This document shows, in pieces, positions 1-64,000 of a stretch of 64,000 nucleotides of DNA (positions within the stretch are counted from its first letter, which is position 1; each line of letters begins with the position of its first letter). Origin of the DNA: Candidatus Parcubacteria bacterium (GTDB lineage Bacteria > Patescibacteriota > Saccharimonadia > UBA4664 > JBIOIQ01). A program made the position numbers and the translations under genes. The notes below the pieces were generated by a model that worked only from the letters and a program-made list of their open reading frames with translations, did no database searches and had not been told where the DNA came from. The stretch lies in contig OY970378.1 of NCBI GenBank assembly GCA_963718875.1, positions 324,396 to 388,395 on the forward strand, in the 5' to 3' direction.

Positions 1-172
1 CTGTCTTAAGTAAACAAACGGGTGGATTTTCAAAACAAGATATGTCTATTCCTCAAGAGAAGCAAGAGTTAGATATAGCAAATGCTAAAAGCAAACAAGT
101 AACGGTACAATATAGTAAACGAAAAGAATGGTTCTATTTAATGCTTATGCTTTCTGCTATTATCACATTATT

Positions 173-601
173 ATGGCTAATTTGGCTACGAAAAATTTGG
201 CTACGAAAAACAGTGAAAAAAGAGTTGTAATACTTCATCTTGCAACAGTGTTTGCTGCCTTAGTATTTTCATATGTTTTTGGATGGATCGCGAACTTTAT
301 CGGTAATAATGATTTGATGTGTGCTGGTATAGGGAGTATAGGCGGCTGCGATCGGAACAACATATTTATATATTTGTTTGGTTTCTATTTTTCGCTCATA
401 TTCTGCTTAACATTTTTGCATTTTTTTTACCTTACAAATAAATTTCGCTTATATTTGTTTCTCGTAATGCCCTTATTGGCATTTGGGTCGTTAGAGTTGG
501 AGGTTCTTAAGATAGCCATCTTTTTTCTGGTGACTGCTATTTTATTAGGGGTTGCTTTTTCAAGGCTGCTTTTCTTATTGAAAAGCAATAGTAGGGCTTA
601 G
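173..601 (+). CDS. hypothetical polytopic membrane protein (start uncertain; ORF opens at 128)
   Basis: ORF 128-601 is hydrophobic throughout. The internal ATG at 173 precedes a short ANLATKN x2 repeat. Confidence 0.4.
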   Translation: MANLATKNLATKNSEKRVVILHLATVFAALVFSYVFGWIANFIGNNDLMCAGIGSIGGCDRNNIFIYLFGFYFSLIFCLTFLHFFYLTNKFRLYLFLVMPLLAFGSLELEVLKIAIFFLVTAILLGVAFSRLLFLLKSNSRA

Positions 602-1794
602 GCAGGTTGGTAAAACATAAGACCTAGCTTAATCTGGAGTGCGTCGTCAAAGTGACGAGGGTCGAGAGAGATGAGCTTTTTGGTTTTATCTAGGCGATAA
701 ATCAGGGTGTTGCGGTGGATATGGAGGTTTTTGGAGGCGTCTGTCAGGTTAAGGCCGCTGTCTAAAAAAACCTTAACTGTCTTATATAGTTGTTGATCTC
801 GCAACAGTGGGTGAAGTATTTGATGGGCAAGCTCGGCTTTACGATCTTGCCCAATGTTAGCCAGCGTCACAAACATTCCCACCTGCTTTACGTGATAAAC
901 GCGGTTGGTCCCCCAAACTTTTTTACCAACCGTGACAGCCAATTTGGCGTCTTGATAGCTCTTACGCAGACCGCCTAGGTTGGGATAATATTGCCCAACT
1001 CCCACCGTAAGATGGAATTTATGTTGTAAATAATTCAACATCTCATATACTTGCTGACCTTTTTCGGTCATAAAACGAATGGTGTTTAAGGTGTTGGCGC
1101 TGCTTCCAGCAATGCCTTTTAGGATTACAAAAGTATCTTCTCCCAGGTATGACACTATGTTTTCTTGGTTTTTATTGAACCCTTCTCTCAGTTTTAAAAT
1201 TATATTATCGATAGCAGTACGTAATGTAACGCGCTGCTCCTCAGATGACAGATGATCGTTTTCGGCCGAAACAATAGCCTCAAAGTCGGTTAATTTTGCC
1301 AATATTACGGCTTGAGTTGCCCGCAAATTGAGCTGTAAAATGTCGGCTTGGTGATAGGCCTCGTCGTAGTCTACGTGTGAGGCAGAAAGGAGATCCTTTA
1401 TAAAGTCGGCCCGCACAATTTCGGGCGACTGCATTTTATCGAGCAACAAGTATTGGTGGATAATAACTTCGGCAAGGCCTTGAAGTAGGCTAACAGTTTC
1501 TGTAGCTATGGTTTCGTCATTACCGGTAACTCCAAATACGCCAATTACTTGTTGCTCGTAAACAAAGGGAATCCATTCTACTTTGTCGCTACCCAAAGTT
1601 CCTGCTATTCGCTTGTCTTCTTGGCAGGCTTGCAGGGCCTCGGCCACAAACTTACCGTTACTGCGAGCGCTTCCTACCAGCAAGGTGCCGGTGGCGTTGG
1701 CAATTACTATTTCGCGGTCCAAAATGCTTTTGGCCTTGTCGCGGATTTGTTTAGCGAGTTCTTTTGTGAGTTCCATAATTTTATTGTTCAACAA
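598..1794 (-). CDS. CdaR/PucR-family transcriptional regulator
   Basis: 398 aa. C-terminal PucR-type HTH (LHIHRNTLIYRLDKTKKLISLDPRHFDDALQIKLGL) and N-terminal GGDEF-like sensory region typical of sugar-diacid regulator CdaR. Confidence 0.75.
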   Translation of the reverse strand: MLNNKIMELTKELAKQIRDKAKSILDREIVIANATGTLLVGSARSNGKFVAEALQACQEDKRIAGTLGSDKVEWIPFVYEQQVIGVFGVTGNDETIATETVSLLQGLAEVIIHQYLLLDKMQSPEIVRADFIKDLLSASHVDYDEAYHQADILQLNLRATQAVILAKLTDFEAIVSAENDHLSSEEQRVTLRTAIDNIILKLREGFNKNQENIVSYLGEDTFVILKGIAGSSANTLNTIRFMTEKGQQVYEMLNYLQHKFHLTVGVGQYYPNLGGLRKSYQDAKLAVTVGKKVWGTNRVYHVKQVGMFVTLANIGQDRKAELAHQILHPLLRDQQLYKTVKVFLDSGLNLTDASKNLHIHRNTLIYRLDKTKKLISLDPRHFDDALQIKLGLMFYQPA

Positions 1795-2929
1795 ACCGGG
1801 TGAATAATATAGCTAGCCGTATCTGTACAGCATCATCAAATCGTCGGGGATCCAGGCCAAGAGTTTCGGAGATACGATCAAGGCGATATACCAATGTATT
1901 GCGGTGAATACTAAGCTCTTCGGCAGTGCGGGTAAGGCTCATATCGTAATTAAAGAAGGCTTCGAGGGTTTGAATGATTTCACTATTTTCCCCTAGGCGG
2001 TCAAGCAGTTCGCGGCTGAAATAAATGTTGGTTTCATCGATACCAGAGAGCAGTGGGGCCACAACGCCAAAGTCGTCAATGCGGTAAATGCGATCGGTGC
2101 CCCACATTTGACCACCTAGTTCGATGGCCGAGATGGCTTCGGTATAGCTTGTACGCAAGCCTCCGAGTCCAGGATGATAGTTGCCGACGCCGACACTAGT
2201 TGGGAGTTTAAGCTCGGATTTAATGATGTCGTAGATGGTGTTGATGGACTTTTTGAAAGAATCGAGGCTTTCTTCTAGTGCGCCGTTACTGGCGAGGGAT
2301 TTGAGGATGCAAAACTTGTTTTGGCCAATGTAGGCTACGATGTTGTCGTAACTTGATGTGTAGAATGATCTTAAGCCGCGATCAATACCAGCTTTGTAGC
2401 GAGCGATGCGAATTTCGCGGTCACTGGAAGGGTCGGAAAATGAAGAGGTAAGGGCGGGATCCTCAACATAAATAACAATGGCGATGCGGGGAGCCGTTAG
2501 GTCGATATCAAAAAGACGAGCCTCGGCAATCAGGAGAGGCTCATCACTTAAAGATCGGTGAAGGATGTCATAAATAAACTTATCTAGGCGCTCTTCTTGG
2601 CGCGGAATTTGGTCGATCAAAATTGATTGGTGCATAACTAGCTCGGCAATGGAACGCACCAACGGAGTTATCTCCTCGTGGTTGGGCATGGCTTGAGCTA
2701 AGACAATGTAGCCCACTACTTGGCCGCCATAATTGAAAGGGATAGCCGTGCTTGTAAGCTCAAGATCAATCATTTCATCGGCCTGGGGATCGTTACTGGC
2801 CATAACCATGCCTCGGGGCTCGACGACGGAAAGCTCACGGTTAACTAAGCCTCCCACTTTTGCTCTAATCTTCTCAGCTATGTGTTGACTCAGCACCCCG
2901 TCACCTTCCGTTAGAATATGAATTAGCAA
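1781..2929 (-). CDS. CdaR/PucR-family transcriptional regulator (tandem paralog)
   Basis: 382 aa with the same architecture (LSIHRNTLVYRLDRISETLGLDPRRFDDAVQIRLAILF). Overlaps the previous gene by 14 nt. Confidence 0.75.
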   Translation of the reverse strand: MLIHILTEGDGVLSQHIAEKIRAKVGGLVNRELSVVEPRGMVMASNDPQADEMIDLELTSTAIPFNYGGQVVGYIVLAQAMPNHEEITPLVRSIAELVMHQSILIDQIPRQEERLDKFIYDILHRSLSDEPLLIAEARLFDIDLTAPRIAIVIYVEDPALTSSFSDPSSDREIRIARYKAGIDRGLRSFYTSSYDNIVAYIGQNKFCILKSLASNGALEESLDSFKKSINTIYDIIKSELKLPTSVGVGNYHPGLGGLRTSYTEAISAIELGGQMWGTDRIYRIDDFGVVAPLLSGIDETNIYFSRELLDRLGENSEIIQTLEAFFNYDMSLTRTAEELSIHRNTLVYRLDRISETLGLDPRRFDDAVQIRLAILFTRFVEQ

Positions 2930-3158
2930 ACTTCGCTATCGATGTCGTCAGCTTATATTTAGTGTATTTTACAAGCCTGCGGCCTAAAACGTGGATGAAT
3001 TAGAACATTTAACATAATAAGCGTACTGGTATAAAAGTAACGCTGCAAGCACAAGCGCTATTTGAGAATAATGAATAATGAATTAAGAATAACGGTTGAA
3101 GCTGTTTCCGGCGAATCCTTCCCAAATTCATAGTACTTTATTCATAATTCGTACGATT

Positions 3159-3689
3159 TTAAAGTGAGGCTTTGAGTTTTTCCAATGCCTGCCTGCGCGC
3201 GCTGATGCGGTTTTTATCGGCAAAAGACATTTGGGCTTGAGTTTGATCAAAGCCATCGGGCATAAAAATAGGATCAAAACCAAAGCCGTTTTGGCCATTG
3301 GGAGGAACAATGGTACCTCCGGTGGAAGCAGAAAAATAGGTAATCTCGGTGCGGTTTTTGGCATAGCCATAGGTTACGCTTGATGTGGCGTCATAGAGCT
3401 CCATTTTGTGGGCTAGCTCGTAAATACCGTGCGGCTCAAGTACGTGGATAAACCACTTTATAAGCGGCCCAGGGAGGCCGCCAAGGCAGGCTAGCTCCAA
3501 AGAGACGTCTTCGACTATGAACGGCCCTTCATGGTGGTCAAAAGCGGCTTGAAGCTTAGCTTCAATGACCTTGCGAGGATCAAGGGACTGGATTTCGCGT
3601 AAGTTAACGTCTAATTGCTTCAAACGGGGCAATATAGCAGAAGCTTCAGCAAATTTTCCAGCGTTGCCTGTAATGAAGTAGATTGTCAT
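3159..3689 (-). CDS. rdgB: non-canonical purine NTP pyrophosphatase (RdgB/HAM1 ITPase family)
   Basis: MTIYFITGNAGKFAEA N-terminus and FGFDPIF motif. Start moved to the internal ATG at 3689. Confidence 0.8.
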   Translation of the reverse strand: MTIYFITGNAGKFAEASAILPRLKQLDVNLREIQSLDPRKVIEAKLQAAFDHHEGPFIVEDVSLELACLGGLPGPLIKWFIHVLEPHGIYELAHKMELYDATSSVTYGYAKNRTEITYFSASTGGTIVPPNGQNGFGFDPIFMPDGFDQTQAQMSFADKNRISARRQALEKLKASL

Positions 3690-3851
3690 AAAGATATTAT
3701 AGCTTGATTTGAAATTCCTTACCCAAGGCTTTATAGTGAGTAGCACGCGTTTTACTTAGGAGTTGTTAGGTATAGCAGTATCTCTCACCCGAAGGTCTTG
3801 CGGGAAACAGTGAAGCTTTGATCAAGGCCACTCTATCAAAGGAGCAGAATC

Positions 3852-4556
3852 GTGGGTCGGGTACTGATGGTGATTGGTGGTTCCGGTACTATTGGTGAGG
3901 CGGTCATCGCACAGGCTTTGGCGGACGGCTTTCGGGTCGCTGCCACTTGGAACAGCACGGTTCCTGCAGATAGCGATGACGTGCTATGGGTCCGCTGCGA
4001 TGTAGCTGATCCCGCGTCGGTTGACTCTGCGTTTACCCGGGTCGAAGCCGACCTGGGAGATGTAGAGATCCTGGTGTTCAATGCCGGCGTCAACGCGGAC
4101 GGCATGGCTCTTCGGATGACGGATGAGCAGTGGAGGAATGTGCTCAGTACAAACCTGGATGGTGCATTCTACGCCTGCCGCCGGGCTATGGCCAAGATGG
4201 TGCGTGCTCGCTGGGGTCGAATGATCGTGGTTGGCTCTGTGGTTGCTTTAACCGGAAGCGCGGGTCAGGCAAACTACGCCGCCGCCAAAGCGGGGCTGAT
4301 CGGGCTCGTTAGGGCGTTGGCGCGCGAGCTTGCCGGCCGAAACATCACCGTCAATGTGGTGGCGCCAGGTCCGATTACATCGCGAATGACCTATGCGCTG
4401 ACGTCCGAAAGGCGTGCTGAAATCGTGGCGAAAGTGCCGTTGCGGCGCCTCGGCGAGGGCCAAGATGTGGCTGAGGCGGTGGCGTTCCTGTGGTGGGCTG
4501 GGTACGTGACCGGGGCGGTCATTCCCGTTGACGGCGGTCTGGGCATGGGCCACTAG
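3852..4556 (+). CDS. SDR-family oxidoreductase (FabG-like), in a high-GC island
   Basis: GGSGTIG Rossmann motif, NAG, and YAAAKAG (YxxxK) catalytic motif. GTG start with AAGGAG Shine-Dalgarno. Local GC about 65% by eye against about 45% flanks. Confidence 0.75.
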   Translation: MGRVLMVIGGSGTIGEAVIAQALADGFRVAATWNSTVPADSDDVLWVRCDVADPASVDSAFTRVEADLGDVEILVFNAGVNADGMALRMTDEQWRNVLSTNLDGAFYACRRAMAKMVRARWGRMIVVGSVVALTGSAGQANYAAAKAGLIGLVRALARELAGRNITVNVVAPGPITSRMTYALTSERRAEIVAKVPLRRLGEGQDVAEAVAFLWWAGYVTGAVIPVDGGLGMGH

Positions 4557-4751
4557 GCGGGTGAGGCTGACTGTGTTGCGGGGCGATGGGATAGTCCCGC
4601 TGCCTCGCAACACCTTTTATTTTAAGTCGGATTTGTTGAATAACCGGCGTCATTCGGCTATACTTTCAGCTTGTACCGAGTACAATTTTCAATTTTCATT
4701 CAAAGTGCGCTTAATGAAACTTGAAACTTTAAGTAAATGAAACTTAGATAT

Positions 4752-4828
4752 GGGCCCTTAGCTCAGTTGGCTAGAGCGCTTCCTTGACGTGGAAGAGGTC
4801 AGAGGTTCGAGTCCTCTAGGGCCCACCA
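4752..4828 (+). tRNA. tRNA-Val (anticodon GAC)
   Basis: Cloverleaf folded by hand: acceptor GGGCCCT/AGGGCCC, anticodon stem CTTCC/GGAAG with loop TTGACGT, T-loop TTCGAGT, encoded CCA. Confidence 0.85.
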
Positions 4829-4866
4829 TTCGACTCACTTCGTTCGCTCATGGTAAACCATTAGCA
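4822..4866 (+). repeat. conserved 3'-flank module shared by tRNA-Val(GAC) and tmRNA (CACCATTCGACTCAC ... GCTCATGGTAAACCATT)
   Basis: Same module at 43715-43775, in both cases starting within the last bases of the RNA gene. Confidence 0.7.
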
Positions 4867-4885
4867 TGAATATGGGTCGAATGAT

Positions 4886-4903
4886 CCTGAGCGTAGTCGA
4901 AGG
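4886..4903. repeat. family C motif CCTGAGC-NN-GTCGAAGG, copy 1
   Basis: Other copies at 11599-11618, 16029-16088 (inverted pair forming a hairpin) and 43805-43822. Confidence 0.6.
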
Positions 4904-4980
4904 ACCAAAGCAATTTTCATTTTTAACAATTATCCAATTTTCAATTAATGAACGTGATTTCCTTGGCTAGGGGCAATTAG

Positions 4981-5002
4981 CTCTCCGTCGGCTGACGGAT
5001 GG
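4981..5002 (+). repeat. family D module core CTCTCCGTCGGCTGACGGATGG (partial copy between the two tRNA-Val genes)
   Basis: Core palindrome CCGTCAGCTGACGG-like. Confidence 0.55.
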
Positions 5003-5044
5003 TTAGAGCGGTCGCCGCGGCGACAGGTCACAGTAGTGACGTTT

Positions 5045-5120
5045 GGATCCGTAGCTCAGCGGTTAGAGTACTCGGTTCACATCCGAGGGGTCGGTGGTTC
5101 GAACCCACCCGGGTCCACCA
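5045..5120 (+). tRNA. tRNA-Val (anticodon CAC)
   Basis: Acceptor GGATCCG/CGGGTCC, anticodon stem CTCGG/CCGAG with loop TTCACAT, T-loop TTCGAAC, encoded CCA. Confidence 0.8.
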
Positions 5121-5170
5121 AAAGCAATTTTCATAATTTTTACTTTTAATTGTTTAAGGCAGGAGCAGTG

Positions 5171-5740
5171 ATGATAACCCAAAAACTTATAAATCGAGCT
5201 CGAGAATTAGCGGGGGTTGGCCCTTCGCAATACCAAACCCCACCCCAAGAATTGGTGTATTTGGCGTCCAGAAAAGCGCTGGAGCTGGCCGAGAAGCTGC
5301 AGGCTGATCGCAATGTAGTTGAAGTGGGTAGTTTGCTGATGGACTGTGAGCTGGGTCTGGCCACGAAGGAAGGTAAGGGTTCTCAGCATATCGAGATGTC
5401 AGTTGTGACTACAAAGAATTTGCTTGATGAATTTCCTGAAGTGTCGGTAGAGGATCGAGACAGTATTCTGGCTTGTGTGACTGAGCATCATGGAGCCAAG
5501 CAGTTCACTAGCTTAGAGTCTGAGATCTGCTGCAACGCCGATTGTTATAAATTTGCCTCGGTTGAAGGTTTTGTTTTAACGCTGCGGTTTATGAGACCAA
5601 TGGCGATTGATGATCAGATTAAAATTTTGCGAGATAAGCTTGAAGAAAAATGGAGCGCTTTGACACTGGAAGACTGCAAAACGGAGCTAAAGCCTCAGTA
5701 TGAAACGATCAAAAGATTGTTGGAACAGCTAAAAATTTAG
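5171..5740 (+). CDS. HD-domain-like phosphohydrolase family protein
   Basis: GGAG Shine-Dalgarno 7 nt before the ATG at 5171. VTEHHGAK and a conserved D/H pattern suggest an HD fold. Assignment is tentative. Confidence 0.45.
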   Translation: MITQKLINRARELAGVGPSQYQTPPQELVYLASRKALELAEKLQADRNVVEVGSLLMDCELGLATKEGKGSQHIEMSVVTTKNLLDEFPEVSVEDRDSILACVTEHHGAKQFTSLESEICCNADCYKFASVEGFVLTLRFMRPMAIDDQIKILRDKLEEKWSALTLEDCKTELKPQYETIKRLLEQLKI

Positions 5741-5761
5741 AGCGCTGATTGCAAGACTCGT

Positions 5762-5832
5762 GGATCCCCGATCCGGAGCGTCCAATTTTACATTTATGGT
5801 TATTGCCTTATGTGCTCCGATCGAGGATGACG
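5762..5832. repeat. family A palindromic element (GGATCCCCGATCCGGAGCG ... GCTCCGATCGAGGATGAC)
   Basis: Inverted arms. Related to 31601-31651. Confidence 0.55.
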
Positions 5833-5948
5833 TGAGGAGGGAAGTCGCTCATGCTTGCTTGATCTGTTGACTAGGCTTAAAATGGTCGATTGTTAGATTA
5901 GGGACTGTTTTGGACGGAGTAGCAACATCGTTTCGGCCATACTTCAGT

Positions 5949-6551
5949 ATGACCGGTTTATATTTGGCCAGAGGATGGGTGCTGTGGTTTTTGCGTTATC
6001 GCCGGCAAAAGGCGGCGATTTGTGCTACTTGGGGTGTGCTTTTTATAATTTTGCTTCAAATGAGTTATCAGATGGGGATGGGTCCAGCTGAATCAAAAGC
6101 TTCTAGACTGGCGTCAAATAAAGGTATCGTTACAACGATATTGGAGGAAGTCTCAACCCCAGCCGAAGCATCGGCTGCGCCCATACCTGCCCCTGCGCCA
6201 GTGGCGCCGCCTGCACCTGTTGTACAAAACTTTATATATGCCCGAAAAGGTGGGAATAGTTACGCCTATGGCAATTGCACTTTTTATGTAGCCAATAGGC
6301 GGACTATACCCGGAAATTGGGGTAATGCCCGTACTTGGTTGCGAAACGCTCAGCGCGCAGGTTATGCGACCGGAAACATCCCTCAAGTGGGGGCAATTGC
6401 TTGGACAGGGGCTGGGTATCTAGGGCATGTGGCCATGGTAGAGGAAGTTTCGGGTAGCCAGGTTAAGATAGCCGAAATGAACGGAATTGCGGGTTTCAAC
6501 CGAGTGGGCTATCGCTGGGTGCCTACAAGTGCCTTTTTGTACATTTACTAA
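5949..6551 (+). CDS. CHAP-domain peptidoglycan hydrolase/amidase, membrane-anchored
   Basis: Catalytic Cys (GNCTFYVANRR) and His (GHVAMVEEV) of the CHAP domain. N-terminal TM segment followed by an Ala/Pro-rich linker. Start ambiguous between 5910 and 5949. Confidence 0.65.
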   Translation: MTGLYLARGWVLWFLRYRRQKAAICATWGVLFIILLQMSYQMGMGPAESKASRLASNKGIVTTILEEVSTPAEASAAPIPAPAPVAPPAPVVQNFIYARKGGNSYAYGNCTFYVANRRTIPGNWGNARTWLRNAQRAGYATGNIPQVGAIAWTGAGYLGHVAMVEEVSGSQVKIAEMNGIAGFNRVGYRWVPTSAFLYIY

Positions 6552-6557
6552 ATTTTA

Positions 6558-6641
6558 GAAGTCTGACTTCAATCTTGAGTATAAAAAAACTGGACTTGAA
6601 GTCGGACTTTAATCTGGAGATAGAAGTCAGACTTCCATTTT
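6558..6641. repeat. family B hairpin element (GAAGTCTGACTTCAATCT ... CTTGAAGTCGGACTTTAATCT ... AGAAGTCAGACTTCC), three-arm copy
   Basis: Repeated AAGTC(A/T/G)GACTT arms. Confidence 0.55.
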
Positions 6642-6686
6642 CGGGTGTTTAAATTTTTAGTTTTGAATTGTGACTTGATCGAGTAG

Positions 6687-6723
6687 ATGATAATTATCAA
6701 TAAAAAGTCTTGATAATTATCAA
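6687..6723. promoter_or_regulatory. two copies of a perfect palindrome TGATAATTATCA (operator-like) upstream of the gene at 6765
   Basis: ATGATAATTATCAAT at 6687-6701 and TTGATAATTATCAA at 6710-6723. Centres are about 22 bp apart, two helical turns. Confidence 0.5.
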
Positions 6724-6764
6724 AGTCTACATTATGCTTATGTTTGTGGTAAGGAACAGCGCTG

Positions 6765-7262
6765 ATGGCAGTCCGTACAACTGGTAAAGCGCTCATCGAT
6801 TTTTGGCAAAGCCCGTTCGTGGAGAGCAGGGTTTCAGTCAGAATGGCCGCCGATATGGCGACCGCCTGCCGGGAAGTACTTAGTGCCAGGTCAGATGGAA
6901 ATACAGTTGACCTGCGTACATGTCCAGTAAGTGAGCTCACCGGCAGTTTTATACAAGCGCATCCTGATCGCCCAAAGGCGACTCTGGCTGCATACAAGAG
7001 CCGCTTTAAAAAAGCGGTTCGTTTGTATTTGAGCTATCTGGAAAATCCTAGTGACTGGCCGGTGGACCAGCTTGAGTCAAAGGTCAAAAGTCAAAAGTCG
7101 AAGGTTGCCATGCAGGATTATCAGTTCCCGCTGAGGAGGGATTTTTTGCTTGCAGTAGGCTTGCCGTTGGACATTACTAAGGAAGAGGCGAGGCGGTTGG
7201 CGGCTTTTATAGAAAGTCTGGCATTTACGGACAATGAGCCCTTCGACAGGCTCAGGGAGTAA
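6765..7262 (+). CDS. hypothetical protein
   Basis: 165-aa ORF with AAGGAA Shine-Dalgarno. No recognisable motif. Confidence 0.5.
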   Translation: MAVRTTGKALIDFWQSPFVESRVSVRMAADMATACREVLSARSDGNTVDLRTCPVSELTGSFIQAHPDRPKATLAAYKSRFKKAVRLYLSYLENPSDWPVDQLESKVKSQKSKVAMQDYQFPLRRDFLLAVGLPLDITKEEARRLAAFIESLAFTDNEPFDRLRE

Positions 7263-7524
7263 CGGCTCATTTGTTAAGAGACCCCCGGCACAAGGCCGGG
7301 GCAGGCCTGAAACGAGTTCAGGTTGACAAAAAATTTGTGTTATAATGAGTTCAAGTTAATAGAGCTCAGGCAAGCCTAACCATCTTGCTAGCTCCGGTCC
7401 GGGTGACGTACATCTGGGAGAAAGTGATCCGCCTGTTGGTGCGATAATCCGAGTGGAACCATCCCGCCAGAGGCGGGGTCTCGGAGCCGGCCTTTGGCGG
7501 TTTTTCGTTTTAAGGAGAGAGTTG

Positions 7525-8106
7525 GTGAAACCAAAGAAAGGCCAGGCTTTAAACCCAAGTGAGCCTAACAAAATATCAAGACCTGGTCTTGGGACGTTCT
7601 GGATAGTTCTTGGTATAGGGCTTTTAATTGCTTGGTTGATGATTCCCGTGGGTGGACTTGTCGTTCAGGCTTGGACTTGTCGTAATGCACCTGGGGTTTT
7701 AGTAGAAGGCGTCGCTTACCCCGACGTTTATAATAACTGTGGCTCGTATAGTGGTGATGTATATAGAGGGTTGTTTTTCTTAAGTTTTATTGCAACTCCG
7801 ATCATACCTGTGGGTTCATTTTTGGTATGGCGTGGGTTGAAGCGACGACAAAAAAATAGTCATGGTGTATCGTTACCAATTAAAGGTTTGTCGATAGTCC
7901 CGATGGTTTACGCAGTTGGATTGATCTTTTTGGCATTAATGTCGGCATTGGCTACCTTGATATATAGTGGTGAGAGGGTTAATGGCGGGCTAAATAGTAG
8001 CTTTTGGTTTTTCTTAATCGTAACGCTCTTTTGGTCTGGAATGGCTTGGATTACCTATAAAAGCGCAAGGAAATCACAGCAACTTGTTAAGGTCAGTAAG
8101 GGGTAA
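7525..8106 (+). CDS. hypothetical integral membrane protein
   Basis: GTG start with TAAGGAGAG Shine-Dalgarno. Four predicted TM helices. The N-terminal 20 aa are near-identical to the thrS N-terminus. Confidence 0.55.
   Translation: MKPKKGQALNPSEPNKISRPGLGTFWIVLGIGLLIAWLMIPVGGLVVQAWTCRNAPGVLVEGVAYPDVYNNCGSYSGDVYRGLFFLSFIATPIIPVGSFLVWRGLKRRQKNSHGVSLPIKGLSIVPMVYAVGLIFLALMSALATLIYSGERVNGGLNSSFWFFLIVTLFWSGMAWITYKSARKSQQLVKVSKG
7543..7594 (+). repeat. 52-nt segment near-identical to the thrS 5' coding end (copy in the upstream membrane-protein gene)
   Basis: CCAGGCTTTAAACCCAAGTGAGCCTAACAAAATATCAAGACCTGGTCTTGGG versus 8147-8198. About 45 of 52 nt identical. Both copies are in frame and encode LNP(S/G)EPNK(I/R)SRPGLG. 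Confidence 0.8.
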
Positions 8107-8117
8107 GGAGGAATGTC

Positions 8118-10133
8118 ATGAGCACACAAAACAATCAAGATAAAGACCAGGTTTTAAATCCGGGCGAGCCTAACAAAAGATCAAGACCTGGTCTTGGCGT
8201 TGAGGCAGATGAACTATACGCTATGCGGCACTCGCTAGCGCATATTATGGCTACAGCCGTAGAGGAGCTGTGGGCTGAGGCTAAGTTGGGCGTGGGACCG
8301 GTTATAGAAAACGGATTTTATTACGATGTGGATTTAGGCGAGACTAAGATATCGGAAGAAGACTTTACCAAAATTGAATCTAAAATGCAGGAAATTATTA
8401 AGGCTGACCAGCCTTTTGAGTGTTTCGAAATGCCGATTGATGAGGCTGTAGAGTGGGCCAAGGAAGCCAAGCAGCCGTATAAGCAAGAGTTGTTGAATGA
8501 CCTTAAGGAGCATGGCACTACGGTGATGAAGGATATTGATGCAAGTTCGCTAGGAGTAGAGTCTAGTTCTCGTCGTACCTCCTCAAACAATGAAGGTGAG
8601 AATCAAAATTCTGAGTCAGGTGAGGATGCTGGATCTGAGGCGTCGAAGGTTAGTGGTCAAATGTCAAATGTTACTCAGGTGTCGTTTTACCGTAACGGGC
8701 CATTTACTGACCTGTGTCGTGGTCCGCACGTGGAGTCGACCGGTAAAGTTGGGGCTTTTAAGCTGATGAAGGTGGCTGGTGCTTACTGGAGGGGGAAAGA
8801 GACCAATCCTCAAATGCAGCGGCTGTATGGGGTGGCATTTGCCACTAAAGAAGAGCTGAAGAGTTATCTTGAGACCATGGAAGAGGCCAAGAAACGGGAT
8901 CACCGTAAGCTTGGGCAGGAGTTGGATCTCTTTACGTTTTCGGACTTAGTCGGTCCAGGATTACCTCTTTATACTCCTAGGGGTACTGTGCTTATAGAAG
9001 AACTAAAAAAAGTATTGCGCGAAATTAGTAATCGTTATGATATGTTGCTTGTTTCGATTCCTCATATTGCAAAAATTGAGCTCTACCAGACATCTGGCCA
9101 TGCCGATAAGTTTTCTGATGAGCTATTTCATGTTAAGAGTCATTATGATCAACCTTTCGTGATGAAGCCAGTAAACTGCCCACACCATACTCAAATTTAT
9201 GCTGCGCGGCCGCGTAGTTACCGTGAGCTACCATTGCGCTATATCGAGCAAACAATGCAATATCGCGACGAGAAACCTGGTCAAATAGGCGGTTTGCAAC
9301 GAACAAGGGGCTTTACTGTAGATGATGGTCATACGTTCTGTCGTGTTGATCAGATTGAACAGGAAGCCTCTATGTCGGTGGAGGTGATCAAGGATTTCTA
9401 TACTAACTTAGGCCTCTGGGGTGAGCATTGGGTGTCGTTATCCGTTCGAGAGCCTGGTGCCCAAGACAAGTATATTGGCCTTTCTGAAGACTGGGATAAG
9501 GCTGAATCCATGCTTGACGAAGTCTCTACCAAATATGGGTTGAACGCAAAACGGATGGAAGGTGAAGCTGCCATTTATGGTCCAAAGCTCGACTTTATGT
9601 TCAAGGATGCGCTGGGACGAGAGACTCAACTGGCTACGGTACAGCTGGATTTTGCCATGCCCAAACGTTTTGGACTAACTTATACTGACGAAAATAGCGA
9701 GTTAATACCACCCGTAATGATTCACAGAGCCATTCTAGGCTCGTTTGAACGCTTCATAATGCTTTTAATTGAACATTTTGCGGGCAAGTTCCCGGTTTGG
9801 CTGGCGCCAGAGCAAATAAGAGTAGCGACGGTAAACGACTCCAAAAAATTGGAAGATTATGCCAGAGTGCTTGTGAAGGACATGAAGGAAGCTGGGTTGC
9901 GTGCGGAGCTTGATCTGTCGAATGAGAGTGTGGGTAAGAAGATCAGAGCGGCAGAACTTTACAAGGTTCCTTACACGCTTGTGGTGGGAGAAAAAGAGCT
10001 GGAAAGTGGCAAAGTTACGCCTAGAGTGCGCAAGGATTTGGCCACAAGTGAGCCTTCTGAGTTGGAAGTAGATAAGTTTATTCAGGTCGTGGCGGGTGAA
10101 GCAAAGTCACGGGCGAGTAAAGCGAGCTTATAA
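8118..10133 (+). CDS. thrS: threonine--tRNA ligase
   Basis: Editing-domain motif HSLAHIM, class II catalytic core and C-terminal anticodon-binding domain. Perfect TAAGGAGG Shine-Dalgarno. The TGS N1 domain is absent and there is a Ser/Glu-rich low-complexity insert. Confidence 0.9.
   Translation: MSTQNNQDKDQVLNPGEPNKRSRPGLGVEADELYAMRHSLAHIMATAVEELWAEAKLGVGPVIENGFYYDVDLGETKISEEDFTKIESKMQEIIKADQPFECFEMPIDEAVEWAKEAKQPYKQELLNDLKEHGTTVMKDIDASSLGVESSSRRTSSNNEGENQNSESGEDAGSEASKVSGQMSNVTQVSFYRNGPFTDLCRGPHVESTGKVGAFKLMKVAGAYWRGKETNPQMQRLYGVAFATKEELKSYLETMEEAKKRDHRKLGQELDLFTFSDLVGPGLPLYTPRGTVLIEELKKVLREISNRYDMLLVSIPHIAKIELYQTSGHADKFSDELFHVKSHYDQPFVMKPVNCPHHTQIYAARPRSYRELPLRYIEQTMQYRDEKPGQIGGLQRTRGFTVDDGHTFCRVDQIEQEASMSVEVIKDFYTNLGLWGEHWVSLSVREPGAQDKYIGLSEDWDKAESMLDEVSTKYGLNAKRMEGEAAIYGPKLDFMFKDALGRETQLATVQLDFAMPKRFGLTYTDENSELIPPVMIHRAILGSFERFIMLLIEHFAGKFPVWLAPEQIRVATVNDSKKLEDYARVLVKDMKEAGLRAELDLSNESVGKKIRAAELYKVPYTLVVGEKELESGKVTPRVRKDLATSEPSELEVDKFIQVVAGEAKSRASKASL
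8147..8198 (+). repeat. 52-nt segment, thrS copy
   Basis: CCAGGTTTTAAATCCGGGCGAGCCTAACAAAAGATCAAGACCTGGTCTTGGC. Confidence 0.8.
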
Positions 10134-10134
10134 A

Positions 10135-10162
10135 CTGTCATCCCGACCGTAGTGGAGGGATC
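10135..10162. repeat. family A element, short copy after thrS (CTGTCATCCCGACCGTAGTGGAGGGATC)
   Basis: GTCATCCCGACC head shared with other copies. Confidence 0.45.
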
Positions 10163-10181
10163 TAACGAAAGGGATTGATAG

Positions 10182-10847
10182 ATGTCTCGACTCATTCGAC
10201 AGGCTCAGAGTTTACAACAAGCTCGACATGACAATATAAAGCCGGTCATTGCGGTTGATATTGATGAAGTGTTGGTTCCTTTTGCTGAAGGGTTCATAGG
10301 GTTTTACAACCAGGTTAATGGTACAGCTTATGAGCTGGCTACTACACAAGTGTATCGGCTTGAAGAAATCACCGGAGATACGAAAGAATATATGTTAGAG
10401 ATGGTGCATCAGTATCATGCGCTGGTAGAGCGTCGAGCTGACCTGCCTATCGAAGGTGCCGTAGATGCCATTAATCGGTTACTTATGTACTACGAGGTTG
10501 ATATTGTAACTTCAAGGCGTTATGTAGAGCTTGAATTTACACACAAGTGGCTTAGACAGAATTTTCCGAAAGTATTTCGAAAGGTGCATTTTATTCGCGG
10601 ACCTGATGATGGAAATGTAATGACAAAATCAGAGATATGCCAGCAAATAGGGGCAAAAGTACTGATTGAGGATCAGTTAACGTATGCGCTCGATGCTGCT
10701 AAATCCGGCATTAGGGTGTTGCTCTTTGGAAGCTACCCTTGGAACCAGATTGATGTTTTGCCCCACAACGTGAAGCGAGTTTATAATTGGGATGAAGTAC
10801 TGCAAGATTTAATTGGTTTAAAAAATTCTGAAACGACCGTCGGCTGA
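10182..10847 (+). CDS. HAD-superfamily 5'(3')-deoxyribonucleotidase-like protein (NT5C family)
   Basis: N-terminal DxDxV motif (IAVDIDEVL) and overall NT5C-like length and pattern. Confidence 0.55.
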   Translation: MSRLIRQAQSLQQARHDNIKPVIAVDIDEVLVPFAEGFIGFYNQVNGTAYELATTQVYRLEEITGDTKEYMLEMVHQYHALVERRADLPIEGAVDAINRLLMYYEVDIVTSRRYVELEFTHKWLRQNFPKVFRKVHFIRGPDDGNVMTKSEICQQIGAKVLIEDQLTYALDAAKSGIRVLLFGSYPWNQIDVLPHNVKRVYNWDEVLQDLIGLKNSETTVG

Positions 10848-10876
10848 CGGTTCAGGATGACAGCTAGGAGTATGTA

Positions 10877-11548
10877 ATGCCGTCAAGTACGGATAATGAG
10901 TTGATTTTGATTGGGGGTGGGGCTACAGGCCAAGTGGCTGAGTATTTGGCGTCTAAAGCTGGCGGTGAGGTTGGTATAGTGACGTTTGCTCTGGATGATC
11001 CAAAAACCTATATTGCTCAAAAGACTGAAGTTTTTTCTGAGTACAACTGTAAGGTTAGACATGTAAACGAGATAGATGACCTAGAAGGGCTTTCATTGGT
11101 GTTTTACGCAGGAGGGGACCAGATTCGGTTAGCATTTCAACTGAAACAAACTGGCATTCACTCTGAGTTAGTAAAATGGTGGCGCAAAGGCGAGGTTATT
11201 TTAGCGGGCTCTAGCGCCGGAGCGATGGTGATGTGCGGCGTGATGTTGGAAGAAGACAGCGATGAAAATTATGGCAGAGTGGGGATTGATTTGACTCATG
11301 GTTTGGGGCCGATTGGGAGTAGTATTATAGCGCCGCATTGGTCGGAACGGTCTAGTTCTGAGTGGCGCGGCAAGCTGATCAGTGAGTATGGCGAGGCTTA
11401 TTATATTTTTGGGATCGATGAAAATACGCTTTTAAGTTGGCGGGCAGGGAAGTGTAGGGTTGTTGGGGAGGGGAAGGTTCATGCTTTTGGGCGGATGATG
11501 GGTACTTGGGGTGATGGTGATGAGTTCACAGTGGCTCGGGGTTTTTAG
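10877..11548 (+). CDS. peptidase S51 (dipeptidase E-like) family protein
   Basis: GSSAG nucleophile-elbow (ILAGSSAGAMVM) and class I glutamine-amidotransferase-like fold pattern. Confidence 0.6.
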   Translation: MPSSTDNELILIGGGATGQVAEYLASKAGGEVGIVTFALDDPKTYIAQKTEVFSEYNCKVRHVNEIDDLEGLSLVFYAGGDQIRLAFQLKQTGIHSELVKWWRKGEVILAGSSAGAMVMCGVMLEEDSDENYGRVGIDLTHGLGPIGSSIIAPHWSERSSSEWRGKLISEYGEAYYIFGIDENTLLSWRAGKCRVVGEGKVHAFGRMMGTWGDGDEFTVARGF

Positions 11549-11598
11549 CTAGCTCGCATACCATGATCCCGAACTTACTCCCTGATCCCGAACTTACT

Positions 11599-11618
11599 CC
11601 CTGAGCATTGTCGAAGGG
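11599..11618. repeat. family C motif, copy 2 (preceded by direct repeat GATCCCGAACTTACTCCCTGA x2 at 11565-11606)
   Basis: CCCTGAGCATTGTCGAAGGG. Confidence 0.6.
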
Positions 11619-11778
11619 TCTTATAACCACCCAGACTCTTTTAATAGGGTAGTTTCGCGCTGTTTTTGGCGTATCAACCTATCAACCTAACTGTCTAACT
11701 ATTTTATGAAATTAATGCTCAAACTACTCGAGGAAGTACTGATATACCAACGAGGAGGAGTAAGTCGATTTTGGTTTT

Positions 11779-11822
11779 TATACTACGAAAAGCAAATTTA
11801 TTATACTTTTTCGTAGTATAAT
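11779..11822. promoter_or_regulatory. 15-bp perfect inverted repeat operator overlapping a TATAAT -10 box, immediately upstream of the PadR gene
   Basis: TATACTACGAAAAAG at 11779-11792 and CTTTTTCGTAGTATA at 11806-11820. TATAAT at 11817-11822 lies only 7 nt before the ATG at 11830, implying a leaderless or near-leaderless transcript. Confidence 0.5.
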
Positions 11823-11829
11823 ATTGAAA

Positions 11830-12180
11830 ATGAACATCTCCTCGCGCGAAGAATATATACCTTTGACTCCTCAAGCTGGAGCCGTCCTGTTAGCACTAGC
11901 GGATGGTCCAAAACACGGCTACTGGATTGTACAGTTATGCCGAAGTGACTCAGATGACATGCTTGTTATGAGTACCGGCTCGATATACCCCATACTAGAG
12001 CGATTAAAAGCTCAAAAGTTAATTGAGGAATTTAGAAGTGAAATTGGCACATCATCACCTTTTAAAAGAAAAATGTATATGCTAACAGGTACGGGTAAGA
12101 TGGTTTTGGAGCGAGAGATGGATCGCCAAGCTAATTTTGTGGCTTTGGTTAGATTTCGATTAAAAAAGCACAATGTCTGA
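11830..12180 (+). CDS. PadR-family transcriptional regulator
   Basis: Winged-HTH PadR pattern (PLTPQAGAVLLALADGPKHGYWI ... SIYPILERLKAQKLIE). Confidence 0.75.
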   Translation: MNISSREEYIPLTPQAGAVLLALADGPKHGYWIVQLCRSDSDDMLVMSTGSIYPILERLKAQKLIEEFRSEIGTSSPFKRKMYMLTGTGKMVLEREMDRQANFVALVRFRLKKHNV

Positions 12181-12547
12181 GCTCGATAGCAGTTTTAAGC
12201 AAGATGTTTACGCCATCGTTGCACTAATTCCTTCCGGTAGAGCCATGACTTACGGTCAAATTGCTGCATTATGTGGTCACCCTCGAGCAGCCCGTCAAGT
12301 CGGCCAAATAGCCCATTGGGGCCCACAAGAATTGCCATGGCACAGAGTTGTTAATAAAAGTGGTGGCCTCGCAGGTGCGTTTACAAGTGGCGGAAGGCAG
12401 GCTCAGGCTCAAATGCTGCGTAATGAAGGAGTTCAGGTGTCGTCAAATCACATTATTGATATAAAAAACTTGATCTGGTGGCCTGAAGATAGTATCTTGT
12501 CTCAATCTGTCATCCGAGCAGAGATCGAGGGATCTCCCAGTGAATAA
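12173..12547 (+). CDS. alkyltransferase-like protein (ATL; MGMT DNA-binding domain with Trp replacing the active Cys)
   Basis: PWHRVVN motif in place of PCHRV. Overlaps PadR by 8 nt and miaA by 8 nt, so it sits in an operon. Confidence 0.7.
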   Translation: MSELDSSFKQDVYAIVALIPSGRAMTYGQIAALCGHPRAARQVGQIAHWGPQELPWHRVVNKSGGLAGAFTSGGRQAQAQMLRNEGVQVSSNHIIDIKNLIWWPEDSILSQSVIRAEIEGSPSE

Positions 12548-13421
12548 GTTGCTGGTAATTGTCGGCCCCACCGCCAGCGGAAAGAGCGCGCTAGGGTTAA
12601 AAATTGCCCAAAAGTTTAATGCCGAGATTATTAATGCGGATTCAAGGTCCATCTACAGATATATGGACATTGGCACAGCCAAACCGACCAGTCAGGAAAT
12701 GTTGTTAATTCCACATCATTTAGTAAACATTAAAAACCCCAATCAGGTATATTCGGCCTCGAAATTTAAGCGTGACGCGCTTAAAGCCATAGATGACATT
12801 GTGAGTAGAGGAAGACTGCCTATAATAGTTGGTGGGACAGGACTTTACGTTGATAGTTTGTTATTTGATTACCAATTTCCAGGTCTAAACACAGATACCA
12901 ATCGTAAAACGTTACGTGAGTTACCTCACGAAGAGTTGTTACAAAAACTACTTGATTCCGATTTTGAAGCATTTGATTCGATCGACTTGAAAAACCCACA
13001 TAGAGTTTTAAGGGCAGTTGAAACGGCTGGTTTTCCCCGCAGTAAGAGCACAGACATGCGCCCAGACACATTAGTAATTGGGCTTAGCTTGAATAAAGAA
13101 GTTATTCAAAAGCGAATTTATTCTAGAATAAAAAAAATGCTTAGGGAAGGCTTAATTAACGAGGTTGAGCAAGTGGGAGAGACATTTGGGTGGGATAATG
13201 AAAGCATGACTGGGCCAGCATACAGGTCTTTTAAGGGGGTTATTCTGAGCGATAAAACTATTGCTGATGCCTCACAGGAGTTTGCCAAAAGAGACATTGC
13301 TTTGGCCAAGCGCCAGATGACATGGTTTAAGCGTAATAAAAACATTCATTGGCTGGATGCGGCTGACTCTGAACAGCTTGAGTTTGAGGCTACAGTGTTA
13401 ATCAAGCAATTTATGGCCTAA
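12540..13421 (+). CDS. miaA: tRNA dimethylallyltransferase
   Basis: P-loop GPTASGKS and the typical MiaA length and motifs. Confidence 0.85.
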   Translation: MNKLLVIVGPTASGKSALGLKIAQKFNAEIINADSRSIYRYMDIGTAKPTSQEMLLIPHHLVNIKNPNQVYSASKFKRDALKAIDDIVSRGRLPIIVGGTGLYVDSLLFDYQFPGLNTDTNRKTLRELPHEELLQKLLDSDFEAFDSIDLKNPHRVLRAVETAGFPRSKSTDMRPDTLVIGLSLNKEVIQKRIYSRIKKMLREGLINEVEQVGETFGWDNESMTGPAYRSFKGVILSDKTIADASQEFAKRDIALAKRQMTWFKRNKNIHWLDAADSEQLEFEATVLIKQFMA

Positions 13422-13437
13422 ACTAAAAACACTTTTA

Positions 13438-13488
13438 TGTCATTCCATATCGGAAGCGAGGTACGAGCGTTCCGGGTAGGGAATCCAG
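13438..13488. repeat. family A element between miaA and murT (TGTCATTCCATATCGGAAGC ... CCGGGTAGGGAATCC)
   Basis: Inverted arms. Confidence 0.5.
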
Positions 13489-13546
13489 CAAACGTTGTTT
13501 TTCGAGGCGAGTTCAAGATGATACTAAAAGAGCGTATAATAAGCTC

Positions 13547-15010
13547 ATGTTTCTGATGATCATTTGGTTAGCAAAGCTGGCTGGAACGTTGAGTCGGCTT
13601 TTTGGTAAAGGCGGCGGATCGGCCTTGCCGGGTTTGTTGGCTGAACAAAGCGACGATAATATTTTGACTCAACTCGGTTCGCGATTAAAATATGGCTCAA
13701 TCGTTATTACCGGTACAAATGGTAAAACAACAACCACCAAAATGGTTTGTGAAATTCTCGAATCTGTAGGCTACAAAGTTATAACTAACCAATCGGGCTC
13801 AAATTTGAGTCGCGGAATTGTTTCGACTTTAGTTGAAAAAATCAGCTTGACCGGTAATTTTAGTGCTGAACTTGGTGTTTTTGAAGTGGACGAAGCTAGT
13901 ATGCCGGCAGTGTGTGCTGCCCTCAAGCCTAAAAGCGTGATGGTTTTAAACTTGTTTCGGGATCAGCTTGATCGCTATGGCGAGTTAGATCAGACGGCCG
14001 CCATGATAGGTAAAGCGATTTCGCCACTTGAGACCGAGCTGTTTTTGAATGCCGACGATCCGTTGGTGGCTAGTCTGGCCAGATACTGCAAACCTCAAGA
14101 CCAGGTCTTAAGTCCAGATGTTTCAAGTTCTCGTGTCAAGGCCTGGTCTTTGAACCCTCGTATCCATTATTTTGGGGTTGAAGCCGCAAAAACCCTAAAA
14201 CTCGATCACGATCTAGCGGCAGATTCCGATCATTGTCCGTTTGATGGAGCGGCTTTGCACTACAAGAATAATTTTTTTGGACATATTGGGCACTATGTCT
14301 GCCCGAACGGTGATTTTGAGCGGCCGAAAACCGAAACAAGCTTAGTGGAATATAAAAACGGCCAGCCTTTTAAGCTTAAAAGTGAAAATGGCGGTGAAGC
14401 TAAGCTTTATTTACCGCTGCCAGGCCTCTATAACGCCTATAACGCTCTGGCGGCGGTAAGCCTCTGTGAAACGCTGGGTATTACAGTTGAAAGGGCTGCA
14501 AAGGCTTTAGAACGCGTTACAGCGGCCTTTGGCAGGGTAGAGAGACTGGAAATTGAAGGCAGGACTGTTTACTTGCTTTTAATTAAAAATCCGACTGGCT
14601 TTAACCAAGTGATTCAGACCTTTTTGACCAGTAATAAAGCTCATAGCATTATGGTAGCCATAAACGACAATTTTGCGGATGGACGAGACGTGAGTTGGTT
14701 GTGGGATGTGGCAATTGAAGAGTTGCGAGTTCAACACCCGTCGTCAAACGTTAAAGGCCCTAAACCGGCAGTTGGCAGTGTTGGACACAATATTGTAGTG
14801 AGTGGCGATCGAGCGCTTGATATGGGTTTACGCTTTAAGTATGCGGGGCAGGCAGTGGCGATCGAGACTAATTTAGAAGCGGCTTTTAATCAAGCTGTTA
14901 GATCTGCCTCTCCTGGTGAAACGGTGTATGTACTCCCGACTTATACGGCCATGTTGGAATTACGCGAACGTGTTAGAACACTAGGCCTTGTTAAAGGCTA
15001 CTGGTCATGA
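13547..15010 (+). CDS. murT: lipid II isoglutaminyl synthase, Mur-ligase-like subunit MurT
   Basis: Mur ligase P-loop GTNGKTTT, central Cys-rich ribbon (CPFDG...HYVCPNG) and C-terminal DUF1727-like region. Confidence 0.8.
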   Translation: MFLMIIWLAKLAGTLSRLFGKGGGSALPGLLAEQSDDNILTQLGSRLKYGSIVITGTNGKTTTTKMVCEILESVGYKVITNQSGSNLSRGIVSTLVEKISLTGNFSAELGVFEVDEASMPAVCAALKPKSVMVLNLFRDQLDRYGELDQTAAMIGKAISPLETELFLNADDPLVASLARYCKPQDQVLSPDVSSSRVKAWSLNPRIHYFGVEAAKTLKLDHDLAADSDHCPFDGAALHYKNNFFGHIGHYVCPNGDFERPKTETSLVEYKNGQPFKLKSENGGEAKLYLPLPGLYNAYNALAAVSLCETLGITVERAAKALERVTAAFGRVERLEIEGRTVYLLLIKNPTGFNQVIQTFLTSNKAHSIMVAINDNFADGRDVSWLWDVAIEELRVQHPSSNVKGPKPAVGSVGHNIVVSGDRALDMGLRFKYAGQAVAIETNLEAAFNQAVRSASPGETVYVLPTYTAMLELRERVRTLGLVKGYWS

Positions 15011-15080
15011 CAATGTATTCCACGCTTTGCATATTACTTCGTCAAGCTCTCCAGTCCGCGTTCGACGTAGGCTTGCTACG

Positions 15081-15129
15081 CCTCTCCGTCAGCCGACGGA
15101 TGCGGACTTCGGTTTTTTCTTGTACTGCA
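15081..15129 (+). repeat. family D module, full copy between murT and gatD
   Basis: CCTCTCCGTCAGCCGACGGATGCGGACTTCGGTTTTTTCTTGTACTGCA. Confidence 0.6.
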
Positions 15130-15164
15130 TCGAGCTATGAAATGCTTTTACGGGGGTTAGTTAA

Positions 15165-15896
15165 ATGTTAAATGTCAAAGGTCAATCGTTAACAATCGTA
15201 CACTTGTACGCAAATGAGATGAACATTTATGGCGACAGAGGGAATGTACTGACTTTGTGTCAGCGGTTGGCTTGGCGGGGGATTGAGGCGAATGTTGTAG
15301 AGGTAGGAGTGGGGCAAAAATATGATTTTACTGAGGCCGATATTGTGTTTGCTGGTGGAGGTCAAGATAGGGGTCAGTTGGCTGTGGGAGCTGATTTACT
15401 GAAGCGCTCTACTAATCTGCATTTGGCTGCCCAAGCCGGAGTAGTTATGTTAACTGTTTGCGGTACTTATCAGTTGTTTGGGCGCTTTTTTGATACGCAC
15501 GAAGGTCATAAAATTCCTGGTATAGGTTTGTTTGGTGCTCAAACGGTGGCTAGCAAAACTAGGATGATTGGAAATGTGGTGCTCGAAAGCGCCTGGGGCA
15601 GGTTGGTGGGTTTTGAAAACCATAGCGGCCAAACTATACTAGATGCTGCTCAGCCGGCACTAGGGAAGGTGCTAAAAGGTTTCGGCAACAACGAAACTAG
15701 TGGCGCTGAAGGTGCTGTTGTTCACAATGTTTATGGCACTTACTTACATGGGCCGTTGCTGCCTAAAAACCCGGCTTTTGCCGATCATTTGCTACTGACT
15801 GCTTTGCGGCGCAAGCATAACATTAGCGAGTTGCAGCCACTTGATGATCAGCTTGAATTATCAGCTGCGGCTATTGCGGCAAAACGCCCGCAATAA
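15165..15896 (+). CDS. gatD: lipid II isoglutaminyl synthase glutaminase subunit GatD (CobB/CobQ-like GATase)
   Basis: Close pattern match to S. aureus GatD (MNIYGDRGN ... TVCGTYQLFG ... GFENHSG ... YGTYLHGPLLPKNP). Confidence 0.8.
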   Translation: MLNVKGQSLTIVHLYANEMNIYGDRGNVLTLCQRLAWRGIEANVVEVGVGQKYDFTEADIVFAGGGQDRGQLAVGADLLKRSTNLHLAAQAGVVMLTVCGTYQLFGRFFDTHEGHKIPGIGLFGAQTVASKTRMIGNVVLESAWGRLVGFENHSGQTILDAAQPALGKVLKGFGNNETSGAEGAVVHNVYGTYLHGPLLPKNPAFADHLLLTALRRKHNISELQPLDDQLELSAAAIAAKRPQ

Positions 15897-15937
15897 CATC
15901 AAGAGTCGTGAGTCGTGAGTCGTGCTCAGGGATAGAC

Positions 15938-15992
15938 TAAGTCAGACTTCAAATCGGATTGCTTTGGCTATCCAAGATTAAAGTCTGACTTA
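15938..15992. repeat. family B hairpin element (TAAGTCAGACTTCAAATCGGATTGCTTTGGCTATCCAAGATTAAAGTCTGACTTA)
   Basis: 11-bp inverted arms AAGTCAGACTT/AAGTCTGACTT. Confidence 0.6.
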
Positions 15993-16028
15993 TATTTACG
16001 CATTAGACACCAGCATTGCTACTTATTG

Positions 16029-16088
16029 CCTGAGCTTGTCGAAGGCCAGAAAAATGAGCCTGCTTTGACCCTTCGACTACGCTCAGGG
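16029..16088. repeat. family C motif, inverted pair forming a 17-bp-arm hairpin
   Basis: CCTGAGCTTGTCGAAGG ... CCCTTCGACTACGCTCAGG. Confidence 0.65.
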
Positions 16089-16128
16089 AATAAAAAGATG
16101 CGTTGCAGTGAAGCTTGGCAAGCCGGAT

Positions 16129-16184
16129 CAAAGTCAGGCTTCAAATCCAATTGCTTGATCATCCAAGATTAAAGTCTGACTTAC
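16129..16184. repeat. family B hairpin element, second copy in the same intergenic region
   Basis: CAAAGTCAGGCTTCAAATCCAATTGCTTGATCATCCAAGATTAAAGTCTGACTTAC. Confidence 0.6.
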
Positions 16185-16307
16185 ATTAACGCTATTGAAT
16201 CCGATAGGCAGACGTATTAAGAACTAAAACAAAAAACCGCCCGATGTTATCAAGCGGCTCTTTGCTTATTTTGTTTTAACCAAAAATGCGGAACAAAAAG
16301 AATGAAT

Positions 16308-16988
16308 TTATTTGTCGAAGCCTTTGCGAACCCGGGCTAAAATATCTGCCGCTAGGTCTCGGCCGCCGAGTCCAAATGCCAAACCACCGGCTAGGGCTAA
16401 CATTACTACCACGGCCGTAAATAAGCGGTCGAGGAAGATGGTGTTGACGCCTAGCTGAGCTAAGGCAGTAAAGGTTACAACCGCCCAAATTGCGTACTTA
16501 GCAATGTTTCCGAGCAGTCCTGCTACACTTGCGCCCATAGCGCGGGCAGCGTTAACAACTACTCGACTGGTTAGATCTGCAACTACACCACCAGCAAACA
16601 GCACAAAGGCGGCTGCAATGACGCTAGGGATGTAGTGGAGCAATCCTTGAACGAGGTTGTTGACCTCAAGGACATGAGCAATCGTAAACGCCTGGAGTAA
16701 GAAGACAATGATGAAAAACCATTTAACGAGATCGCCCAATAGTTCTACAATGTCGTATTTACCCGGGAAAACCGACTCCAAACGTACTTGTTTAGCTAGA
16801 GATCCTAGCTTGATTGCTCGAAGCAAGCGGACGATTAGGCCTTTTAGGACCACCCCAACTACCACACCGATAAGGAACACGACTACGGCAGCTAGGACGT
16901 CTGGTACGCCTACTACAACTTTACGTAGGGCGTCACTTACGCCTGATTGAACAACTTCTGCCCAACTTGAAATGTTTCCAGAATCCAT
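16308..16988 (-). CDS. membrane protein with repeated conserved TM-helix motifs (mechanosensitive-channel-associated TM_helix-like)
   Basis: AAGGAGGTGATAT Shine-Dalgarno before the ATG at 16988. Multiple amphipathic/TM repeats. Confidence 0.45.
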   Translation of the reverse strand: MDSGNISSWAEVVQSGVSDALRKVVVGVPDVLAAVVVFLIGVVVGVVLKGLIVRLLRAIKLGSLAKQVRLESVFPGKYDIVELLGDLVKWFFIIVFLLQAFTIAHVLEVNNLVQGLLHYIPSVIAAAFVLFAGGVVADLTSRVVVNAARAMGASVAGLLGNIAKYAIWAVVTFTALAQLGVNTIFLDRLFTAVVVMLALAGGLAFGLGGRDLAADILARVRKGFDK

Positions 16989-17225
16989 TCTTATATCACC
17001 TCCTTTCTTGATAGGATATCTTGGTAATACTCTATAAAGGTTATGCTTGTCAAATCCGAGCACAACTTTTACGAATAAAGAATATTGAATAAAGAATTAT
17101 GGGTCACGCATTTGAAGGCTGAAACCATAATCTAAATTTATAATCTAGATCCCGGTGTTGTAATGTGCAGGGGTTTGCTATAATCAGCGCATAGGTTAAT
17201 AAGTGTTCATGAGTGGGAGAGGGCG

Positions 17226-17876
17226 ATGTTCGAACAATTATTTGGCTCAAAAACTCGCGTAAAGTTACTCAGTTTGTTTTTAAATAACCCGGGTAGATCG
17301 TATTTTGTACGCGAAATAACTCGCAAAATTGATGAACAAATTAATTCGGTTAGACGTGAGCTATCAAACTTACTTAGCATTGGAATAATAAAATCGGAAG
17401 GCTCTAATAACCGTTTGTATTATGAAGTAAACCCTAAATATGAACATTACAAAGAACTACGTAGCATATTTGCATCCATACCAATTAAAAATAAAGTCAT
17501 CCGTGAAACCAAAGAAGAAGACCAGATTACCAAAAAACTTTTAGCTACTGGTCAAGTGGAGCTAGCGTTTTTGACCGGATCGTTTGTGCACGATAACAAT
17601 GTAGGGGTGGATGTGTGCATTATTGGCGATGTAAACCGGGCGAGTGTTTCAAAAGTAGTCGCAGAGCTAGAAAAAGAGCAGGGTCGGGAGCTTAATTATA
17701 CGATCATGACCCCCGAGGACTACGCTTATCGCACCAACCTCAATGACCGCTTCTTGTCTAGCATTATGGAGGCAAAACGGATAGTGTTGGTTGATGGAGC
17801 AGAAAAGCCGCTCAAACACACCACTGTATCAATACCAGAAGATGCCGAAGAAGTGCCGATTAAAGTTGCGGAATAA
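17226..17876 (+). CDS. winged-HTH transcriptional regulator-like protein with C-terminal domain of unknown function
   Basis: N-terminal ArsR/MarR-like wHTH pattern (TRVKLLSLFLNNPGRSYFVREITRKI). Confidence 0.45.
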   Translation: MFEQLFGSKTRVKLLSLFLNNPGRSYFVREITRKIDEQINSVRRELSNLLSIGIIKSEGSNNRLYYEVNPKYEHYKELRSIFASIPIKNKVIRETKEEDQITKKLLATGQVELAFLTGSFVHDNNVGVDVCIIGDVNRASVSKVVAELEKEQGRELNYTIMTPEDYAYRTNLNDRFLSSIMEAKRIVLVDGAEKPLKHTTVSIPEDAEEVPIKVAE

Positions 17877-17904
17877 CGAAAAAGTTCAAAACTAAAGGAG
17901 TTAA

Positions 17905-18516
17905 TTGTTGGATATATCATATCTTGGCGGCGGAAGTATAAAGCTTAGCGGGCGTTTACTCAATGTAGTGAGCGATCCTGGCAAAAGTAAAAAAGTAACG
18001 GCTGATGTAGTACTTTTAACGGCCGGAAATGTCGGGAATGTGACGGACGGGGCAGGCATGGTCATAGATGGCCCGGGTGAATATGAGGTAAAAGAAGCTC
18101 TAATTACTGGTATACCAACTCGTTTACATGTAGATGCCGAGGGTCAAAATGGCACGGCTTACTTGGTTGATATTGATGATGTAAAAGTAGTTGTACTTGG
18201 CAATGTGGCCCCTGAGCTTACCAATGACGAGCTAGAGCTGTTAGGCGGGGCTGATGTGCTGGTTGTACCAGTTGGTGGAAATGGGCTGACACTTGATGCT
18301 ACTGCGGCTGCGCAGGTGGTAAGTCAAATTGAACCCAAATACGTCATACCGGTCCATTATGATGACGGTGTCAGTAGCTATGCTATGCCGCAAGATAATG
18401 TTGATAAGTTTTTGAGTGAAGTGGGAGCCCAACCAGAGCCAGTGGCTAAGCTGAAAGTTAATAACAAAGAAATGCCGCTAGAAACTACGATTGTAGTGCT
18501 GACTCCGCAAACTTAA
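17905..18516 (+). CDS. MBL-fold hydrolase-like protein (metal-binding motif degenerate)
   Basis: Overall similarity to the UPF0173/MBL fold (VIPVHYDD C-terminal motif shared with the gene at 57107) but lacks HxHxDH. Confidence 0.4.
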   Translation: MLDISYLGGGSIKLSGRLLNVVSDPGKSKKVTADVVLLTAGNVGNVTDGAGMVIDGPGEYEVKEALITGIPTRLHVDAEGQNGTAYLVDIDDVKVVVLGNVAPELTNDELELLGGADVLVVPVGGNGLTLDATAAAQVVSQIEPKYVIPVHYDDGVSSYAMPQDNVDKFLSEVGAQPEPVAKLKVNNKEMPLETTIVVLTPQT

Positions 18517-18600
18517 GCAATCTCTAACAACTAAGTACCAAATCCGAAAGAATCATCCAAGTCCTAACGTTTGAAACCTGAATCAAGAAACTCCCAACCA

Positions 18601-18667
18601 GTCATTCCCTATCGGAAGCCAAACTCTACCAATGTCTAGTTTGGTGCTCCGGATAGGGAATCCAGTT
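18601..18667. repeat. family A element (GTCATTCCCTATCGGAAGCC-aaactct ... agtttgg-TGCTCCGGATAGGGAATCC)
   Basis: Near-perfect long inverted repeat downstream of rpmB. Confidence 0.6.
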
Positions 18668-18697
18668 CCCCGTTTAGCTATTGGTGTTTAATTACTG

Positions 18698-19030
18698 TTA
18701 TTTAGCGGTTTTGGCGGGAGTTTTGGGGGCTTTGGTGGTGCGACTAGACTTGGGGTCGACCTTGGGCTTTTCGGCTGATTCAGTAGATGTTGCAGCATTT
18801 GATGGCTCGGTAGGATTGAGGTTGGCCTCTTTTTCGGCAGCTTTTAGGCGATATTTATCAAGTGTGCGTAAGCATTGGGTGCAAATTTTGACCTGGACAC
18901 GGCTGGTGCCAAGGCTAATATAATGGCGCTGGAGGTTAGGTTTCCAGACCTTTTGGGTTTTGCGTTGAGAAAAGCTGACGTTGTGGCCAAATTGTTTTCC
19001 TTTGCCACAGATGTCGCAAGCGTAAGACAT
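18698..19030 (-). CDS. rpmB: 50S ribosomal protein L28 with Lys/Ala/Pro-rich C-terminal extension
   Basis: CDICGKG ... GHNVS ... KVWKPNLQ motif. Confidence 0.85.
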   Translation of the reverse strand: MSYACDICGKGKQFGHNVSFSQRKTQKVWKPNLQRHYISLGTSRVQVKICTQCLRTLDKYRLKAAEKEANLNPTEPSNAATSTESAEKPKVDPKSSRTTKAPKTPAKTAK

Positions 19031-19096
19031 AACTACTACCTTTAAATCTTAGTTAGTTTAGCTGATCTGTAGCTTAAAGTCAACGAGGCTAGATTG

Positions 19097-19154
19097 AAAA
19101 GTCGGACTTCAAATCTGGTTTCTAGGACGATGAAGATTAAAGTCCGACTTTAAT
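19097..19154. repeat. family B hairpin element (AAAAGTCGGACTTCAAATCTGG ... GATTAAAGTCCGACTTTAAT)
   Basis: Compensatory change (CGGAC/GTCCG) preserves pairing. Confidence 0.6.
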
Positions 19155-19233
19155 ACGGTTTGTAAATGAAAACGGGGGAGGCGCCGGGCGGATGCCCGGG
19201 CGTCTCCCCCGTGGGGGACTTGTTGTTCGACTG

Positions 19234-19734
19234 TCAGCGTCGGCTGGGGGTGCCGCCCCTGACCACCCGTTGGGTGGGGGTGGGGTTAGCTGCCGTAGGG
19301 CGGCGGTCTGTCTTGGCCCTGCGGATTCGGGCCGCACGCTGCCTGGCGCTTCTGTCCAGGACAATGCGCTCGTCGATCGAGTGATAGAGACGGTCGATCA
19401 GGCCAGTGATCACTTCGGCGATGAGGATGCCGATGAAGCCGATGACGGAGGCGCCGAAGAAGACGATTGGCAGGTGGAGGTACGGGTGGAACTGGTCGAG
19501 TTCGGAGGCGACGGTGTTGGTGATGCCCGTCCCGATGAACAAGAAGAAGACACTCGCCAACAATCCACCGATCTCGGAGTCGAAGATCATGGTCATCAGG
19601 TAGCGGCACATGGCGCCGACGGTGAGAGCCACGACGGCAACGATCATGCCGATCTCGAGCATCATGACGAACTCGACGAACCCGTTGTGGCTCGCGTAGA
19701 GGTGCCACAACGGAGCGATCATGCCGAGGAGCAT
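19234..19734 (-). CDS. hypothetical membrane protein, high-GC island (start uncertain)
   Basis: 4-5 TM helices and an Arg-rich C-terminal tail. GC about 62% by eye. The opposite-strand ORF 19192-19818 is acidic low-complexity and judged antisense noise. Confidence 0.4.
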   Translation of the reverse strand: MLLGMIAPLWHLYASHNGFVEFVMMLEIGMIVAVVALTVGAMCRYLMTMIFDSEIGGLLASVFFLFIGTGITNTVASELDQFHPYLHLPIVFFGASVIGFIGILIAEVITGLIDRLYHSIDERIVLDRSARQRAARIRRAKTDRRPTAANPTPTQRVVRGGTPSRR

Positions 19735-19951
19735 GACGAGGGTAGCGTTGGCCGCCCTCTGGAAGGAAGATTTCAAAGTTCTACCTGCTTTCGGAAAGGG
19801 TGGTTTCTCCACCGGTAAACTTACGAGCCCATTATTACGCTTTTTGACGTAAATGTCAAGGATTTTCTTTCTTCGCCCCACTCTAGACCGAACTCAGCGT
19901 AATGTAGAACGAAAGATCGGAGGCTAGTGTGCTTAATGCTACAATGACATT

Positions 19952-20569
19952 ATGGAAATCATTAATCTTTTAATAGCGCTTGTTTTGAGCTTAACTCTGC
20001 ACGAATTTATGCATGGTTATGTAGGCTACCTACTGGGTGATGATACAGCCAAAGACCAGGGTCGACTCACTCTTAACCCAATAGCCCATATAGATCCGTT
20101 TACTACCTTGGCGCTGCCCTTACTATTAATATTAGTGGGTTCGCCGATAGTGTTTGGAGCGGCTAAGCCAGTGCCATTTAAGCCTTGGGCGCTGCGTTAT
20201 GGCAAGTGGGGAGCAGCATTAGTGGCGGTAGCGGGTCCTCTAACCAACTTGTTTATAGCCGTATTTATTGGATTGTGGCTAAGGTTTATAGATGTCCCCT
20301 CAGGTATTGCGTCATTGTTGGTGTCGATTATCACTGTAAATTTAGCCTTCTTTGTGTTTAACATGATTCCTTTCCCGCCACTTGATGGCTCCAGGGTGCT
20401 TTACGCCCTGGCACCTCACGGATTGCGTGAGGTGATGGACAAAATTGAAGCAGCCGGTTTTATGGCAATCGCGCTATTTATCTTGGTGTTTTACAGCGTA
20501 ATCGGCCGTTATATGGGTATGATTATAGAGTTTTTAATGCAGTTATTGGTGCCAGGTTTGCGTTTATAA
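19952..20569 (+). CDS. site-2 protease family zinc metalloprotease (peptidase M50)
   Basis: HEFMHG (HExxH) and NMIPFPPLDGSRV (LDG) motifs. Confidence 0.75.
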   Translation: MEIINLLIALVLSLTLHEFMHGYVGYLLGDDTAKDQGRLTLNPIAHIDPFTTLALPLLLILVGSPIVFGAAKPVPFKPWALRYGKWGAALVAVAGPLTNLFIAVFIGLWLRFIDVPSGIASLLVSIITVNLAFFVFNMIPFPPLDGSRVLYALAPHGLREVMDKIEAAGFMAIALFILVFYSVIGRYMGMIIEFLMQLLVPGLRL

Positions 20570-20980
20570 GTTTAGTTTTTTCGTTGGTGCGATTGATTAG
20601 GGTTTAGATCTTAGAATTTAGTGCTTATAATATAGGTAGCTCTGCGACATTGGTGAATCTTGACCAAATTTTCCTGTTAACATTCTATCGGGTGTCTCGC
20701 TTTAGCGAGACGAGCCTAAGATTGTTCCAGCCCGTGGGCTGCGGACTGAAGGTACCCACCTGTCTTAAGGCAGGGAAGAATGGGTTAAGTTACCGTGGAG
20801 CGGAGTTATGTGATTATCGCTTTGAGGGACCTTAACGGTCTCTTTTAAGTTATAATCACAAGGACCCAGGGTGCAAGAGAGAAGGATGCAAATAAATCTC
20901 TAATCTCAAATCTACACCCTAAGTATTGTAATTTGTTTCTTGGGGCTTGTTTCTTCCTGGTAAAAAAGAAAATTGGAAAT

Positions 20981-21001
20981 TGCTCCGTTAGCTGACGGAA
21001 T
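20981..21001 (+). repeat. family D module core, partial copy 16 nt upstream of tRNA-Pro
   Basis: TGCTCCGTTAGCTGACGGAAT. Confidence 0.5.
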
Positions 21002-21016
21002 TGAAAATTGATGCCG

Positions 21017-21090
21017 GGGTGTGGCGCAGTTGGTAGCGCGTACGGCTGGGGGCCGTGAGGCCGCAGGTTCGAGTCCTGTCACCCCGACCA
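21017..21090 (+). tRNA. tRNA-Pro (anticodon GGG)
   Basis: Acceptor CGGGGTG/CACCCCG, anticodon stem TACGG/CCGTG with loop CTGGGGG, T-loop TTCGAGT, encoded CCA. Confidence 0.8.
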
Positions 21091-21133
21091 GCTTTTAAGG
21101 CCTATTTCTTTATTTTTATAGGACAACACGAAT

Positions 21134-21152
21134 CCAGAGGTTTAACCTCTAG
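21134..21152. repeat. cassette-boundary palindrome copy 1 (CCAGAGGTTTAACCTCTAG)
   Basis: 19-bp near-perfect palindrome 44 bp downstream of tRNA-Pro. Confidence 0.8.
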
Positions 21153-21257
21153 CTCTGATAATACTTTCAAAATGCCGTCCTGAAACTTCAATTTATTGAT
21201 TGAAAACTCGGGATGGTACCGGAGACCCTGCGCGTGCACGGTCTCCGGTGGTTGTTG

Positions 21258-21992
21258 CTACCTCTCGTGAGGTGGGCGGAAGAGGATCCGGAGGTCCTCC
21301 TTGTAGCCCAGTCGCTCGAGGATGAGCGAGAGGACTCCGTTGAAGCTGTTCTTGGAGTCGGGACAAGCTTCCTCTAGTGAGTAGCTCAGGACTTCCACCC
21401 CCGGACGAACCGGAAGGTAGCCGTGGCGGTCCTTGCTGTGCGGGTCGCGCACGTGGACTGTGAGGCTCTCTAGCGTCAGCTCGATGTGCTCGAGCGTTCC
21501 GCTGAGGTGGTACTGCCCGTTGATGCGGTAGATGACGATCTCGCCTCCGATGTAGCCGGAGAGTTGATCATTGGCGATGAGGTCGGCGATCCAGTTGCGC
21601 TTGGGGATGATGCCCCACGCGATGGCTCGTGGGCCCTTCTCACCCGGTACTACCTTCATGATGATGCGACTGGGGTTGCGCCCGCGCGAGCGGACGTAGC
21701 TCTCAGTTGAGGGCTTGTCGGTCAGGACGGGTTCGTCGGCGGTGCCGGTGACCTCACGGCATCCCTCCTTGCGGAAGAACACCGAGATGGGTCGACGCTG
21801 CTGATCGCGAACGCCGCTCTGTTCGGCGAAGCCGAACCCCTTGGCATCATCGTAGTGCGTGACGTATCCCGTCGCGATGACGGGGGTGTTGCTGGACTGG
21901 TTGCTCACGGTACACTCCTTCGAAGATCGTTCGGATGAACTGGTACAGGCTTGTGAGCCCGCACCTCTCGAAGAAGGTATCGCGTCTTGCAC
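21258..21992 (-). CDS. cold-shock-domain-like protein with C-terminal extension, high-GC island (start uncertain)
   Basis: GYVTHYDDAKGFGFA resembles the CSD RNP motif. GC about 60% by eye. Confidence 0.4.
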   Translation of the reverse strand: MQDAIPSSRGAGSQACTSSSERSSKECTVSNQSSNTPVIATGYVTHYDDAKGFGFAEQSGVRDQQRRPISVFFRKEGCREVTGTADEPVLTDKPSTESYVRSRGRNPSRIIMKVVPGEKGPRAIAWGIIPKRNWIADLIANDQLSGYIGGEIVIYRINGQYHLSGTLEHIELTLESLTVHVRDPHSKDRHGYLPVRPGVEVLSYSLEEACPDSKNSFNGVLSLILERLGYKEDLRILFRPPHER

Positions 21993-22143
21993 AAGATGCG
22001 GGAGTAGGAGGGGTTACCTACATAAGTTGGGCTTTCTCGGTTTGTTGCCGGTGCACCACGCCACAGCCGATCCTCCTTTCAAAAGTAGTCGGATGGACGA
22101 AGATAACTAGTATTATATCATACTCTTATAACAATTGCAAAAT

Positions 22144-22162
22144 CTAGAGGTTAAACCTCTGG
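22144..22162. repeat. cassette-boundary palindrome copy 2 (CTAGAGGTTAAACCTCTGG, reverse complement of copy 1)
   Basis: Exact reverse complement of copy 1. Confidence 0.8.
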
Positions 22163-22176
22163 CTATACCGACGTAG

Positions 22177-23022
22177 CTAGCAGTTGGGTTTTAGTGCGGC
22201 CGCTCCCTCGTTGCCAATCTTTTGCATCGGCGTAGCTCGGTTCCAGACGTAGTTAAATAGCTGTTTTTGCATATGGGCCAAAGCTTTGCTGTGGACCTCG
22301 ATGCAAAAGATTTCGCCATTCAAGTAGGTGTACATGGCAAAAGTGTTGTTATAAATCAGTAGCTCAAATTTAACCTCGAGCTCCTTGGGGTCGATGTAGC
22401 GTGGCTCCCAAAATTTTACAACTTGCTCGGTAACTTTTGTCCAGGGAGGCATTTCAGTTAAGCTAGTGAGTTCGCGGGTGTGGATTTTGCGCTTCACTAA
22501 GTCTTGACGGACTTCTTCGGCAAAGCCAAAATCCAGGAAAGCTGACATGTCTTTGAGCTCATAGATGAGTAATTCGTCTTTGGCTTCGAGTGAGTTCAAT
22601 GTGATCTGCTTAAGACCCTCAATGCCTGAGTAATAGCGCAGACGTGATCCCATACCGTCGTCGCTTAACAGATTGGCAATATCGCCGAACACGCTGGGGA
22701 GTGAATGTTTAAGCTCGGCTGTCTTAGCTTCTTGGGTTTTAATTAGACCTTCAAGGTTTTGATAGGGTTGAGCCTGGAACCGTAAACCGCTTTCATTAAC
22801 AAAACTTTTGGTGAGGTTTTTGTCACGTAAACGCTCGAGCAAGCGATAAACCTTGCTGCGGCCAATTTTGGTTAAACGGCTAAGCTCAAGAACCGAAATG
22901 GCGTCGTGTTGCAATAAGGTTAGATACACCGTTGATTCGTCGGCATCGAGGCCCAACGTTATCAAGTGAGCAGTTATATTGTCTATTTCTGTGGACATGC
23001 TTGTTTTATTCATACTGTACAA
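22177..23022 (-). CDS. TrmB-family transcriptional regulator
   Basis: N-terminal TrmB HTH (LGLDADESTVYLTLLQHDAISVLELSRLTKIGRSKVYRLLERLRDKNL) plus a C-terminal sugar-binding-like domain. Confidence 0.65.
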   Translation of the reverse strand: MYSMNKTSMSTEIDNITAHLITLGLDADESTVYLTLLQHDAISVLELSRLTKIGRSKVYRLLERLRDKNLTKSFVNESGLRFQAQPYQNLEGLIKTQEAKTAELKHSLPSVFGDIANLLSDDGMGSRLRYYSGIEGLKQITLNSLEAKDELLIYELKDMSAFLDFGFAEEVRQDLVKRKIHTRELTSLTEMPPWTKVTEQVVKFWEPRYIDPKELEVKFELLIYNNTFAMYTYLNGEIFCIEVHSKALAHMQKQLFNYVWNRATPMQKIGNEGAAALKPNC

Positions 23023-23079
23023 TCCAGGTTATGTGTGCTATGTTAAGGTATAAATACACATTTAGCAAGGATATAATCA

Positions 23080-23847
23080 ATGTCTATTTCTGTAGACAGC
23101 ACGATTAAAACTAAAACGGCTTTGGTTACGGGTGTATCCCGAGGAATAGGGAAAGCTATTTGCGAACAGTTGAGCGTTGAGGGGTATCGAGTTATTGGTA
23201 CGTACAACCAGGGGCTGGAAGAGTCGCAAACGCTGCAGCGAGAGTTGGGTGAGGTGGAGTTTTTTCAGGTCGATTTTGGCAATCGAGCTGAAACCACCAC
23301 CTTTTTAGAGGTTTTGAAGGGGCGAAAGTTTGAGGCCATTGTTAATAACGCCGGGACTATCGACTTTCAGCAGTTTAGTAAGTATGAAATGAAGGGTTGG
23401 GATAATACACTTGAGGTCAATTTGGGTGTGCCTATGTTGCTGGTGGCGGGCTTGCAGCATAATATTTGTGATGGTGGTTCGGTAGTTAATATTGCCAGCA
23501 CAGATGGATCGATAGGCTCGTTTGCAAGCATTGCTTATTCAGCCAGCAAGTCGGCCTTAATGAATGTCACCAAGAGTCTGGCTAATAATCTGGGCTCTCG
23601 GGGTATACGAGTAAATGCTGTGGCACCTGGGTGGATTAATACCGATATGGATACAGAAGTAGTGGGGGAGTCAGAAAAGCTGACACCGCTCGGAAGAAAT
23701 GGTACACCGGGGGAAGTTGCGGATTTGGTGAGTTTTTTATTGTCGGATAAGGCTGCTTTCATTACTGGAGCTACAGTTGTCATCGATGGCGGATACACCT
23801 GCGTCGATTACGTTATGAAGCTGGAAAACGAGTTGGAACAGGGCTAG
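23080..23847 (+). CDS. SDR-family oxidoreductase (3-oxoacyl-ACP reductase-like)
   Basis: TGVSRGIGKA Rossmann motif, NNAG, and YSASKSA (YxxxK) motif. Stop codon TAG lies inside palindrome copy 3. Confidence 0.75.
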   Translation: MSISVDSTIKTKTALVTGVSRGIGKAICEQLSVEGYRVIGTYNQGLEESQTLQRELGEVEFFQVDFGNRAETTTFLEVLKGRKFEAIVNNAGTIDFQQFSKYEMKGWDNTLEVNLGVPMLLVAGLQHNICDGGSVVNIASTDGSIGSFASIAYSASKSALMNVTKSLANNLGSRGIRVNAVAPGWINTDMDTEVVGESEKLTPLGRNGTPGEVADLVSFLLSDKAAFITGATVVIDGGYTCVDYVMKLENELEQG

Positions 23848-23862
23848 AGGTTAAACCTCTAG
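23844..23862. repeat. cassette-boundary palindrome copy 3 (CTAGAGGTTAAACCTCTAG, perfect)
   Basis: Perfect 19-bp palindrome. Confidence 0.8.
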
Positions 23863-23958
23863 CTGATTTTAAGACGAACCCGCCCCGTCAAGCCCATCGT
23901 TGTATATTCACATTAAACGGTTTTTTTAAATAAGACTACACTCGGCTATAATTGACTT

Positions 23959-24723
23959 ATGAAAGGTGATATACCGTTGCGGTTTACTAAAGGAGTGGAA
24001 GCGATTAAATCGCTACAATACTACCCACGTTATCAGGCGGCCTTTATATTTGGTTCGGTAGCCGAAGGCACAAGTACGGCCAAAAGTGATCTTGATGTAA
24101 GAGTGCTAGTCGACCAGGATAACGACTGTCAAAACGTAAATCATCCAATGTTTGATGAATATAAAATGGATCTATCATTTCGATCATTTGCTCAGATCAA
24201 GCTTGATGCCGAAAAAGATTTTGAGAAGCGTGAAAGACGACCCATCTTAGCTACCTCTAAGATTATTTTTGACAAGACGGGCGAAATAACAAACTTACAA
24301 AGTAAAGCCCGCCAGGTAGAACCAGAGAGGCTTAAGGGTAAAGACTACTTATTTATCCAGTTTATGCTTTATCATGCCAACGACAAGGTAGAGCGTTATA
24401 TTGAGGAGGATCCGCCGTCGGCGCTTTATTCTATGCATGCCAACATTGGTGATATATTGAAGTACCATTACCGTTTGAATGGTCGATGGTGGGTGAGTAG
24501 TAAGAGGATATTGGATGATTTAGAGACATGGGATGCCGAACTGGCGGGTTTGTTAAAGAAGTTTGTTGCCACTCCTGACGTAAGAACAAAATATAGTTAT
24601 TGGTCAGCTATTATTGATCACGTGACTGCTCAAATGGGAGGACGGCAGCCAATTGCGGAAAATAACTGCGATTGTAATGTTTGTAAGGTGGATATGGCCA
24701 CTTTAATGGGCGAATCTGGCTAA
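23959..24723 (+). CDS. nucleotidyltransferase-fold protein, AadA/Lnu-like (candidate aminoglycoside/lincosamide nucleotidyltransferase)
   Basis: FIFGSVAEGTSTAKSDLDVRVLV matches the GS-x9-13-DxD minimal NTase motif at the position seen in ANT(3'')/Lnu(F)-type enzymes. About 250 aa with a helical C-terminal domain. Confidence 0.5.
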   Translation: MKGDIPLRFTKGVEAIKSLQYYPRYQAAFIFGSVAEGTSTAKSDLDVRVLVDQDNDCQNVNHPMFDEYKMDLSFRSFAQIKLDAEKDFEKRERRPILATSKIIFDKTGEITNLQSKARQVEPERLKGKDYLFIQFMLYHANDKVERYIEEDPPSALYSMHANIGDILKYHYRLNGRWWVSSKRILDDLETWDAELAGLLKKFVATPDVRTKYSYWSAIIDHVTAQMGGRQPIAENNCDCNVCKVDMATLMGESG

Positions 24724-24771
24724 AGCGCGGCGATTCGCCGCTAAGGATAGAAAAACCTTCACCTAGCAGAT

Positions 24772-24790
24772 CCAGAGGTTTAACCTCTGG
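24772..24790. repeat. cassette-boundary palindrome copy 4 (CCAGAGGTTTAACCTCTGG, perfect)
   Basis: Perfect 19-bp palindrome 24 bp upstream of rnhA. Confidence 0.8.
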
Positions 24791-24813
24791 AAAACAATTG
24801 TTATGATAAGATC

Positions 24814-25242
24814 ATGTCTATGACATATGATGAAATAAAGATTTTTACTGATGGCGGGTCGCGCGGGAACCCTGGTCCTGCGGCGTCGGGTGTTGTAATA
24901 TTGACAACGCAAAATGACGTGATTGAAGCGTTTGGGCGTTTTCTGGGCTCAACCACAAATAACATAGCAGAGTGGAGTGCTGTTGAGTTTGCCCTTGAAG
25001 AAGCCAAAAAATATAGCCCAAAACGAATACATTTTTTTATGGACAGCGAATTGGTTTGCAAGCAACTTAATGGTCAATATCGCGTGAAGCATCCCGGACT
25101 CATTCCAATACATGAAAGGGTGGTAAGGCTAGCCAAGCAGTTTGACGTTAATTTTCAGCACGTTTACAGAGAACATAATAAGTTGGCAGATGCGCAGGTA
25201 AACATTGCGATTGATGCGGCGCTGGGTATAAAGCCGAAATAG
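24814..25242 (+). CDS. rnhA: ribonuclease HI
   Basis: FTDGGSRGNPGPAASG ... EWSAVEFAL ... REHNKLAD catalytic DEDD pattern. Confidence 0.8.
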   Translation: MSMTYDEIKIFTDGGSRGNPGPAASGVVILTTQNDVIEAFGRFLGSTTNNIAEWSAVEFALEEAKKYSPKRIHFFMDSELVCKQLNGQYRVKHPGLIPIHERVVRLAKQFDVNFQHVYREHNKLADAQVNIAIDAALGIKPK

Positions 25243-25292
25243 TTTCAATGACATCAGTAACATGATGTTTGGAGGTGAGAGCTGGGTCAACT

Positions 25293-25322
25293 AAAAAACT
25301 GCTCAGGTTCGAGCAGTTTTTT
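25293..25322. terminator. bidirectional intrinsic terminator between rnhA and rnpB
   Basis: AAAAAACTGCTC-aggttc-GAGCAGTTTTTT: 6-bp stem with an A-tract on one side and a T-tract on the other. Confidence 0.55.
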
Positions 25323-25323
25323 A

Positions 25324-25720
25324 GTTGCCAGACTATCTGTAAGCCGGATTTTGTATCTCGCCAGAAGGCGGGACGATGACCATCTATCTAGTCCCATAAT
25401 TGCTTATAGGATCAAGCGGGTTCAAACATTGGGGAGACGAGCAGCCTCTTATCCCAACTCCTTGCAGCAGACGGGGTTTACCTCCCTTTAATGTCACCAT
25501 TATTGGCTGAGCGCTTTTACCGCTCTCGTTTCACCCTTACCTCCACTTACGGAGGCGGTCTCGTTTCTGTGGCACTTTCCCTAGGCTTTAGTGTAAATGG
25601 ATTCTCGAGAGCTCCCATTTACACTTACTCCCGGTTGCCGTTAGCAACCGTCATTGCTCTATGCTGTCCGGACTTTCCTCTCCACGTTAATGGAGCGGCC
25701 ATCCAATAGTCTAGCGAGGT
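25324..25720 (-). ncRNA. rnpB: RNase P RNA, bacterial type A
   Basis: Minus strand shows GAGGAAAGTCCGGAC (P4 5' strand), GGGAAAGTGCCACAGAAA, AGGGTGAAACGAGAGCGGTAAAAGCGC and ACAAAATCCGGCTTACAGATAGTCTGGC (P4 3' strand plus P1). P1 pairs GCTAGACTAT with ATAGTCTGGC. Ends are approximate to within 5 nt. Confidence 0.75.
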
Positions 25721-25732
25721 CAATTATAACAA

Positions 25733-25766
25733 AAAACAGGCTTTTTGACCAGTATTCGGGTATAAT
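25733..25766 (-). promoter_or_regulatory. candidate sigma-70-type promoter for rnpB (TATAAT -10; TGGTCA -35-like 17 nt upstream)
   Basis: Minus strand reads TGGTCAaaaagcctgttttttgtTATAAT, ending about 8 nt before the RNase P 5' end. Confidence 0.4.
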
Positions 25767-25901
25767 ACAGCCTAAGCCGATTGGATAGTTTTATAGTCTC
25801 TCCTTGGTTTACAGATGATCGTTCGACGGGACTATGTTTCGAGCGGAAACAACGAGAACCTGTTTAAGCCTTATATCGAACGAATATTACTCTAAAAAAA
25901 T

Positions 25902-27356
25902 ATGCAAAAACGAAGCGAACTTATTTTTAATTTAGCGCTGCTACCAATTGATTTTTTGGCAGTGTTAGCAGCTTTTGTGGCTGCCTACGCATACCGAGTA
26001 AAAATATTAACTACTCCAATTGTTAATCCATCGGGGATTGAGTTGTTTTTAAAGGTCTTTCTGGTGATAGTCCCGGTGTGGATCCTGATATTTGCGCTTT
26101 CTGGCCTCTATAGCCAATCGGTAATGCGAAGTCGTTTGAGCGAACTGGGCAAGATATTTGTGGCGGTGTCAGGGGGAACGATGTTTTTTATTTTGGTAGA
26201 TTTTGCCTCTAGGAAACCAATATTTCCGGCTAAGTCCATTCCGATTTATGGATATATCCTAAGTTTTATATTGGTAGCGCTGGGGCGCGAGGTAGTGAGG
26301 GCAATCCAGCGGTCGTTATTTGGATTGGGTATAGGGGTGCAGCGGACGCTCTTAGTTGGCAGCGGCAAGTTAGCTCAGCGACTATTGGGTGACCTAAAGA
26401 ATACTAAGCGGTCTGGTTATGACATTTTGGCCTCGGTTGATACGGCTAAGAACGCCGAAAAACGTCTTAAGGGTCTAACGGTGTATGCGACATTTGATGA
26501 GGCGCTCGCAAAATGTGGTGAGCTAGACGAAATAATTCAGGCTGATTCTGGGCTGGAGCAAGACGAAATATTGGAAATGATTAATTACGCTAGTAACCAT
26601 CATGTGCGATATCGGTTTGTGCCTAACCAGTTTGGTTTGTATGCCACTGGATCCACCATGGCTGCGATGGCTGGCATTCCAATGATCGAAATCCGGCCTA
26701 CGCCGCTTGATGGGTGGGGGAGGATTATAAAACGCAGCTTCGATATTGTTGGCGCTGGCGTGGGGCTAGTGGTGCTATCACCCGTGTTTTTAATAATCGG
26801 AATTGTTATCAAGCTGACTGATCCGGGTCCAATTTTTTATAAACATAAACGATTGAGTCGCATTGGCAAGGAAATATATGTGTATAAGTTTCGGTCGATG
26901 AAGGCTAAGTATTCGACGGGTGCTGGTTATAGCGGCAAGACGGATGAGGAGATTTTTGCCCAGGAGCTGGGCAAGCCAGAGCTGTTTGATGAGTTTAAAA
27001 AAGAACAAAAATTAATTAAAGACCCGCGAGTGAGTAAGGTGGGCGGTTATTTACGTAAAACAAGCTTGGATGAGCTCCCACAGCTCTACAATGTGCTAAT
27101 GGGCAACATTAGCTTGGTGGGGCCGAGGCCGATTGTTGAGGCAGAGCTGGCACATTATGGAAGTGAAATTTCGACGTTCTTTGCCCTCAAGCCAGGGGTA
27201 ACGGGCTTGTGGCAGATATCTGGACGCAGCGATATTGGTTATGATGAACGAGTTAAATTAGATATTTACTATGTTGAAAACTGGAGCTTACTTCTGGATA
27301 TGAAGATTTTGCTTAAAACAGTGGCGTCGTTAGTGCGCGGCAAAGGGGCTTACTAG
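25902..27356 (+). CDS. polyprenyl-phosphate hexose-1-phosphate transferase (WbaP/WcaJ bacterial sugar transferase family)
   Basis: Four to five N-terminal TM helices and a C-terminal sugar transferase domain (KRSFDIVGAGVGLVVLSPVF ... PGVTGLWQISGRSD). Confidence 0.8.
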   Translation: MQKRSELIFNLALLPIDFLAVLAAFVAAYAYRVKILTTPIVNPSGIELFLKVFLVIVPVWILIFALSGLYSQSVMRSRLSELGKIFVAVSGGTMFFILVDFASRKPIFPAKSIPIYGYILSFILVALGREVVRAIQRSLFGLGIGVQRTLLVGSGKLAQRLLGDLKNTKRSGYDILASVDTAKNAEKRLKGLTVYATFDEALAKCGELDEIIQADSGLEQDEILEMINYASNHHVRYRFVPNQFGLYATGSTMAAMAGIPMIEIRPTPLDGWGRIIKRSFDIVGAGVGLVVLSPVFLIIGIVIKLTDPGPIFYKHKRLSRIGKEIYVYKFRSMKAKYSTGAGYSGKTDEEIFAQELGKPELFDEFKKEQKLIKDPRVSKVGGYLRKTSLDELPQLYNVLMGNISLVGPRPIVEAELAHYGSEISTFFALKPGVTGLWQISGRSDIGYDERVKLDIYYVENWSLLLDMKILLKTVASLVRGKGAY

Positions 27357-27426
27357 TCATGAGTTTTGACTCGAGAGTGGTGAGGGGGGTGCTTTTAGAG
27401 CGGAATTTTGAATCTGGATTTTCTAA

Positions 27427-27534
27427 TTGTCATCCTGAACTCCGTTTTTGTCATCCCGGACCGGAAGGCTTTAGCCGCTCCGGATCCGGGAACCACCAAC
27501 TGACGTGGATCCTGAAACTAGTTCAGGATGACAA
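27427..27534. repeat. family A composite element: outer inverted repeat TTGTCATCCTGAAC/GTTCAGGATGACAA enclosing inner GTCATCCCGGACCGGAAGGC ... CCGGATCCGGG hairpin
   Basis: Nested inverted repeats between the sugar transferase and GT4 genes. Confidence 0.6.
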
Positions 27535-27615
27535 TTCAAAAAAAATAGTTAAATGGAGTAGGTTTTCCTCGCTCTTCATTCATAATTCATCAGTCGCAGC
27601 ACTTGAGGCTTGTAG

Positions 27616-28782
27616 GTGAGCACTCAAGACTCAAAACTCACAACTCACGACTCGCAAAGTCCGCGAATCGCTTTGGTTCACGATTGGATTACACGTCGGG
27701 GTGGGGCAGAGCGGGTGCTTGATGTGCTGCACCAAGTGTGGCCGGAAGCGCCTATCTATACCTCGCTATACAATCCGGCGATGTTTCCAGAGTTTGCCGA
27801 GGCTGAGGTTAAGAGTACGTGGCTAAATTACATCAAGCTAGCTCAAAAAAAACATCAGCTGTTCGCGGTGCCGCGGGGGTGGGTTTACCGCACAATTGAC
27901 CTAAGTGATTATGACATTGTGGTAAGTTCTTGCAGTGCTGAGAGTAAATATGTAAAAACTGGTCCAAATACACTACATATTTGCTACTGTTACACGCCCA
28001 TACGCTACTACTGGAGTGATTATAAATGGTATCTTAAGCATCCACCATTTGGAGTGCTAAATCCGCTAGTTAAGTTTGTTTTACCTGCCTTAATTGGCTA
28101 CTTGCGTAAACAAGATTACAAAATGGCTCAAAAAGTAGATGTGTTCGTAACGCAGTCAAAGTATATTCAAGCTCGGATTAAGAAGTATTATGATCGCGAT
28201 TCAGTAGTGATACATCCGCCTACGCCCACAAAACTGTTTTTGGACTTAAAAAAGAAGCCCGGTGAGTATTACTTGATTGTGGGCAGACAAGTGGCCTACA
28301 AACGCTTGGATTTGGCTGTAGAAGCTTTTAATAAGTTGGGATTGCCGCTGGTAATTGCCGGAGCAGGCGAGGAGATTGCTGTCCAAAAGAAACTAGCCAA
28401 GAGTAACATTACGTTTTTGGGGTTTGTGCCGGATGGCGATTTGCCTCAACTTTATGCTGGAGCCAAGGCGGTTTTGTATCCGCAAGAAGAGGATTATGGA
28501 CTAGTACCGATTGAAGCGCAGGCTGCGGGGACGCCGGTGATTGCATTTTCAAAAGGCGGTGCGTCCGAAACCGTTGTAGATGGAACAACAGGTGTGTTGT
28601 TTGATGAGCAAACCACAACGGGACTGATAGAGGCAATTAATCGCTTCGTAAAGTTAAAATTTGACCCTAAGGTATTGCGCGAACATGCTAAAAAATTTGA
28701 TGAAGAAGTTTTTAAGCGTAAGATTAAGGAATTTGTGAAAGCAGAATACACGAAGTTTAAAGAAACCAAAAAAGTGATATGA
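27616..28782 (+). CDS. glycosyltransferase family 4
   Basis: GT4 C-terminal signature (YPQEEDYGLVPIEAQAAGTPVIAFSKGGASETV). Confidence 0.75.
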   Translation: MSTQDSKLTTHDSQSPRIALVHDWITRRGGAERVLDVLHQVWPEAPIYTSLYNPAMFPEFAEAEVKSTWLNYIKLAQKKHQLFAVPRGWVYRTIDLSDYDIVVSSCSAESKYVKTGPNTLHICYCYTPIRYYWSDYKWYLKHPPFGVLNPLVKFVLPALIGYLRKQDYKMAQKVDVFVTQSKYIQARIKKYYDRDSVVIHPPTPTKLFLDLKKKPGEYYLIVGRQVAYKRLDLAVEAFNKLGLPLVIAGAGEEIAVQKKLAKSNITFLGFVPDGDLPQLYAGAKAVLYPQEEDYGLVPIEAQAAGTPVIAFSKGGASETVVDGTTGVLFDEQTTTGLIEAINRFVKLKFDPKVLREHAKKFDEEVFKRKIKEFVKAEYTKFKETKKVI

Positions 28783-28822
28783 TTCAGTGTGGTCGTTTAT
28801 TTAAGCAGGGGCTTTAATTATT

Positions 28823-29587
28823 ATGTCAGTCGGAGAAGGATTATCAAATCATGAGGTTTTTGAGACAAACGTTGATCCGGAGTTTTCGCGAGTATTGGAC
28901 GAAGCAGCGCAATATGTGACTAATAATATAGACCTGGTGATTAATGGTCAGCTAATTGAGCACCCATTCAAAGGTACATATACTATGGCGGCTGTAGTGG
29001 TTGGCGCTGAAGCGGCCGAGAAAAGTGGAGAAGAGTTGCTTGCCGCGGGTTCTGCGAAGAGTAAAAGTGAACACCTAGAAGAAACCATGGGATATGGTGA
29101 CTTGAGCCCAATTGCCTTTAGGAAGGCAAAACAACTGGTTGAAATTGCCGAAAGCTTACCAGCAGATAAATTACGAACAAGTAATCCTGAAACAGTAGGA
29201 GCGTTAGTTGAGTCTGGGGATGACCATTTATTTATGGGTGGAAGCAGGATTGACAGCAATGAGCCAGGAAGCCAAAAGTTTATTATTGGGACAAGCGGCG
29301 GGGAGGGAACAGCTGAGCTTATTAGGGCATTATTCCCAGATGAAACATTTGATTTTGAGAACAATCCTACTGAGCTTGAGCGGGGAGCAGGTTTGTTAGA
29401 TGAGCTTGTATCTCGACTTGCGGGTGGATTAATGATATTTAAAGCCATGGGCAGACCAATACCTGAAAGGATGACGCTTGAGCTCTCTCAGCTTCAGCAG
29501 GGTAACATTGCTGCTATTGAAGAGGCTGTGGCGGAAGTTCCTGGTAACAAAAAGCCCGATGGTTCTCAGTCAGTTAGCATAGATTAG
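28823..29587 (+). CDS. hypothetical protein
   Basis: 254-aa ORF with typical local codon usage and no recognised motif. Confidence 0.45.
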   Translation: MSVGEGLSNHEVFETNVDPEFSRVLDEAAQYVTNNIDLVINGQLIEHPFKGTYTMAAVVVGAEAAEKSGEELLAAGSAKSKSEHLEETMGYGDLSPIAFRKAKQLVEIAESLPADKLRTSNPETVGALVESGDDHLFMGGSRIDSNEPGSQKFIIGTSGGEGTAELIRALFPDETFDFENNPTELERGAGLLDELVSRLAGGLMIFKAMGRPIPERMTLELSQLQQGNIAAIEEAVAEVPGNKKPDGSQSVSID

Positions 29588-29596
29588 AACAATACA

Positions 29597-29971
29597 ATGC
29601 CATTAATAAGATGTGATTACTCTAAAGAACAAATTTCTGAGCAGCAAATTAGCGAGATAGTAAAATTATTACTCAAAGTGTCTGAAGACGCGTTTAATTA
29701 TTCTCCTGAGCAAGCACTTGAGTTGGTGTCGATTTTTTCTGCTCCTTATGGTAAGTCGGATCATTCGGCCGCTGCAGCAGAAATTGAATTAAGAGCTAAA
29801 ATTGGTGAATTTGATCATCCTGCTATGTCTAGGGATGAGGTGCGTGTGCTGAAAATGCAACCTTATGAGGTGGCGTTAAAAGATTATATTCAAAGAGAAA
29901 ATCTTGTAAACGGTATTGTATTTACGATTACTTTTGAAGATTGGAAAGTTTCGTTTTTGCCTGGATCCTAA
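29597..29971 (+). CDS. tautomerase-superfamily-like protein (N-terminal Pro1; Tautomerase_3-like), native GC
   Basis: Begins MPLIRCDY. About 124 aa. Confidence 0.35.
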   Translation: MPLIRCDYSKEQISEQQISEIVKLLLKVSEDAFNYSPEQALELVSIFSAPYGKSDHSAAAAEIELRAKIGEFDHPAMSRDEVRVLKMQPYEVALKDYIQRENLVNGIVFTITFEDWKVSFLPGS

Positions 29972-30089
29972 TTGACTAGTTTAAAAAGCATTCGAGCCCG
30001 CGTTAGCGGGCAAGAATGCCTACTAATCACGGGCTCGGCGGAGTGACCTAGTATTTAATGGACTAGGTACGGCTCCTTGCACTGCACGG

Positions 30090-30467
30090 TTACTTCGTTT
30101 CGGTCCAGACGTAGGGACCGAGCTTGGTCCAGCTTGCCACCTTGCGGTCGGTGGCCAGGAGTTCCTTGACCCGCCTGTCGATTTCGAGGCCGCGCTCTGG
30201 CAGATTGGCAGCGCGGTCTGGGTAGTCCATGGCCTCGATGTCGAGCACGACGCCAGCGTTGCTGTGGTTGCCGGGACCGGAGACGTCGAACGGATAGAAC
30301 TCCGTGTCCTCGTCGGGGTCGAGCTGGATGAACGTGCCGGCATCGCCGATGGGGTTGGGAACGAAACAGGAATGCACGGCGGCGACGATCGCGCGGATGC
30401 CAGCCTCGTTGTCCCTCACTGTCTGAACAAGGTCAGGATCGCTTATGTAAGCCTTGATGAGGGGCAT
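30090..30467 (-). CDS. tautomerase-superfamily-like protein (N-terminal Pro1), high-GC xenolog of the adjacent gene
   Basis: Begins MPLIKAYI. About 125 aa. GC about 60% by eye. Confidence 0.35.
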   Translation of the reverse strand: MPLIKAYISDPDLVQTVRDNEAGIRAIVAAVHSCFVPNPIGDAGTFIQLDPDEDTEFYPFDVSGPGNHSNAGVVLDIEAMDYPDRAANLPERGLEIDRRVKELLATDRKVASWTKLGPYVWTETK

Positions 30468-30611
30468 GTGAGCCCTCCTCTGTGTTTGGGGGTGTGCAAG
30501 GGGCGTCTCGGAACTGCCGAGTCAGTCGCTTCTGTCTCCAGATTTGATCACTACATGATATCACAAGTGTCATAAAAAGTCAAACTATATTTTTTGAGTT
30601 TCACCTCAATC

Positions 30612-30657
30612 TGTCATCCCGGACCAGGAGGCTTTTAGCTGCTCCAGATCCGGGATC
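30612..30657. repeat. family A element (TGTCATCCCGGACCAGGAGGC ... GCTCCAGATCCGGGATCC)
   Basis: Inverted arms. Confidence 0.55.
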
Positions 30658-30680
30658 CAGATTTTTTTTATTTTTTTTAG

Positions 30681-30741
30681 ATTCCCTACCCGAAGCGCCA
30701 AACTAGGCAATGGCAGAGTTTGGCTTCCGATAGGGAATGAC
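30681..30741. repeat. family A element, inverted orientation (ATTCCCTACCCGAAGCGCCAAACT ... AGTTTGGCTTCCGATAGGGAATGAC)
   Basis: Shares the AAACT ... AGTTTGG core with 18601-18667. Confidence 0.55.
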
Positions 30742-30818
30742 GGATAGGGAGGTTGGTTCACGGTGGATTGACTGGGACATACAAGTATCATATGATTCTT
30801 GTATGAATGGAGAATGGT

Positions 30819-31061
30819 ATGGCTACTAAGATTATCAATATTTCTTTGCCGGAGGAGTTGGTGGAGGTTATAGACCTAGAAGCTAAGGATCAATACGCTA
30901 GTAGGAGCGATTTTATTCGACAGACTTTGGTAGAGCGCTTGGCTTTGCGAAAGGAGTTGCAAAGCATACATAAGGAGGTGGCTGCATCTGCCAAAAAAGC
31001 TGGTATTAATACCGATGTAGATGTTGTTAGGGCAATTCGAGAATTACGCGAAGGCCGTTAG
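30819..31061 (+). CDS. ribbon-helix-helix (CopG/VapB-like) antitoxin
   Basis: GGAG Shine-Dalgarno 6 nt before the ATG. RHH pattern (MATKIINISLPEELVEVID ... RSDFIRQTLVERL). Confidence 0.6.
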   Translation: MATKIINISLPEELVEVIDLEAKDQYASRSDFIRQTLVERLALRKELQSIHKEVAASAKKAGINTDVDVVRAIRELREGR

Positions 31062-31468
31062 TGGTAGTTAGGATAGTAATTGATACTAATGTTTTGGTTT
31101 CAGCCTTCAGGTTTAATAAAGATCTTTTAAGTTTGATCGAAACTTGCTTGGCTGATAGTAGTATTAGGGTGTTTAGTTCTCTTGCTTGTTACAATGAGCT
31201 GATCAGGGTGTTGGTAGAAAAGTTTGATATCCCAGAAGAGGTAATTGCATCAGTTGAAAATACTTTTAAGCGCGTTAAGATTGTTAATCCAAGGATTAAA
31301 TTGCAAGTAGTGCGAGATGCATCGGATGATAAGTTTGTTGAGGCTGCTGTTGAGGCAAAAGCCGAATACATTATTTCTGGCGATAAGGACTTGTTGGCTT
31401 TGGGGAGTTATGAGGGGATTAAGATAGTTTCGCCAGCGGAATTTTTGACGGTGCTTGCGGCGAGGTAG
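31061..31468 (+). CDS. PIN-domain toxin (VapC-like)
   Basis: IVIDTNVLVSA N-terminal Asp plus the DDKFVEAA ... ISGDKDLL acidic residues. Start overlaps the antitoxin stop. Confidence 0.65.
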   Translation: MVVRIVIDTNVLVSAFRFNKDLLSLIETCLADSSIRVFSSLACYNELIRVLVEKFDIPEEVIASVENTFKRVKIVNPRIKLQVVRDASDDKFVEAAVEAKAEYIISGDKDLLALGSYEGIKIVSPAEFLTVLAAR

Positions 31469-31526
31469 GTATTTGGATAATCTCTTGCAAGGAGTGGATC
31501 ACCGGATTGTGGTCCGGGGCAGGTTC

Positions 31527-31552
31527 TGAAACTAGTTCAGGATGACAATCTA
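31527..31552. repeat. family A partial copy (CTGAAACTAGTTCAGGATGACAATC), identical to the 3' arm region of 27513-27534
   Basis: 24/25 nt identity to 27511-27535. Confidence 0.55.
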
Positions 31553-31600
31553 GGTAGTTCTCCTGTCGTCGAACAATAGCACTGCGTTATTTTTGTTTCT

Positions 31601-31651
31601 GGGTCCCCGATCCGGAGCGATTGAGTACAATCTTCCGGTCGAGGATGACAG
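31601..31651. repeat. family A element (GGGTCCCCGATCCGGAGCG ... CCGGTCGAGGATGACAG)
   Basis: Near-identical arms to 5762-5832. Confidence 0.55.
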
Positions 31652-31709
31652 TATGGCTTACTTAGCCGTTTTGGCCTGGGCGACTATGGCTTTGAAGGCG
31701 GTGGGTTGA

Positions 31710-32009
31710 TTAACGGCTGAGCTCAGCCAAGATTTTGCGGTCTACTTCAATGTTAGCTTTTTTGGCAGCACCCATAAATACGCTGTAGCTCATACCTTCT
31801 TCGCGCAAGGCGGCGTTGATACGAGTAATCCAAAGGGCGCGGAAGTCACGTTTTTTATTACGGCGGTCTCGGTAGCCGTAAGTAAGCGCCTTAAGGATGG
31901 CCTGTTTGGCCATGCGGATGCTAGAGCGACGGGCTAGGCCCATGCCTTTGGTTTGCTGGCGAATTTTTTTATGTTTGGAGTGGGTGCTTACGCCGCGTTT
32001 AACGCGCAT
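31710..32009 (-). CDS. rplT: 50S ribosomal protein L20
   Basis: MRVKRGVSTHSKHKKI ... YRDRRNKKRDFRALWITRINAA. Start at the internal ATG of ORF 31710-32138. Confidence 0.8.
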   Translation of the reverse strand: MRVKRGVSTHSKHKKIRQQTKGMGLARRSSIRMAKQAILKALTYGYRDRRNKKRDFRALWITRINAALREEGMSYSVFMGAAKKANIEVDRKILAELSR

Positions 32010-32139
32010 GGTGGGCTCCTTTAAAGGTAAGTTTTGACGATAAGGAATAAGGAATGAGGAATAATGGGTAGAAGCGAGGAAAGCTCCGTTCACTCCGATG
32101 ATTCTTAATTCATAATTCGCAACAATTGATAATTTCATA

Positions 32140-32343
32140 TTACTTAAAATACGTTCCTAACATTTTTTTGATGTTACCAGCATCTCCGCTTGAAACCTCG
32201 AACTCTTTAACGTATGTGCGCTTTAGTGAAGCGCCTTTGTGGGCAAGGAGGTGATTGCGATAGGCTTTACGACGGAGTAGCTTGCCGGTAGCAGAGAGCT
32301 TAATTCGTTTGGTCATTCCTTTGTGGCTTTTGAGCTTCGGCAT
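32140..32343 (-). CDS. rpmI: 50S ribosomal protein L35
   Basis: MPKLKSHKGMTKRIKL. Confidence 0.8.
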   Translation of the reverse strand: MPKLKSHKGMTKRIKLSATGKLLRRKAYRNHLLAHKGASLKRTYVKEFEVSSGDAGNIKKMLGTYFK

Positions 32344-32858
32344 CTTTTTTCTTTCCTATAATCATGTTTAAATCGCGGCCGGTCATTTGAGGTGGTTGTT
32401 CGACTTCGCCAATGTCTGCGAGTTGTTCTTGAACACGAGCCATGATGGCGCGGCCAAGGTCGGGGTGAGTAATTTCACGACCTCTAAAAATGAGGCTAAT
32501 CTTGACTTTGTTGCCCTCATCCAAAAACTTGCGGGCATTGCGCAGTTTGACCTGCAAATCATGTTCGCCAATTTTAAGCCCCAAGCGAACCTGCTTTACT
32601 TCAACAATCTTTTGATTGCGACGACTACGGTTTTCTTGCTTGGTCTGCTCGTAGCGGAACTTACCCCAATTGAGTACTTTTGCTACGGGAGGATTGGCGT
32701 TTGGAGCGATTTCGGCTAAATCGAGACCGGCGTTGACCGCTTCTGCAAGCGCTTCACTGAGACTAACAATACCCAGTTGGGTACCATCTTCACCGATCAG
32801 GCGAACCTGAGGGGCGCGAATCTCATGATTTAGGCGGATCTTGCTGATCTATGTCTCC
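32300..32858 (-). CDS. infC: translation initiation factor IF-3, initiating at a non-canonical ATC codon
   Basis: Reading frame ISKIRLNHEIRAPQVRLIGEDGTQLGIVSLSEALAEA ... matches the IF3 N- and C-domains. It continues in frame upstream of the listed ORF (32300-32584) up to a TAG. AAGGAG Shine-Dalgarno sits 6 nt before the ATC at 32856-32858. No in-frame ATG/GTG/TTG occurs upstream. Confidence 0.75.
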
Positions 32859-32952
32859 TTAAGTGCTTAAACCCATTGTGGGCTAGCTCTCGGGTGATTA
32901 TAGCAGCAAAGTCAGTACCAATCAATAGTTTGGATGGACTGCGAGTTGTGCA

Positions 32953-33016
32953 AGATCAAAGTTTGCAGACTTAAAATCAAATTTCTTGGGTGTCCGAGAT
33001 CAAAGTTTGACTTACA
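32953..33016. repeat. family B degenerate copy upstream of infC
   Basis: GATCAAAGTTTGCAGACTTAAAATCAAA ... GAGATCAAAGTTTGACTTACAT. Confidence 0.4.
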
Positions 33017-33048
33017 TAACCCGAAATCTGAAGTAGTGATTAGAGTGT

Positions 33049-33927
33049 CTATAGGCCGGATTTGATATCTCCAAGCTGCTTTTCGGTAATAATGCGGATT
33101 CGGCGGTCGGTAAGCCGGATGGCAATGGGGGTGCGTCCGGCGACTTTGCCATCAATCATAATGCCTGTGGCGGGTTCGGTGGATATAACCACGCGTTGCC
33201 CGTGCAGGCGGGTAGAGGGAATGTCTTGTGTTGACTTTGCCCCTTTAAGATGTCGCCATAGGTAAGTGGCCATACTGGTGGTGCTGGGTTTCTCGATGGC
33301 ACTAATTTCTAACTCGTTGCTGGCCAGGGGGTTGCTAAATTTTTGGTTTGTTAGGGATAAGCTAAATATGTTGGCGTCAATTTCAAGCTTGTCGTCTATA
33401 GTGAGGTGGCATTGCAAGGTTTGGTAATGTCGAGCGTGCCCAAAGGCCGCTTTAAATTGTCCTAAGCGTTGTTTTATTTTTTGTTCGGGAGCTATGTCAA
33501 CGTTTTTGTCCAAATCGGTCTCAAAGCCAAGGGTAAGCGTGGATAAGAAAAATTTTTGTCCGGCGGCAATCAATCCGTAGCTAGTAATCCGTCTGGCTGC
33601 TAACACGCCGACTGCTTGTTGCCAGCTACTAATACCAAACTGGTTGGCCAGGGCATTGGTGCTACCTATAGGGATAATACCAAGTGCAGCATTACTTCCG
33701 GCCAATCCATTTACAACTTCGTTAACGGTGTTATCGCCACCAATAACAACCACCGTGGTAAAGCCTTTTTCAACGGCCACTTTGGCCATTTTGGTAGCTT
33801 CGCCGGGGCCGGTGGTTTTGGCAAACTCACCGCCAATGCCGACACTGTTTAATTCGGCCCGCAGCTTGTCTTGGATGCCATTGATTGCGCCCCGGTTTGA
33901 TGATGGGTTAATGATGTAGTAATACAT
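33049..33927 (-). CDS. diacylglycerol kinase catalytic-domain family lipid kinase (YegS/DgkB-like)
   Basis: MYYYIINPSS ... VVVIGGDNTVNEVVNGL ... IIPIGSTNALA. Confidence 0.7.
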   Translation of the reverse strand: MYYYIINPSSNRGAINGIQDKLRAELNSVGIGGEFAKTTGPGEATKMAKVAVEKGFTTVVVIGGDNTVNEVVNGLAGSNAALGIIPIGSTNALANQFGISSWQQAVGVLAARRITSYGLIAAGQKFFLSTLTLGFETDLDKNVDIAPEQKIKQRLGQFKAAFGHARHYQTLQCHLTIDDKLEIDANIFSLSLTNQKFSNPLASNELEISAIEKPSTTSMATYLWRHLKGAKSTQDIPSTRLHGQRVVISTEPATGIMIDGKVAGRTPIAIRLTDRRIRIITEKQLGDIKSGL

Positions 33928-33944
33928 ATTTCCTTTTGAATCGT

Positions 33945-34346
33945 TTAAGAGTCCAGGTTCGAGTCGGTATCTGATGGGTGAGGGAGCGGGCTGCGAGCCT
34001 CAGTCATTTTGCTTTCTCCTATAAATACTGCTCCGCTAGAGATTGAGAGGAGACCGGTTGTGATCGTGCCGTGTACTCGTCCGCTCTCGGCTATATTGGT
34101 TTCGCCTTCTGCGGTGACATTGCCAGTGAGCTGGCCGCCAATCCATACGTTAGTGGCCGAGATGTTGGCTTTTACTACGGCGTTAATGCCTAGCGAGACG
34201 TTTCCGCCCGCCTTAATGTCGCCGCTAAAAACCCCGTCAATGATGATGTCGGTTTCACTTACCAAATTGCCCTTGGCCGAAACGCCCGTTCCGATAATAG
34301 TTTCAGAGCTGCCGGTTACACTTAAAGCATCAGATTTTTTGGCCAT
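33945..34346 (-). CDS. bactofilin (polymer-forming cytoskeletal protein)
   Basis: Repetitive beta-helical G/V/S-rich pattern typical of DUF583 bactofilins. Confidence 0.65.
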   Translation of the reverse strand: MAKKSDALSVTGSSETIIGTGVSAKGNLVSETDIIIDGVFSGDIKAGGNVSLGINAVVKANISATNVWIGGQLTGNVTAEGETNIAESGRVHGTITTGLLSISSGAVFIGESKMTEARSPLPHPSDTDSNLDS

Positions 34347-34737
34347 CAGTTGTCTCCTTAAAATTAGGTACTCGTTTCGCTGCTTGGCTAAGGGCTTGTT
34401 TTTCTTCGTTGGAAAGCTGGTATTTACTAGATCCGTAATCTATTGGCTTAACATAGACACGAGTGCCTTCGCGACCGTGGATGCTAGTAAGGACGTATCC
34501 TGAGTCGTGGGCATCCAAGACCGCCAAGGTAAAGCTTTGATCCCCGCCGGTGTCTCCAAAAGGGTTAAACCTCACGACCGAAATTTTTTGCGATGCCAGG
34601 GCGCTTGTAACTGTGAGCTTTTGGTAAGATTGATTTAGTTGATCAAGTTTTTTATCAACTGAGCTTACTTGTTCAGTATAACCAACCAATTGTTGTTCTA
34701 AGTCCCCAGATGCAGTATTGCCAAGTGCGGCAGTCAT
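34330..34737 (-). CDS. hypothetical protein; the frame is open upstream through a TM segment without a canonical start
   Basis: Listed ORF starts at the ATG at 34737. An in-frame upstream run encodes FFLATTAFLTLGLSWCLWKLARINRR with only a CTG after a GGAGG sequence. Confidence 0.35.
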   Translation of the reverse strand: MTAALGNTASGDLEQQLVGYTEQVSSVDKKLDQLNQSYQKLTVTSALASQKISVVRFNPFGDTGGDQSFTLAVLDAHDSGYVLTSIHGREGTRVYVKPIDYGSSKYQLSNEEKQALSQAAKRVPNFKETTDGQKI

Positions 34738-34960
34738 GCGTCGATTGATGCGAGCAAGCTTCCATAGGCACCAAGAAAGACCCAGTGTTAGAAAAGCTGT
34801 TGTAGCTAAAAAAAACGTTTGCAGTGTTCCTCCAAAAAAATCTTATAAATGTAAGTATACAGGACTATTTTTTTAAGTTTTAATCATTACATTCTAAAAA
34901 TCGGCAGTTTGGCGGTATGGATTGGTTATTATATTCAACGAGTGCTACTATGGATGTGTT

Positions 34961-35263
34961 ATGGCAAAGAAGAAAAAATCACACAAGAAACACTATAAGC
35001 AAAACTATTCTAAACCTGCTGTGTCAAAAGTTCTTTCTGAAAATGCTACAGCACGCACGGGTTCTGTTAGTGCTCCCAGTGTGCCCGTAGTTTCGTCTAA
35101 ACCCATAGCTAGTTACCAAGTGGCTAATCTAAACCTTATAAAACAAGATGTGATTAAAGTGGCAATTTTGGCCTCGACATTTGTTGTTCTGCAGCTGCTT
35201 TTGTGGGGATTATTCGAAAATACTTCGATTGGGCCTACTATCTACAATTTTGTAAAAGTTTAA
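34961..35263 (+). CDS. small hypothetical membrane protein (Lys-rich N-terminus, C-terminal TM)
   Basis: MAKKKKSHKK ... VAILASTFVVLQLLLWGLF. Confidence 0.35.
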   Translation: MAKKKKSHKKHYKQNYSKPAVSKVLSENATARTGSVSAPSVPVVSSKPIASYQVANLNLIKQDVIKVAILASTFVVLQLLLWGLFENTSIGPTIYNFVKV

Positions 35264-35266
35264 GCT

Positions 35267-36763
35267 CTATCTGGAACGGTACTGAATAGCTTCGGTTATA
35301 TGTCTTGTCTCAATATTAGGACTGACGTCAAGGTCGGCAATGGTCCGAGCCACTTTTAGTGTGCGCATAAAAGCTCGGGCGGATAAGTTTAGGCTGTTCA
35401 TTGCTTGCTGCAATAGGCTAGAGCTGGCCAAGTCTAGCTTACAAAACTGTTCTATTTGTACGTTTGTCATGGCGGAATTGGTAATCAAGGTGCTATTAAA
35501 CCGCTGGTTTTGTGTTTTACGTGCTCTAGCAACTCTAACAGCGGCTTCCTCACTAGTACCGCTGTGTGATCGTTGCAATAACTTGCTTTGGTCCACCCGT
35601 GCAACTTGCACCGACAGGTCGATCCTATCGAGTAAGGGGCCAGAGATTTTGCGATGATAGTTGGCTACTTGGGCGGGGCTGCAATCGCAGTTTTGGATGG
35701 CGTCGCCAGCATAGCCGCATGGACAAGGGTTTTGGGTGGCGATGAGCAGAAACTTTGATGGAAATGTTACAACACTATTAGCTCTAGCTACGGTTACATA
35801 CCCGTCTTCTAGAGGTTGACGTAATACTTCGAGTACACTTCTGGGAAATTCAGGAAGTTCGTCTAAAAATAAGACTCCATAGTGGCTGAGGCTGATTTCG
35901 CCTGGCTTAGGAAACCGTCCTCCGCCTATCAGTGCAACTGAGCTTGCGGTATGGTGAGGATGACGGAATGGCCGTTGCTGGATAATGCCGCTAAGGGCAT
36001 TACCGGCGAGGCTGTGAAGCTGGGTAATTTCTATGGTTTCGGCCAAAGATGGTGGAGGCATCAAGCCAATTAGAGCCTTAGCAAGCATGGTTTTGCCGGC
36101 GCCCGGTGGACCTGACAGGAGTATATTGTGGCTACCTGCAGCAGCAATTTCCAACGCCCTTTTAGCTTGTTCTTGGCCATATATAGTATTTAAATTTGTT
36201 GTAATATTTACTTTATTGAACTCAAGTCTACTTGATTTGTATGTTGTAATTAACTCTTCACCAATAAGATGACGATAGAGCTCAAATAAGTTTTTAACCG
36301 GGTAGACGTTAATGTTCTGCATAATAGCTGCTTCAGGAGCGTTTTGGGCAGGTATAAATAAATTTTTTATCCCGTGCCTGCTGGCCAGTAGAGCATATGA
36401 CAGAACTCCGGGTATTGGCCTTAAATTTCCGTCTAAGCCGAGTTCTCCGGCAAATATTGCTTGGTCAGGGTTAATTTTAATTTGGCCGCTGGCCTGTAAT
36501 AATGCAACCGCGATCCCAAGATCAAAGGCGCTGCCATCTTTGGGAAGGTCGGCCGGAGCTAGACTTAAAGTGATGCGTCTCGGGGGTAGCTGGAGATTAC
36601 TGTGCTTTATAGCACTGCGTACGCGTTCTTTTGATTCCTCGATGGCTTTGTCGGCTAATCCAACCACAATAAAGGCTGGTAAACCGTTTGATAAGTCGCA
36701 CTCTACGCTTACTATCTGTCCGTCCATTCCAAAATGGGTAGGGGCGAGAACTTTGGCTAGCAT
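35267..36763 (-). CDS. YifB/ComM-family Mg-chelatase-like AAA+ ATPase
   Basis: N-terminal Lon-like domain, Walker A (GPPGAGKT), Walker B (LFLDELPEF) and C-terminal ChlI domain. Confidence 0.8.
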   Translation of the reverse strand: MLAKVLAPTHFGMDGQIVSVECDLSNGLPAFIVVGLADKAIEESKERVRSAIKHSNLQLPPRRITLSLAPADLPKDGSAFDLGIAVALLQASGQIKINPDQAIFAGELGLDGNLRPIPGVLSYALLASRHGIKNLFIPAQNAPEAAIMQNINVYPVKNLFELYRHLIGEELITTYKSSRLEFNKVNITTNLNTIYGQEQAKRALEIAAAGSHNILLSGPPGAGKTMLAKALIGLMPPPSLAETIEITQLHSLAGNALSGIIQQRPFRHPHHTASSVALIGGGRFPKPGEISLSHYGVLFLDELPEFPRSVLEVLRQPLEDGYVTVARANSVVTFPSKFLLIATQNPCPCGYAGDAIQNCDCSPAQVANYHRKISGPLLDRIDLSVQVARVDQSKLLQRSHSGTSEEAAVRVARARKTQNQRFNSTLITNSAMTNVQIEQFCKLDLASSSLLQQAMNSLNLSARAFMRTLKVARTIADLDVSPNIETRHITEAIQYRSR

Positions 36764-36879
36764 TTTATATTCCTTTTCTACACCCTCTAAAGGTATAATA
36801 CCGAACATAAACCGAACTGTCAATACGAAAACTTTTAACCTATAACATTTAATTTTTAACTTTTTCGCCCAAAATTAGC

Positions 36880-36907
36880 AGGTCAAAGGTCAAAGGTCAA
36901 AGGTCAG
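36880..36907. repeat. tandem heptamer AGGTCAA x4 in the divergent promoter region between the YifB-like gene and a TrmB regulator
   Basis: AGGTCAAAGGTCAAAGGTCAAAGGTCAG. Confidence 0.6.
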
Positions 36908-36962
36908 TTAAGTGTTGTTGATGGTTGACATTATTAAACCCAATAGGTATGCTCGAGCAGGT

Positions 36963-37742
36963 ATGAACGAAGATTTACTACGATCAATTGAAGATTTGGG
37001 TTTGAGCCAGAAAGAGGCCAGAGTTTACGTAGCTAATTTAATGCTTGGTCCTGCCACTGTTCAAAAAATTGCCGATCAAGCAGAGATTAAACGTGTAACA
37101 ACCTATGTAATTTTGGAATCCTTGGCTGCGCTCGGCTTAGTGAGCCAAAGCAATCAGGGTAAAAAAACCTATTTTACAGCCGAGGATCCTATAAGTCTGA
37201 GGCGCTTGTTAGATAAAAAAGAGCAGCAAGTTAAAGAACAGAAGCTTGGATTTGAAAATGTTTTACCAGATTTGCGAGATCTTCGTGGTATGCCTGCTGA
37301 TAGCCCCAATGTAAAGTTTTATAATAGTACGGAAGGTATTAATAGCCTGATGAAAGTTTTTTTTGCCTTGCAGGCTGAGGCCGGCAAGAAAATACTATAT
37401 GGCATTAGTAATTTAGACCAAGTAGATGAGTTTTTTCCCGAAATTGAGCGCAATTTATTTAATCCTGAGAGACTAAAAGCGGGGATTAAAAGTCGATTCC
37501 TTTATACTTCGTCTAAAGGACCTGTCTTGCATACCACAGACGCGAAAAGTTTTCGTGAGTCTAGATATATACCCATTGATAAGTATCCTTTGAACGGGGA
37601 TTTTACTATTCTTGGAGATACGATTGTCATGTTATCATTGGTTGGAAAACCCTTGGGCATATCTATCAAAAGCGTAGAAATAGCAATTGGATTGACAGCG
37701 ATATTCAATTTGGCCTGGGATGCTGCTGAAAAATACAATTAG
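36963..37742 (+). CDS. TrmB-family transcriptional regulator
   Basis: LGLSQKEARVYVANLMLGPATVQKIADQAEIKRVTTYVILESLAALGLV. Confidence 0.6.
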   Translation: MNEDLLRSIEDLGLSQKEARVYVANLMLGPATVQKIADQAEIKRVTTYVILESLAALGLVSQSNQGKKTYFTAEDPISLRRLLDKKEQQVKEQKLGFENVLPDLRDLRGMPADSPNVKFYNSTEGINSLMKVFFALQAEAGKKILYGISNLDQVDEFFPEIERNLFNPERLKAGIKSRFLYTSSKGPVLHTTDAKSFRESRYIPIDKYPLNGDFTILGDTIVMLSLVGKPLGISIKSVEIAIGLTAIFNLAWDAAEKYN

Positions 37743-38508
37743 ATTTTAAATTCAGAGACCTACCTACTAAATATTGTACGATTGAGCTTGTGTTTTTTAG
37801 TAGTAATTATTATTGACTCAGTGTTGCTTAAAGTGTAGAATTGACTCTGCTTCGAAGCGCACCGTTACTTGGTCGCAGAGATGCACTCCGGCATGACAAG
37901 TCGTCTTCCGGGGTTACCATAGGCCACTCGTACCTGATAGAAGGAGGGGATGATGGGACGTTGAGCCCAAAGTTCTCATATTCTACTCGCGTACCGGGTT
38001 GCCGCCAGGCAGATCCGAAGGCTATCTCGGCCTGAAGTAAATCCTGAGGGCAACCCTGGGAACTAGATCTGCGATCCTCCTTCCCAGGGGAGGTAGCAGA
38101 ATGGTCATAGGCGCCTGCAGCGCCAACGGCCCCAAAGCGAGGAGATGAACTCCGGCCCACGGTCAACTATCGACCTCGCTGCGGTTTGGAAAGACTGCAA
38201 GGCCGCGCCGCAATGGCAGCCGCTTGCAGCAAAAACGCGGAAAAGACTTTCGCGTTTTTGTCCAGGTGAGAACGTGTTCTCACCAATATTTGCTCGTGAC
38301 GACCTCATCGACAACCCCCCCACGTTACCGATGAACGTCACGAGCAAAATTTCCCCGGTAACGGCAACTTCCTCTCCGCTCACTCTCTTTGTAGTGTCGG
38401 AGCGGAGTCGTTACCGGGGTAGTGTCCCCAATGATCCTGGATTTTTTCAGGGTCTACCATAAGGCCCTTAGTTTTCAAAAGGAACTCGGGGTCTTTTTCT
38501 TAACTTAA

Positions 38509-39447
38509 TTATTTAAAACTTTGACGATACCAGTCAGCTGCTGATTCTGGGAATATTGGGTTTATGATAATGCCAGTACTTAACTCAAATCCGCCGCCAA
38601 TTGTTTGGCGTGGTTCAACTTTTAACACAAAATGATGATCGTAACCAACCAGCGAATCTTGCAGTAAAAAGTTAAAACTAATTTTTGACTCATCTAGAAA
38701 TTGAGTAATTTTTTGCAAAATTACCGCAAATTGATAACGCTCATCTTGTGTAAGTTCTGCAAAAGTTCCGCTGTGTCGTTTTGGGCTAATCCAGGCTTCA
38801 AAAGGGTTTTCGCTGCAGTAGGGTGCATATGCTACAACGTCAGGTTGGTCATATATAATGCGCTCTTTTTGGCCTTGTTCCCAAGCTATAAGATCACAAT
38901 AGGCGCAGGTGCCATATTCTTGGGTGTAGCTATTGAGGGCAGTAGCTTCGTGAGCTAAATGCGGAGGAACGATGGGTAGGGCAAATATTTGCGAGTGGGC
39001 GTGGGCAATAGAGGCGCCAGATTTGGGCCCGTCGTTTTTAAAGACTGTGACATGTCGGATGTCTTTAATTTTTCGTAGGTGGGCTAGACGGTGGGCATAG
39101 GCAGTAAATACTCGTTCAATTTGGGTCAGTGAAAGTTCCGAGAACTCTATATTATGTTCCGGTGTCTCAATCACAACCTCTTGCTTGCCGTAGGCCTTTT
39201 TATTATCAAGGGTAAAAGCTGGATATTTATTGTCGATTACTTTAACAAGCCATTGGCCGCGGGAATTCTTGATTTCATAAATCGATGGGTCATTTTCAAT
39301 TGCTGGGCTGGTAGCCGTTTCGCCAGTATGGGATATATTGCGGCTGATTAACTCATTTGGGCGCATGTTACGTTTTGGAGCTATGACAACGTAGCGATCA
39401 AGAAAATAATGTTTACGCAGCTCAGATTTTGATGATTGATGCTCCAT
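38509..39447 (-). CDS. galT: galactose-1-phosphate uridylyltransferase (HIT family, GalT-type)
   Basis: SIAHAHSQIFALP (HxHxQ) and the Cys/His metal site pattern. Confidence 0.75.
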   Translation of the reverse strand: MEHQSSKSELRKHYFLDRYVVIAPKRNMRPNELISRNISHTGETATSPAIENDPSIYEIKNSRGQWLVKVIDNKYPAFTLDNKKAYGKQEVVIETPEHNIEFSELSLTQIERVFTAYAHRLAHLRKIKDIRHVTVFKNDGPKSGASIAHAHSQIFALPIVPPHLAHEATALNSYTQEYGTCAYCDLIAWEQGQKERIIYDQPDVVAYAPYCSENPFEAWISPKRHSGTFAELTQDERYQFAVILQKITQFLDESKISFNFLLQDSLVGYDHHFVLKVEPRQTIGGGFELSTGIIINPIFPESAADWYRQSFK

Positions 39448-39479
39448 ATTTTAAGCGTAACAATTTTTAGAGGTATCGG

Positions 39480-40742
39480 CTAGCTTTTAGTCTGGACAGG
39501 TTTGTTTAAAAGGTCTTTATATAGGGCTTCAAGTCGCTTAGCCTGGCTGTTTACGGATAATTTGGATGCCCGAGTGCGTGCATCATCGCCCAATCTGTCA
39601 TGTAGGGCTTGATCCTTGAGGATACTTATAAGCTTGTCGGCAAAATCAGCGGCATTATTTTTGGCGTAAAGACCGCTTTTATTGTCAATTACGACTTCTG
39701 TTATGCCATGATCAATCATTACAGTAGGGACTCCGGCAGCCGCAGCCTCATTAACTACCAGCCCTTGGGTGTCGGTTCGCGATGGGAAAGCAAAAACATA
39801 GCTACTTTCGAAAACTGCTCCCAAAACAGTTCTGTCGGTGATAAAACCAGTAAAAATAACTTTATCGGTCAAGCCAAGCGACTTTGCCATAGCTTGTAAC
39901 ACTTTCCTATGAACGTTATCGCCAACAATCACTACGCGACTGTCTGGAACGTGTTTATGTACAATGGCAAAGGCTCGAATTAGTAGCTCCAAGTTTTTTT
40001 CGGCGGCAGGACGGCCAACATTTAAAATAACTTTTTTACCACGCAATGAACTGTATTTGTTGTAAAAAGACTTAATCTCGTCTGAATTCGTTGTGATTTT
40101 ATCAACACCTGTTGGCAAAATAGCTACTGGCTTAATTGTTTTCCAAGATTTTAATTGCTCGGCAACTTTAAAAGATGGGGCTATGACTAGATCACATAGA
40201 TTGTTCATTAGCGGAATCATTTTGGTAACAAGTTTTTGGCTCCAGCGGTCTATACTGATCTCGGGACGCATTAAAGTAATAGAGGTTTTATAAAGGTTTG
40301 GCTTATTTACTAGAAGCGGCAGCATTTGGCTCAGTATTATCGCTCCAGGTAGCGCTTGCGGGTAATGTTTTACATATTCAAATAAATCGGTGTGGTAAGT
40401 AGTCACAAGAGGGATATTGTCTTTAAGCGCAACGGCAATGCCAAAAATTCCCATTTCGCTAGGAGTATGTATATGAACAATATCTAGGCCTAGCCGATGG
40501 GCGCGGCGGTATGCTTGTGGTGTCCAGGGAAACTTGGTCAGATAATCATCAAAGCCAAGTCCCTTGATGGCAGGGAAGCGGATAATATGCGGGTCGGTTT
40601 CTTTGTAGCGAAAGCTTGGTGCGGGAGCAAAAATAAATACCTCGTGTCCAAGGGCCTCGAGTTCTTTACGAAAGTTAACAATTGAATACACTACACCATC
40701 TATTTGGGGGAGGTAGCGTTCACTGAAAAAACCTATTTTCAT
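39480..40742 (-). CDS. glycosyltransferase family 4
   Basis: GT4 pattern (GRPAAEKNLELLIRAF ... FAFPSRTDTQGLVVNEAAAAGVPTV). Confidence 0.75.
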   Translation of the reverse strand: MKIGFFSERYLPQIDGVVYSIVNFRKELEALGHEVFIFAPAPSFRYKETDPHIIRFPAIKGLGFDDYLTKFPWTPQAYRRAHRLGLDIVHIHTPSEMGIFGIAVALKDNIPLVTTYHTDLFEYVKHYPQALPGAIILSQMLPLLVNKPNLYKTSITLMRPEISIDRWSQKLVTKMIPLMNNLCDLVIAPSFKVAEQLKSWKTIKPVAILPTGVDKITTNSDEIKSFYNKYSSLRGKKVILNVGRPAAEKNLELLIRAFAIVHKHVPDSRVVIVGDNVHRKVLQAMAKSLGLTDKVIFTGFITDRTVLGAVFESSYVFAFPSRTDTQGLVVNEAAAAGVPTVMIDHGITEVVIDNKSGLYAKNNAADFADKLISILKDQALHDRLGDDARTRASKLSVNSQAKRLEALYKDLLNKPVQTKS

Positions 40743-41911
40743 TTTGTTGTCCCCTGGACTAACCGCTTATATTGCAGTTCATATTCGTGGAAAGTTACAT
40801 CGGTAGAGTGGTGGTCGCCGATAATTTTTAGGCTGGCTTTGCCAAAATCCTGCTGGCGCTGAGGGTTTTCGAGTATTGCCAAGGTTTTTACGGCTAGTTC
40901 TTGGTAGTCGTCGCGCTTGAACAAATATCCATTAACGCCGTCTTGGCACAGCTCTTTTAGAGCTGCAACGTCAACCGACACAATTGGTAGTCCTGTGGCC
41001 ATTGCTTCAAGTATAACAATGCTTTGGAGCTCGGCCGGAGATGCCATTAAAAACATGCTTGATGCAGTATAAAGTAGGGGCTTATCATCTTCATCTAAAA
41101 ATCCCGTAAAGCTAATATGGCTTTCGACGCCCAAATCACGGGCCTGTTTTTTGCAAGCGTTTAAAGCTACGCCGGCGCCGGCAATTACAAGATGTGTTTT
41201 TTTGTGCTTAAGAATGAGAGGTAAGGCGGAAATTATGAGGTCAATACGCTTTTCGCCGTCTACTCGGCCAAGATAGAGCAATATTGGTCTATCAGTGGGC
41301 AAATTGTATTTCTTGATGAGCGAAGATGCATCAAGGCCTGGGTGAAAAACTGCGGTATCGATACCATTGGTAATGGCTTTGTGGGGTGATTTGAGGCCAC
41401 GGTCAACCAAGAGTTGGACGGCGGTGGGGGTGGGGGAAGTAACAAAATTGCACTTATTATGGAACCACACCAAATAGCGCCAGATTAGAGCATGAAAAAA
41501 TGGCCGGTTTATGAAGTGCATATTTAAAAGAGCGTTTTCTGGCATAAAATGGTTGGTGCCGAGAACCGGAATATGATAGCGTTTAGCCCACATAAGGGCG
41601 GACAATCCCATGAGACCGGCGTTGTGGATGTGGATGACGTTTGGTTTAACTTGCTTTATAACACGGCGGGCTGACCAGAAGGGCCAGTAGCTGACTCGGT
41701 ATTTGGGGTTGTATAGTAGGACCCAAGACTTTTCGCGGTAGATGGTAGTGGGGCCGTCGGGCTGAATATAGGAACTAAAGCCAACTGCGGGAGCCCAGAT
41801 ACTTAAGCTGTGGCCAAGCGCTGAGATGCCATAGGCTAGTCGGCGTTCAAATAACGCTCCACCGTCGAGGCTTGGCCAGTAGCTTTCGGTTGCCAAAAGA
41901 ATCTTCATCTT
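40739..41911 (-). CDS. glycosyltransferase family 4
   Basis: MKILLATESYWPSLDGGA N-terminus and a GT4 C-terminal motif. Overlaps the downstream glycosyltransferase by 4 nt. Confidence 0.7.
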   Translation of the reverse strand, partial: KMKILLATESYWPSLDGGALFERRLAYGISALGHSLSIWAPAVGFSSYIQPDGPTTIYREKSWVLLYNPKYRVSYWPFWSARRVIKQVKPNVIHIHNAGLMGLSALMWAKRYHIPVLGTNHFMPENALLNMHFINRPFFHALIWRYLVWFHNKCNFVTSPTPTAVQLLVDRGLKSPHKAITNGIDTAVFHPGLDASSLIKKYNLPTDRPILLYLGRVDGEKRIDLIISALPLILKHKKTHLVIAGAGVALNACKKQARDLGVESHISFTGFLDEDDKPLLYTASSMFLMASPAELQSIVILEAMATGLPIVSVDVAALKELCQDGVNGYLFKRDDYQELAVKTLAILENPQRQQDFGKASLKIIGDHHSTDVTFHEYELQYKRLVQGTTK

Positions 41912-42011
41912 CATTAGTATAGCAAACTGATTATCCTTAGGGTGTTTTTGAAGTTTGGGTAAAAAAACGGCCCAGCAATGCAAGACCGTTTTTTTTTGTG
42001 CGAACTAGGTT

Positions 42012-42284
42012 CTAGAATGCGCCTGAATCTGATGCAGGGGTAACATTGTCATCGTCATCGTCCCCTTCGCTGTCATCGTCATCGTCATCAGAATCGTTGT
42101 CATCTGCTGCATCAATGTCTTCGAGTTCATCGTCTTCTGGCTCTGCCGTAACGTCATCATCGTTAGCAGGAGGAGTTCCGCCCCCTAATTCCTCACCAAA
42201 GACGTTTTCTGGCCAATCCAAAGGGGTGTTATATGTTTCGTGGTCTTTCATTTGCCAATCTGTTCGGTCACCGTATATATCCAT
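42012..42284 (-). CDS. small highly acidic protein with C-terminal poly-Asp tract
   Basis: GGAGGT Shine-Dalgarno 5 nt before the ATG at 42284. C-terminal DDDDDDSEGDDDDD. Confidence 0.4.
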   Translation of the reverse strand: MDIYGDRTDWQMKDHETYNTPLDWPENVFGEELGGGTPPANDDDVTAEPEDDELEDIDAADDNDSDDDDDDSEGDDDDDNVTPASDSGAF

Positions 42285-42386
42285 CTCGTACCTCCACGTT
42301 TTAGTTATCGTAACGAACTGCACACCCCAATACATTACGTTGTCGATCCTCCAGCCCGCGCTCGTCGTAGGCAATTACTACGACTT

Positions 42387-42430
42387 TTCCGTCAGCTGAC
42401 GGATACGGGCTTCGGCTCTCCTGTACTGCA
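42387..42430 (+). repeat. family D module, full copy
   Basis: TTCCGTCAGCTGACGGATACGGGCTTCGGCTCTCCTGTACTGCA. Confidence 0.6.
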
Positions 42431-42580
42431 TTAAAGTGTGCAGTTCGTTGTAGTTACTATCTTATGTGTGTGTGCGTAGCTTTACTATTGAAAGATTATC
42501 CAAAAATGTGTTCGGTTTTGAGGCGAACAAAGTGCTGTATATGCTGATTACTTTTCTAATCGTTATCTGTATCTGCTATT

Positions 42581-42639
42581 GATAAAAACATTGTTGATGC
42601 CCCGACCAAGCGCAACAAAATGCGCAAGGTCGGGGCATC
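42581..42639 (-). terminator. intrinsic terminator downstream of the Flp pilin gene
   Basis: 12-bp perfect stem GATGCCCCGACC/GGTCGGGGCATC (42596-42607 and 42628-42639) followed on the minus strand by a T-rich tract. Confidence 0.55.
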
Positions 42640-42656
42640 TGGGTGCGGATGCCGTG

Positions 42657-42830
42657 CTACTGAGTGGCTGTAGTCGCGGTGGTGGGTGGGGTGTTGGAGC
42701 TGGTGTCTTCGCCCATGGTGGTCAGGGCCACGATGCAGACCACGGCGATGAGGGCCATGAGTAGGGCGTACTCGATGAGAGCCGAACCCGCCTCGGTTGT
42801 GCTCCTGCGAATTGCTTTCATGTGCTGCAT
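42657..42830 (-). CDS. Flp/Fap-family type IVb pilin (Tad pilus major subunit), high-GC island
   Basis: MKAIRRSTTEAGSALIEYALLMALIAVVCIVAL matches the Flp motif. GGGAGG Shine-Dalgarno. GC about 60% by eye. Confidence 0.6.
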   Translation of the reverse strand: MQHMKAIRRSTTEAGSALIEYALLMALIAVVCIVALTTMGEDTSSNTPPTTATTATQ

Positions 42831-42902
42831 GAAACCTCCCTGTAGTTGGAACATATATGGTAATGGAAACTGATGCTCCTGCTGTCAAACGGGGCAAGGC
42901 CT

Positions 42903-43217
42903 CTAGTGTATGTGTCTTTCGGCCGCCCGTCCGAGCTCGTCACCAACGCGGCCGTCTCGTTCGCCCACAGACTGCGCGAAAGCTTGGCCTCTAACCTTGT
43001 CGAGCTCCCAACCGGCTACAAATACTGCCACCAGAAGTGGCAAAGTCAGAGTCTTGCACACAAGGGTGACCCATCCTGGGAGTTGTTGCTCAAAGCCGTA
43101 CCAGGTCATGGCCACAACAAAAGCCACGGCTGCTAGAGTCAGAAAGCGTGTCCATGCCGCGCCGTTCTTGGCGGGCCGAAGACGACTCAGCTCTGTGAGA
43201 TCTGCAAAATCATCCAT
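42903..43217 (-). CDS. hypothetical membrane protein in the high-GC Flp island (strand call tentative)
   Basis: Two TM helices. Co-oriented with the Flp gene. The overlapping plus-strand ORF 42873-43136 was rejected. Confidence 0.3.
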   Translation of the reverse strand: MDDFADLTELSRLRPAKNGAAWTRFLTLAAVAFVVAMTWYGFEQQLPGWVTLVCKTLTLPLLVAVFVAGWELDKVRGQAFAQSVGERDGRVGDELGRAAERHIH

Positions 43218-43324
43218 TTCCCGCTCCTAGCGTCGACGTTTCTGCCTGCGGATGCAGGTTTAAAATATAATAATATAATTGCTAGCACTTGTAAAATATT
43301 CTTGATTAACTACCCTCAAAAATG

Positions 43325-43330
43325 CTATAA
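43325..43330 (+). promoter_or_regulatory. TATAAT -10 box for ssrA
   Basis: TATAAT lies 12 nt upstream of the tmRNA 5' GGGG. Confidence 0.4.
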
Positions 43331-43342
43331 TTTTGAACACAT

Positions 43343-43721
43343 GGGGCTGATATTAGCTTCGACGTGAGGACATTTACAAACTACTCGGCAGGTCGCAGGC
43401 AGGCGTTACTATCCAAACAATAAACAAATCACAACTTTGTTTCACGGGTGAAGTCGCTCTTTGCAGTTCCTTCATTCGCACCTGCTTTCGCCTAAACACG
43501 AAAGCCATCGTCTCCCTGATGCCCGGTAGGGGACAGACGGTGCCAATTATCGGGACGCTTCCCGCCATTTGCCTCATTGGTGGGACTAAGACTTGAGGTT
43601 GCTGCGTTTGATTATCTTGTCTGTTCTAAGATCAGCGCTTAAGACAATTGAATAGGATAAGCCTGTAGAAGAGTAGTGCGTAACTTCGCGGACCGGGGTG
43701 CAATTCCCCGCAGCTCCACCA
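43343..43721 (+). ncRNA. ssrA: transfer-messenger RNA (tmRNA, SsrA)
   Basis: 5' GGGGCTGATATTAGCTTCGACGTGAGG and 3' GGACCGGGGTGCAATTCCCCGCAGCTCCACCA (T-arm plus acceptor plus CCA). The 5' and 3' ends pair as a tRNA-like domain. I did not resolve the tag reading frame. Confidence 0.8.
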
Positions 43722-43775
43722 TTCGACTCACTTTAACTATCGTTAAAGCTCGCTCATGGTAAACCATTCTCCTGT
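43715..43775 (+). repeat. conserved 3'-flank module, tmRNA copy
   Basis: See the copy at 4822-4866. Confidence 0.7.
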
Positions 43776-43804
43776 AAAAAGTGAGGAGAATGACCCTGAG
43801 CTTG

Positions 43805-43822
43805 TCGAAGGGCCATTAAAAG
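43805..43822. repeat. family C motif, copy 4 (downstream of tmRNA)
   Basis: CCCTGAGCTTGTCGAAGGG. Confidence 0.6.
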
Positions 43823-43852
43823 CACCTTCGGAGTCGGTTGCAATTATTTAAA

Positions 43853-43883
43853 CAAAAAAACCTGAGGGAACTCAGGTTTTTGT
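43853..43883. terminator. bidirectional terminator hairpin after ssrA
   Basis: AAAAAAACCTGAGggaaCTCAGGTTTTTGT. Confidence 0.5.
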
Positions 43884-43896
43884 ATTTAAGGAATTT

Positions 43897-44152
43897 ATGA
43901 AGCCTTGGTTTGTTTATATCGCAAAAGCGCGAACTGGCAGGTATTACACAGGAATCACGACTGATTCCGACGAAAGAATCAAAAAACACAATGAGGGCAA
44001 AGGGGCTATGTTTGCAATTGAGCAAGGACCCTTCGAGCTAATATTGTTCTGAGCCTTTTGAAGAAAAATCTGAGGCTAGAATCCGCGAAATCCAAATCAA
44101 GGGCTGGAGTAAGATTAAAAAAGAAAAACTGATTAACGGTGAGTGGGAATAA
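43897..44152 (+). pseudogene. GIY-YIG nuclease-superfamily protein (YhbQ/UPF0213-like), disrupted by a single frameshift
   Basis: Frame 1 reads MKPWFVYIAKARTGRYYTGITTDSDERIKKHNEGKGAMFAIEQGPFELILF then stops. The conserved C-terminus SEPFEEKSEARIREIQIKGWSKIKKEKLINGEWE continues in the +1 frame from about 44041. Confidence 0.55.
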
Positions 44153-44181
44153 AGCTTCCTTGTTTTTGATACAATGGCACA

Positions 44182-44586
44182 ATGAAACCAACTCTCCGAA
44201 CAGCAGGATGCTTTATTCAATATGAGGGCAAATTTCTTATACTACTACGCGGTGTTACGTCAAGACAGCCCAATACATGGGGTTTGCCAGCAGGCAAAGT
44301 TGAAGAAGGTGAGTCCGATTCGACAACGGTTTTGAGAGAAGTCAGGGAGGAGACCGGCTACCAAGCATCAGCAGATGAGCTGGAGCTAATCAGAGTTCAT
44401 GAATACGATTTTCCAGATTTCCATCTATCCTTTCCGACATATAGGATAAAACTCAAGAAGCCGATTGCAGTTGTTATTAATACGAACGAGCATACGGAGT
44501 ATCGTTGGGTATCTGCGGGTGAATGCTTAGAGCTACCTAATCTTATTGAAGGGTTCGCTGAATTAATAGAAAAAGTAGCGGTATGA
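44182..44586 (+). CDS. NUDIX hydrolase
   Basis: Nudix box GLPAGKVEEGESDSTTVLREVREETG. Confidence 0.7.
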   Translation: MKPTLRTAGCFIQYEGKFLILLRGVTSRQPNTWGLPAGKVEEGESDSTTVLREVREETGYQASADELELIRVHEYDFPDFHLSFPTYRIKLKKPIAVVINTNEHTEYRWVSAGECLELPNLIEGFAELIEKVAV

Positions 44587-44822
44587 AAACGAAATTTATC
44601 CTTCATGGTGGGCGGTTGAAACTGAAAGATGAGCGGAATAACACTTACTTTCAGGAGTTGGCTCGTGATTTGGTGGATGGGGATGAAGTATTATTTATTG
44701 GGTTTGCTACGATGGATGACTTCGATCGTAGCGACAATGGCCCTTTGATTACTGTTGTATTTTTTACTACGTTTTTAAGTACAAAGCCATTGACAATAGG
44801 GTATAAGTTTGCTATAGTGTGA
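44583..44822 (+). CDS. peptidase S51-like N-terminal fragment (possible truncated remnant)
   Basis: FILHGGRLK ... EVLFIGFATMDD parallels the N-terminus of the S51 gene at 10877 but the ORF ends after 79 aa. Confidence 0.3.
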   Translation: MKTKFILHGGRLKLKDERNNTYFQELARDLVDGDEVLFIGFATMDDFDRSDNGPLITVVFFTTFLSTKPLTIGYKFAIV

Positions 44823-44858
44823 GCAAGTAAAAAATAACAAAAACAAAAGGAAATAAAA

Positions 44859-45245
44859 GTGGCTACCAAGCGCAAAAGATCGGTCAAAAGACAGAACAAT
44901 TTTTATGAAGTAATCGGTGCCTCAGCGAATCGCTCATTAGCCATTCCAGCTGTTGCTGATCACGCAAAAAATGTTTCAAAATTAGTAACAGTTGCATTAG
45001 CAGCTGCTATTCTTGTCATTGCTATTACAGCACGTTCTACAGTATTAGTAAGCACTCCTGAAGTAACTCCAGCTGGCTCAATTGGTATAACTGGTGCTAA
45101 TCTGGCTGATGTTAAATTGCAAAATGCCCAGACCGTTGAGTCGTACCAATCTACCCGCAGTGACCTACAGGTTCAGGATGGTTCTAAGCTCCAGGCTTAC
45201 TCCGACTCGGCTAACCTTCAAGGTGGCATTCCTACTCAGCAATAA
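44859..45245 (+). CDS. hypothetical membrane-anchored protein
   Basis: GTG start. Basic N-terminus and one TM helix. Confidence 0.4.
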   Translation: MATKRKRSVKRQNNFYEVIGASANRSLAIPAVADHAKNVSKLVTVALAAAILVIAITARSTVLVSTPEVTPAGSIGITGANLADVKLQNAQTVESYQSTRSDLQVQDGSKLQAYSDSANLQGGIPTQQ

Positions 45246-45417
45246 GCTTTCTTATAAAAAGCGGTTCAAGATTATTCTGAGCCGTTTTTTTATTTTGAAG
45301 TATTTATCAATGGTAGATATTACAAAAATAAAGCCTTAAAAATTCTTTTATAACATTGCTTAAAGACCCCTAAGTTCGCTAGTGGTAAGTTTAGACTTGT
45401 ATTTTTAAGGGGGTTTT

Positions 45418-45645
45418 ATGACCAAACAAAAATTGCCACTCGAACCTGTTAAGCGGGTGAAAAATGAATATTTAAGCGGATCGACAGGGGTAGTTGTGCT
45501 CGAGCGGAGTGATGATCAGGAGATAACTTTGCGATTTTTGAACGCTAACCCAGAGTGGGGTTCTAGGGTAAAGGAAGTTAAGCTGGATTTTGATCTGGCA
45601 GAGCAGCTCCAGCGGCTGCTAGCAGCGGAGCTAGAAGACTATTAA
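45418..45645 (+). CDS. small hypothetical protein
   Basis: TAAGGGGG Shine-Dalgarno 4 nt before the ATG. Confidence 0.4.
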   Translation: MTKQKLPLEPVKRVKNEYLSGSTGVVVLERSDDQEITLRFLNANPEWGSRVKEVKLDFDLAEQLQRLLAAELEDY

Positions 45646-45704
45646 CGGGTAGGTTCTATAAAGGGTCCGTGATTATATTTGCAGTCCTGTTACAATTGTA
45701 GTTA

Positions 45705-46370
45705 ATGACTAAAAAAACGATGTTGATTGTAGGTGTAGGAGCATTGGCCTTAGCGTTGGCAGCCATTGGTATTTGGGTATGGTATTGGAAATCTATTTAC
45801 CCGCAGGTTGCTTCAAACGCCACAATTGGTGCAGCCGTGCCTTTAAGTAATAACAATAGTAGCAAAACTATACCCCTAAGCTCAGACGACACGCCAGACC
45901 CCAATGCGCTTAAGGTGGTGAGCGAAGGAAATGGTCAAACTGGCTCGGCCTCACTTTCGTCATCTTCACCAGGTGCAAGCAACTCTAGCTCATCAAGCAG
46001 CACTGATACGCCGGATAAGTTTAAAGAATACGATAAGTACAAAGATGCATCCGATGCTTTGTTTGGCGAAATAGTTGTGGGTGCTGGTCCAGTCGCAGAA
46101 GCCGGCAAGCAAATAATTGTAAATTATCGCGGCTGGTTGACCGATGGTCGGTTGTTTGATGATTCGTATCAAAAAGGCAAGCCATTCGTGTTTATACCTG
46201 GTGAACATAAAGTTATTCTAGGGTGGGAACAGGGGGTACTGGGAATGAAGGTGGGTGGTAAGAGACGTCTAATAGTGCCGCCAGTGGTTGGCTATGGGGC
46301 AGAAGGTAAGGATCCGATTCCGGGTAATGCGGTTTTAGTATTTGATATCGAGCTGGTCGGCGTTCAGTGA
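45705..46370 (+). CDS. FKBP-type peptidyl-prolyl cis-trans isomerase, membrane-anchored
   Basis: N-terminal TM, Ser-rich linker and an FKBP domain (VNYRGWLTDGRLFDDSY ... LVFDIELVGV). Confidence 0.75.
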   Translation: MTKKTMLIVGVGALALALAAIGIWVWYWKSIYPQVASNATIGAAVPLSNNNSSKTIPLSSDDTPDPNALKVVSEGNGQTGSASLSSSSPGASNSSSSSSTDTPDKFKEYDKYKDASDALFGEIVVGAGPVAEAGKQIIVNYRGWLTDGRLFDDSYQKGKPFVFIPGEHKVILGWEQGVLGMKVGGKRRLIVPPVVGYGAEGKDPIPGNAVLVFDIELVGVQ

Positions 46371-46544
46371 AAAACTACATACATAGCGTATTACTGCGCC
46401 AAGCCTGCGTTCCGCACTCAACGTAGCTTTAACTACGTATTGCTTACGGTACTGGGCTTTCCTCGTACTCCATAGATGTATGTGACTTTTAAGTAGGGTA
46501 GGTGTCGATTCTTTCAGTCCGCATTCGCCTTAGGCATAACTACG

Positions 46545-46600
46545 GCTCTCCGTTAGCTGACGGATACGGGCTTCATTTCTCCTTCTGCTGCACCACAGTA
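46545..46600 (+). repeat. family D module, full copy
   Basis: GCTCTCCGTTAGCTGACGGATACGGGCTTCATTTCTCCTTCTGCTGCA. Confidence 0.6.
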
Positions 46601-46695
46601 GGTAGCTTCGGGGTCAGGTTGGGGTATCCGCCCCATCTCTTAAGCTCTTATAGACGATGATTACACTTGCGATGTAGATATTACAACTTTATTAT

Positions 46696-47247
46696 TTACA
46701 TCCAGCCGTGTTTTTGCATGGTTTGAAGTAGTTTTTGCCGGTAAGGCTCCTCGCGCCAATAGCCTGGATAATCGATCAATGCATCGTTTATAACATTTAG
46801 GCCAGCCTCCTTTAAGGGTCCAGAAGCAATGTTGTAGGGGTTGGATTTGATCAAAATAATTTTAGTGTTCGGTCCTGATAAAGCTTCAATTTTTGTTATA
46901 AGTTGAGGTAGAATGTCCTTAATTTTTTGTTTGCGCACTGCTGGAGTCGTGCCGTGAGGAAGTGATTCTTCTAAGGATTCTATCATGTAACATCCGTCAC
47001 TCTGAAAGCGCTTGAGCCAATCATGTTTTTGCCGTGCTAAGTCGGTTTCGCCTATGTTCAATACTTCGGGGTACAGGGCTTTTACGGTATTAGTAAAGAG
47101 TCGGTCGCCCTCACCAACATCATTAAGGTAAAAATGACGTGTACTGATTGTACCCGCTGGCGGGGGAGCTGACTCAGCTACAAACAACCACTTAATATCG
47201 GCTGGTTTGTAGGTTTGACGTATTAATTCGTATTGTTGATCGGCCAC
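46696..47247 (-). CDS. hypothetical protein
   Basis: 183-aa ORF with no recognised motif. Confidence 0.4.
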   Translation of the reverse strand: MADQQYELIRQTYKPADIKWLFVAESAPPPAGTISTRHFYLNDVGEGDRLFTNTVKALYPEVLNIGETDLARQKHDWLKRFQSDGCYMIESLEESLPHGTTPAVRKQKIKDILPQLITKIEALSGPNTKIILIKSNPYNIASGPLKEAGLNVINDALIDYPGYWREEPYRQKLLQTMQKHGWM

Positions 47248-47382
47248 GTGGTTATTTTACCATTATAGGAACAGCTCTAGTCTTGAGGTTTATTATTGCC
47301 TTAGTCGAGATACTGGAGCCAGTTTCTGATAAAATATGATGGTGTCTAACTTTTGATGGCTGAAATCAACGAGAGGAAGTAC

Positions 47383-47835
47383 ATGTATACGGTGAGATTA
47401 GGCAACAAGGTCCGCCGAGGTTTAGTCGCGAGTGCTGTACTGGCTTTCATGCTGATCGCTAGGGCTGCCGAGATGCCCGCCACGGCCTATAACCAGCATC
47501 CCACTGTGTGGGGTCAAACCCGGCTCAGTGAGCCAGATAACGGAAATGTGCTTTTCCGTTATGGCCCGGATGGCACACTGGTGGACGCATACGCAACTAA
47601 CTCAGTGCCTGGGCGGGACTACAATCTTGTAATCGGTAAGGTGTTGGGGATGAATCCTTGCGGAGCAGACACCCATATTGTTAACCCTCGTCCGAACACT
47701 TCCGACAGTACGGGCAAGTTGGGCACGATTACAGGAAATATCCCTTCTACAACTCCTCAAGGCTGGTGGTCTCTATGCTTTGAAGAGGTAGATGGTTCGA
47801 CGACTACGTCCGGGGTGCCCTTTACGGTCATCTAG
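47383..47835 (+). CDS. hypothetical secreted protein (signal peptide), moderately GC-elevated
   Basis: GAGAGGAAG Shine-Dalgarno. N-region RLGNKVRR then a hydrophobic core and ARAAEMPA. Confidence 0.4.
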   Translation: MYTVRLGNKVRRGLVASAVLAFMLIARAAEMPATAYNQHPTVWGQTRLSEPDNGNVLFRYGPDGTLVDAYATNSVPGRDYNLVIGKVLGMNPCGADTHIVNPRPNTSDSTGKLGTITGNIPSTTPQGWWSLCFEEVDGSTTTSGVPFTVI

Positions 47836-48031
47836 AGATGTCTGAACACTATTCGCGCGACCGACGACTTCGGCAAACAGCCTTGACCGGCTGCTGCTTG
47901 GTTTCATCTTGAGGGATGGAACCTTTACCCAAGTTTATAAAAGACTTATAGCCTTAGGTAAAGGAGAAGTAATGATATATAGGTTACCCCTTGTGCTTGC
48001 AAAGGTTATTTTGGCGGTAGAAAATTGATTA

Positions 48032-48346
48032 ATGGGAATCATAAATCAATCCGAAGAGCGGCGCAAAAAGAACGAAATCGAGTTTCGTGATTTTAATGTG
48101 GCTAATAGAGAAGCTTTAGAAAATGTTATGGATGAAGAGTCGAAAGTTAGTTTTCCGCTAGGCATGGTGTGTGAATGCTCAAACCCAAATTGTTTTGAAA
48201 GGATCGAATTAACTGTGGCGCAAAGGAAGGAAATTCGAAAAGATCCGTTGGTTTTTGTCATTGCACCCGGACACCAAGACAATCAGATTGAAAAAGTTAT
48301 AGATCAGCACAAATATTACGCTTTGGTAAAAAAATACTCTAATTAA
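48032..48346 (+). CDS. hypothetical protein
   Basis: 104-aa ORF. Confidence 0.35.
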   Translation: MGIINQSEERRKKNEIEFRDFNVANREALENVMDEESKVSFPLGMVCECSNPNCFERIELTVAQRKEIRKDPLVFVIAPGHQDNQIEKVIDQHKYYALVKKYSN

Positions 48347-48396
48347 CGTTCGCTTTTGTTTGGTTTGGTGACATAGGCCTTAGAAATATAAAATGC

Positions 48397-48960
48397 TTGC
48401 CTGAGACTCTGTTCAATATTGCGGATATCTTAGGTTTGCTTTACATTTTATTTATGAATAATGCACGGCTTCTTGCAAGCAAGGAACAACTTGAGAAAAT
48501 TTTGCAACATGTGGCAGATGGTATTACAGTCCAGTCCAAGGCGGGAGGGCTGGTGTATGTAAATCAATCTGCTGCCAAGATTATGGGTTTTAGTGAGCCG
48601 TCAGAGGTGTATAGCGTCTCCGTGACAGATCTTTTGTCGCGGTTTGAGATTATGGATGAAAATCTTCAACCGTTAGATATTGCTGAGCTACCTGGAAGGT
48701 TGGCTTTGAAAGGTGAAGAAGAGCCGGCGAAGATTATAGGTTTTCGAGTTCGCCCACATAATAAAGTATCGTGGTCCTCTGTAAAGGCCTCGCCGATTTA
48801 TGACAAGCCTGGAGAGGTCGGATTTGTGGTAAACGTTTTTCAGGACATCACAGATCTTAAGCAAACCGAAATTGAACTTCGTGAAGCTAATAACCGCATC
48901 ACAAAATTGTTGGAAACAGTTTTAGATAAAGACATTTTGCCTGTTACCAACGTAAAATAG
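48397..48960 (+). CDS. PAS-domain sensor protein (no output domain)
   Basis: PAS S-box pattern (LEKILQHVADGITVQSKAGGLVYVNQSAAKIMGF ... ). Confidence 0.5.
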   Translation: MPETLFNIADILGLLYILFMNNARLLASKEQLEKILQHVADGITVQSKAGGLVYVNQSAAKIMGFSEPSEVYSVSVTDLLSRFEIMDENLQPLDIAELPGRLALKGEEEPAKIIGFRVRPHNKVSWSSVKASPIYDKPGEVGFVVNVFQDITDLKQTEIELREANNRITKLLETVLDKDILPVTNVK

Positions 48961-49044
48961 TTGTAAATAAAACAACATTAATTATAATTTTTGGGTTTTG
49001 TGTATCTAGAGTTGAAAAAATTATCAATGTGGTATATTTGCATT

Positions 49045-50130
49045 ATGAACCGCAGTTCTAATAAAAAAACTTTATATGTGATTCTATGCTGCGTAATCGT
49101 TTTACTTGTCGCTGGGTGTGTGTATACCTTGAATAAGGTAAGTAACGTTAAGGATTTGGCAGAAGCAGTTCCACTAAAAACGACTAGTTTTAAATATGCA
49201 TGTAAAGGTGATCCCCAGAGCCTACCTTGCTTACAAAAGCAGTATCAAAAGCTAACAAGCGAGCAAGGTGTTGCAAGGGCTTTTGAGCAGCTTAAGAAGG
49301 CGTACGATAAAGACAGTAGTGTAAAAGCTGGGTGTCATCAGCTAGTTCATGTCATAGGGCGAGTGCAGGCGGAAAAATCGGCTTCGATTTCAGAGGTGTT
49401 TAGTCAGGGCGACCAATTTTGTTGGGCGGGTTACTTTCATGGGGCGATGGAAACGTTTATAGCTAAAATTGGCGCAGAAAATGTTGTAGGTAAACTTCCA
49501 ACTGTTTGTGCCCAAATAAAAGCTGAAAAACCGTATTCGTTTTATCATTACAACTGCGTTCATGGTATGGGGCATGGGGTTTTTTCGATTGAAGATAATG
49601 ATTTAATGAAAACTCTATCTTTGTGCGACCGGGCGGGCGACAGTTGGGAGCAAAAATCTTGCCAGGGTGGTGCTTTTATGCAAAACGTCATGGCCGCGGA
49701 AGATCCCAATGATCACACTGATTTTTTGAAGGGTGATCAGCCGATGTATCCCTGTACGGCAGTATTAGAGCAGTATAAAGATCAATGTTATTTGATGCAA
49801 ACGTCATATGCTTTACGTCTGGCTCGCCAAAACTTTGCCACTGTTTTTGCACAGTGCGCTGGTATAGAAGAAAAATACCGCGATACTTGCTATCAGAGCT
49901 TGGGAAGGGATGCTTCTGGTAACAGCGTTAGTAATGTAGATCAGACCAAAGCTACTTGTATGCTAGGAAGCACTCAAAATGCCCGTGCTAACTGCATCAT
50001 TGGAGCGGTCAAAGATTTTGTATCGTATTTTCATAGCGATAAGCAAGCAACCCAGTTGTGCCAAGTGCTTGATGCCAGCCTTTCAACCGTCTGTGAAGCA
50101 ACCAAAAAGTCATACTACGAGACATTCTAG
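49045..50130 (+). CDS. Cys-rich hypothetical lipoprotein
   Basis: Lipobox-like LVAGC after a basic N-region. More than 20 Cys residues. Confidence 0.4.
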   Translation: MNRSSNKKTLYVILCCVIVLLVAGCVYTLNKVSNVKDLAEAVPLKTTSFKYACKGDPQSLPCLQKQYQKLTSEQGVARAFEQLKKAYDKDSSVKAGCHQLVHVIGRVQAEKSASISEVFSQGDQFCWAGYFHGAMETFIAKIGAENVVGKLPTVCAQIKAEKPYSFYHYNCVHGMGHGVFSIEDNDLMKTLSLCDRAGDSWEQKSCQGGAFMQNVMAAEDPNDHTDFLKGDQPMYPCTAVLEQYKDQCYLMQTSYALRLARQNFATVFAQCAGIEEKYRDTCYQSLGRDASGNSVSNVDQTKATCMLGSTQNARANCIIGAVKDFVSYFHSDKQATQLCQVLDASLSTVCEATKKSYYETF

Positions 50131-50159
50131 CCTTTTAGTGATGTAAAGCGTAACCGTAA

Positions 50160-51509
50160 TTGACATCCTCTGGCAACCCGGAGTACGCTTTTAGTTATAA
50201 GCCGATGGAAAATATAACTACTCGATATTTTGATCCCGAAGAACTGGAGCCGGTTCTTGAATATATCGATAGGATGTGGGCGGTTTTGACCGTATATAAT
50301 CCCAAGGATCGAGGGACTCTAATAGGTCTACCTAAACCTTATATTGTACCTAGTAGTCGTAGCAATGCAGGGTTTAGTTTTAAAGAATCGTATTATTGGG
50401 ATAGTTTTTTCATAGCCCAAGGACTTTTTGGTACCAGGCATAAAAAACTAGCTGGCGATATGCTGGAAAATTTAATTTACCTGCAACGCCGTTTTGGTAT
50501 TATTCCTAACGGTAACCGATTTTATTTTTTGAGCCGATCTCAACCACCTTTCTTGACTACTTACATTTTGCAGGTGTACCACCATTTACGCAAAAGCAAA
50601 AAATGGTTAAGTAGGGCAATGGCGGCTGCGGAGTCGGAGTATTTACAAGTTTGGACAAATAGCGAACATCCCAACAATCGTGTTGTGTTTCAAGGCCTTA
50701 GCCGTAACTATGATATTAATTTAGAATCATCTTTAGCTGAAGCCGAAAGCGGCTGGGATATGACGCCCCGATTTGGTAACCAATGCCTAGATTATTTACC
50801 GGTTGATCTTAATGCGCTGTTATATAAATACGAAAAAGATTTTGAAAATGCAAACCGTATCTTGGAGAGGCAGCAGGACGCTTTAATGTGGGCAAAGCGG
50901 GCCTATCGTCGAAAAGTAACCATGAACAAGTTGATGTGGGATGATAAATCTGGCATGTACTTTGATTACAATTACAAACAAGGCGATAAAAGTTTGGTTT
51001 GGTCGCTTGCAGCTTATTTTCCATTGTGGGCAGGAATGGTTAATGAGGCTCAGGCAAAGATGCTGGTAAAAAACTTAAGTAAGTTTCAGTTTCAAGGAGG
51101 TTTGGCTACTACAACAGCAGATGCAGTGGCAAGTACAAATGAGCGTTCGTTACAGTGGGAATACCCTAATGGATGGGCTCCATTGCAATGGATAGCGGTT
51201 GAGGGGTTGGTAAGGTATGGGTTTAGAGAAGAGGCTGATCTGGTTGTAAGAACTTGGATAAGCGCAAACTTAGCGATGTTTAAAAAACACCAAAGTTTGT
51301 TTGAAAAGTACAATGTGGTGAAGGTAGGGTCGTCGCCTAAGGCAGGTTTGTATCCTGCACAAGAGGGTTTTGGTTGGACAAATTCGTTGTTCTATCGTTT
51401 GAGTAATGATTACTTATTGCCTCAAGAGCTACAGCCAAGCGTTAAGCGTGCCCGTTCTCAGCTGAAATCATATTTAGAACCAGAATGGTCAATTAAAACT
51501 TCTAGCTGA
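50160..51509 (+). CDS. alpha,alpha-trehalase (glycoside hydrolase family 37)
   Basis: GH37 signatures (PGGRF-like RFGIIPNGNRFYFLSRSQPPF and WDMTPRFG ... GWAPLQWIAVEGL). Start may be the ATG at 50205. Confidence 0.75.
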   Translation: MTSSGNPEYAFSYKPMENITTRYFDPEELEPVLEYIDRMWAVLTVYNPKDRGTLIGLPKPYIVPSSRSNAGFSFKESYYWDSFFIAQGLFGTRHKKLAGDMLENLIYLQRRFGIIPNGNRFYFLSRSQPPFLTTYILQVYHHLRKSKKWLSRAMAAAESEYLQVWTNSEHPNNRVVFQGLSRNYDINLESSLAEAESGWDMTPRFGNQCLDYLPVDLNALLYKYEKDFENANRILERQQDALMWAKRAYRRKVTMNKLMWDDKSGMYFDYNYKQGDKSLVWSLAAYFPLWAGMVNEAQAKMLVKNLSKFQFQGGLATTTADAVASTNERSLQWEYPNGWAPLQWIAVEGLVRYGFREEADLVVRTWISANLAMFKKHQSLFEKYNVVKVGSSPKAGLYPAQEGFGWTNSLFYRLSNDYLLPQELQPSVKRARSQLKSYLEPEWSIKTSS

Positions 51510-53079
51510 CCTCAACCACACGATATACTTCTTCTACTGTGGTTAACCCTGCTATGGCTTTGAGCAATCCATCTTGAAGTAGGGTAATCATACCGTCTTT
51601 GGCGGCTTGTTCGGCAATAGCCCGGGTAGTTGAAGCTCCTGTTCCGCTACTAACAATAGCTTCCATAGCGGGTGTCATTTCTAGCATTTCTAGTAGTGAT
51701 ATGCGCCCAAAATATCCATAGTTGTTGCAAGATTCACAACCTTTGCCTCGTGAAAGAGTTATCTTTTCGGTGGGTTGGTAGATAGCGCTTGATACATTTC
51801 GTAGTGCAGCCTTAATTTGATTACTTTGGTTTTGGTCTGGTTCATAGGTTTGGGCGCAGTGTTCACAAACTTTGCGGATTAGCCTTTTGGCTACTATAAG
51901 TCGTAGTGATGATGGTAATAGTGGGTTTTGGCCAATCATATCCATTAAGCGACTGATGGCGGCGGAGGCACTATTGGCATGGAAGGTAGAAAGTACTAAA
52001 TGCCCGGTCAGGGCTGCTTGTAAGGCAGTCTTGGCAGTATCGATGTCGCGAATTTCACCAAGCATGATGACGTTGGGATCCTGTCTTAGAACAGCCCGGA
52101 GCTTTTCGGCAAACAGTTCGTTATCGTCAGCGTTTACGGGTATTTGGCTTGTTCCAGGAAGCTCGTATTCTACTGGGTCTTCTAGAGTAACAGCTTTTAT
52201 TTCGGGAGTGTTTACTTTGTTAATAATTGCGTAAAGCAATGAAGTCTTGCCGGAGTTAGTTGGGCCTACCGTTAAAATCATGCCATGCATATGGGTAATA
52301 ACTTCTTCAAGTTTTTGTTTTTGCGACTCTAACATAGACATACTCGCTAGGCTTAGATATTGGGCGTCGAGGATCAAAAGTCGGGCAATAATTTCTTCAC
52401 CGCGTAGAGTCGGAATACTTTCAAGGCGAACATTAAGAGTAAATTCTTTCCCGGATGAATCAGTCAGGATCTCATCAACACGTCCACCTTGAGGCCGGTC
52501 GCTTCCCCATGTCATATGGCCTTTGGTTTGCAGGCTACTTAATAAAATTTTGTAACTTTCAGGTGGCAACGTCATAACTTGATGCAGCGCACCGTCAATG
52601 CGGAATCGCACTAAGACTTGATCGAGCTTGGGTTCTATGTGGATGTCGGAAGCACGCATGTTATAGCCTTGTTGTGCTAAGAGCCTAAAAATATCGTCGC
52701 CTTTGGCGGTTTTGATTCTAGTAGCAATGTCCTCAAGCGATCCGCTGGAAACTTGACTCATAACGGCAGCATCCAGAACCTTGGCAATTTCATCGAAACT
52801 AGACTGGGTAATAACGTAAAAACGACATTGGTAGTCGGGGAAGCGTTGCTTGATAAATTGTAACCTGCCTAAATCTGTTTTAGATGTGACGCCAAAGTTG
52901 ACTTGGCCGCCAACTTTTCCGAGCGGGACTATTTGATATGTGGCAATGTCGTTTCCGCTCATAAGATTGGAGGCCTGATCGAACCCACTGGCATTGCGCA
53001 GATCAAGATAAACCGACTTATGTTCGGCCGCCCATTGCTTGGCTTTTAGTTCTTCTTGCTCGCGCTCACCATCTTGCAT
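51502..53079 (-). CDS. pilB: type IV pilus assembly / type II secretion ATPase (PilB/GspE family)
   Basis: Walker A GPTNSGKT, Asp and His boxes, tetracysteine motif (CEHC ... CESC) and an N-terminal GSPII_E_N domain. Confidence 0.8.
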   Translation of the reverse strand: MQDGEREQEELKAKQWAAEHKSVYLDLRNASGFDQASNLMSGNDIATYQIVPLGKVGGQVNFGVTSKTDLGRLQFIKQRFPDYQCRFYVITQSSFDEIAKVLDAAVMSQVSSGSLEDIATRIKTAKGDDIFRLLAQQGYNMRASDIHIEPKLDQVLVRFRIDGALHQVMTLPPESYKILLSSLQTKGHMTWGSDRPQGGRVDEILTDSSGKEFTLNVRLESIPTLRGEEIIARLLILDAQYLSLASMSMLESQKQKLEEVITHMHGMILTVGPTNSGKTSLLYAIINKVNTPEIKAVTLEDPVEYELPGTSQIPVNADDNELFAEKLRAVLRQDPNVIMLGEIRDIDTAKTALQAALTGHLVLSTFHANSASAAISRLMDMIGQNPLLPSSLRLIVAKRLIRKVCEHCAQTYEPDQNQSNQIKAALRNVSSAIYQPTEKITLSRGKGCESCNNYGYFGRISLLEMLEMTPAMEAIVSSGTGASTTRAIAEQAAKDGMITLLQDGLLKAIAGLTTVEEVYRVVEVS

Positions 53080-53121
53080 CTTATGCTTAACTATATCATG
53101 AGCACTTTGGCTTGCGTAGAG

Positions 53122-54747
53122 CTACGGTGTAATATCAAGGCTCAAGGGCGGCTTGGTGGTTGTTTGGCCAAGGTAAGAAATGATTGACTCGACTTTCCAT
53201 TGGCCAACCGATAGTCCGACTGAGGCAGCATTCCATATAAAGTTAGCCCCGCCCCATTCATCCAAGGTTTGGCTACCAAGGTATTTAACAGTATTCCCAT
53301 CGCTACTAGTAATGCGTATATTACAGCTTGCGCCTGGTTCACCCTGACAGGTAGAGTTGAGCAGAGGACCATTTACGATGTCAGCAGCCGATAAACTAGC
53401 CTTGTTCTTGTTCAGTAGTTGGCCTTTTGGAGATGCCAAAGAAGCAGCTAGAATAGATTTGTAGATGCTTATCCTGCCGTAGCCGTATTGTAGCGTGCGC
53501 CCTTGGCCGCCCATACCCGCAGGTTTATCGGTATTTTGAGTGATTAAGCGGATGATGTCACCAGGGGAGGCTACGGGGCTTTGCATTTGTAGCAGTGAAG
53601 CCAGGCTTGCTACGATTGGGGCGGCAAAAGAAGTCCCGGAGTAGTTGCAGCTATAAGACGAAGTTTGGTTGGCGGGCGTCCATAATGCTCCACAAACGTC
53701 ATTAGCTGTTCCAGGAGCTACTACGGCTAAGCTGGCTCCGTAGCTAGAGAATGAGGCTACTTGGTCGGAACTGGTAGTAGCACCGACGGAAAGGACTTCT
53801 GGGTAAGCTGCGGGGTAAGATAGGCAGTTACAGCCGCTGTTTCCGGCTGCCGCGACAACAACAATACCCTTACTGATGGCATAGTTGATTTCTGCTCGTA
53901 GATAACTGTCATCGTAGGGTGATCCTAGACTGAGACTTATAACGGTAGCTCCATGGTCTGCTGCATAACGCACCGCTGCAGCGACAGTGTCGGTATATCC
54001 TACACCGGCGTCGTCTAGTGCTTGCAGCGGCATTATCTTGACGTTGGGGTTTAGGACCGCTGCTAAGCTGGCTGTAAGTGTGCCGTGGGCTACTGATGAG
54101 CCGTAAGGATTAGATGAACCGGTGGAGGGGTCATTATCGTTACCGACAAAATCCCATCCACGCCAGTTGCTGGGGTAGCCATCATTATTATTGTCGTAAT
54201 TATTACAACGTTTATCTTGGACCAAGCCTTGATTTGTGCAGTTTTGTGCTGATCCAAGTAGGCTCGGACCCATTTCAGATGAGTCGGTGGCCCAGAGTGA
54301 TTGGAGGTTATTGTGGGCCATGCCAAAGCCAGTATCTATGACGGCTATTATTGGGGCTATAGAACTGCTTGAAACGGCCGCATTAAGACCGGCGGGCGCT
54401 CCCAGGCGGTTTACAAAAGGCTCCATTGCATAGAGGGGATTGCTGGTCGATACAAGAGCAGTGTATTGATAGTTGGGGTGAGATTTGGGTGCGCTTAAAG
54501 CAGAATTAACACTCGTTGTTTCATTATTTGTAATCTTATTTGAGTTTGGTTTGTTGTTTTGTTGGGGTGTTGGCGCAGGAGTTGGGGGGGGAGTAAGTGT
54601 TTGTGGTGGTTGGGGCTTATAAGCAATGTTGGGTGGTGTAAAAGATACTTGGGGACTAATGTTTTTTCTAAAATTAAGATTGGCTAGGCTAATAAATGAG
54701 CTTAGCTCGAGGGTGATAATTAGTGCAAACCGAACTTTTTGTAACAT
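53122..54747 (-). CDS. subtilisin-like serine protease (peptidase S8), secreted, with Pro-rich linker
   Basis: Asp (VIDTGF), His (HGTLTAS) and Ser (GTSFAAPIVAS) catalytic triad motifs. Confidence 0.75.
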   Translation of the reverse strand: MLQKVRFALIITLELSSFISLANLNFRKNISPQVSFTPPNIAYKPQPPQTLTPPPTPAPTPQQNNKPNSNKITNNETTSVNSALSAPKSHPNYQYTALVSTSNPLYAMEPFVNRLGAPAGLNAAVSSSSIAPIIAVIDTGFGMAHNNLQSLWATDSSEMGPSLLGSAQNCTNQGLVQDKRCNNYDNNNDGYPSNWRGWDFVGNDNDPSTGSSNPYGSSVAHGTLTASLAAVLNPNVKIMPLQALDDAGVGYTDTVAAAVRYAADHGATVISLSLGSPYDDSYLRAEINYAISKGIVVVAAAGNSGCNCLSYPAAYPEVLSVGATTSSDQVASFSSYGASLAVVAPGTANDVCGALWTPANQTSSYSCNYSGTSFAAPIVASLASLLQMQSPVASPGDIIRLITQNTDKPAGMGGQGRTLQYGYGRISIYKSILAASLASPKGQLLNKNKASLSAADIVNGPLLNSTCQGEPGASCNIRITSSDGNTVKYLGSQTLDEWGGANFIWNAASVGLSVGQWKVESIISYLGQTTTKPPLSLDITP

Positions 54748-54873
54748 TTTTTATTTGTTTTGAATACCTGACTGTATTATGTCACTTAAAGCATAAGTTT
54801 TTCAAGAGTTATCCTTGCACTTATGTTATATTTCGGCGACAATTAACCATAAGAGTTACAAACCAAGTGGCGG

Positions 54874-56283
54874 TTGATGATTAAAAAAATTCTAAATAAG
54901 CGAGTTTTGATAGTAGTCATAGGGCTGACTGGGTTTTTATTCGTGTCTACAAACGTGGTTTTAGCTAGTCTGCTGCAAGACCGTATATATCCAGGAGTAA
55001 AAGTGGGATCACTGGACTTAGGTGGTTTAACGCGATCAGAGGCACTGAAGCTGCTACGTGCTCAAGTGCGGGCTTATCATCTGTCGTTGGTGGTTGATAA
55101 TGTCAAATATAGGGTTAAGTTAGGAGATTTGGGCGCAAGCTATGATCCTGCCCTAACTGCTAGCCAGGCTTTTGCAGTGGGCCGTAACGAAGTTTTGCCA
55201 GTTATTGGGTTAATTGACTCATCAAGACGCAAGCCACTGGTGCTGGCATATAGCATTGATAGGGTAGTGCTAGCTAAATTTACCTCGACCTTTGTTAGCC
55301 AACAATCAGCTGCGCCGGTAGATGCCGCAATCGTAATCAAAAATGGTATTGCGACTGTTGAACCAGATAAACCTGGTTTGGGGGTAAACATCGAGGCATT
55401 AGTGGCGGCTTTAGAAGAAAGTGTGGGTTCGAATGTGGAACAGCTTACTATCCAGCGCGGCCCAGTACCGGCTGATGTTCAAGCGGCAGAGGCTCAGACA
55501 GTAGCAGAAGCGACCAAAAGCCTAATTGGAACGTCCGTGAAGCTGGTGTATGGTGAAAAGACGTTTATTCCGTCGCTTGCTCAAGTAGGTAGTTGGATCA
55601 CTTTTTCAAAACAACTTAATGGCGGTTTAATCCCGGCTGTTGATTCTGGGAGGGTAAATGATTATTTAAAGACTATTGCGCCTCAAGTAGAAGTGGCGGC
55701 AATTTCCAAAAAGATTAGCGTGGTGAATGGTGAAGTTAAGGCTGAGGAGGGTGGGGTTGATGGTACGGCCATAGACAAGGCATCGCTATCTGCCCAAATT
55801 ATTGCGGCTGTTACAGCGGCAAAGGGCTCTACCATAACTATTCCAATGGTGGTGGTGGCATTTAAAACCCAATATAACCGAACGGTGTCGCTCGATGCGC
55901 CTAAATATATCGAGATAAATTTAAGCAGCCAGCGCTTATGGGCCTATCAGGATCATAAAGTGGCTTATGAGTCACAAGTGACTTCTGGGGCTACTGGCTA
56001 TGGGTTCCCTACAGTCACAGGTCTGTTTAGTATTTATGCCAAGCAAACTAACCGCTATTTAGATGGACGTCCATTAGGATATAACTACAACGTCTTTGTA
56101 CAGTTTTGGATGCCTTTTCATACCGATTATGGGCTACACGATGCCAGTTGGCGCAATGGCGTTTTTGGTGGGCAAGACTATTATTATAACGGCTCACATG
56201 GTTGCGTAAACCTGCCAATTGCAACAGCCAGCTGGCTTTATAACTGGGCGCCCATTGGCACGCCTGTTTGGGTGCATCTATGA
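54874..56283 (+). CDS. L,D-transpeptidase (YkuD-fold) with N-terminal membrane anchor and PG-binding-like region
   Basis: C-terminal catalytic motif HDASW ... SHGCVNLP. Confidence 0.7.
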   Translation: MMIKKILNKRVLIVVIGLTGFLFVSTNVVLASLLQDRIYPGVKVGSLDLGGLTRSEALKLLRAQVRAYHLSLVVDNVKYRVKLGDLGASYDPALTASQAFAVGRNEVLPVIGLIDSSRRKPLVLAYSIDRVVLAKFTSTFVSQQSAAPVDAAIVIKNGIATVEPDKPGLGVNIEALVAALEESVGSNVEQLTIQRGPVPADVQAAEAQTVAEATKSLIGTSVKLVYGEKTFIPSLAQVGSWITFSKQLNGGLIPAVDSGRVNDYLKTIAPQVEVAAISKKISVVNGEVKAEEGGVDGTAIDKASLSAQIIAAVTAAKGSTITIPMVVVAFKTQYNRTVSLDAPKYIEINLSSQRLWAYQDHKVAYESQVTSGATGYGFPTVTGLFSIYAKQTNRYLDGRPLGYNYNVFVQFWMPFHTDYGLHDASWRNGVFGGQDYYYNGSHGCVNLPIATASWLYNWAPIGTPVWVHL

Positions 56284-56850
56284 TGATGTATAGGACTGGC
56301 TAAGGATTCTTTTGCTATAGGAGGCCATGCCGGTCTTATAGTCGTCAATTCGCTTCAAATGATAAGGTATGACATTTTCTGGAAGTTTGCTTAAAGGGAA
56401 CCAGCTGGCTTTGTTGGCATCGTCTCCTACTCTAAGCCGCCCGTCTATGAGCGTAGCCACAAAAGCTACAATTTGTCGTAATGAGGCGTCTGGCATGGTC
56501 TCTACATAAATACCTAGAATTTGGGTTATTTCTATGTTTAATCCTGTCTCCTCCACAACTTCACGTATTGCGGTGCTTGTGGGGTGTTCACCATATTCTT
56601 GAAATCCCCCTGGCATTGCCCAGTAGCCTTTGAATGGTGGTTGCTTTCTTTGGATGAGCAAGAGCATACCATCTTGAATTACGAGTGCATCGGCGCATAA
56701 GCCAGGTTGTTTTAGCTTCCATAAAATTCCGTGTTGAGCGCACTTAGGATATTTGTCAGGATCAAGTGTGGTTTGTGCGCCACAGTGATAGCAAAAAGTG
56801 TTGGGCATAGCTCCATGATAACAAGAAAATTGGTCGATGGATAATTCCAT
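56278..56850 (-). CDS. NUDIX hydrolase with N-terminal zinc ribbon (NudC-like)
   Basis: CYHCGAQ ... KCAQH zinc ribbon plus Nudix box GGFQEYGEHPTSTAIREVVEETG. Confidence 0.65.
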   Translation of the reverse strand: MELSIDQFSCYHGAMPNTFCYHCGAQTTLDPDKYPKCAQHGILWKLKQPGLCADALVIQDGMLLLIQRKQPPFKGYWAMPGGFQEYGEHPTSTAIREVVEETGLNIEITQILGIYVETMPDASLRQIVAFVATLIDGRLRVGDDANKASWFPLSKLPENVIPYHLKRIDDYKTGMASYSKRILSQSYTSS

Positions 56851-57106
56851 AGTTGAACACCCGATTGAGTGTACGTAACAAATTGCGGTAACGAAAAAGG
56901 CTCCGGAGAGCCTTGTTTCGGTGGAGTTTTGATTGTTTTTGTATCTGAGTACTTTTTTTGTCCAGTACCTATTTGAATCTTATATCAGGCTTGAACGGGC
57001 TGTCAATGGGTTTACATAAGAATTATCAGTTTTTTTCAAGGGGGTGTGAAAAAACGGACCAACTGGTGCTTAAATTGATATAATTGGTGAAAGGGAGGAA
57101 ATATTA

Positions 57107-57730
57107 TTGAAGGTAACAAAATATCCTCAGTCGTGTTTATTGTTAGAAAAAGACGGGCATAGGCTGTTGATTGATCCGGGGTCTCATTTTACCGCCCGAT
57201 ATAGTAGTCGTGATATAGGAACGGTTGAGACGGTGTTGATAACTCATCATCATGGCGATCATTTTGATCCTAAATTCATTTCTGGGCTAGTATCTGAAGG
57301 TGTTTCGATATACGGAAACACTGATACTTGTGCTCAGCTTGAAGGGATTAAGCAAATTAAATCAGGAGAAGGGTTTAGCGTGCCTGGGTTTACGGTTATG
57401 CCTCATGATTTACCGCACTGTCGAGTACCCAAAGTCTATGGTGACGTTCAGAATACGGGCTACGTTATAGATGGAACTTTTTTCCATCCTGGAGACGGGG
57501 TGGAAACGAGCGGGGTAACGGTTCATGATGCGGCGGTACCTGTAGCAGGCCCTGACATTAGCTTTTATGATGCCATGGAGTTGATTAAGTCGATCGGAGC
57601 TAAGAGAGTGATACCGATACACTATAACGACCATCATAACTTGGCCAACCTAGACCACTTTAAGCTTTACGCTGATGAAGCTGAGGCAGAGGTTATAGCT
57701 TTGGGTGACGGTCAGTCCGTGGAGTTGTAG
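57107..57730 (+). CDS. MBL-fold metallo-hydrolase
   Basis: LITHHHGDH metal-binding motif. Confidence 0.6.
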   Translation: MKVTKYPQSCLLLEKDGHRLLIDPGSHFTARYSSRDIGTVETVLITHHHGDHFDPKFISGLVSEGVSIYGNTDTCAQLEGIKQIKSGEGFSVPGFTVMPHDLPHCRVPKVYGDVQNTGYVIDGTFFHPGDGVETSGVTVHDAAVPVAGPDISFYDAMELIKSIGAKRVIPIHYNDHHNLANLDHFKLYADEAEAEVIALGDGQSVEL

Positions 57731-57782
57731 AGGGTGGGAGTCTGTCTACCCACAGACAGGTTTATTAACGATTTTCGGACGG

Positions 57783-58529
57783 CTACCGCTTAATCGGAAT
57801 GGCTTTTTCCCAGCGCATGTAAAAAAAGTCGCGCAGCGCCTTTGTGAGCTCAGGGCTAGTAATAACCATGCCGGTTCTCTCGGTTGTTTCCTTGGGGTTG
57901 CTGGCAACCAAAACGGCTTTTTGACTATCAAATATTAGTAGATGAAAGCCGCTGTCGGGGTAATGTGAGACCTCAACTCCCATGGCAACCCAGCTACTGA
58001 GGAGTGATTGGTTATTTTTATCATATTTATGGAACATAAACTTACATTCGACGTTGCGAGCTAAAGCATCTCGAGTAGAAAGCTTGATTTCATCTGGAAC
58101 GGGTTCGCCAATTGATATGACAAGTATTTCTTGCTTGGCAAAGTGCGAAAGCTCAACAAACTTATCAAAAAATTGGTTTTGGCCTGAAATGAAATTTATG
58201 AGGGTTTCGTCCTGGGGGATATGCTTATTAAGGCTTGCAAGAGCTTGTAGTTTAGATGAGCTCAGCGCTTCAGATTGATATCGAGAATACGCCTCAATTG
58301 CTGCCTTCGGAGGTAGAGCTTGATATTTAAGAGGGCTGGTAGCTAGCTCGACTACCATTCCGTAGACCTGTAGTTTATCAAGTAAACGATAAACCGAATT
58401 TACAAGAACGCTAATTTGCTCTGCCGCTTCCGACACTGTCATTGAGCCCTTCTTAACCAGAGCCAGATAACAAAGTGCTTCGTTGTGGGTTAAGCCTAGT
58501 TTTATAAGAGAGTTGGATTGTTTTATCAT
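57783..58529 (-). CDS. TrmB-family transcriptional regulator
   Basis: LGLTHNEALCYLALVKKGSMTVSEAAEQISVLVNSVYRLLDKL. Confidence 0.6.
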   Translation of the reverse strand: MIKQSNSLIKLGLTHNEALCYLALVKKGSMTVSEAAEQISVLVNSVYRLLDKLQVYGMVVELATSPLKYQALPPKAAIEAYSRYQSEALSSSKLQALASLNKHIPQDETLINFISGQNQFFDKFVELSHFAKQEILVISIGEPVPDEIKLSTRDALARNVECKFMFHKYDKNNQSLLSSWVAMGVEVSHYPDSGFHLLIFDSQKAVLVASNPKETTERTGMVITSPELTKALRDFFYMRWEKAIPIKR

Positions 58530-58734
58530 ATTTACTATATTTTAACATTAAATAAATAAAAGCGTATAAGCACTGATACACTATGTTCTCGTCCCTACCA
58601 AGGAGGGGTGCTATGTTCTTCTTTTCAGCCATATTAGCTTTAATTGCTTTGGTGTTGATGGGCGTAATGGTCATATCGACGATTGTTCAGGAAAGAAAGT
58701 GTCGCGAGGGAAGTTCCTTCCGCAAAGGAGCGTC

Positions 58735-59283
58735 ATGACAGACAATTGGAGACGCTCGGCTGATCCAGCTGAGCTTAGGCTGTTAGGTCAACAGATTCGT
58801 AAATGCCGCAAAGACAGCAAAATGTCGATGCGACAGGTAGCGAGTGCAGCTGGCTTCACAGCGTCTTATCTTAGCATTCTTGAGTTAGGCAAAAATCCTA
58901 GGACTGGACATCCCAGTCGACCCAGTCCAAATCACATTCTTGCACTAGCAACCATCTTGGCAGTTGAACCGGAAGAGTGGCTTAGTTTGGCAGCATATGA
59001 TCGTGACGAGTGGGTGGGGGCGACCGATCAGGTTGAGTTCTTACCAACCAGTAAGGCAGCAGCAGGCCGTAAGTTTTGGCAGAGCCAGCGCTACCTGGTG
59101 GCGCAGATTGAAGCAGGTATCCGGGAACAGTACGCTCCTGGTGGTACTGTTGTCGTAAATTTTGGTTCAGACGTTAACGAAGAACTAGCTAACGGACTGG
59201 CTCAAATGTTTGGCCATCCTGAGCTCGGCTGGACAACAACCGTAGAACAGCTTAATGGCTGTTGGATTCTCAAGATGAGTTAG
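58735..59283 (+). CDS. XRE-family HTH transcriptional regulator
   Basis: AAAGGAG Shine-Dalgarno 5 nt before the ATG at 58735. HTH LLGQQIRKCRKDSKMSMRQVASAAGFTASYLSILELG. Confidence 0.55.
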   Translation: MTDNWRRSADPAELRLLGQQIRKCRKDSKMSMRQVASAAGFTASYLSILELGKNPRTGHPSRPSPNHILALATILAVEPEEWLSLAAYDRDEWVGATDQVEFLPTSKAAAGRKFWQSQRYLVAQIEAGIREQYAPGGTVVVNFGSDVNEELANGLAQMFGHPELGWTTTVEQLNGCWILKMS

Positions 59284-59512
59284 CGGTGCCCGAAGGAGAG
59301 GATTTGATCCTTAGCCTTCGGGCCTTCTTCGTTCTACTCTAAGAAGTGCATACGGATTCTTTTAACGAGGTAATCCGAATTATTTTTTAGATCCGGGGCA
59401 AGATAAGAGTTCTTTTAATAAGAGTATGGAGGCCTTTATATAACCTGGTACTTTAGTCTTGATTAACCCTAAAAATAAGACCACGACAGGAGTGGGGTAG
59501 TACTTCTGCAGT

Positions 59513-59562
59513 ATTATATCACCAAAAGTACTAATATATTATTACTTTTGGTGATATAATAC
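59513..59562. promoter_or_regulatory. 19-bp perfect inverted repeat operator overlapping a TATAAT -10 box upstream of the second PadR gene
   Basis: TATTATATCACCAAAAGTA at 59513-59531 and TACTTTTGGTGATATAATA at 59544-59562. TATAAT at 59555-59560 lies 7 nt before the ATG at 59568. Confidence 0.5.
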
Positions 59563-59567
59563 TGAGT

Positions 59568-59921
59568 ATGAACATCGCGGACGGAGACAGTTTAATTCCG
59601 CTCACTCCCCAAATGGGCTCAATCTTGTTAGCTTTAGCTGAAAAACCCCAGTATGGCTATGCAATATCGCAGCAGGCAGAAGTTGATAGCAAGGGGGTTA
59701 TTTTGATGAGTGCTGGTTCCTTATACCCTGGCCTCAATCGATTAGAGGCTATGGGTTACATTGAACCTGCGGGTATAGTTAAAGCCACATCATCGCCTTA
59801 TAAGAGAAGGCTGTATCGTTTGACCTTGCGTGGGAGAGAGATACTGGAAATGGAGACCAACAGACAGGCAGAATTTGTGGGATTAGCAAGGTATAGATTA
59901 ATAAAAAACAAGCCTATTTAA
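59568..59921 (+). CDS. PadR-family transcriptional regulator (paralog of the gene at 11830)
   Basis: PLTPQMGSILLALAEKPQYGYAI ... SLYPGLNRLEAMGYIE. Confidence 0.7.
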   Translation: MNIADGDSLIPLTPQMGSILLALAEKPQYGYAISQQAEVDSKGVILMSAGSLYPGLNRLEAMGYIEPAGIVKATSSPYKRRLYRLTLRGREILEMETNRQAEFVGLARYRLIKNKPI

Positions 59922-60351
59922 CTGCTCGGCGGGCTTCGCGCTCAGTATCACGTTTTTTAATGGCTTCTCGCTTGTCGTATTTGTGTTTGCCCCGTCCAAT
60001 CCCAACTTCGAGTTTTATGAGTCGCTTGTGCTCAAGTAAGGCCATAGGAATGGCTGACAGGCCGGCAGTTTTGTTGCCAATGAGTTCTTGTAGCTGTTTT
60101 TGGTGCAACAGTAATTTGCGCGTGCGGGTAGGGTCGGGCTGATTGCTGTTACCGGCCATGTTGTAAGGCGTAACATGAGCGTTGGTAAGGTAGGCTTCAC
60201 CGTCTCGAATAGCGATAAAGCTGCCTTTAAGGCTAGCATGGCCATTTTTGATGCTTTTAACTTCGGGTCCAACCAGTATTAAACCGGCTATGATTTTGTC
60301 GGTAATCTCATAGTCAAAGGTCGCTCGTTTGTTTTTGGCCAGTAGTTTCAT
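59914..60351 (-). CDS. smpB: SsrA-binding protein
   Basis: KNKRATFDYEI ... GLILVGPEVKS ... C-terminal basic tail. Confidence 0.8.
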   Translation of the reverse strand: MKLLAKNKRATFDYEITDKIIAGLILVGPEVKSIKNGHASLKGSFIAIRDGEAYLTNAHVTPYNMAGNSNQPDPTRTRKLLLHQKQLQELIGNKTAGLSAIPMALLEHKRLIKLEVGIGRGKHKYDKREAIKKRDTEREARRAVK

Positions 60352-60400
60352 AATTAGCATTATACAGCCTCACTTCAACTAAGGTATAATCGATACCATT

Positions 60401-62062
60401 ATGGTTGAGAAGTTGCAGAATATTATTGCTCAGGCGGTTGAGTCTAGCTATGGCGTGAAGATTACTCCAAATGTTAGCTTGCCTGAGTCCGAGTTTGGGG
60501 ATTTTAGCACCAATGTGGCGTTCCAAGTGGCTGGTCAACTAAAAAAGGCGCCCAAAGCGATTGCAGATGAGCTAGTCCAAGCTATTAAAGCCCCTCAAAT
60601 AGCGGAAGTTATGGTGGCTGGGAGCGGTTTTATCAATTTCCGTCTGACCGACAACGCTTTGTGGCAACGGCTAGACGAGCCCATTCACCAGAGCTTAGTG
60701 GGTCAGACGGTGGTGGCTGAGTATTCTGATCCCAACCCTTTTAAAGTTCTACATGCAGGACACTTGTATACCAGTGTGGTAGGGGATGCTATTGCAAACC
60801 TAATGGAGGTGGCTGGGGCCAAAGTGTCGCGCGTTAACTTTGGTGGGGATGTTGGTCGTCATGCAGCGAGAGCGATGTGGGGGATTATACAAAAGCTAGG
60901 TGGAGAGTTCCCGGATAAGTTGGGTAGCGTTTTAGAGGATAAGCGAGCAGATTGGATGGCTGAGGCTTATGTTGTGGGATCTACAGCGGATGAAGAAGAT
61001 TTAGAAGCTAAAACAATGATTGATCAGCTGAATCAACAAATTTACAAAATCGCATCTTCAAATGATCGTGAATCAGATTTAGCTAGAATATACTGGGTCT
61101 GTCGGCAATGGAGTTACGATTACTTTGAGGAGTTTTATGCGCGTATTGGGAGTAAATTTGATAAGTACTATCCCGAAAGTATAACAACGCCGTTTGGATT
61201 GGAATTGGTTGAAAAAGGCCTGGACAAGGGCGTACTAGAACGTTCGGAGGGTGCGGTGGTGTTTCGGGGCGAGCAATATGGTCTCCATACCCGGGTATTC
61301 TTAACTTCAAAAGGCGTGCCGACCTACGAGGCTAAAGACGCCGGGTTAAATATTTGTAAGTGGAATGATTATCATTTTGATAAGAGCGTCGTAATAACAG
61401 GTAATGACATTCTAGAATACATGAAGGTAGTATTAAAGGTTGTAGAGCAGCTATGTCCAGACATACCTCTTAGTACGAAACATATTACTCACGGCCAAGT
61501 AAAGTTGCAGGGTGGAGTAAAAATGAGTAGCCGAAAAGGTAATATTTTGCGGGCTACGGATGTCATGGATGCGGCTAGTGAGGCAGCCAAGACAGTGACA
61601 GTCCAAGCTAGCGATCAAATGGTTCTAGCAGCCGTAAAATACGCCTTTTTAAAGTCACGCATAGGCGGAGATGTTGTGTACGACCCGGCAGAATCAGTAA
61701 ATATATTGGGAAATTCAGGTCCGTATCTGCAATACGCTCATGCGCGGGCTAGGAGTATATTGACCAAGGGTGGACCATTAACAGGGCAGTCGGCAGAGTC
61801 ATTAGAGCCTGGTGAACGTGTTTTACTTGCAAAATTAGGGGAATATCAAATGGTGGTTGAGGGTGCTGTTGAGGAATTGATGCCACATGGCGTTTGCGGA
61901 TATCTGTATGAGCTAGCGCAAGTTTTTAATGCCTTTTATGAAAAAAATCGAGTGATGGGTGATCCTAGGGAGAAGGTACGATTAAATTTGGTTCAAGCCT
62001 ATGCAGGTATTCTTAAAAACGGTCTTGAGCTGTTAGGTATTACCGCCCCAGACCGTGTTTAG
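60401..62062 (+). CDS. argS: arginine--tRNA ligase
   Basis: Class I HAGH motif and C-terminal DALK-domain signature YLQYAHARARSIL. Confidence 0.85.
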   Translation: MVEKLQNIIAQAVESSYGVKITPNVSLPESEFGDFSTNVAFQVAGQLKKAPKAIADELVQAIKAPQIAEVMVAGSGFINFRLTDNALWQRLDEPIHQSLVGQTVVAEYSDPNPFKVLHAGHLYTSVVGDAIANLMEVAGAKVSRVNFGGDVGRHAARAMWGIIQKLGGEFPDKLGSVLEDKRADWMAEAYVVGSTADEEDLEAKTMIDQLNQQIYKIASSNDRESDLARIYWVCRQWSYDYFEEFYARIGSKFDKYYPESITTPFGLELVEKGLDKGVLERSEGAVVFRGEQYGLHTRVFLTSKGVPTYEAKDAGLNICKWNDYHFDKSVVITGNDILEYMKVVLKVVEQLCPDIPLSTKHITHGQVKLQGGVKMSSRKGNILRATDVMDAASEAAKTVTVQASDQMVLAAVKYAFLKSRIGGDVVYDPAESVNILGNSGPYLQYAHARARSILTKGGPLTGQSAESLEPGERVLLAKLGEYQMVVEGAVEELMPHGVCGYLYELAQVFNAFYEKNRVMGDPREKVRLNLVQAYAGILKNGLELLGITAPDRV

Positions 62063-64000
62063 GGTAGTGGCGCACTGATTAACTTGCCCCTAGTGAGAGC
62101 ATAGAGAGTGGTTGAGCTGGAATCAACCGTAACTGAATAAACGGGTGTAGAGTCTAGGGTAACTTGATCACCCATTATGAGTGCATCGGGAGTGGATTCA
62201 AACAGGACAAGTTGGAGTGATTTTGAATCAATGGCAATTAGTCTGTCCCCGTTGCCGATTGAGCGCAAATGAGTGGGGTTTATGAAGTTTTGAGGTAGGG
62301 GCGCTAAAGATTCATCAAGTACACCGGCTACAAATCTGCGTATACCGCTTTTGCCTCCCATAAGATAAATCGAGCCGTCTATGGCTATAGTGGTTGTGTC
62401 CTTGATCGTACTAGCGTCAGTGAAATAGTCGACTGGCGCGGTAAAGCCAGCTGAGGTCGGTGAAAATTTATACAATTGGCTTGAGTCGTGGGCCAGGACA
62501 TAAAGATTGCCGTTATAACTAGCTAAGGCTTTCCCGCGGGGCCAATCGCCAAAGCTTAGGCTTTGTTCAGATATTGTGCCATCTATGGCTTTATAGAACC
62601 ATACAGAAGGTTTGTCGGTAAGGACATATATTCCGCTATTATCGCTGCTGGGAGTTGTGGCTACTACACGGCCAAAACCAGTGGGGGTTTTAGGGCTGGT
62701 AGATACCGTCTTAGCCGTTAGGTCGTAGACATAAAACGATGAGTTGCCTTGTCCGTCAGCCATGATTAGCTTGGTTCCTACTAGTTCAAGGAAAGTTGGC
62801 TTAGTGTTTTTGAGCTTAGTCAAGTCGGCTAAGACGGTGGATTTAAGTTTTGCAACATTATTCAATTTATCTAAGAGTGTGGTTATTTGACTCTCTAAAG
62901 CTGAGATAGAAGTTGGCTCAGCTTCGAGGTGAGAGCGAGATGATAGGGTCGAGGAAAAGGCGGCTTCGTTAACAGTGCCCTTGAGTGAGGATAGCTGAGA
63001 ATTTGCCCTAGACAAGACCTTACTAGCGCCGTCTTTATCTCCGCTAGCGGCCATAGTTTGCGCTTTGGCATAGTCTTGATAAATGCTATGGAAGATGGCG
63101 ATTTTTTGCGATTGAGTTTGGTTTAGGCTGCGTCTAGCTCCTAGGGATATTATTATAATAATAATTGTGAGGACTACTCCAATAAGCTGAAGTTGGCCAC
63201 CTTTGGTGTGGAGACGGCTGCGAATGGCGCCTGCTGCTTGGTGTCCGAGGTTGTTCATTTTTGGAACAACGTGGTTTTTGGCTTGCTCTGCAGCCTTGGT
63301 GCTAAGGCTCTTTGAAGAATTAAGGATGCTACGAGCAGCTGGAGAGGCGATAGCTTTGGCAATTTCAAGCGGTTTGTCAGGTTGACCAACTGCAATGGAT
63401 TCGGGTTGGTCGCTCTGGACTTGTTGTGCCAGAAGTTCTGCTGTAGTGAGCTCCACTATAATGAGTGCGACTCGGCTAGCTTCGTCGCTATCATTTATAA
63501 GCTCAGATAGCTTTTGGATCCCGCTGCTAGCGGTGTTGTCTTTTAAAATGGACTTTAATTGGGTTCGTAACACTTGGTGAAAGAACGCTGGGGTGGCTAT
63601 TACAAGTCGGTCGTGTAGCTGTAACTGACCGGTGGCGATATTTGCAAATGTGTTGATGGGTCGTTGTTGCGATTTGTTGTGCAGATCGGCAGTGACGTGA
63701 CTAGTGATGTTGCCACGATATAGATAAGCTTCAGCAGAACCGGTTTGGCTGATGTGTATCTCGTCACTTACGATAACTGCAATTACTGCACTCATCCTGC
63801 CAACCCAACTAGCGTTTCCTTTGTTGGTGTACTCAGCTAGGGCTTGGTTTGTGGCTTTAACAGCTTGCTCAAAGCGTTCAAGCGGCGTATTTTGATCATC
63901 TGATAAGTTATAAAAATGGTTTCCGAGCGTTTCTATTACTAAGTCGGCTACTGTCTCGGCTTGCTTGGGATTGGTTAAAACTTCGATTGCAACATAAAGA
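62059..64000 (-). CDS. PP2C-like Ser/Thr phosphatase domain fused to a TM helix and a large extracytoplasmic beta-rich domain (5' end beyond window)
   Basis: The frame stays open upstream of the listed ATG at 63795 to the window edge (… LYVAIEVLTNPKQAETVADLVIETLGNHFYNLSDDQNTPLERFEQAVKATNQALAEYTNKGNASWVGRMSAVIAV … TGSAEAYLYRG), consistent with PP2C. It is followed by TM (LIGVVLTIIIIIISL) and a Ser/Thr-rich repetitive C-terminal domain. Confidence 0.5.
   Translation of the reverse strand, partial: LYVAIEVLTNPKQAETVADLVIETLGNHFYNLSDDQNTPLERFEQAVKATNQALAEYTNKGNASWVGRMSAVIAVIVSDEIHISQTGSAEAYLYRGNITSHVTADLHNKSQQRPINTFANIATGQLQLHDRLVIATPAFFHQVLRTQLKSILKDNTASSGIQKLSELINDSDEASRVALIIVELTTAELLAQQVQSDQPESIAVGQPDKPLEIAKAIASPAARSILNSSKSLSTKAAEQAKNHVVPKMNNLGHQAAGAIRSRLHTKGGQLQLIGVVLTIIIIIISLGARRSLNQTQSQKIAIFHSIYQDYAKAQTMAASGDKDGASKVLSRANSQLSSLKGTVNEAAFSSTLSSRSHLEAEPTSISALESQITTLLDKLNNVAKLKSTVLADLTKLKNTKPTFLELVGTKLIMADGQGNSSFYVYDLTAKTVSTSPKTPTGFGRVVATTPSSDNSGIYVLTDKPSVWFYKAIDGTISEQSLSFGDWPRGKALASYNGNLYVLAHDSSQLYKFSPTSAGFTAPVDYFTDASTIKDTTTIAIDGSIYLMGGKSGIRRFVAGVLDESLAPLPQNFINPTHLRSIGNGDRLIAIDSKSLQLVLFESTPDALIMGDQVTLDSTPVYSVTVDSSSTTLYALTRGKLISAPLP

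Follow-up and report, generated by a model that had tools for sequence, protein, structure and literature searches.

The pneumococcal BOX, enterobacterial ERIC and neisserial Correia/NEMIS repeats are non-coding elements of 100-200 nt that fold stably, lie between genes and are co-transcribed. They are assembled from modules that may be present or absent, as in the case of boxA, boxB and boxC, and they can change the processing or stability of an mRNA. ERIC and Correia repeats have terminal inverted repeats, and Correia also a TA duplication. Integron attC sites form another group of structured DNA elements, acting as folded single strands with a variable terminal structure; their R''(RYYYAAC)/R'(GTTRRRY) and L''/L' boxes pair across the element, and they occur in cassette arrays with an integrase nearby.

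REPs are short (20-40 nt), G+C-rich imperfect palindromes, mostly arranged as inverted doublets (HH or TT dimers, REPINs), and the same genome has a RAYT (Y1 HUH) gene flanked by the repeats. They occupy intergenic DNA between co-directional or convergent genes, near an upstream stop codon that their ends can themselves provide; their stems contain G·T pairs and differ between sub-families by compensatory changes, their self-complementary loops are variable, and some families lie inside longer palindromes (Di Nocera et al., PMC3733652). Some REP families occur in distant taxa, and the CGTC class has no dedicated transposase (PMC3733652). At one end of the REP hairpin, 0-2 nt from its foot, there is an unpaired tetranucleotide, either GTAG or CGTC (PMC6006769, PMC3733652), and the mobile elements IS608 and ISDra2 act on the lagging-strand template (PMC6006769).

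We analysed a window of 64 kb (45% G+C; the whole stretch of DNA under study) that carries three tRNAs besides the RNase P RNA and tmRNA listed in Table 1. The named relatives of its MurT protein belong to Candidatus Saccharimonadia, Patescibacteria, the next relatives being 73% identical. A search with CCGTCAGCTGACGG, allowing at most one mismatch, recovered six sites in the window, at 4985, 10837, 15086, 20985, 42389 and 46550, where 0.01 would be expected; none of 100 shuffled sequences reached six. All five sites listed in the initial annotation are thus present where it placed them, but it had overlooked the palindrome at 10837. The total comes to seven sites, namely four scaffold copies (three intact and one degenerate tandem copy without the palindrome) and three hairpin-only sites (Table 1). 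The three full copies first described as modules of ~50-70 nt are likewise real but longer, each comprising a block of ~90 nt preceded by a weaker left arm of ~30 nt (AAYGWAYTSCACRC...ATTAC).

Table 1. Coordinates of the repeat copies, their parts and the structural RNA genes in the 64-kb window.
Feature	Position	Strand	Description
Hairpin-only site	4980..5009	+	GCTCT-CCGTCGGCTGACGG-ATGGTT-AGAGC; own outer stem GCTCT/AGAGC
Nested palindrome	10828..10862	not assignable	CCGTCGGCTGACGG in loop of CTGAAAC..GTTCAGGATGACA repeat
Copy 1	15011..15164	+	Whole spacer, probably inserted, from murT stop (15008-15010) to gatD start (15165)
Copy 1, core	15041-15130	+	P1 AGTCCGC/GCGGACT; P2 ACGTAG..CTACGC; P3 TCCGTCAGCCGACGGA
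Hairpin-only site	20983..20999	+	CTCCGTTAGCTGACGGA; T·G wobble as in copy 3
Class A RNase P RNA	25324-25714	minus	
Copy 2	42311..42450	+	Core 42342-42431; most intact copy
Copy 2, helices	P1 42353-42358/42406-42411; P2 42364-42370/42378-42384; P3 42388-42393/42398-42403	+	
Copy 2, outer inverted repeat	42311-42324 / 42437-42450		Perfect, 14 nt; AACGAACTGCACAC / GTGTGCAGTTCGTT
tmRNA	43343-43721		
Copy 4, degenerate scaffold	46371..46473	+	In tandem with copy 3, directly upstream of it; begins right after FKBP stop codon
Copy 3	46475..46593	+	Left arm from ~46475; core 46504-46593

Aligned with one another, the three intact copies have a mean identity of 85% over the ~90-nt block. A covariance model trained on these three copies scores them at 98-104 bits (copy 1, 103 bits; copy 2, 97.7 bits; copy 3, 103.5 bits) and, beyond copies 1-4, finds no significant match on either strand of the window. 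Whether folded as RNA or as DNA, the intact copies are predicted to form a three-way junction. Its closing helix, P1, pairs AGYCCG(C) with (G)CGGRCU; the P2 hairpin consists of (G)NCGTAG, a loop of 5-7 nt and CTACGN(C); and the apical hairpin P3, TCCGTC-AGCT-GACGGA, is the 16-nt palindrome TCCGTCAGCTGACGGA. Pyrimidine-rich flanks, predicted to be unpaired, lie on both sides of the junction (CCTCCAG and CTCTCCTG). The small CGTAG-N-CTACG hairpin reported previously is shared by every scaffold copy, that of copy 3 having a single mismatch. The CTTCGG segment, which had been read as conserved and loop-like, is missing from copy 3, leaving it in just two of the three copies, and it is not a loop: in the predicted fold it corresponds to the last part of the P1 3' strand and four further bases.

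The copies differ in how much of this structure they retain. In copy 2 all three helices are perfect, and as DNA this copy is predicted to form one long hairpin whose tip is the three-way junction (-32 kcal/mol, z -5.1). Copy 1 shows a P2 mismatch and a weak outer stem, and copy 3 has a T·G wobble in P3 (TCCGTTAGCTGACGGA), one P2 mismatch and no outer stem; at the positions of the copy 2 outer repeat, copies 1 and 3 are similar at 5-7 of 14 nucleotides and poorly paired. Copy 4, which is ~60% identical, is matched by the covariance model at 46398-46473 (33.2 bits, E ~1.6e-7; nhmmer E 0.035) and retains P2 (ACGTAG..CTACGT) and the 3' CTCGTACTCCAT end without the P3 stem. The resulting decay series, from the intact copy 2 through copy 1 and copy 3 to the most degraded copy 4, has the look of a population of inserted repeats. 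An open reading frame of 54 codons also spans copy 1; the frame stays open in 12% of shuffles, which is not significant, and we rejected it as a sign of selection.

Conservation follows the predicted pairing. Standard pairs fill 93% of the pair cells in the alignment of the three copies, against 23-45% with slid partners. One P1 pair occurs as C-G, U-A and U·G, and one P2 pair as U-A and C-G. Two pairs change on both sides, but with three sequences the result is not significant (75 of 500 shuffles equal it), and we treat covariation among three copies as suggestive. The central four bases of the palindrome vary (AGCT, GGCT, AGCC), and the P3 stem is altered only by C-to-T substitutions, one in copy 3 and one in the 20985 site. 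These changes retain a T·G pair on the plus strand, where the minus strand would give C·A. Since they preserve pairing on the plus strand only, the plus single strand appears to matter more than a duplex dyad site, which disfavours the protein-binding alternative raised initially. The wobble pattern fits a single-stranded form, with DNA and RNA indistinguishable from sequence. A test of the outer stems by flank shuffling is confounded by the fixed TRCGG, and we do not count it as evidence.

The five sites that can be oriented by their asymmetric flanks all lie on the plus strand, as originally reported; the 10837 site is without diagnostic flanks. GC skew is above zero in all 4-kb windows of the stretch, so that by the usual reading the G-rich plus strand is the leading-strand sequence and the lagging-strand template. 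Copy 2 has this orientation despite its neighbours, two minus-strand open reading frames for a 90-aa acidic protein and a 54-aa hydrophobic protein; because both are on the minus strand, copy 2 is not read in sense by either of them. The all-plus orientation is nonetheless weak evidence, because ~63% of the ~75 non-overlapping open reading frames in the window are also on the plus strand (0.63^5 ~0.10).

Each of the seven sites is intergenic or coincides with a stop codon; five fall between co-directional genes and two between convergent genes, with none in a divergent setting. Two of the copies, 1 and 4, start at the upstream gene's stop codon, and the site at 10837 overlaps one, its unit providing the TGA of an NT5C-family gene (10182-10847, by Pfam). 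The copies are 4-27 kb apart among housekeeping genes. Pfam confirms both murT and gatD on either side of copy 1, and copy 3 lies between the convergent FKBP gene (+) and an open reading frame at 46696-47247 (-). The two partial copies described as lying 5' of tRNA genes are confirmed as well: one is found between tRNA-Val(GAC) and tRNA-Val(CAC), 46 nt upstream of the latter, and the other, which has no outer stem, 16 nt upstream of tRNA-Pro(GGG). The DNA fold of 4970-5044, a stretch that includes two further small hairpins, has a z of -3.0.

The ends of the copies share few features. On the left they follow a TGA (copies 1 and 4), TCGT (copy 2) or another copy (copy 3), with no common target, and the ATTAC upstream of three of the four copies lies within the conserved left arm. 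No terminal inverted repeats common to the copies, no clear target-site duplication and no direct repeat abutting the ends were found. A Pfam survey of the ~75 open reading frames in the 64-kb window identified no transposase, recombinase, integrase, HUH/Y1, Y1_Tnp, TnpA, TnpB or RAYT.

Regulatory signals were equally scarce. Scanning the copies gave no shared sigma-70-like promoter or hairpin-plus-U terminator: the terminator scan returned nothing at copies 1 and 3 and, at copy 2, only P2 followed by TTTT inside the element, while a T6 run after P1 is found only in copy 1. We accordingly rejected a terminator or promoter reading, as no signal is common to the copies, and with it the termination signal put forward in the initial annotation. 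Rfam 15 gave no relevant match for the window at gathering score, nor any for 42250-42550 at E<=10 or for 24 (16 + 8) metagenome loci carrying the hairpin core described below; a ribozyme or riboswitch reading was dropped for lack of an Rfam match. The broader proposal of an RNA-level function is borne out in that the hairpins are the conserved feature, but none of the specific RNA functions covered (terminator, promoter, Rfam families) is supported.

Comparison with relatives shows that the orthologous sites are empty. In two of them (L004 and L005, MurT 73% identical) the murT TGA overlaps the gatD ATG as ATGA, with no spacer. The window retains this ATGA at 15007-15010; 154 nt follow, all of them element, and gatD begins instead at a new ATG, at 15165, preceded by a GGGGG of its own. 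An insertion would account for the odd 154-nt gap that splits this normally overlapping gene pair. A third relative (L127) has the syntenic block FKBP / 363-aa protein / trehalase / T2SSE / subtilase, with 57 nt after FKBP and then a homologue of the window open reading frame 48991-50130; compared with it, the window has 2.6 kb extra after FKBP, starting with copies 4 and 3. The 18 kb of these three relatives are free of both the element and the palindrome; ~1.7 sites would be expected there at the density of the window, so the result speaks for the empty orthologous sites and not for the genomes as a whole. The relatives used here are distant (55-73% protein identity), so the insertions may be old, and the elements could since have come to serve the host.

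Nesting provides a second line of evidence. The unit at 10837 reads CTGAAACGA[CCGTCGGCTGACG]GTTCAGGATGACA, with the palindrome in the loop, and unfilled CTGAAAC..GTTCAGGATGACA units are present at 7307, 27512 and 31526. This unit is in turn the right end of a 110-nt element (27426-27535) with perfect 15-nt terminal inverted repeats. The genome has further small intercistronic repeats, among them this 110-nt element; a small, streamlined genome of the Saccharibacteria type thus still has several families of intercistronic hairpin repeats. Within 64 kb, P3 is found in four distinct contexts, and one scaffold copy is without it. Because P3 occurs alone, on the hairpin of another repeat, and is missing from copy 4, it behaves as a portable module.

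Having observed P3 in several settings within the window, we consider its occurrence elsewhere. A scan of GTDB species representatives, a set without the source genome, with a 24-nt pattern fitted to the full copies and highly specific to them gave three matches only. These were rejected as relatives and attributed to chance, being coding-like sequence of G+C-rich Actinobacteria and Acidobacteria with no P1 or P2. The shorter core TCCGTNRGCYGACGGATRCGG was found at no fewer than 120 loci in metagenomes, where chance matches are estimated at 10-20 for ~10^12 bases; about 20 of the matches do look like chance, lying in coding sequence with an unconstrained sixth base other than C. The others include at least four multi-copy scaffold families with unrelated flanks, on contigs of 28-64% G+C. 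Family A (~58% G+C) forms inverted doublets. Family B (~33% G+C; for example L096) is an integron-cassette-like array of unrelated small open reading frames on one strand, including a ParE/Phd pair; behind each frame stands an imperfect palindrome of ~100 nt, tipped by the core and bearing outer AAC/GTT boxes. Family C (~58% G+C) has the core inside another repeat, and family D (37-44% G+C) has CCTCCAGCC, the core and TACGG in common with the window element and is without P2.

In three of the metagenome families, scaffolds with and without the core coexist. Thus, some members of family A have CCGCA-CAGCAGG-CGGCAG where others have CCGCA-core-CGGCAG, two loci of family C (L030 and L078) carry scaffolds with and without the core, and a single locus (L102) holds three family D scaffolds in which the apical hairpin is the core, GCTAAAGC or GCTCTTTGAGC. 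The window offers parallel pairs, with copy 4 set against copy 3 and the 10837 unit against those at 7307, 27512 and 31526. Many single core hairpins were also found, with outer stems that vary in sequence and stay complementary, and at low-G+C loci the core often lies 6-45 nt past the stop of a co-directional open reading frame. The covariance model of the window element matched the core alone in metagenome loci and never the full scaffold. The only recurrent proteins beside the core at the 120 metagenome loci listed were ABC ATPases, which are uninformative. Viral contigs gave one core match, which is the chance level, and plasmids matched neither the element nor the core. Co-occurrence of the core with an GTCATCCTGA(A/G)C motif was weak (6 observed against 2.4 expected).

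The core appears to be shared beyond chance, since it is very unlikely that at least four independent multi-copy families would each match at 17 fixed and 3 half-fixed bases. It is conceivable, and we offer it as a speculative reading, that the 16-21-nt hairpin TCCGTCAGCTGACGGA(TRCGG) is a portable unit that becomes placed at the apex of unrelated hairpin repeats across widely differing bacteria. If so, either some micro-element would target hairpin loops or the hairpin would be recognised by a widely conserved protein; to our knowledge, neither has been described. Should the core move between scaffolds, or be the target of a conserved hairpin-binding enzyme, it would offer a handle on REP-like spread without a known transposase, the same question that is posed by the CGTC-class REPs.

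Taken together, we favour, with a probability of roughly 0.55, the interpretation that these are interspersed repeats of the REP or structured-MITE kind, non-coding, hairpin-based and specific to the lineage, and not a dedicated RNA gene. This reading rests on the empty orthologous sites, the degenerate tandem copy, the nested palindrome and the scaffolds with and without the palindrome. Judging from the sequence, the copies were most likely inserted into intergenic DNA, by stop codons and within existing palindromes, and then decayed. The unit is a scaffold of ~90 nt, or ~140-150 nt with its arms, whose single strand is predicted to fold as a three-way junction from P1 (AGYCCG/CGGRCU), P2 (GTAG..CTAC) and the palindrome as P3. 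By analogy with IS200/IS605 elements and REPs, which involve HUH/Y1 enzymes, spread may have proceeded through the folded, single G-rich strand on the lagging-strand template; in this small sample, the strand data fit such single-stranded spread, as in IS608 and ISDra2. A co-transcribed copy would give rise to a stable RNA structure, either intercistronic or at a 3' end, and mRNA stability, processing or translational coupling might shift as a side effect, as has been proposed for REPs. Intercistronic hairpin repeats can alter operon coupling and the fate of mRNAs.

The two compensatory pairs and the conserved junction could equally fit selection for an RNA function at each locus. On this possible but considerably less probable alternative, the family would be a cis-acting RNA of the host, in which the junction or P3 is transcribed with the upstream gene or tRNA precursor and serves to protect 3' ends, to mark a site of RNase processing or to decouple cistrons. 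Action of this kind has been proposed for REPs, and five of the six palindrome sites lie in sense orientation downstream of a plus-strand gene or tRNA. The G·U-compatible changes on the plus strand only, the paired changes in P1 and P2, and the position of the low-G+C metagenome cores shortly after co-directional stops all agree with a transcribed structure, as does the RNA fold of copy 2 (z -2.8). However, the predicted folds of copies 1 and 3 are no more stable than those of shuffled sequences (z -0.9 and -0.8), copy 2 is placed between two minus-strand genes, and P3 has been lost from copy 4. A selected cis-acting RNA also sits uneasily with the lack of significant covariation, of a U-tract or other common terminator and of an Rfam match, and with the empty sites in relatives, in which murT and gatD are translationally coupled without the element.

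A family of trans-acting small RNA genes appears improbable. Such genes would be driven by weak promoters of their own in the left arm, and their C/U-rich flanks (CCUCCAG and CUCUCCUG) would pair with Shine-Dalgarno sequences. The junction flanks are indeed pyrimidine-rich and predicted to be unpaired, and weak -10-like hexamers (CATATT, TACATT and TAGGGT; A2, T6) occur in copies 1-3, 4-6 nt before a conserved GTCGA. Yet a promoter was called for copy 1 only, with a -35 contributed by the murT stop region, and the -35 region is not conserved; moreover, the copies have no terminator in common, copy 1 is within an operon and copy 4 is degenerate. Slightly less probable still is that the 16-bp dyad is a duplex DNA site for a dimeric protein (a regulator, nucleoid or partition-type protein) carried along by the repeats. 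In its favour, the copy 2 dyad is a perfect 16-bp palindrome, the dyad stands alone upstream of two tRNA genes, and its 16-21-nt core is conserved on many unrelated metagenome scaffolds. Against it, the sites lie at the 3' ends of genes and not at promoters, the central four bases vary freely, both stem substitutions preserve a wobble and fall in the same arm, and the outer flanks, in the window and in metagenomes, are variable yet complementary, which a duplex site would not need.

Returning to the interspersed-repeat reading, we compared the family with the described systems, of which REPs are in many respects similar. The window element shows every REP behaviour described by Di Nocera et al., including placement, stop-codon ends, G·T stem pairs, compensatory changes, loops, nesting within palindromes and occurrence in distant taxa, and P3 with its outer stem measures 30-45 nt, with six palindromes and four scaffolds in 64 kb that are extragenic or on a stop. 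The view of the initial annotation that this is not a standard REP thus holds for form, there being no GTAG/CGTC tag and no inverted doublets, but not for placement and behaviour, which are REP-like (PMC3733652). The hairpin is flanked by CTC, TTT or TGC on the 5' side and AT(A/G)CGG on the 3' side, with GTAG only within the P2 stem; metagenome family D has a CTAC on the 5' side of the hairpin, the opposite side from that expected of a REP on this strand. Copies in the window are single or in direct tandem (copies 4 and 3) and do not form HH/TT doublets, unlike metagenome family A, which does form inverted ones. In addition, the unit is a ~90-nt junction of three helices rather than a single hairpin of 20-40 nt, and the 64-kb window has no RAYT.

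Like BOX, ERIC and Correia repeats, the element is structured, intergenic and modular, and it differs from ERIC and Correia in that their terminal repeats and TA duplication are not common to the window copies; there is no sequence similarity. Classical MITEs have terminal inverted repeats shared by all copies and a target-site duplication; the window copies have neither in common, and a strong inverted repeat (14 bp) is seen in copy 2 alone. The ends of IS200/IS605-family elements and their non-autonomous derivatives (PATEs) resemble the window element in having neither terminal inverted repeats nor target duplication. Those ends function through hairpins on one strand only, the active strand being on the lagging-strand template; the orientable window copies all lie on the G-rich strand, which their wobble changes fit, as do 63% of the open reading frames in the one replichore seen. 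IS200/IS605 elements insert 3' of a fixed tetra- or pentanucleotide; at the left boundaries of the window copies no such common target was seen. Separate left-end and right-end hairpins are not evident either, and the window contains no TnpA or TnpB. A likeness to attC sites is seen in metagenome family B, with its cassette-like array and ..AAC / GTT.. boxes; the window copies are not arrayed, have no AAC/GTT boxes and flank housekeeping genes, with no integrase in the window, and we rejected an attC reading for them because the two arms do not pair.

Our literature search found no report of such repeats in Saccharibacteria and no record of the palindrome as a letter string. The family adds a novel form to an established type of bacterial repeat, and does so in a lineage for which no such report was found; its one unusual feature is a core common to very different metagenomic repeat families.

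Between murT and gatD, the first copy of the hairpin repeat element is spanned in its entirety by a 54-codon ORF (15007-15171), which starts at the ancestral gatD ATG overlapping the murT TGA and stops 4 nt past the new gatD ATG. Such an ORF could keep murT and gatD translationally coupled. It may also have arisen by chance, since 12% of shuffled sequences were equally open. Directly following this copy, a run of short tandem heptamers forms the 5' end of gatD, and two copies of a 52-nt direct repeat separate gatD from a convergent mechanosensitive-channel gene.

Several further repeat families were found in the window (coordinates in the table). All four copies of one short hairpin lie at gene 3' ends, and this is a second gene-end hairpin family in the window. 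The 110-nt MITE-like element is flanked by sugar-transferase and GT1 genes. Motifs related to its units, GTCATCCTGA(A/G)C, also occur in some metagenome loci near the core, the apical palindrome hairpin of the repeat element (6 observed vs 2.4 expected, a weak excess). The paired 65-nt segments are located near the 5' ends of two neighbouring plus-strand ORFs, an unknown 217-aa ORF and threonyl-tRNA synthetase.

Additional repeats in the window
Feature	Positions	Description
MITE-like element, 110 nt	27426-27535	Perfect 15-nt terminal inverted repeats ATTGTCATCCTGAAC / GTTCAGGATGACAAT
Solo right-end-like units of the 110-nt element	7307-7330, 31526-31549, 10828-10862	CTGAAAC-NN-GTTCAGGWTGACAA
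Gene-end hairpin (n = 4)	21134-21154, 22144-22164, 23844-23864, 24772-24792	C(T/C)AGAGGTT(T/A)AACCTCT(A/G)G
Direct repeat, 52 nt	15944-15995, 16135-16186, 19103-19154, 32966-33017	..CTTCAAATC..GATTAAAGTCTGACTTACAT; intergenic
Short tandem heptamers	7076-7099, 36882-36905, 15160-15197	GTCAAAG-type
Short tandem heptamers	20960-21010	AAAATTG-type; surround the palindrome-only hairpin at 20985
Paired segments, 65 nt	7528-7592, 8133-8197	83% identical to each other

Two other stretches also stood out. In the interval that separates the M50 peptidase gene from tRNA-Pro, an apparently non-coding stretch rich in hairpins (20680-20860) had no Rfam match at gathering score and may represent an unannotated RNA. 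Between the second element copy and the tmRNA gene, G+C content reaches 58% at 42600-43230 vs 43-46% in the flanks, and this DNA may have been acquired. Its two small minus-strand ORFs had no Pfam match; one encodes a 54-aa hydrophobic protein that looks similar to Flp pilins.

Outside this genome, the core was found in low-G+C metagenome contigs with a layout resembling an integron cassette array (locus L096, 3800-7745; also L093, L103, L038 and L114). The ORFs in these arrays are small and unrelated to one another, a ParE/Phd pair among them, and behind each ORF comes an imperfect palindrome, ~100 nt long, that is tipped by the same TCCGTCAGCTGACGGA hairpin.

Follow-up and report, generated by a model that had tools for sequence, protein, structure and literature searches.

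Putative REP-type palindromes at gene boundaries in a tRNA-Pro to rnhA hotspot of a Patescibacteria genome

Described systems and the tRNA-Pro to rnhA palindromes

The REP/REPIN sequences and RAYT transposases of Escherichia coli and Pseudomonas fluorescens SBW25 share several features with four palindromes that lie between tRNA-Pro and rnhA in the window (the whole 64-kb stretch of DNA that was analyzed). In both cases a short hairpin palindrome is found in extragenic 3' spacers, inverted doublets of the family flank a short HUH/Y1 gene in a conserved chromosomal place, and there are perfect palindromes like the long palindromic REP singlets documented as by-products of REPIN excision (PMC3337134). 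However, the copy number in the window is very low (four in 64 kb, all at one hotspot), the host has a reduced Patescibacteria genome of ~1.2 Mb, the Patescibacteria RAYT-like gene has an internal palindrome copy and a stop codon inside its downstream copy, and the window copies are singlets with no RAYT found nearby. We found no published description of REP/RAYT systems in Patescibacteria.

The interpretation toward which we lean is that the four palindromes are singlets of a REP-type Saccharibacteria/Patescibacteria family with the core RAGGTTWAACCTY. Such a small mobile hairpin element would be recognized by a RAYT, would act as a hairpin at the 3' ends of transcripts, and would provide break and exchange points at the hotspot.

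Several other described systems also resemble the locus in part. In integron attC cassette arrays, including CALINs, unrelated genes are split by a repeated palindrome and the content varies between strains. However, the locus has no intI, its palindrome is a 19-bp perfect dyad rather than a 57- to 141-bp imperfect attC with R''/L''/L'/R' boxes and extrahelical bases, and GTT comes before AAC, opposite to the attC order RYYYAAC...GTTRRRY. Furthermore, the units carry promoters of their own and are not all oriented alike, and the cargo of relatives lacks the site. IS200/IS605 elements and their transposase-less derivatives (PATEs) have a hairpin at each segment end and an enzyme of the Y1 HUH family, but the two hairpins of the high-GC unit described below are mirror images rather than direct copies on one strand, no tnpA or tnpB is present, and five copies of the palindrome yield no definable conserved cleavage tetranucleotide. 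The pdif (XerC/XerD) modules of Acinetobacter plasmids are gene modules bounded by short inverted sites in alternating orientation. In contrast, the locus is on a chromosome and not close to any Xer gene, and variability persists without the site. A Xer/dif module was rejected on geometry, the dyad being 9-1-9 (7-5-7 at most) and a pdif site being 28 bp with two 11-bp arms around a spacer of 6 to 8 bp (11-6-11). The core-gene-flanked hotspots of naturally transformable bacteria have conserved edges, here tRNA-Pro and rnhA, and lineage-specific, unrelated cargo that is accessory or toxin-antitoxin-like, with no integrase. They differ from this locus, in which hairpin repeats lie at several internal joints and part of the cargo has a high-GC donor composition.

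Palindrome copies and the genes that they separate

The pattern CYAGAGGTTWAACCTCTRG was matched four times in the window, at 21134-21152 (copy 1), 22144-22162 (copy 2), 23844-23862 (copy 3), and 24772-24790 (copy 4), compared with a chance expectation of ~0.03 matches; four matches were reached in none of 100 shuffles. No fifth copy was found in the window with up to 5 mismatches allowed, in agreement with an earlier note on this DNA, which had listed these four positions and no others. The 11-mer core AGGTTWAACCT was also restricted, within the window, to the four copies. All four lie within 3.7 kb and the other 60 kb has none, a confinement that, for the 64 kb covered, counts against the REP interpretation because classical REPs are dispersed.

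tRNA-Pro and the high-GC gene converge on copy 1 (CCAGAGGTTTAACCTCTAG, arm types C/T), which separates their 3' ends. Copy 2 (CTAGAGGTTAAACCTCTGG, T/C), located 14 nt beyond the TrmB stop codon, is the exact reverse complement of copy 1; this relationship and the palindrome sequences were given correctly in the earlier note. Flanking G and C residues make copy 3 (CTAGAGGTTAAACCTCTAG, T/T) a perfect 21-mer. Copy 4 (CCAGAGGTTTAACCTCTGG, C/C) is also a perfect 21-mer with its flanks and is identical at 21/21 bases to a copy at about L007:266-286 in a Saccharibacteria metagenome-assembled genome (MAG). The arms vary at one position only, all four combinations are present, and copies 3 and 4 correspond to the two reciprocal recombinants of copies 1 and 2. 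To judge from the sequences, this pattern suggests exchange between palindrome copies. The dyads of 19 to 21 bp form predicted hairpins with stems of 6 to 10 bp (at least 8 bp on at least one strand), 3-nt loops, and energies of -6.5 to -14 kcal/mol, and nothing outside the dyad is conserved. Among the 23 perfect palindromes of the window, this is the sole repeated hairpin.

The left edge of the hotspot is tRNA-Pro(GGG) (21015..21090, plus strand), which is separated from copy 1 by 43 nt, one less than previously noted. The first unit is a minus-strand gene for a 216-amino-acid protein (21258..21908) of foreign composition (61% GC, GC3 of 0.82). A G+C-rich hairpin directly 3' of it (21218..21249, minus strand) is probably its own terminator, imported along with the gene. 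The protein belongs to a rare family with ~70 representatives. The earlier description of it as cold-shock-like applies only to half of a cold-shock domain at its N terminus; the match is limited to ~40 N-terminal residues, with an E value of 0.14 for the protein alone and 4e-5 for the family profile against cold-shock proteins in the PDB. A sigma-70-like promoter of native composition (TTGCAA-17-TATAAT with TG, 22112..22140, minus strand) faces the gene, with 3 nt separating it from copy 2.

A TrmB-family regulator (22177..23013, minus strand), one of three TrmB paralogues in the window, and a divergent short-chain dehydrogenase (SDR; 23080..23847, plus strand) follow, and Pfam agrees with both earlier assignments. 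Two 18-nt direct repeats lie over the TrmB start (22980..22997; TGTCTAtttctgTRGACA, with an internal 6-6-6 inverted repeat) and over the SDR start (23081..23098; operator-like). The first is, on sequence grounds, likely a TrmB operator. The SDR stop codon TAG (23845-23847) is embedded in copy 3, as had been noted, and the last three SDR codons and the stop differ from those of the relative L045. The last unit is a 254-amino-acid Pol-beta-superfamily nucleotidyltransferase (23959..24723, plus strand), with a promoter-like site (TTTAAA-16-TATAAT, 23925..23952, plus strand) 6 nt 5' of its start. Only a generic Pol-beta/NTP_transf_2 motif was found in it, which does not bear out the AadA/Lnu-like label of the earlier note. 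The right edge is the gene for RNase HI, rnhA (24814..25242, plus strand), which is faced by another promoter-like site (TTAACC-16-TATGAT with TG, 24780..24807, plus strand) whose first hexamer is within copy 4. The spacing from copy 4 to the rnhA ATG at 24814 is 23 nt rather than the 24 nt noted earlier, or 29 nt with the 140-amino-acid start at 24820. In relatives, rnhA overlaps or abuts its upstream gene. The units thus have their own promoter-like sites and are on mixed strands, and the palindromes do stand at unit boundaries in this genome, as the earlier note had it.

One explanation for the 3' positions is that the palindromes are ordinary terminators or 3' stabilizer hairpins kept by function, which traveled with genes or arose through local gene conversion and do not derive from a mobile element. 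Each copy is just 3' of a gene end (5/5, counting the four in the window and one in L045); three window copies are fully intergenic and the remaining one overlaps the SDR stop codon alone. Three copies are followed by weak U-rich tails when read in the orientation of the upstream gene, and unrelated database matches to the 19-mer are mostly the apexes of longer terminator hairpins. The minus strand of copy 1 was the only one to pass a terminator scan; the tails of copies 2 and 3 are AUUUUG and CUGAUUUUAAG, and copy 4 has none. However, a canonical terminator in this genome, such as those at 25288-25327 and 43856-43881, combines a unique stem with a clear A/T tract. Both the high-GC gene and the nucleotidyltransferase gene already have their own G+C-rich hairpins before the palindrome, and the region shows no excess of terminator-like sites (4 versus 5.4 expected). 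This explanation also does not account for near-identical copies beside genes that are unrelated, or for the presence of the core around RAYT genes elsewhere. We therefore regard such an origin as unlikely, and the earlier view that the palindromes are not ordinary terminators probably holds.

It is less probable still that the palindromes are operators through which a transcription factor, such as one of the TrmB paralogues, co-regulates the units of the hotspot. A perfect dyad of 19 bp is what a dimer typically binds, a -35 hexamer lies 3 nt from copy 2 and another is overlapped by copy 4, and CAATTGTTAT follows copy 2 (in reverse complement) and copy 4 at nearly the same offset. However, copies 1 and 3 have no adjacent promoter, and the flank similarity of copies 2 and 4 is marginal (score of 20 versus a null of 14.2 +/- 2.6, maximum of 28). 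The divergent TrmB/SDR promoter region contains no palindrome copy and has its own dyads, TGTCTA-N6-TAGACA, conserved in L045. The association with RAYT genes would also be unexplained.

Gene content of the hotspot in relatives

The interval from tRNA-Pro to rnhA (21091..24813) has a gene content unlike that of every relative examined. Six further gene sets occupy it in seven related Saccharimonadales contigs, and the TrmB-SDR pair is the only cargo that recurs; this pair is also found in L045 and in the contig carrying P0002. All relatives diverge from the window sequence immediately past the 3' end of tRNA-Pro. The interval is a true hypervariable gene-content hotspot, as the earlier note had proposed.

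In L045, a relative with 81% RNase H identity, one palindrome copy serves ~four units. This copy is 18/19 identical and is situated at a non-orthologous joint, whereas the flanking DNA is only 73% identical, and therefore the element either moves or is constrained. Non-orthologous palindrome insertion sites were seen in two relatives. Homology between the window and L045 is limited to 22199-23836 and ends ~8 to 36 nt from copies 2 and 3.

Another possibility that we consider unlikely is that the palindromes are core sites of a site-specific recombinase, whether integron-, Xer/dif-module-, or Y1-driven, that moves circular cassettes at the hotspot. The high-GC unit (21134-22162) and the nucleotidyltransferase unit (23844-24790) are bounded exactly by palindromes, and both flank a TrmB-SDR core that is itself free of palindromes in L045. 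Copies 3 (T-a-T) and 4 (C-t-C) are the product expected from integration of a copy-1-type circle into a copy-2-type site. However, the chance expectation of this arm pattern is roughly 6%, and REPIN-type exchange predicts the same pattern. In L045, direct repeats of the TrmB 3' end, 33 nt each, enclose an S66-peptidase unit with its palindrome, but these repeats are only 85% identical, a level that is easier to reconcile with illegitimate recombination facilitated by homology than with a newly made att duplication.

Further evidence against a recombination site comes from the relatives L043, L044, L056, and L058, in which the DNA across the interval, or across its rnhA-proximal part, has different cargo and no palindrome. 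The site is therefore not required for variability. The palindrome is also missing from at least five other high-GC islets in the window, L045 has a single palindrome for its several units, and the 9-1-9 geometry leaves no room for the 6- to 8-bp spacer used by tyrosine recombinases. No recombinase or integrase domain was found in the 64 kb among ~50 ORFs scanned (including every non-overlapping ORF of at least 120 amino acids except 29597-29971), which upholds the earlier note on that point and within that scope. The palindrome was rejected as the recombination site of the hotspot on the basis of the palindrome-free relatives, the lack of an integrase and of attC-like structure, the separate promoters, and the mixed orientations. 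The idea of a cassette-specific, integron-like site anchored on a tRNA was thus not supported. A tRNA-targeting integrative island was rejected as well: the 3' part of tRNA-Pro has no second copy of more than 13 nt in the window or in L043 to L045, and no integrase was found.

RAYT-linked members of the palindrome family

The palindrome pattern is very rare, with 9 stretches in 185,579 species genomes, two of them within one Saccharibacteria MAG (L007), in which the palindrome is a multi-copy repeat. At three independent Patescibacteria loci (L007, L046, and L048), the family core is present as inverted doublets on both sides of a gene for a RAYT-like HUH/Y1 transposase. L046 and L048 were found through protein homology alone, with no use of the palindrome pattern, and in both the core forms perfect 21- to 28-nt inverted doublets on either side of the gene; a 17-mer is common to L048 and copy 4. 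The earlier note had suggested a search of related genomes for the 19-mer and had named a generic REP element as the outcome that would speak against a cassette site. The search found a copy in the L045 hotspot, but the family is not private to this locus. Doublets of REP type surround a RAYT-like gene in other genomes of Patescibacteria, and therefore, as to kind, the palindrome answers to the generic REP element named in the note and is best read as REP-like rather than as a private cassette site.

Several observations count against the REP interpretation. The window copies are perfect or near-perfect singlets 909 to 1681 nt apart, whereas the doublets at RAYT loci, to which doublets are confined, have spacers of 0 to 17 nt and an arm mismatch in the RAYT-flanking copies. 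There are few palindrome copies outside the RAYT flanks at those loci. No RAYT gene was found in the window, and none of the best 120 RAYT homologues is on this genome's 1,189,924-bp contig. For the RAYT-like proteins, the only or best NCBIfam match is "REP-associated tyrosine transposase" (REP_Tyr_transpos), at 40 to 46 bits, below the curated cut-off of 80.

If the palindromes are REP-type singlets, then, by analogy with characterized REP/RAYT and IS200/IS605 systems, a RAYT-like enzyme would recognize the single-stranded hairpin and nick and copy it. Hairpins at transcript 3' ends may insulate or stabilize units that have their own promoters. As identical, cruciform-prone repeats of 19 to 21 bp, the palindromes could be preferred points of breakage and exchange, which would account both for the loss of homology with relatives beside them and for the re-assortment of the two arm types. 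Saccharibacteria integrate DNA by comEC-dependent natural transformation and flanking homology (PMC10633639). The cargo of the hotspot is most likely exchanged when transformed DNA recombines homologously within the conserved flanks, with illegitimate joins inside.

The transposase gene flanked by doublets in the Saccharibacteria MAG passes the Pfam cut-off for Y1_Tnp, and the RAYT-like proteins share invariant HUH (HFH) and tyrosine (YxHLNP) motifs. One palindrome copy lies inside the RAYT-like coding sequence, and the stop codon is within the downstream copy. In L046 and L048, the position of the gene is conserved, in the order LamG proteins, RAYT, and gap-rpiB-rpe-tkt.

Four palindromes between tRNA-Pro and rnhA

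The interval from tRNA-Pro(GGG) (21015-21090, plus strand) to rnhA (24814-25242, plus strand) is divided into gene units by four 19-bp palindromes. Copy 1 (21134-21152) is followed by a 216-aa high-GC gene (21258-21908, minus strand) and its promoter, TTGCAA-17-TATAAT (22140-22112, minus strand), next to which lies copy 2 (22144-22162). The TrmB regulator gene (22177-23013, minus strand) is divergent from an SDR gene (23080-23847, plus strand) whose stop codon falls within copy 3 (23844-23862). A promoter-like site (23925-23952, plus strand) precedes a nucleotidyltransferase gene (23959-24723, plus strand), and copy 4 (24772-24790) contains the first hexamer of a further promoter-like site (24780-24807, plus strand) upstream of rnhA. 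An independent assembly, Logan ERR12037361, repeats this gene order, and therefore the arrangement is not an assembly artefact.

The nucleotidyltransferase matched a generic Pol-beta motif and no more, and no gene in the interval gave a convincing match to the PADLOC defence-system models. The tRNA and the RNase P RNA were the only Rfam matches, with none at the palindromes. No recombinase or transposase domain was found in the approximately 50 window ORFs scanned, which comprised all nonoverlapping ORFs of at least 120 aa except one (29597-29971).

A scan of the window with the pattern CYAGAGGTTWAACCTCTRG returned exactly four matches, starting at 21134, 22144, 23844, and 24772, where approximately 0.03 would be expected by chance. 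This confirmed the earlier note's count of four copies and their absence elsewhere, as no further copy was found in the remaining 60 kb with up to 5 mismatches. The 11-mer core AGGTTWAACCT was limited to the same four sites of the 64-kb window.

Variation among the four copies is restricted to the centre (T/A) and one dyad pair, positions 2 (C/T) and 18 (G/A), and thus there are two arm types, CCAGAGGTT ("C") and CTAGAGGTT ("T"). Copies 1 to 4 read C-t-T, T-a-C, T-a-T, and C-t-C, and copies 3 and 4 with their flanks are perfect 21-mers. Every arm substitution falls at the same position of the arm, and each of the four possible combinations of the two arm types is present. With independent mutation, the probability that four hits would fall on one of nine arm positions is roughly (1/9)^3. 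Independent mutation is an unlikely source of such a pattern, which is expected if the copies exchange halves. A crossover between a palindrome of the copy-1 type and one of the copy-2 type would yield exactly copies 3 and 4 as its two reciprocal products, with matching centre bases, a correspondence that is no more than suggestive because three binary characters give a chance expectation of roughly 6%.

Flank likeness beyond the 19- to 21-mer consists of a marginal shared CAATTGTTAT after copy 2 (reverse complement) and copy 4, and a longer repeat unit was rejected. Copies 1 and 2 were also rejected as the two arms of one split REPIN, an inverted doublet of repetitive extragenic palindromes (REPs), because the inside and outside flanks of the pair are not complementary.

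Gene content and recombination joints in relatives

Homologues of the RNase H place the organism in Saccharimonadales and the window on a contig of 1.19 Mb. Related Saccharimonadales contigs carry other genes in this interval (percentages are RNase H identities). L044 (78%) has only PNPOx between tRNA-Pro and rnhA. In L043 (83%) a methyltransferase and a 184-aa protein occupy this position, and L057 (83%) has the same 184-aa protein and rnhA, with the left part off the contig. HIT and methyltransferase genes follow tRNA-Pro in L056 (80%), and a 135-aa beta-rich protein is encoded upstream of rnhA in L058 (83%). L045 (81%) has AAA_33, S66 peptidase, TrmB, SDR, Phd, and PIN genes before rnhA. 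On the JGI contig that encodes protein P0002 (89%), a possible TrmB, an SDR, and proteins of 137, 216, and 212 aa precede rnhA. Divergence of the window from its relatives sets in right after the 3' end of the tRNA and again at the start of rnhA, and the tRNA 3' end is not repeated within the island. The interval (21091-24813) is a true hotspot in which gene content upstream of rnhA varies among relatives. The earlier note was correct in proposing variable genes downstream of tRNA-Pro, as the cargo differs among the relatives compared.

The palindrome is absent from L043, L044, L056, L057, and L058. L045 has a single palindrome, TCCAGGGGTTTAACCTCTGGA, between the convergent AAA_33 and S66 genes, at a site that is not orthologous to any window copy. 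The palindrome is not the source of the hotspot's variability. The integron-like cassette array proposed in the earlier note is unsupported, and integron, tRNA-island, and Xer explanations are ruled out by the structure, which differs, by the absence of a recombinase among the window ORFs scanned, and by the variable relatives that lack the palindrome. An attractive but unsupported reading is thereby corrected.

The palindrome copies also coincide with recombination joints. Homology between the window and L045 is confined to the TrmB-SDR core (22199-23836). It stops approximately 8 nt short of copy 3, with the final three codons of the SDR gene replaced there, and approximately 36 nt short of copy 2. 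In L045, 10 nt separate the palindrome from a 33-nt relic of the TrmB 3' end (85% identical). This relic forms part of a 33-nt direct repeat (85%) of the TrmB 3' coding end (L045:714-746 and 1822-1854), with the S66 peptidase gene and the palindrome between its two copies. The arrangement fits one homologous and one illegitimate crossover, and the repeat resembles a scar left by an illegitimate insertion that homology facilitated. DNA uptake in Saccharibacteria proceeds through ComEC, and the incoming DNA is integrated by means of homologous flanks (PMC10633639). Cargo could plausibly be exchanged in this way, with no need for a site-specific enzyme, and the hairpins might favour breakage or joining.

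A palindrome family with RAYT-like genes

Patescibacteria genomes are approximately 1 Mb and are generally repeat-poor. The palindrome was found in 9 stretches in 185,579 species genomes, 33 in 241 million metagenome records, and 6 in IMG/VR. Nearly all of these matches were single copies at the apexes of unrelated longer hairpins. These counts, with zero copies in the other 60 kb at 5 mismatches, rule out for the window a genome-wide terminator or uptake sequence.

The exception was one Saccharibacteria MAG, CAZNKJ01 (also available as VAPL01 contigs). One of its loci, L009, is an intergenic cluster of four copies, and at another, L007, a 209-aa gene is flanked on either side by doublets and itself contains one copy. 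This gene had a Pfam Y1_Tnp match, and its sole NCBIfam match, below the curated cut-off, was "REP-associated tyrosine transposase" (RAYT). Proteins approximately 70% identical to that of L007 are encoded at two other Patescibacteria loci, L046 and L048, which are independent of the DNA pattern because they were retrieved through protein homology alone. At both loci, which share the same chromosomal context, perfect 21- to 28-nt inverted doublets with the core RAGGTTWAACCTY flank the gene on each side, a further palindrome forms part of the coding sequence at a shared position and encodes (S/I)RGLT, and the gene's stop codon is within the downstream palindrome. The core is kept among the RAYT loci, and the outer arm bases differ. 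L048 and window copy 4 have a 17-mer in common, and a copy at about L007:266-286 is identical to copy 4 and its flanks at 21 of 21 bases. More than 6,000 proteins across Patescibacteria belong to the RAYT-like family, in which the HFH and YxHLNP motifs are invariant.

Judged by these features, L007, L046, and L048 carry a probable REP/REPIN-RAYT system in the sense of Bertels and Rainey (PMC3337134), and the window copies are probably best filed as REP-like singlets of this RAYT-associated family. Their perfection fits the "long palindromic REP singlets" that arise on excision of the REPIN centre (PMC3337134). None of the best 120 RAYT homologues was on this genome's contig, a result that speaks weakly against a close homologue in this genome.

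All four window copies and the L045 copy are located after the 3' end of a gene, and none lies in the divergent TrmB/SDR region. Folded as hairpins, the copies have 3-nt loops on stems of 6 to 10 bp. Weak U-rich tails, read in the direction of the upstream gene, follow three of them, and just one passes a terminator scan. Because the copies are unlike this genome's canonical terminators, which have unique stems and clear A/T tracts (for example, 25288-25327 and 43856-43881), they are likely, by analogy with REPs, to serve as attenuators or to protect 3' ends between units that have promoters of their own.

One alternative possibility is that the palindrome-bounded units are themselves mobile, with a Y1/HUH (RAYT-like) or unknown enzyme cutting the hairpin and inserting or excising whole genes, including genes from a high-GC host. 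The reciprocal structure of copies 3 and 4 relative to copies 1 and 2, and the ending of homology with relatives at palindromes, were counted in its favour. We consider mobile units improbable; if they exist, they would constitute a transposase-in-trans gene-cassette system in Patescibacteria.

REP/RAYT systems have been studied mostly in Proteobacteria. The literature searched contained no account of them in Saccharibacteria or any other Patescibacteria, and the RAYT-associated palindrome family is not described there for Patescibacteria. If the assignment of the window copies as REPs holds, it provides a defined hairpin element, together with a candidate enzyme, in a lineage that became genetically tractable only recently, as well as a concrete case of hairpin repeats at the joints of horizontally acquired genes, some of which are compositionally like a high-GC donor, for example the host Actinobacteria. 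The tRNA-Pro to rnhA interval would then be a natural insertion-tolerant hotspot, potentially usable as a neutral site for integration.

Each RAYT-like gene (L007:107-733, L046:6001-6633, and L048:6001-6630) thus has one copy of its own flanking palindrome within its reading frame, at a conserved site that encodes (S/I)RGLT(S/L), and its stop codon is at the centre of the palindrome downstream. From lineage to lineage, the internal copy and the flanking ones differ jointly in their outer arm bases. Autoregulation may account for this arrangement, or it may point to how the repeat originated.

High-GC genes and neighbouring features

The 216-aa high-GC gene is genuinely coding, and its composition is foreign, with GC of 0.62/0.43/0.82 at the three codon positions. 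It has its own G+C-rich terminator hairpin (21218-21249). The protein has half a cold-shock domain at its N terminus. Word-indexed search found no relatives, and exhaustive HMMER search found about 70 homologues, indicating a rare family. The amino-acid make-up of these homologues leans to high-GC organisms and singles out no donor. A 16-codon ORF (22014-22064, minus strand) with a strong GAAAGGAGG ribosome-binding site, located between the promoter and the high-GC gene, may encode a leader peptide.

Islets of 0.6 to 0.9 kb with approximately 57 to 60% GC, in a 45% GC genome, are located at 3819-4684, 19079-19818, 21193-22070, 29986-30553, and 42560-43259, and a weaker one is at 37932-38322; at least five of the islets outside the hotspot have no palindrome. 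Some have the coding signatures of a high-GC donor (GC3 of 0.79 to 0.82 in three). One is an SDR beside tRNA-Val, and another, between L28 and the M50 peptidase, is missing in L043. The islets suggest repeated small acquisitions. Actinobacteria are the hosts on which these epibionts live, and the donor was possibly an actinobacterial host.

Two 18-nt direct repeats, 101 nt apart (22980-22997 and 23081-23098), each contain TGTCTA-N6-TRGACA and span the two start codons of the divergent TrmB-SDR pair. They are kept in L045 (2602-2626 and 2703-2727), where the DNA is 73% identical to the window, and are likely the TrmB operator. The 64 kb has three TrmB-family regulators (22177-23013, 36912-37742, and 57783-58529) and two adjacent PucR-type regulators (598-2929).

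The RNase P RNA gene (25324-25714, minus strand; promoter-like site, 25751-25723) is inverted relative to rnhA in comparison with L043, L044, and L045, with no clear inverted repeats at the flanks of the inverted segment. Between the M50 peptidase gene and tRNA-Pro, an intergenic stretch (20626-20807) with no Rfam match has approximately 70% identity with L043 and a promoter-like site at 20603-20631. The window is approximately 150 nt longer than L043 between a terminator-hairpin/-10-like element (about 20825-20856) and the tRNA.

Follow-up and report, generated by a model that had tools for sequence, protein, structure and literature searches.

Long-form CGTC-tagged hairpin repeats in a genomic window from Saccharibacteria

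The window, by which the whole 64-kb stretch of DNA analysed here is meant, is chromosomal DNA of Saccharibacteria (TM7, Patescibacteria) with a G+C content of ~45% and a GC skew that is positive throughout. It contains the genes thrS, ogt, miaA, murT, rpmB and rplT and an RHH-PIN toxin-antitoxin pair, encodes a PilB-like ATPase and a WbaP-like protein, and has Rfam matches to RNase P, tmRNA and three tRNAs only. Exact, fuzzy and grammar-based scans of the window located 13 units of a palindromic repeat, Family A, at nine intergenic sites. An initial annotation had described a single abundant, palindromic and intergenic family, and this description was borne out; all nine of the elements that it listed are present within a few bases of where it had placed them. 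Its count of at least nine copies missed two further units (10822-10862 on the minus strand and 12508-12537 on the plus strand), which surfaced when every GTCAT[CT]C was listed with its context, and its density of about one copy per 7 kb describes a distribution that is in fact uneven, as all 13 units lie within 5.7-31.7 kb and the same scans found nothing convincing in 32-64 kb.

The motif GTCATCCYG occurs seven times in the window against 0.49 expected, and a long-form pattern, GTCATYCYNNAYCRG-N10-40-GYTYCRGRTNNGGRANC, matches seven times in the window and not at all in 100 shuffles. A strict grammar, consisting of GTC, an 8-nt arm starting with AT and a C after the stem, gives seven matches where 0.29 are expected. 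The units fall into two groups, namely seven long units (about 44-69 nt) and a remainder of short forms; the latter comprise a canonical unit (27506-27533), an interrupted copy (31494-31547), a half copy (27428-27441), a related unit (10822-10862) and two 30-nt units of the form CTGTCATCC..GAGGGATCT (10136-10165 and 12508-12537). Long inverted arms, which had been attributed to all copies, are therefore a property of only some of them: three units are 28-30 nt in length (10136-10165, 12508-12537 and 27506-27533) and a fourth is an interrupted short unit (31494-31547).

The leftmost unit (5760-5832, minus strand) is a long-form unit that matches the pattern given above and lies between a 196-aa ORF and a PcsB-like gene. 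It has a CGTC tag, an outer stem starting with ATCCTCGATCGG, a 37-nt central part and a CCA tail, folds as DNA at -13.5 kcal/mol (z -3.2) and has no target-site duplication. A weakly folding short unit, TGTC-ATCCC..GGGAT-CTA (10136-10165, plus strand), begins 2 nt past the thrS stop codon and has its head and tail in common with the unit at 12508-12537. The unit at 10822-10862, which reads TGTC-ATCCTGAAC..TTTCAGAAT and folds at -7.6 kcal/mol (z -2.9), overlaps an NT5C-like ORF by its final 26 nt, with the next gene following 14 nt on. The short unit at 12508-12537 corresponds to codons 112-122 of the 124-codon ogt ORF, the domain of which is confined to residues 7-85/87 (NCBIfam), and ends 2 nt short of the miaA start. 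Two long-form units on the plus strand follow. The first, between miaA and murT (13438-13488), has an outer stem starting with ATTCCATATCGG and a weak fold (-6.5 kcal/mol, z -1.1); the second, in the convergent spacer between an MBL-fold gene and rpmB (18600-18665), has the form ATTCCCTATCGGAAGC..GCTCCGGATAGGGAAT with an AGTC tag and folds at -16.4 kcal/mol (z -5.4).

The element at 27427-27534 is a mosaic of a half short unit on the plus strand, a complete long unit on the plus strand and a complete short unit on the minus strand. The half unit (27428-27441) consists of a tag and a left arm, TGTCATCCTGAACT, and pairs with positions 27518-27534, the head-side arm of the minus-strand unit, to form the outer 17-bp stem of the composite. 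Nested within this stem is the long-form unit at 27449-27496 (-15.4 kcal/mol, z -4.4), and the composite as a whole folds at -34.5 kcal/mol (z -9.1). Its canonical short unit (27506-27533) has a TGTC tag, an 8-bp stem ATCCTGAA, a 5-nt loop and a CCA tail, and has near-identical counterparts in other Saccharibacteria (L005:9974, L012:4937 and L082:4857, where the L numbers designate comparison loci). Two further long-form units make up a tags-outward dimer upstream of the RHH-PIN pair: its left half (30612-30660, plus strand; -14.9 kcal/mol, z -4.5) is followed by a T-rich spacer, and its right half (30677-30742, minus strand) folds at -16.7 kcal/mol (z -4.8). On the minus strand at 31494-31547, as read from the sequence, lies a short unit akin to that at 27506-27533, with a 25-nt insert between TTTCAG and GATCCAC. 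These two had been reported as a near-identical pair (27511-27535 and 31527-31552); they have 22 nt in common and diverge after that. The last unit (31599-31650, minus strand; -14.0 kcal/mol, z -4.0) is a long-form unit downstream of rplT. The pair that it had been said to form with the leftmost unit (5762-5832 and 31601-31651) holds for the arms, which match, but not for the central parts, which differ.

Every unit forms a DNA hairpin in which the 5' tag is unpaired, the stem opens with an A-T pair followed by T-A, and the C(C/T)A tail at the 3' end is again unpaired. The tag is CGTC or TGTC in 12 of the 13 window units and AGTC in one. In the alignment of the seven long window units, GTC and an AT-start stem are always present and the right arm ends in GG-A-(T)-C-(C/T)-A; the head proposed earlier, GTCATCC(C/T)G, is accordingly too long, the invariant head in the alignments of long units being (C/T)GTC plus AT. 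The outer stem is dRS3-like (ATTCCC../..GGGAAT or ATCCC../..GGGAT) and encloses a conserved asymmetric module, the left side of which reads CGGAA(G) and the right side GCTCCGG. At the tip, past this module, stands an apical hairpin, the sequence of which is different in nearly every copy, with self-complementarity kept. The stems of the long units are of 15-24 bp, the central part that separates the conserved arm motifs measures 12-37 nt, and six of the seven units fold as single-stranded DNA (ssDNA) at -13.5 to -16.7 kcal/mol (z -3.2 to -5.4), the unit at 13438-13488 being the weak seventh. Units are arranged singly, as tags-outward dimers or as nested composites (27428-27533), and both dimers in the window (27428/27533 and 30612/30742) have their tags outward.

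Pairing was analysed in an alignment of 21 long units, seven from the window and 14 from metagenomes. No variation is seen in GTC, in the second stem pair (T-A in 21/21) or in the C that directly follows the stem; the first stem base is likewise always A, with a T partner in 19 of 21 units. Most tails read CCA or CTA, and CTG and CTC are among the few exceptions. Over 15 pairs, or 315 pair cells, 93.7% are paired, and compensatory changes occur at five pairs in 40 cells, a number reached in 0 of 500 shuffles; furthermore, a shift of the partner columns by one to three positions makes the pairing collapse. In the seven-unit alignment alone, 13 outer pairs are 92% paired and compensatory changes are seen at three pairs. 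Family A is a polar hairpin family under selection for pairing. Neither an asymmetry of folding energy between the tagged strand and its complement nor a G-U excess on the tagged strand was detected; the tagged strand has no folding advantage, and there is therefore no sign of an RNA-only structure.

Gene ends are 2-150 nt away from the units, which stand in both orientations between genes in tandem or convergent arrangement, and two of them overlap ORF ends (ogt at 12508-12537 and the NT5C-like ORF at 10822-10862). This placement raises the question of whether they are host-selected RNA or DNA sites, such as mRNA 3'-end stabilisers, terminators or protein operators, that owe their presence to selection and not to an enzyme that spreads them. 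Most units stand just past stop codons of tandem or convergent genes, their stems are stable and show compensatory change, and many REPs have been argued to act in transcripts (PMC3733652). However, a hairpin-plus-T-run scan of the window called none of the units, which had been said often to double as the only terminator-like structure between genes, as terminator-like: no close T-run follows any unit, a T-run at a distance is found only after 30612-30660, and one stands on the antisense strand at 10822-10862. In addition, the units may face either way with respect to the gene upstream of them, folding does not favour the transcript-sense strand, and no Rfam family covers them at either gathering or permissive thresholds. 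The junctions of relatives described below also weigh against host-selected sites, which we consider an unlikely account of the family.

The label of MITE-like element given in the initial annotation carries a different expectation, namely that the units are deletion derivatives of insertion sequences moved in trans by a DDE or IS200/IS605/IS630-type transposase. It is true that they are abundant and intergenic, contain inverted repeats, vary in copy number between lineages and form nested composites. However, they are single hairpins of 24-73 nt with a polar, unpaired and asymmetric tag and tail and do not consist of a body bounded by TIRs. The proposed check for target-site duplications gave a best flanking direct repeat of 0-3 nt at all 14 units examined, so that no unit has a duplication of 4 nt or more, and the proposed search for an IS200/IS605 or IS630 partner found no transposase domain of any kind among the window ORFs. 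Furthermore, the grammar of the units is common to repeats of distant phyla that have never been linked to insertion sequences. A true MITE is consequently highly improbable. Two further candidates were rejected. An integron attC site does not fit, as the RYYYAAC...GTTRRRY cores are absent and the unit ends are YGTCAT and ATCYA. Coxiella QMITE1/QMITE2, which were considered because of the GC content and the palindromes, were ruled out by the Saccharibacteria origin of the window and by the anatomy of QMITE2. Although QMITE2 and other MITEs resemble Family A as short palindromic intergenic repeats that overlap gene 3' ends, that of ogt in both cases, QMITE2 has TIRs, direct repeats of 7-11 nt and a GTAG REP core (PMC5896051), all of which are absent from Family A.

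The history of the units was examined in 80 comparison loci, which were found via the threonyl-tRNA synthetase of the window (8118-10133) and come nearly all from MAGs of Saccharibacteria, Saccharimonadales or other Patescibacteria. The best thrS match is 75% identical, so the species-level collection contains no close relative. The gene order thrS-(nt5c)-ogt-miaA-(murT-gatD)-x-MBL-L28 is common to essentially all of the 80 loci, and the junctions that match the unit sites are mostly of a few to a few tens of bases and unit-free. The absence of units at the syntenic junctions of these relatives identifies the window copies as lineage-specific gains, a result that also counts against sites maintained by the host. 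The long-form pattern has no match in the 1.31 Mb of the 80 loci, and fuzzy matching revealed no extra diverged long-form copies in either the window or these loci. The strict grammar gives 17 matches across the 80 loci where ~10 are expected, compared with the seven against 0.29 in the window, and the family has therefore expanded in the source lineage. The earlier suggestion of an active or recently active non-autonomous element thus survives with regard to spreading, since units are absent at the matching junctions of the 80 Saccharibacteria loci, but not with regard to the MITE and transposase part.

Compact units occur sporadically elsewhere in the relatives, for example after murT (L012:14415) and in L005, L039, L051 and L071, and one short unit (L047:10741) occupies the same MBL/L28 spacer as the window unit at 18600-18665. 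They read GTCATTCCCGCG(N3)GCGGGAATC(C/T)AG. Tags-outward dimers are also present in L005, L012, L039, L088, L089 and L092. A single scan of metagenome contigs for the long form returned 14 loci, 13 of which are genuine, and viral contigs contained no long-form unit. The metagenome long units have the outer stem and inner module in common and differ in the apical hairpin. In the one contig for which the source was checked (L082), the named relatives of the holA protein beside the unit are almost all from Saccharimonadales/Saccharimonadia, which identifies the contig as Saccharimonadia. Long units and short CGTC-type units are combined in tags-outward heterodimers in three of the loci (L088 1756+/1854-, L089 405+/501- and L092 8498+/8580-), the short partner being NTS-type in L088 and L089 and a shorter CGTC-type unit in L092; these heterodimers tie the long form to the same system as the short one.

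The compact-unit sequence of the relatives is that of the Neisseria dRS3 context, a correspondence that the literature bears out and refines. CGTC REPs have an unpaired CGTC tag, often TGTC (with the variant CCTC), an 8-9-bp stem whose first two positions are nearly always a complementary A and T, a 4-5-nt loop and an unpaired tail that fits CCA; their dimers are mainly HH, with the tags outside, and they are found downstream of ORFs and on occasion within them (Di Nocera, De Gregorio & Rocco, 2013; PMC3733652). The same study defined four families, CGTC-1 to CGTC-4, in five phyla, with Neisseria dRS3 and Rickettsia RPE-6 in CGTC-1 and RPE-4 in CGTC-4, and found no dedicated transposase or enzyme. 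Family A agrees with this superfamily in its tag, the A-T/T-A start of the stem, the CCA-type tail, the tags-outward dimers, the location after ORFs and the occasional overlap with ORF ends. However, an 8-9-bp stem with a 4-5-nt loop is matched only by the unit at 27506-27533 (8 bp and 5 nt), and the long form, to which seven of the 13 units belong, has the CGGAAG/GCTCCGG module and larger stems and central parts, unlike the described CGTC families. Its stem and loop sizes are outside the described ranges, and the long form is therefore a member of the superfamily but of none of the four families. Its host phylum (Saccharibacteria/Patescibacteria) is, moreover, outside the five phyla reported.

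The Neisseria repeat has recently been redefined as NTS, CGTCATTCCCGCGMAVGCGGGAATCYRG, and linked to SsnA, a 94-aa single-domain GIY-YIG protein that binds and cuts NTS only as ssDNA and on one strand only (Nat. Commun. 2025; PMC11893778). The C after the palindrome weighs most for SsnA binding and the 3 nt before the palindrome for cleavage; across phyla, ssn genes are commonly flanked by SRM repeats (Ssn-related motifs), and the system lowers transformation by NTS-bearing DNA (PMC11893778). A GIY-YIG single-strand nuclease is the only protein partner reported for the CGTC/NTS/SRM class, and no transposase has been reported (PMC3733652, PMC11893778). Family A has the same GTC-AT...AT-C frame, and the positions critical for SsnA are the invariant positions of Family A. 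Furthermore, the two have in common a clustered, non-random distribution around particular genes and a naturally competent host group, and the related Saccharibacteria MAG represented by L051 contains the exact NTS consensus (L051:62). The published SRM search pattern, HGTCWYN(0-2)YYVSBRHN(0-5)WNVSBRGN(0-2)RNCYNB, has four genuine matches in other Saccharibacteria loci (L012, L039, L047 and L051) and none in the 64-kb window, which is why a purpose-built long-form pattern was needed for the census. Within the known CGTC-REP/NTS-SRM kind, Family A is a new member, a long-form branch from a phylum that is itself new to this kind.

The GTAG-tagged REPs and REPINs are likewise small hairpins with a tag, form inverted doublets and mosaics and persist within a lineage. 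The units could accordingly be copied by a RAYT, a Y1 HUH tyrosine transposase of the IS200/IS605 superfamily, that recognises hairpin and tag on ssDNA at replication forks. The tags-outward inverted doublets and nested mosaics do resemble REP/BIME/REPIN organisation (PMC3733652), and the units are lineage-specific insertions. However, the tag is (C/T)GTC and not GTAG/GGAG, no Y1 transposase is known for CGTC units, and these flank no RAYT or IS200-type gene in any surveyed species (PMC3733652). None of the window ORFs has a Y1_Tnp domain, and no bias to the strand that is exposed on the lagging-strand template is seen, the tag strand being plus in seven units and minus in six. Copying by a RAYT is thus quite unlikely.

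The most probable reading, for which we put the chance at roughly 60%, is that Family A units are CGTC-tagged REPs of Saccharibacteria that are read as ssDNA by a putative Ssn-type nuclease encoded outside the window. The match to NTS/SRM suggests, with moderate confidence, that such a nuclease would recognise the units as ssDNA. This single-domain GIY-YIG enzyme would read the tagged strand, bind the stem together with the C behind it and cut immediately 5' of the GTC tag, so that incoming transforming DNA carrying units would be fragmented. The same or a related activity might seed new copies, and mRNA 3' ends would be affected secondarily, if at all. An action on incoming DNA is plausible because Saccharibacteria are capable of ComEC-dependent natural transformation (PMC10633639) and a PilB-like ATPase is encoded in the window. 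Several observations count against the nuclease reading. No Ssn-type (cd10448-like) gene was found in the 64-kb window or in ~1.45 Mb of related DNA by tblastn with approximate queries (remembered consensus sequences of small GIY-YIG proteins), the sole match being the ORF at 43897-44152 discussed below. The published SRM pattern misses all of the window units, Ssn has been demonstrated to cut DNA and not to copy repeats (PMC11893778), the 2013 survey found no dedicated enzyme for CGTC REPs (PMC3733652), and the tag strands are without bias relative to replication and do not differ in folding from their complements.

Several units coincide with differences in gene content from the relatives and thus with breaks in synteny: only some relatives have the murT-gatD pair and the cphE-like and padR genes, and the toxin-antitoxin pair RHH-PIN stands between units. 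Such positions would be expected if the units were attachment or target sites for a site-specific recombinase or an IS110-family transposase and marked points at which accessory genes are swapped, for which dRS3 as a target of the Piv-type enzyme of Neisseria filamentous phage and REPs as targets of IS1111 in Coxiella are precedents in the literature. However, the window contains no recombinase or IS110 gene, and a role as target leaves the multiplication of the units unexplained. As an account in its own right a recombinase target is very unlikely, and it is compatible with the nuclease reading rather than an alternative to it. A more specific extension of the nuclease reading is speculative and rather unlikely to hold. 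According to this, Saccharimonadia would have their own long-form branch of NTS/SRM, in which a putative ssDNA nuclease reads the outer stem and the CGGAAG/GCTCCGG module, the apical hairpin serves as a signature of copy or lineage, and the system polices transformation and recombination around accessory genes as a self/non-self ssDNA filter. If true, an obligate epibiont of the Candidate Phyla Radiation, with a genome of ~1 Mb, would possess a self/non-self filter on incoming ssDNA.

Saccharibacteria are naturally competent and live as obligate epibionts with very small genomes. The presence in one such genome of dense and diversified CGTC hairpins would extend to the Candidate Phyla Radiation a system whose hairpins had long been without an enzyme, until they were linked in 2025 to Ssn nucleases that restrain transformation in Neisseria (PMC11893778). 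The units, which flank variable genes and a toxin-antitoxin pair, offer a concrete handle on the control of DNA uptake and gene exchange. In practical terms, the long form is overlooked by the published SRM search pattern. Should an Ssn gene be absent from these genomes, the lineage would be a compact place in which to seek the maker of CGTC repeats.

Directly after the tmRNA gene of the window lies a frameshifted 85-codon GIY-YIG ORF, which runs over 43897-44052 and then, in a different frame, up to 44152. It is UPF0213/YhbQ-like (Pfam 2e-15; PDB entry 1zg2, 1.8e-15) and was rejected as the cognate nuclease, as it is of UPF0213 type and frameshifted, and its intact 84-aa CPR relatives have no units within 2-3 kb. 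A 'GTCAT'-like hairpin on the minus strand (43759-43795) was likewise rejected as a Family A unit, its motif not being conserved in the relatives. With no units near the genes of the relatives and the GTCAT motif unconserved, the GIY-YIG ORF is therefore regarded as a separate small cassette. It has more than 300 relatives at 61-74% identity, the named ones of which are mostly from several CPR phyla, and in scanned loci (L098, L100 and L107) an intact gene for 84-90 aa stands close behind the 3' end of a tRNA or tmRNA. Conserved blocks precede the UPF0213-type gene (TTCGACTCGC .. GCTCGCTCA-GTAAAC .. CGAA--ACCCTGAGCTTGTCGAAGGGC), and L095 has a second copy of the tmRNA 3' end at this gene.

Members of Family A, the CGTC-tagged hairpin repeats of the window, lie on either side of the gene pair encoding an RHH antitoxin and a PIN toxin (30807-31468), as a dimer at 30612-30742 on one side and as units at 31494-31547 and 31599-31650 on the other. 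This repeat-gene-repeat order resembles the NTS-gene-NTS arrangement described in Neisseria. In addition, the cyanophycinase-like, PadR and mechanosensitive-channel-like genes (10877-12180 and 16308-17063) are insertions relative to the gene order kept in 80 Saccharibacteria loci, and Family A units are located at or close to their junctions.

Other Saccharibacteria MAGs also contain hairpins with an exact or near match to the Neisseria NTS consensus (L051:62-89 and L039:38-65, as well as L012:14414 and L047:10740). Two of these are no more than about 65 nt away from the end of their contig, which would be expected if such repeats interrupt assembly. A WbaP-like protein is encoded within 25902-27467 of the window. 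Just one other public contig, Logan ERR12037361 (1815 bp), has the identical protein. It stops approximately 111 nt past the stop codon of the gene, a point that in window coordinates falls inside the nested composite element of Family A units, suggesting that the assembly broke at this repeat. On one metagenome contig with the long form of the unit (L089:405-2099), a dimer with its tags facing outward combines a canonical short unit with a long unit. This dimer is upstream of an IS481-family transposase gene, at a distance of about 540 nt, and the proximity may be a coincidence.

Other palindromes were identified in the window. The inverted-repeat list contains a second family, unrelated in sequence to Family A, with arms of the form (A/G)AAGTC(T/G/A)GACTT(C/A)AA (6558-6635, 15938-15992 and 19098-19151), and a third, small family with the core AAGACCAGGTCTT (CAAGACCAGGTCTTG; 7577-7591, 8143-8196 and 14097-14150), two copies of which are terminator-like on the minus strand according to the terminator scan. 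A near-perfect palindrome of 56 nt (59509-59564), consisting of 28-nt arms that are 96% complementary with no spacer, immediately precedes a PadR-family gene (59568-59921) and may be an operator.

A GIY-YIG region of the UPF0213 type is present on the plus strand at 43722-44152, with a tmRNA gene directly 5' of the ORF. The ORF (43897-44052) is frameshifted and continues in another frame to 44152, and intact relatives, with 84-90 amino acids and 61-74% identity, were seen at other loci (L095-L108); most of the named relatives come from several CPR phyla. The intact relatives are situated just behind the 3' end of a tRNA or tmRNA, or behind a duplicate of such an end, and are preceded by the conserved blocks TTCGACTCGC .. 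CTCGCTCA-GTAAAC .. ACCCTGAGCTTGTCGAAGGGC. At one such locus, L095, the tmRNA 3' end is present as a 15-nt copy on both sides. The arrangement looks like that of a small mobile cassette with tRNA-like 3' ends as its targets.
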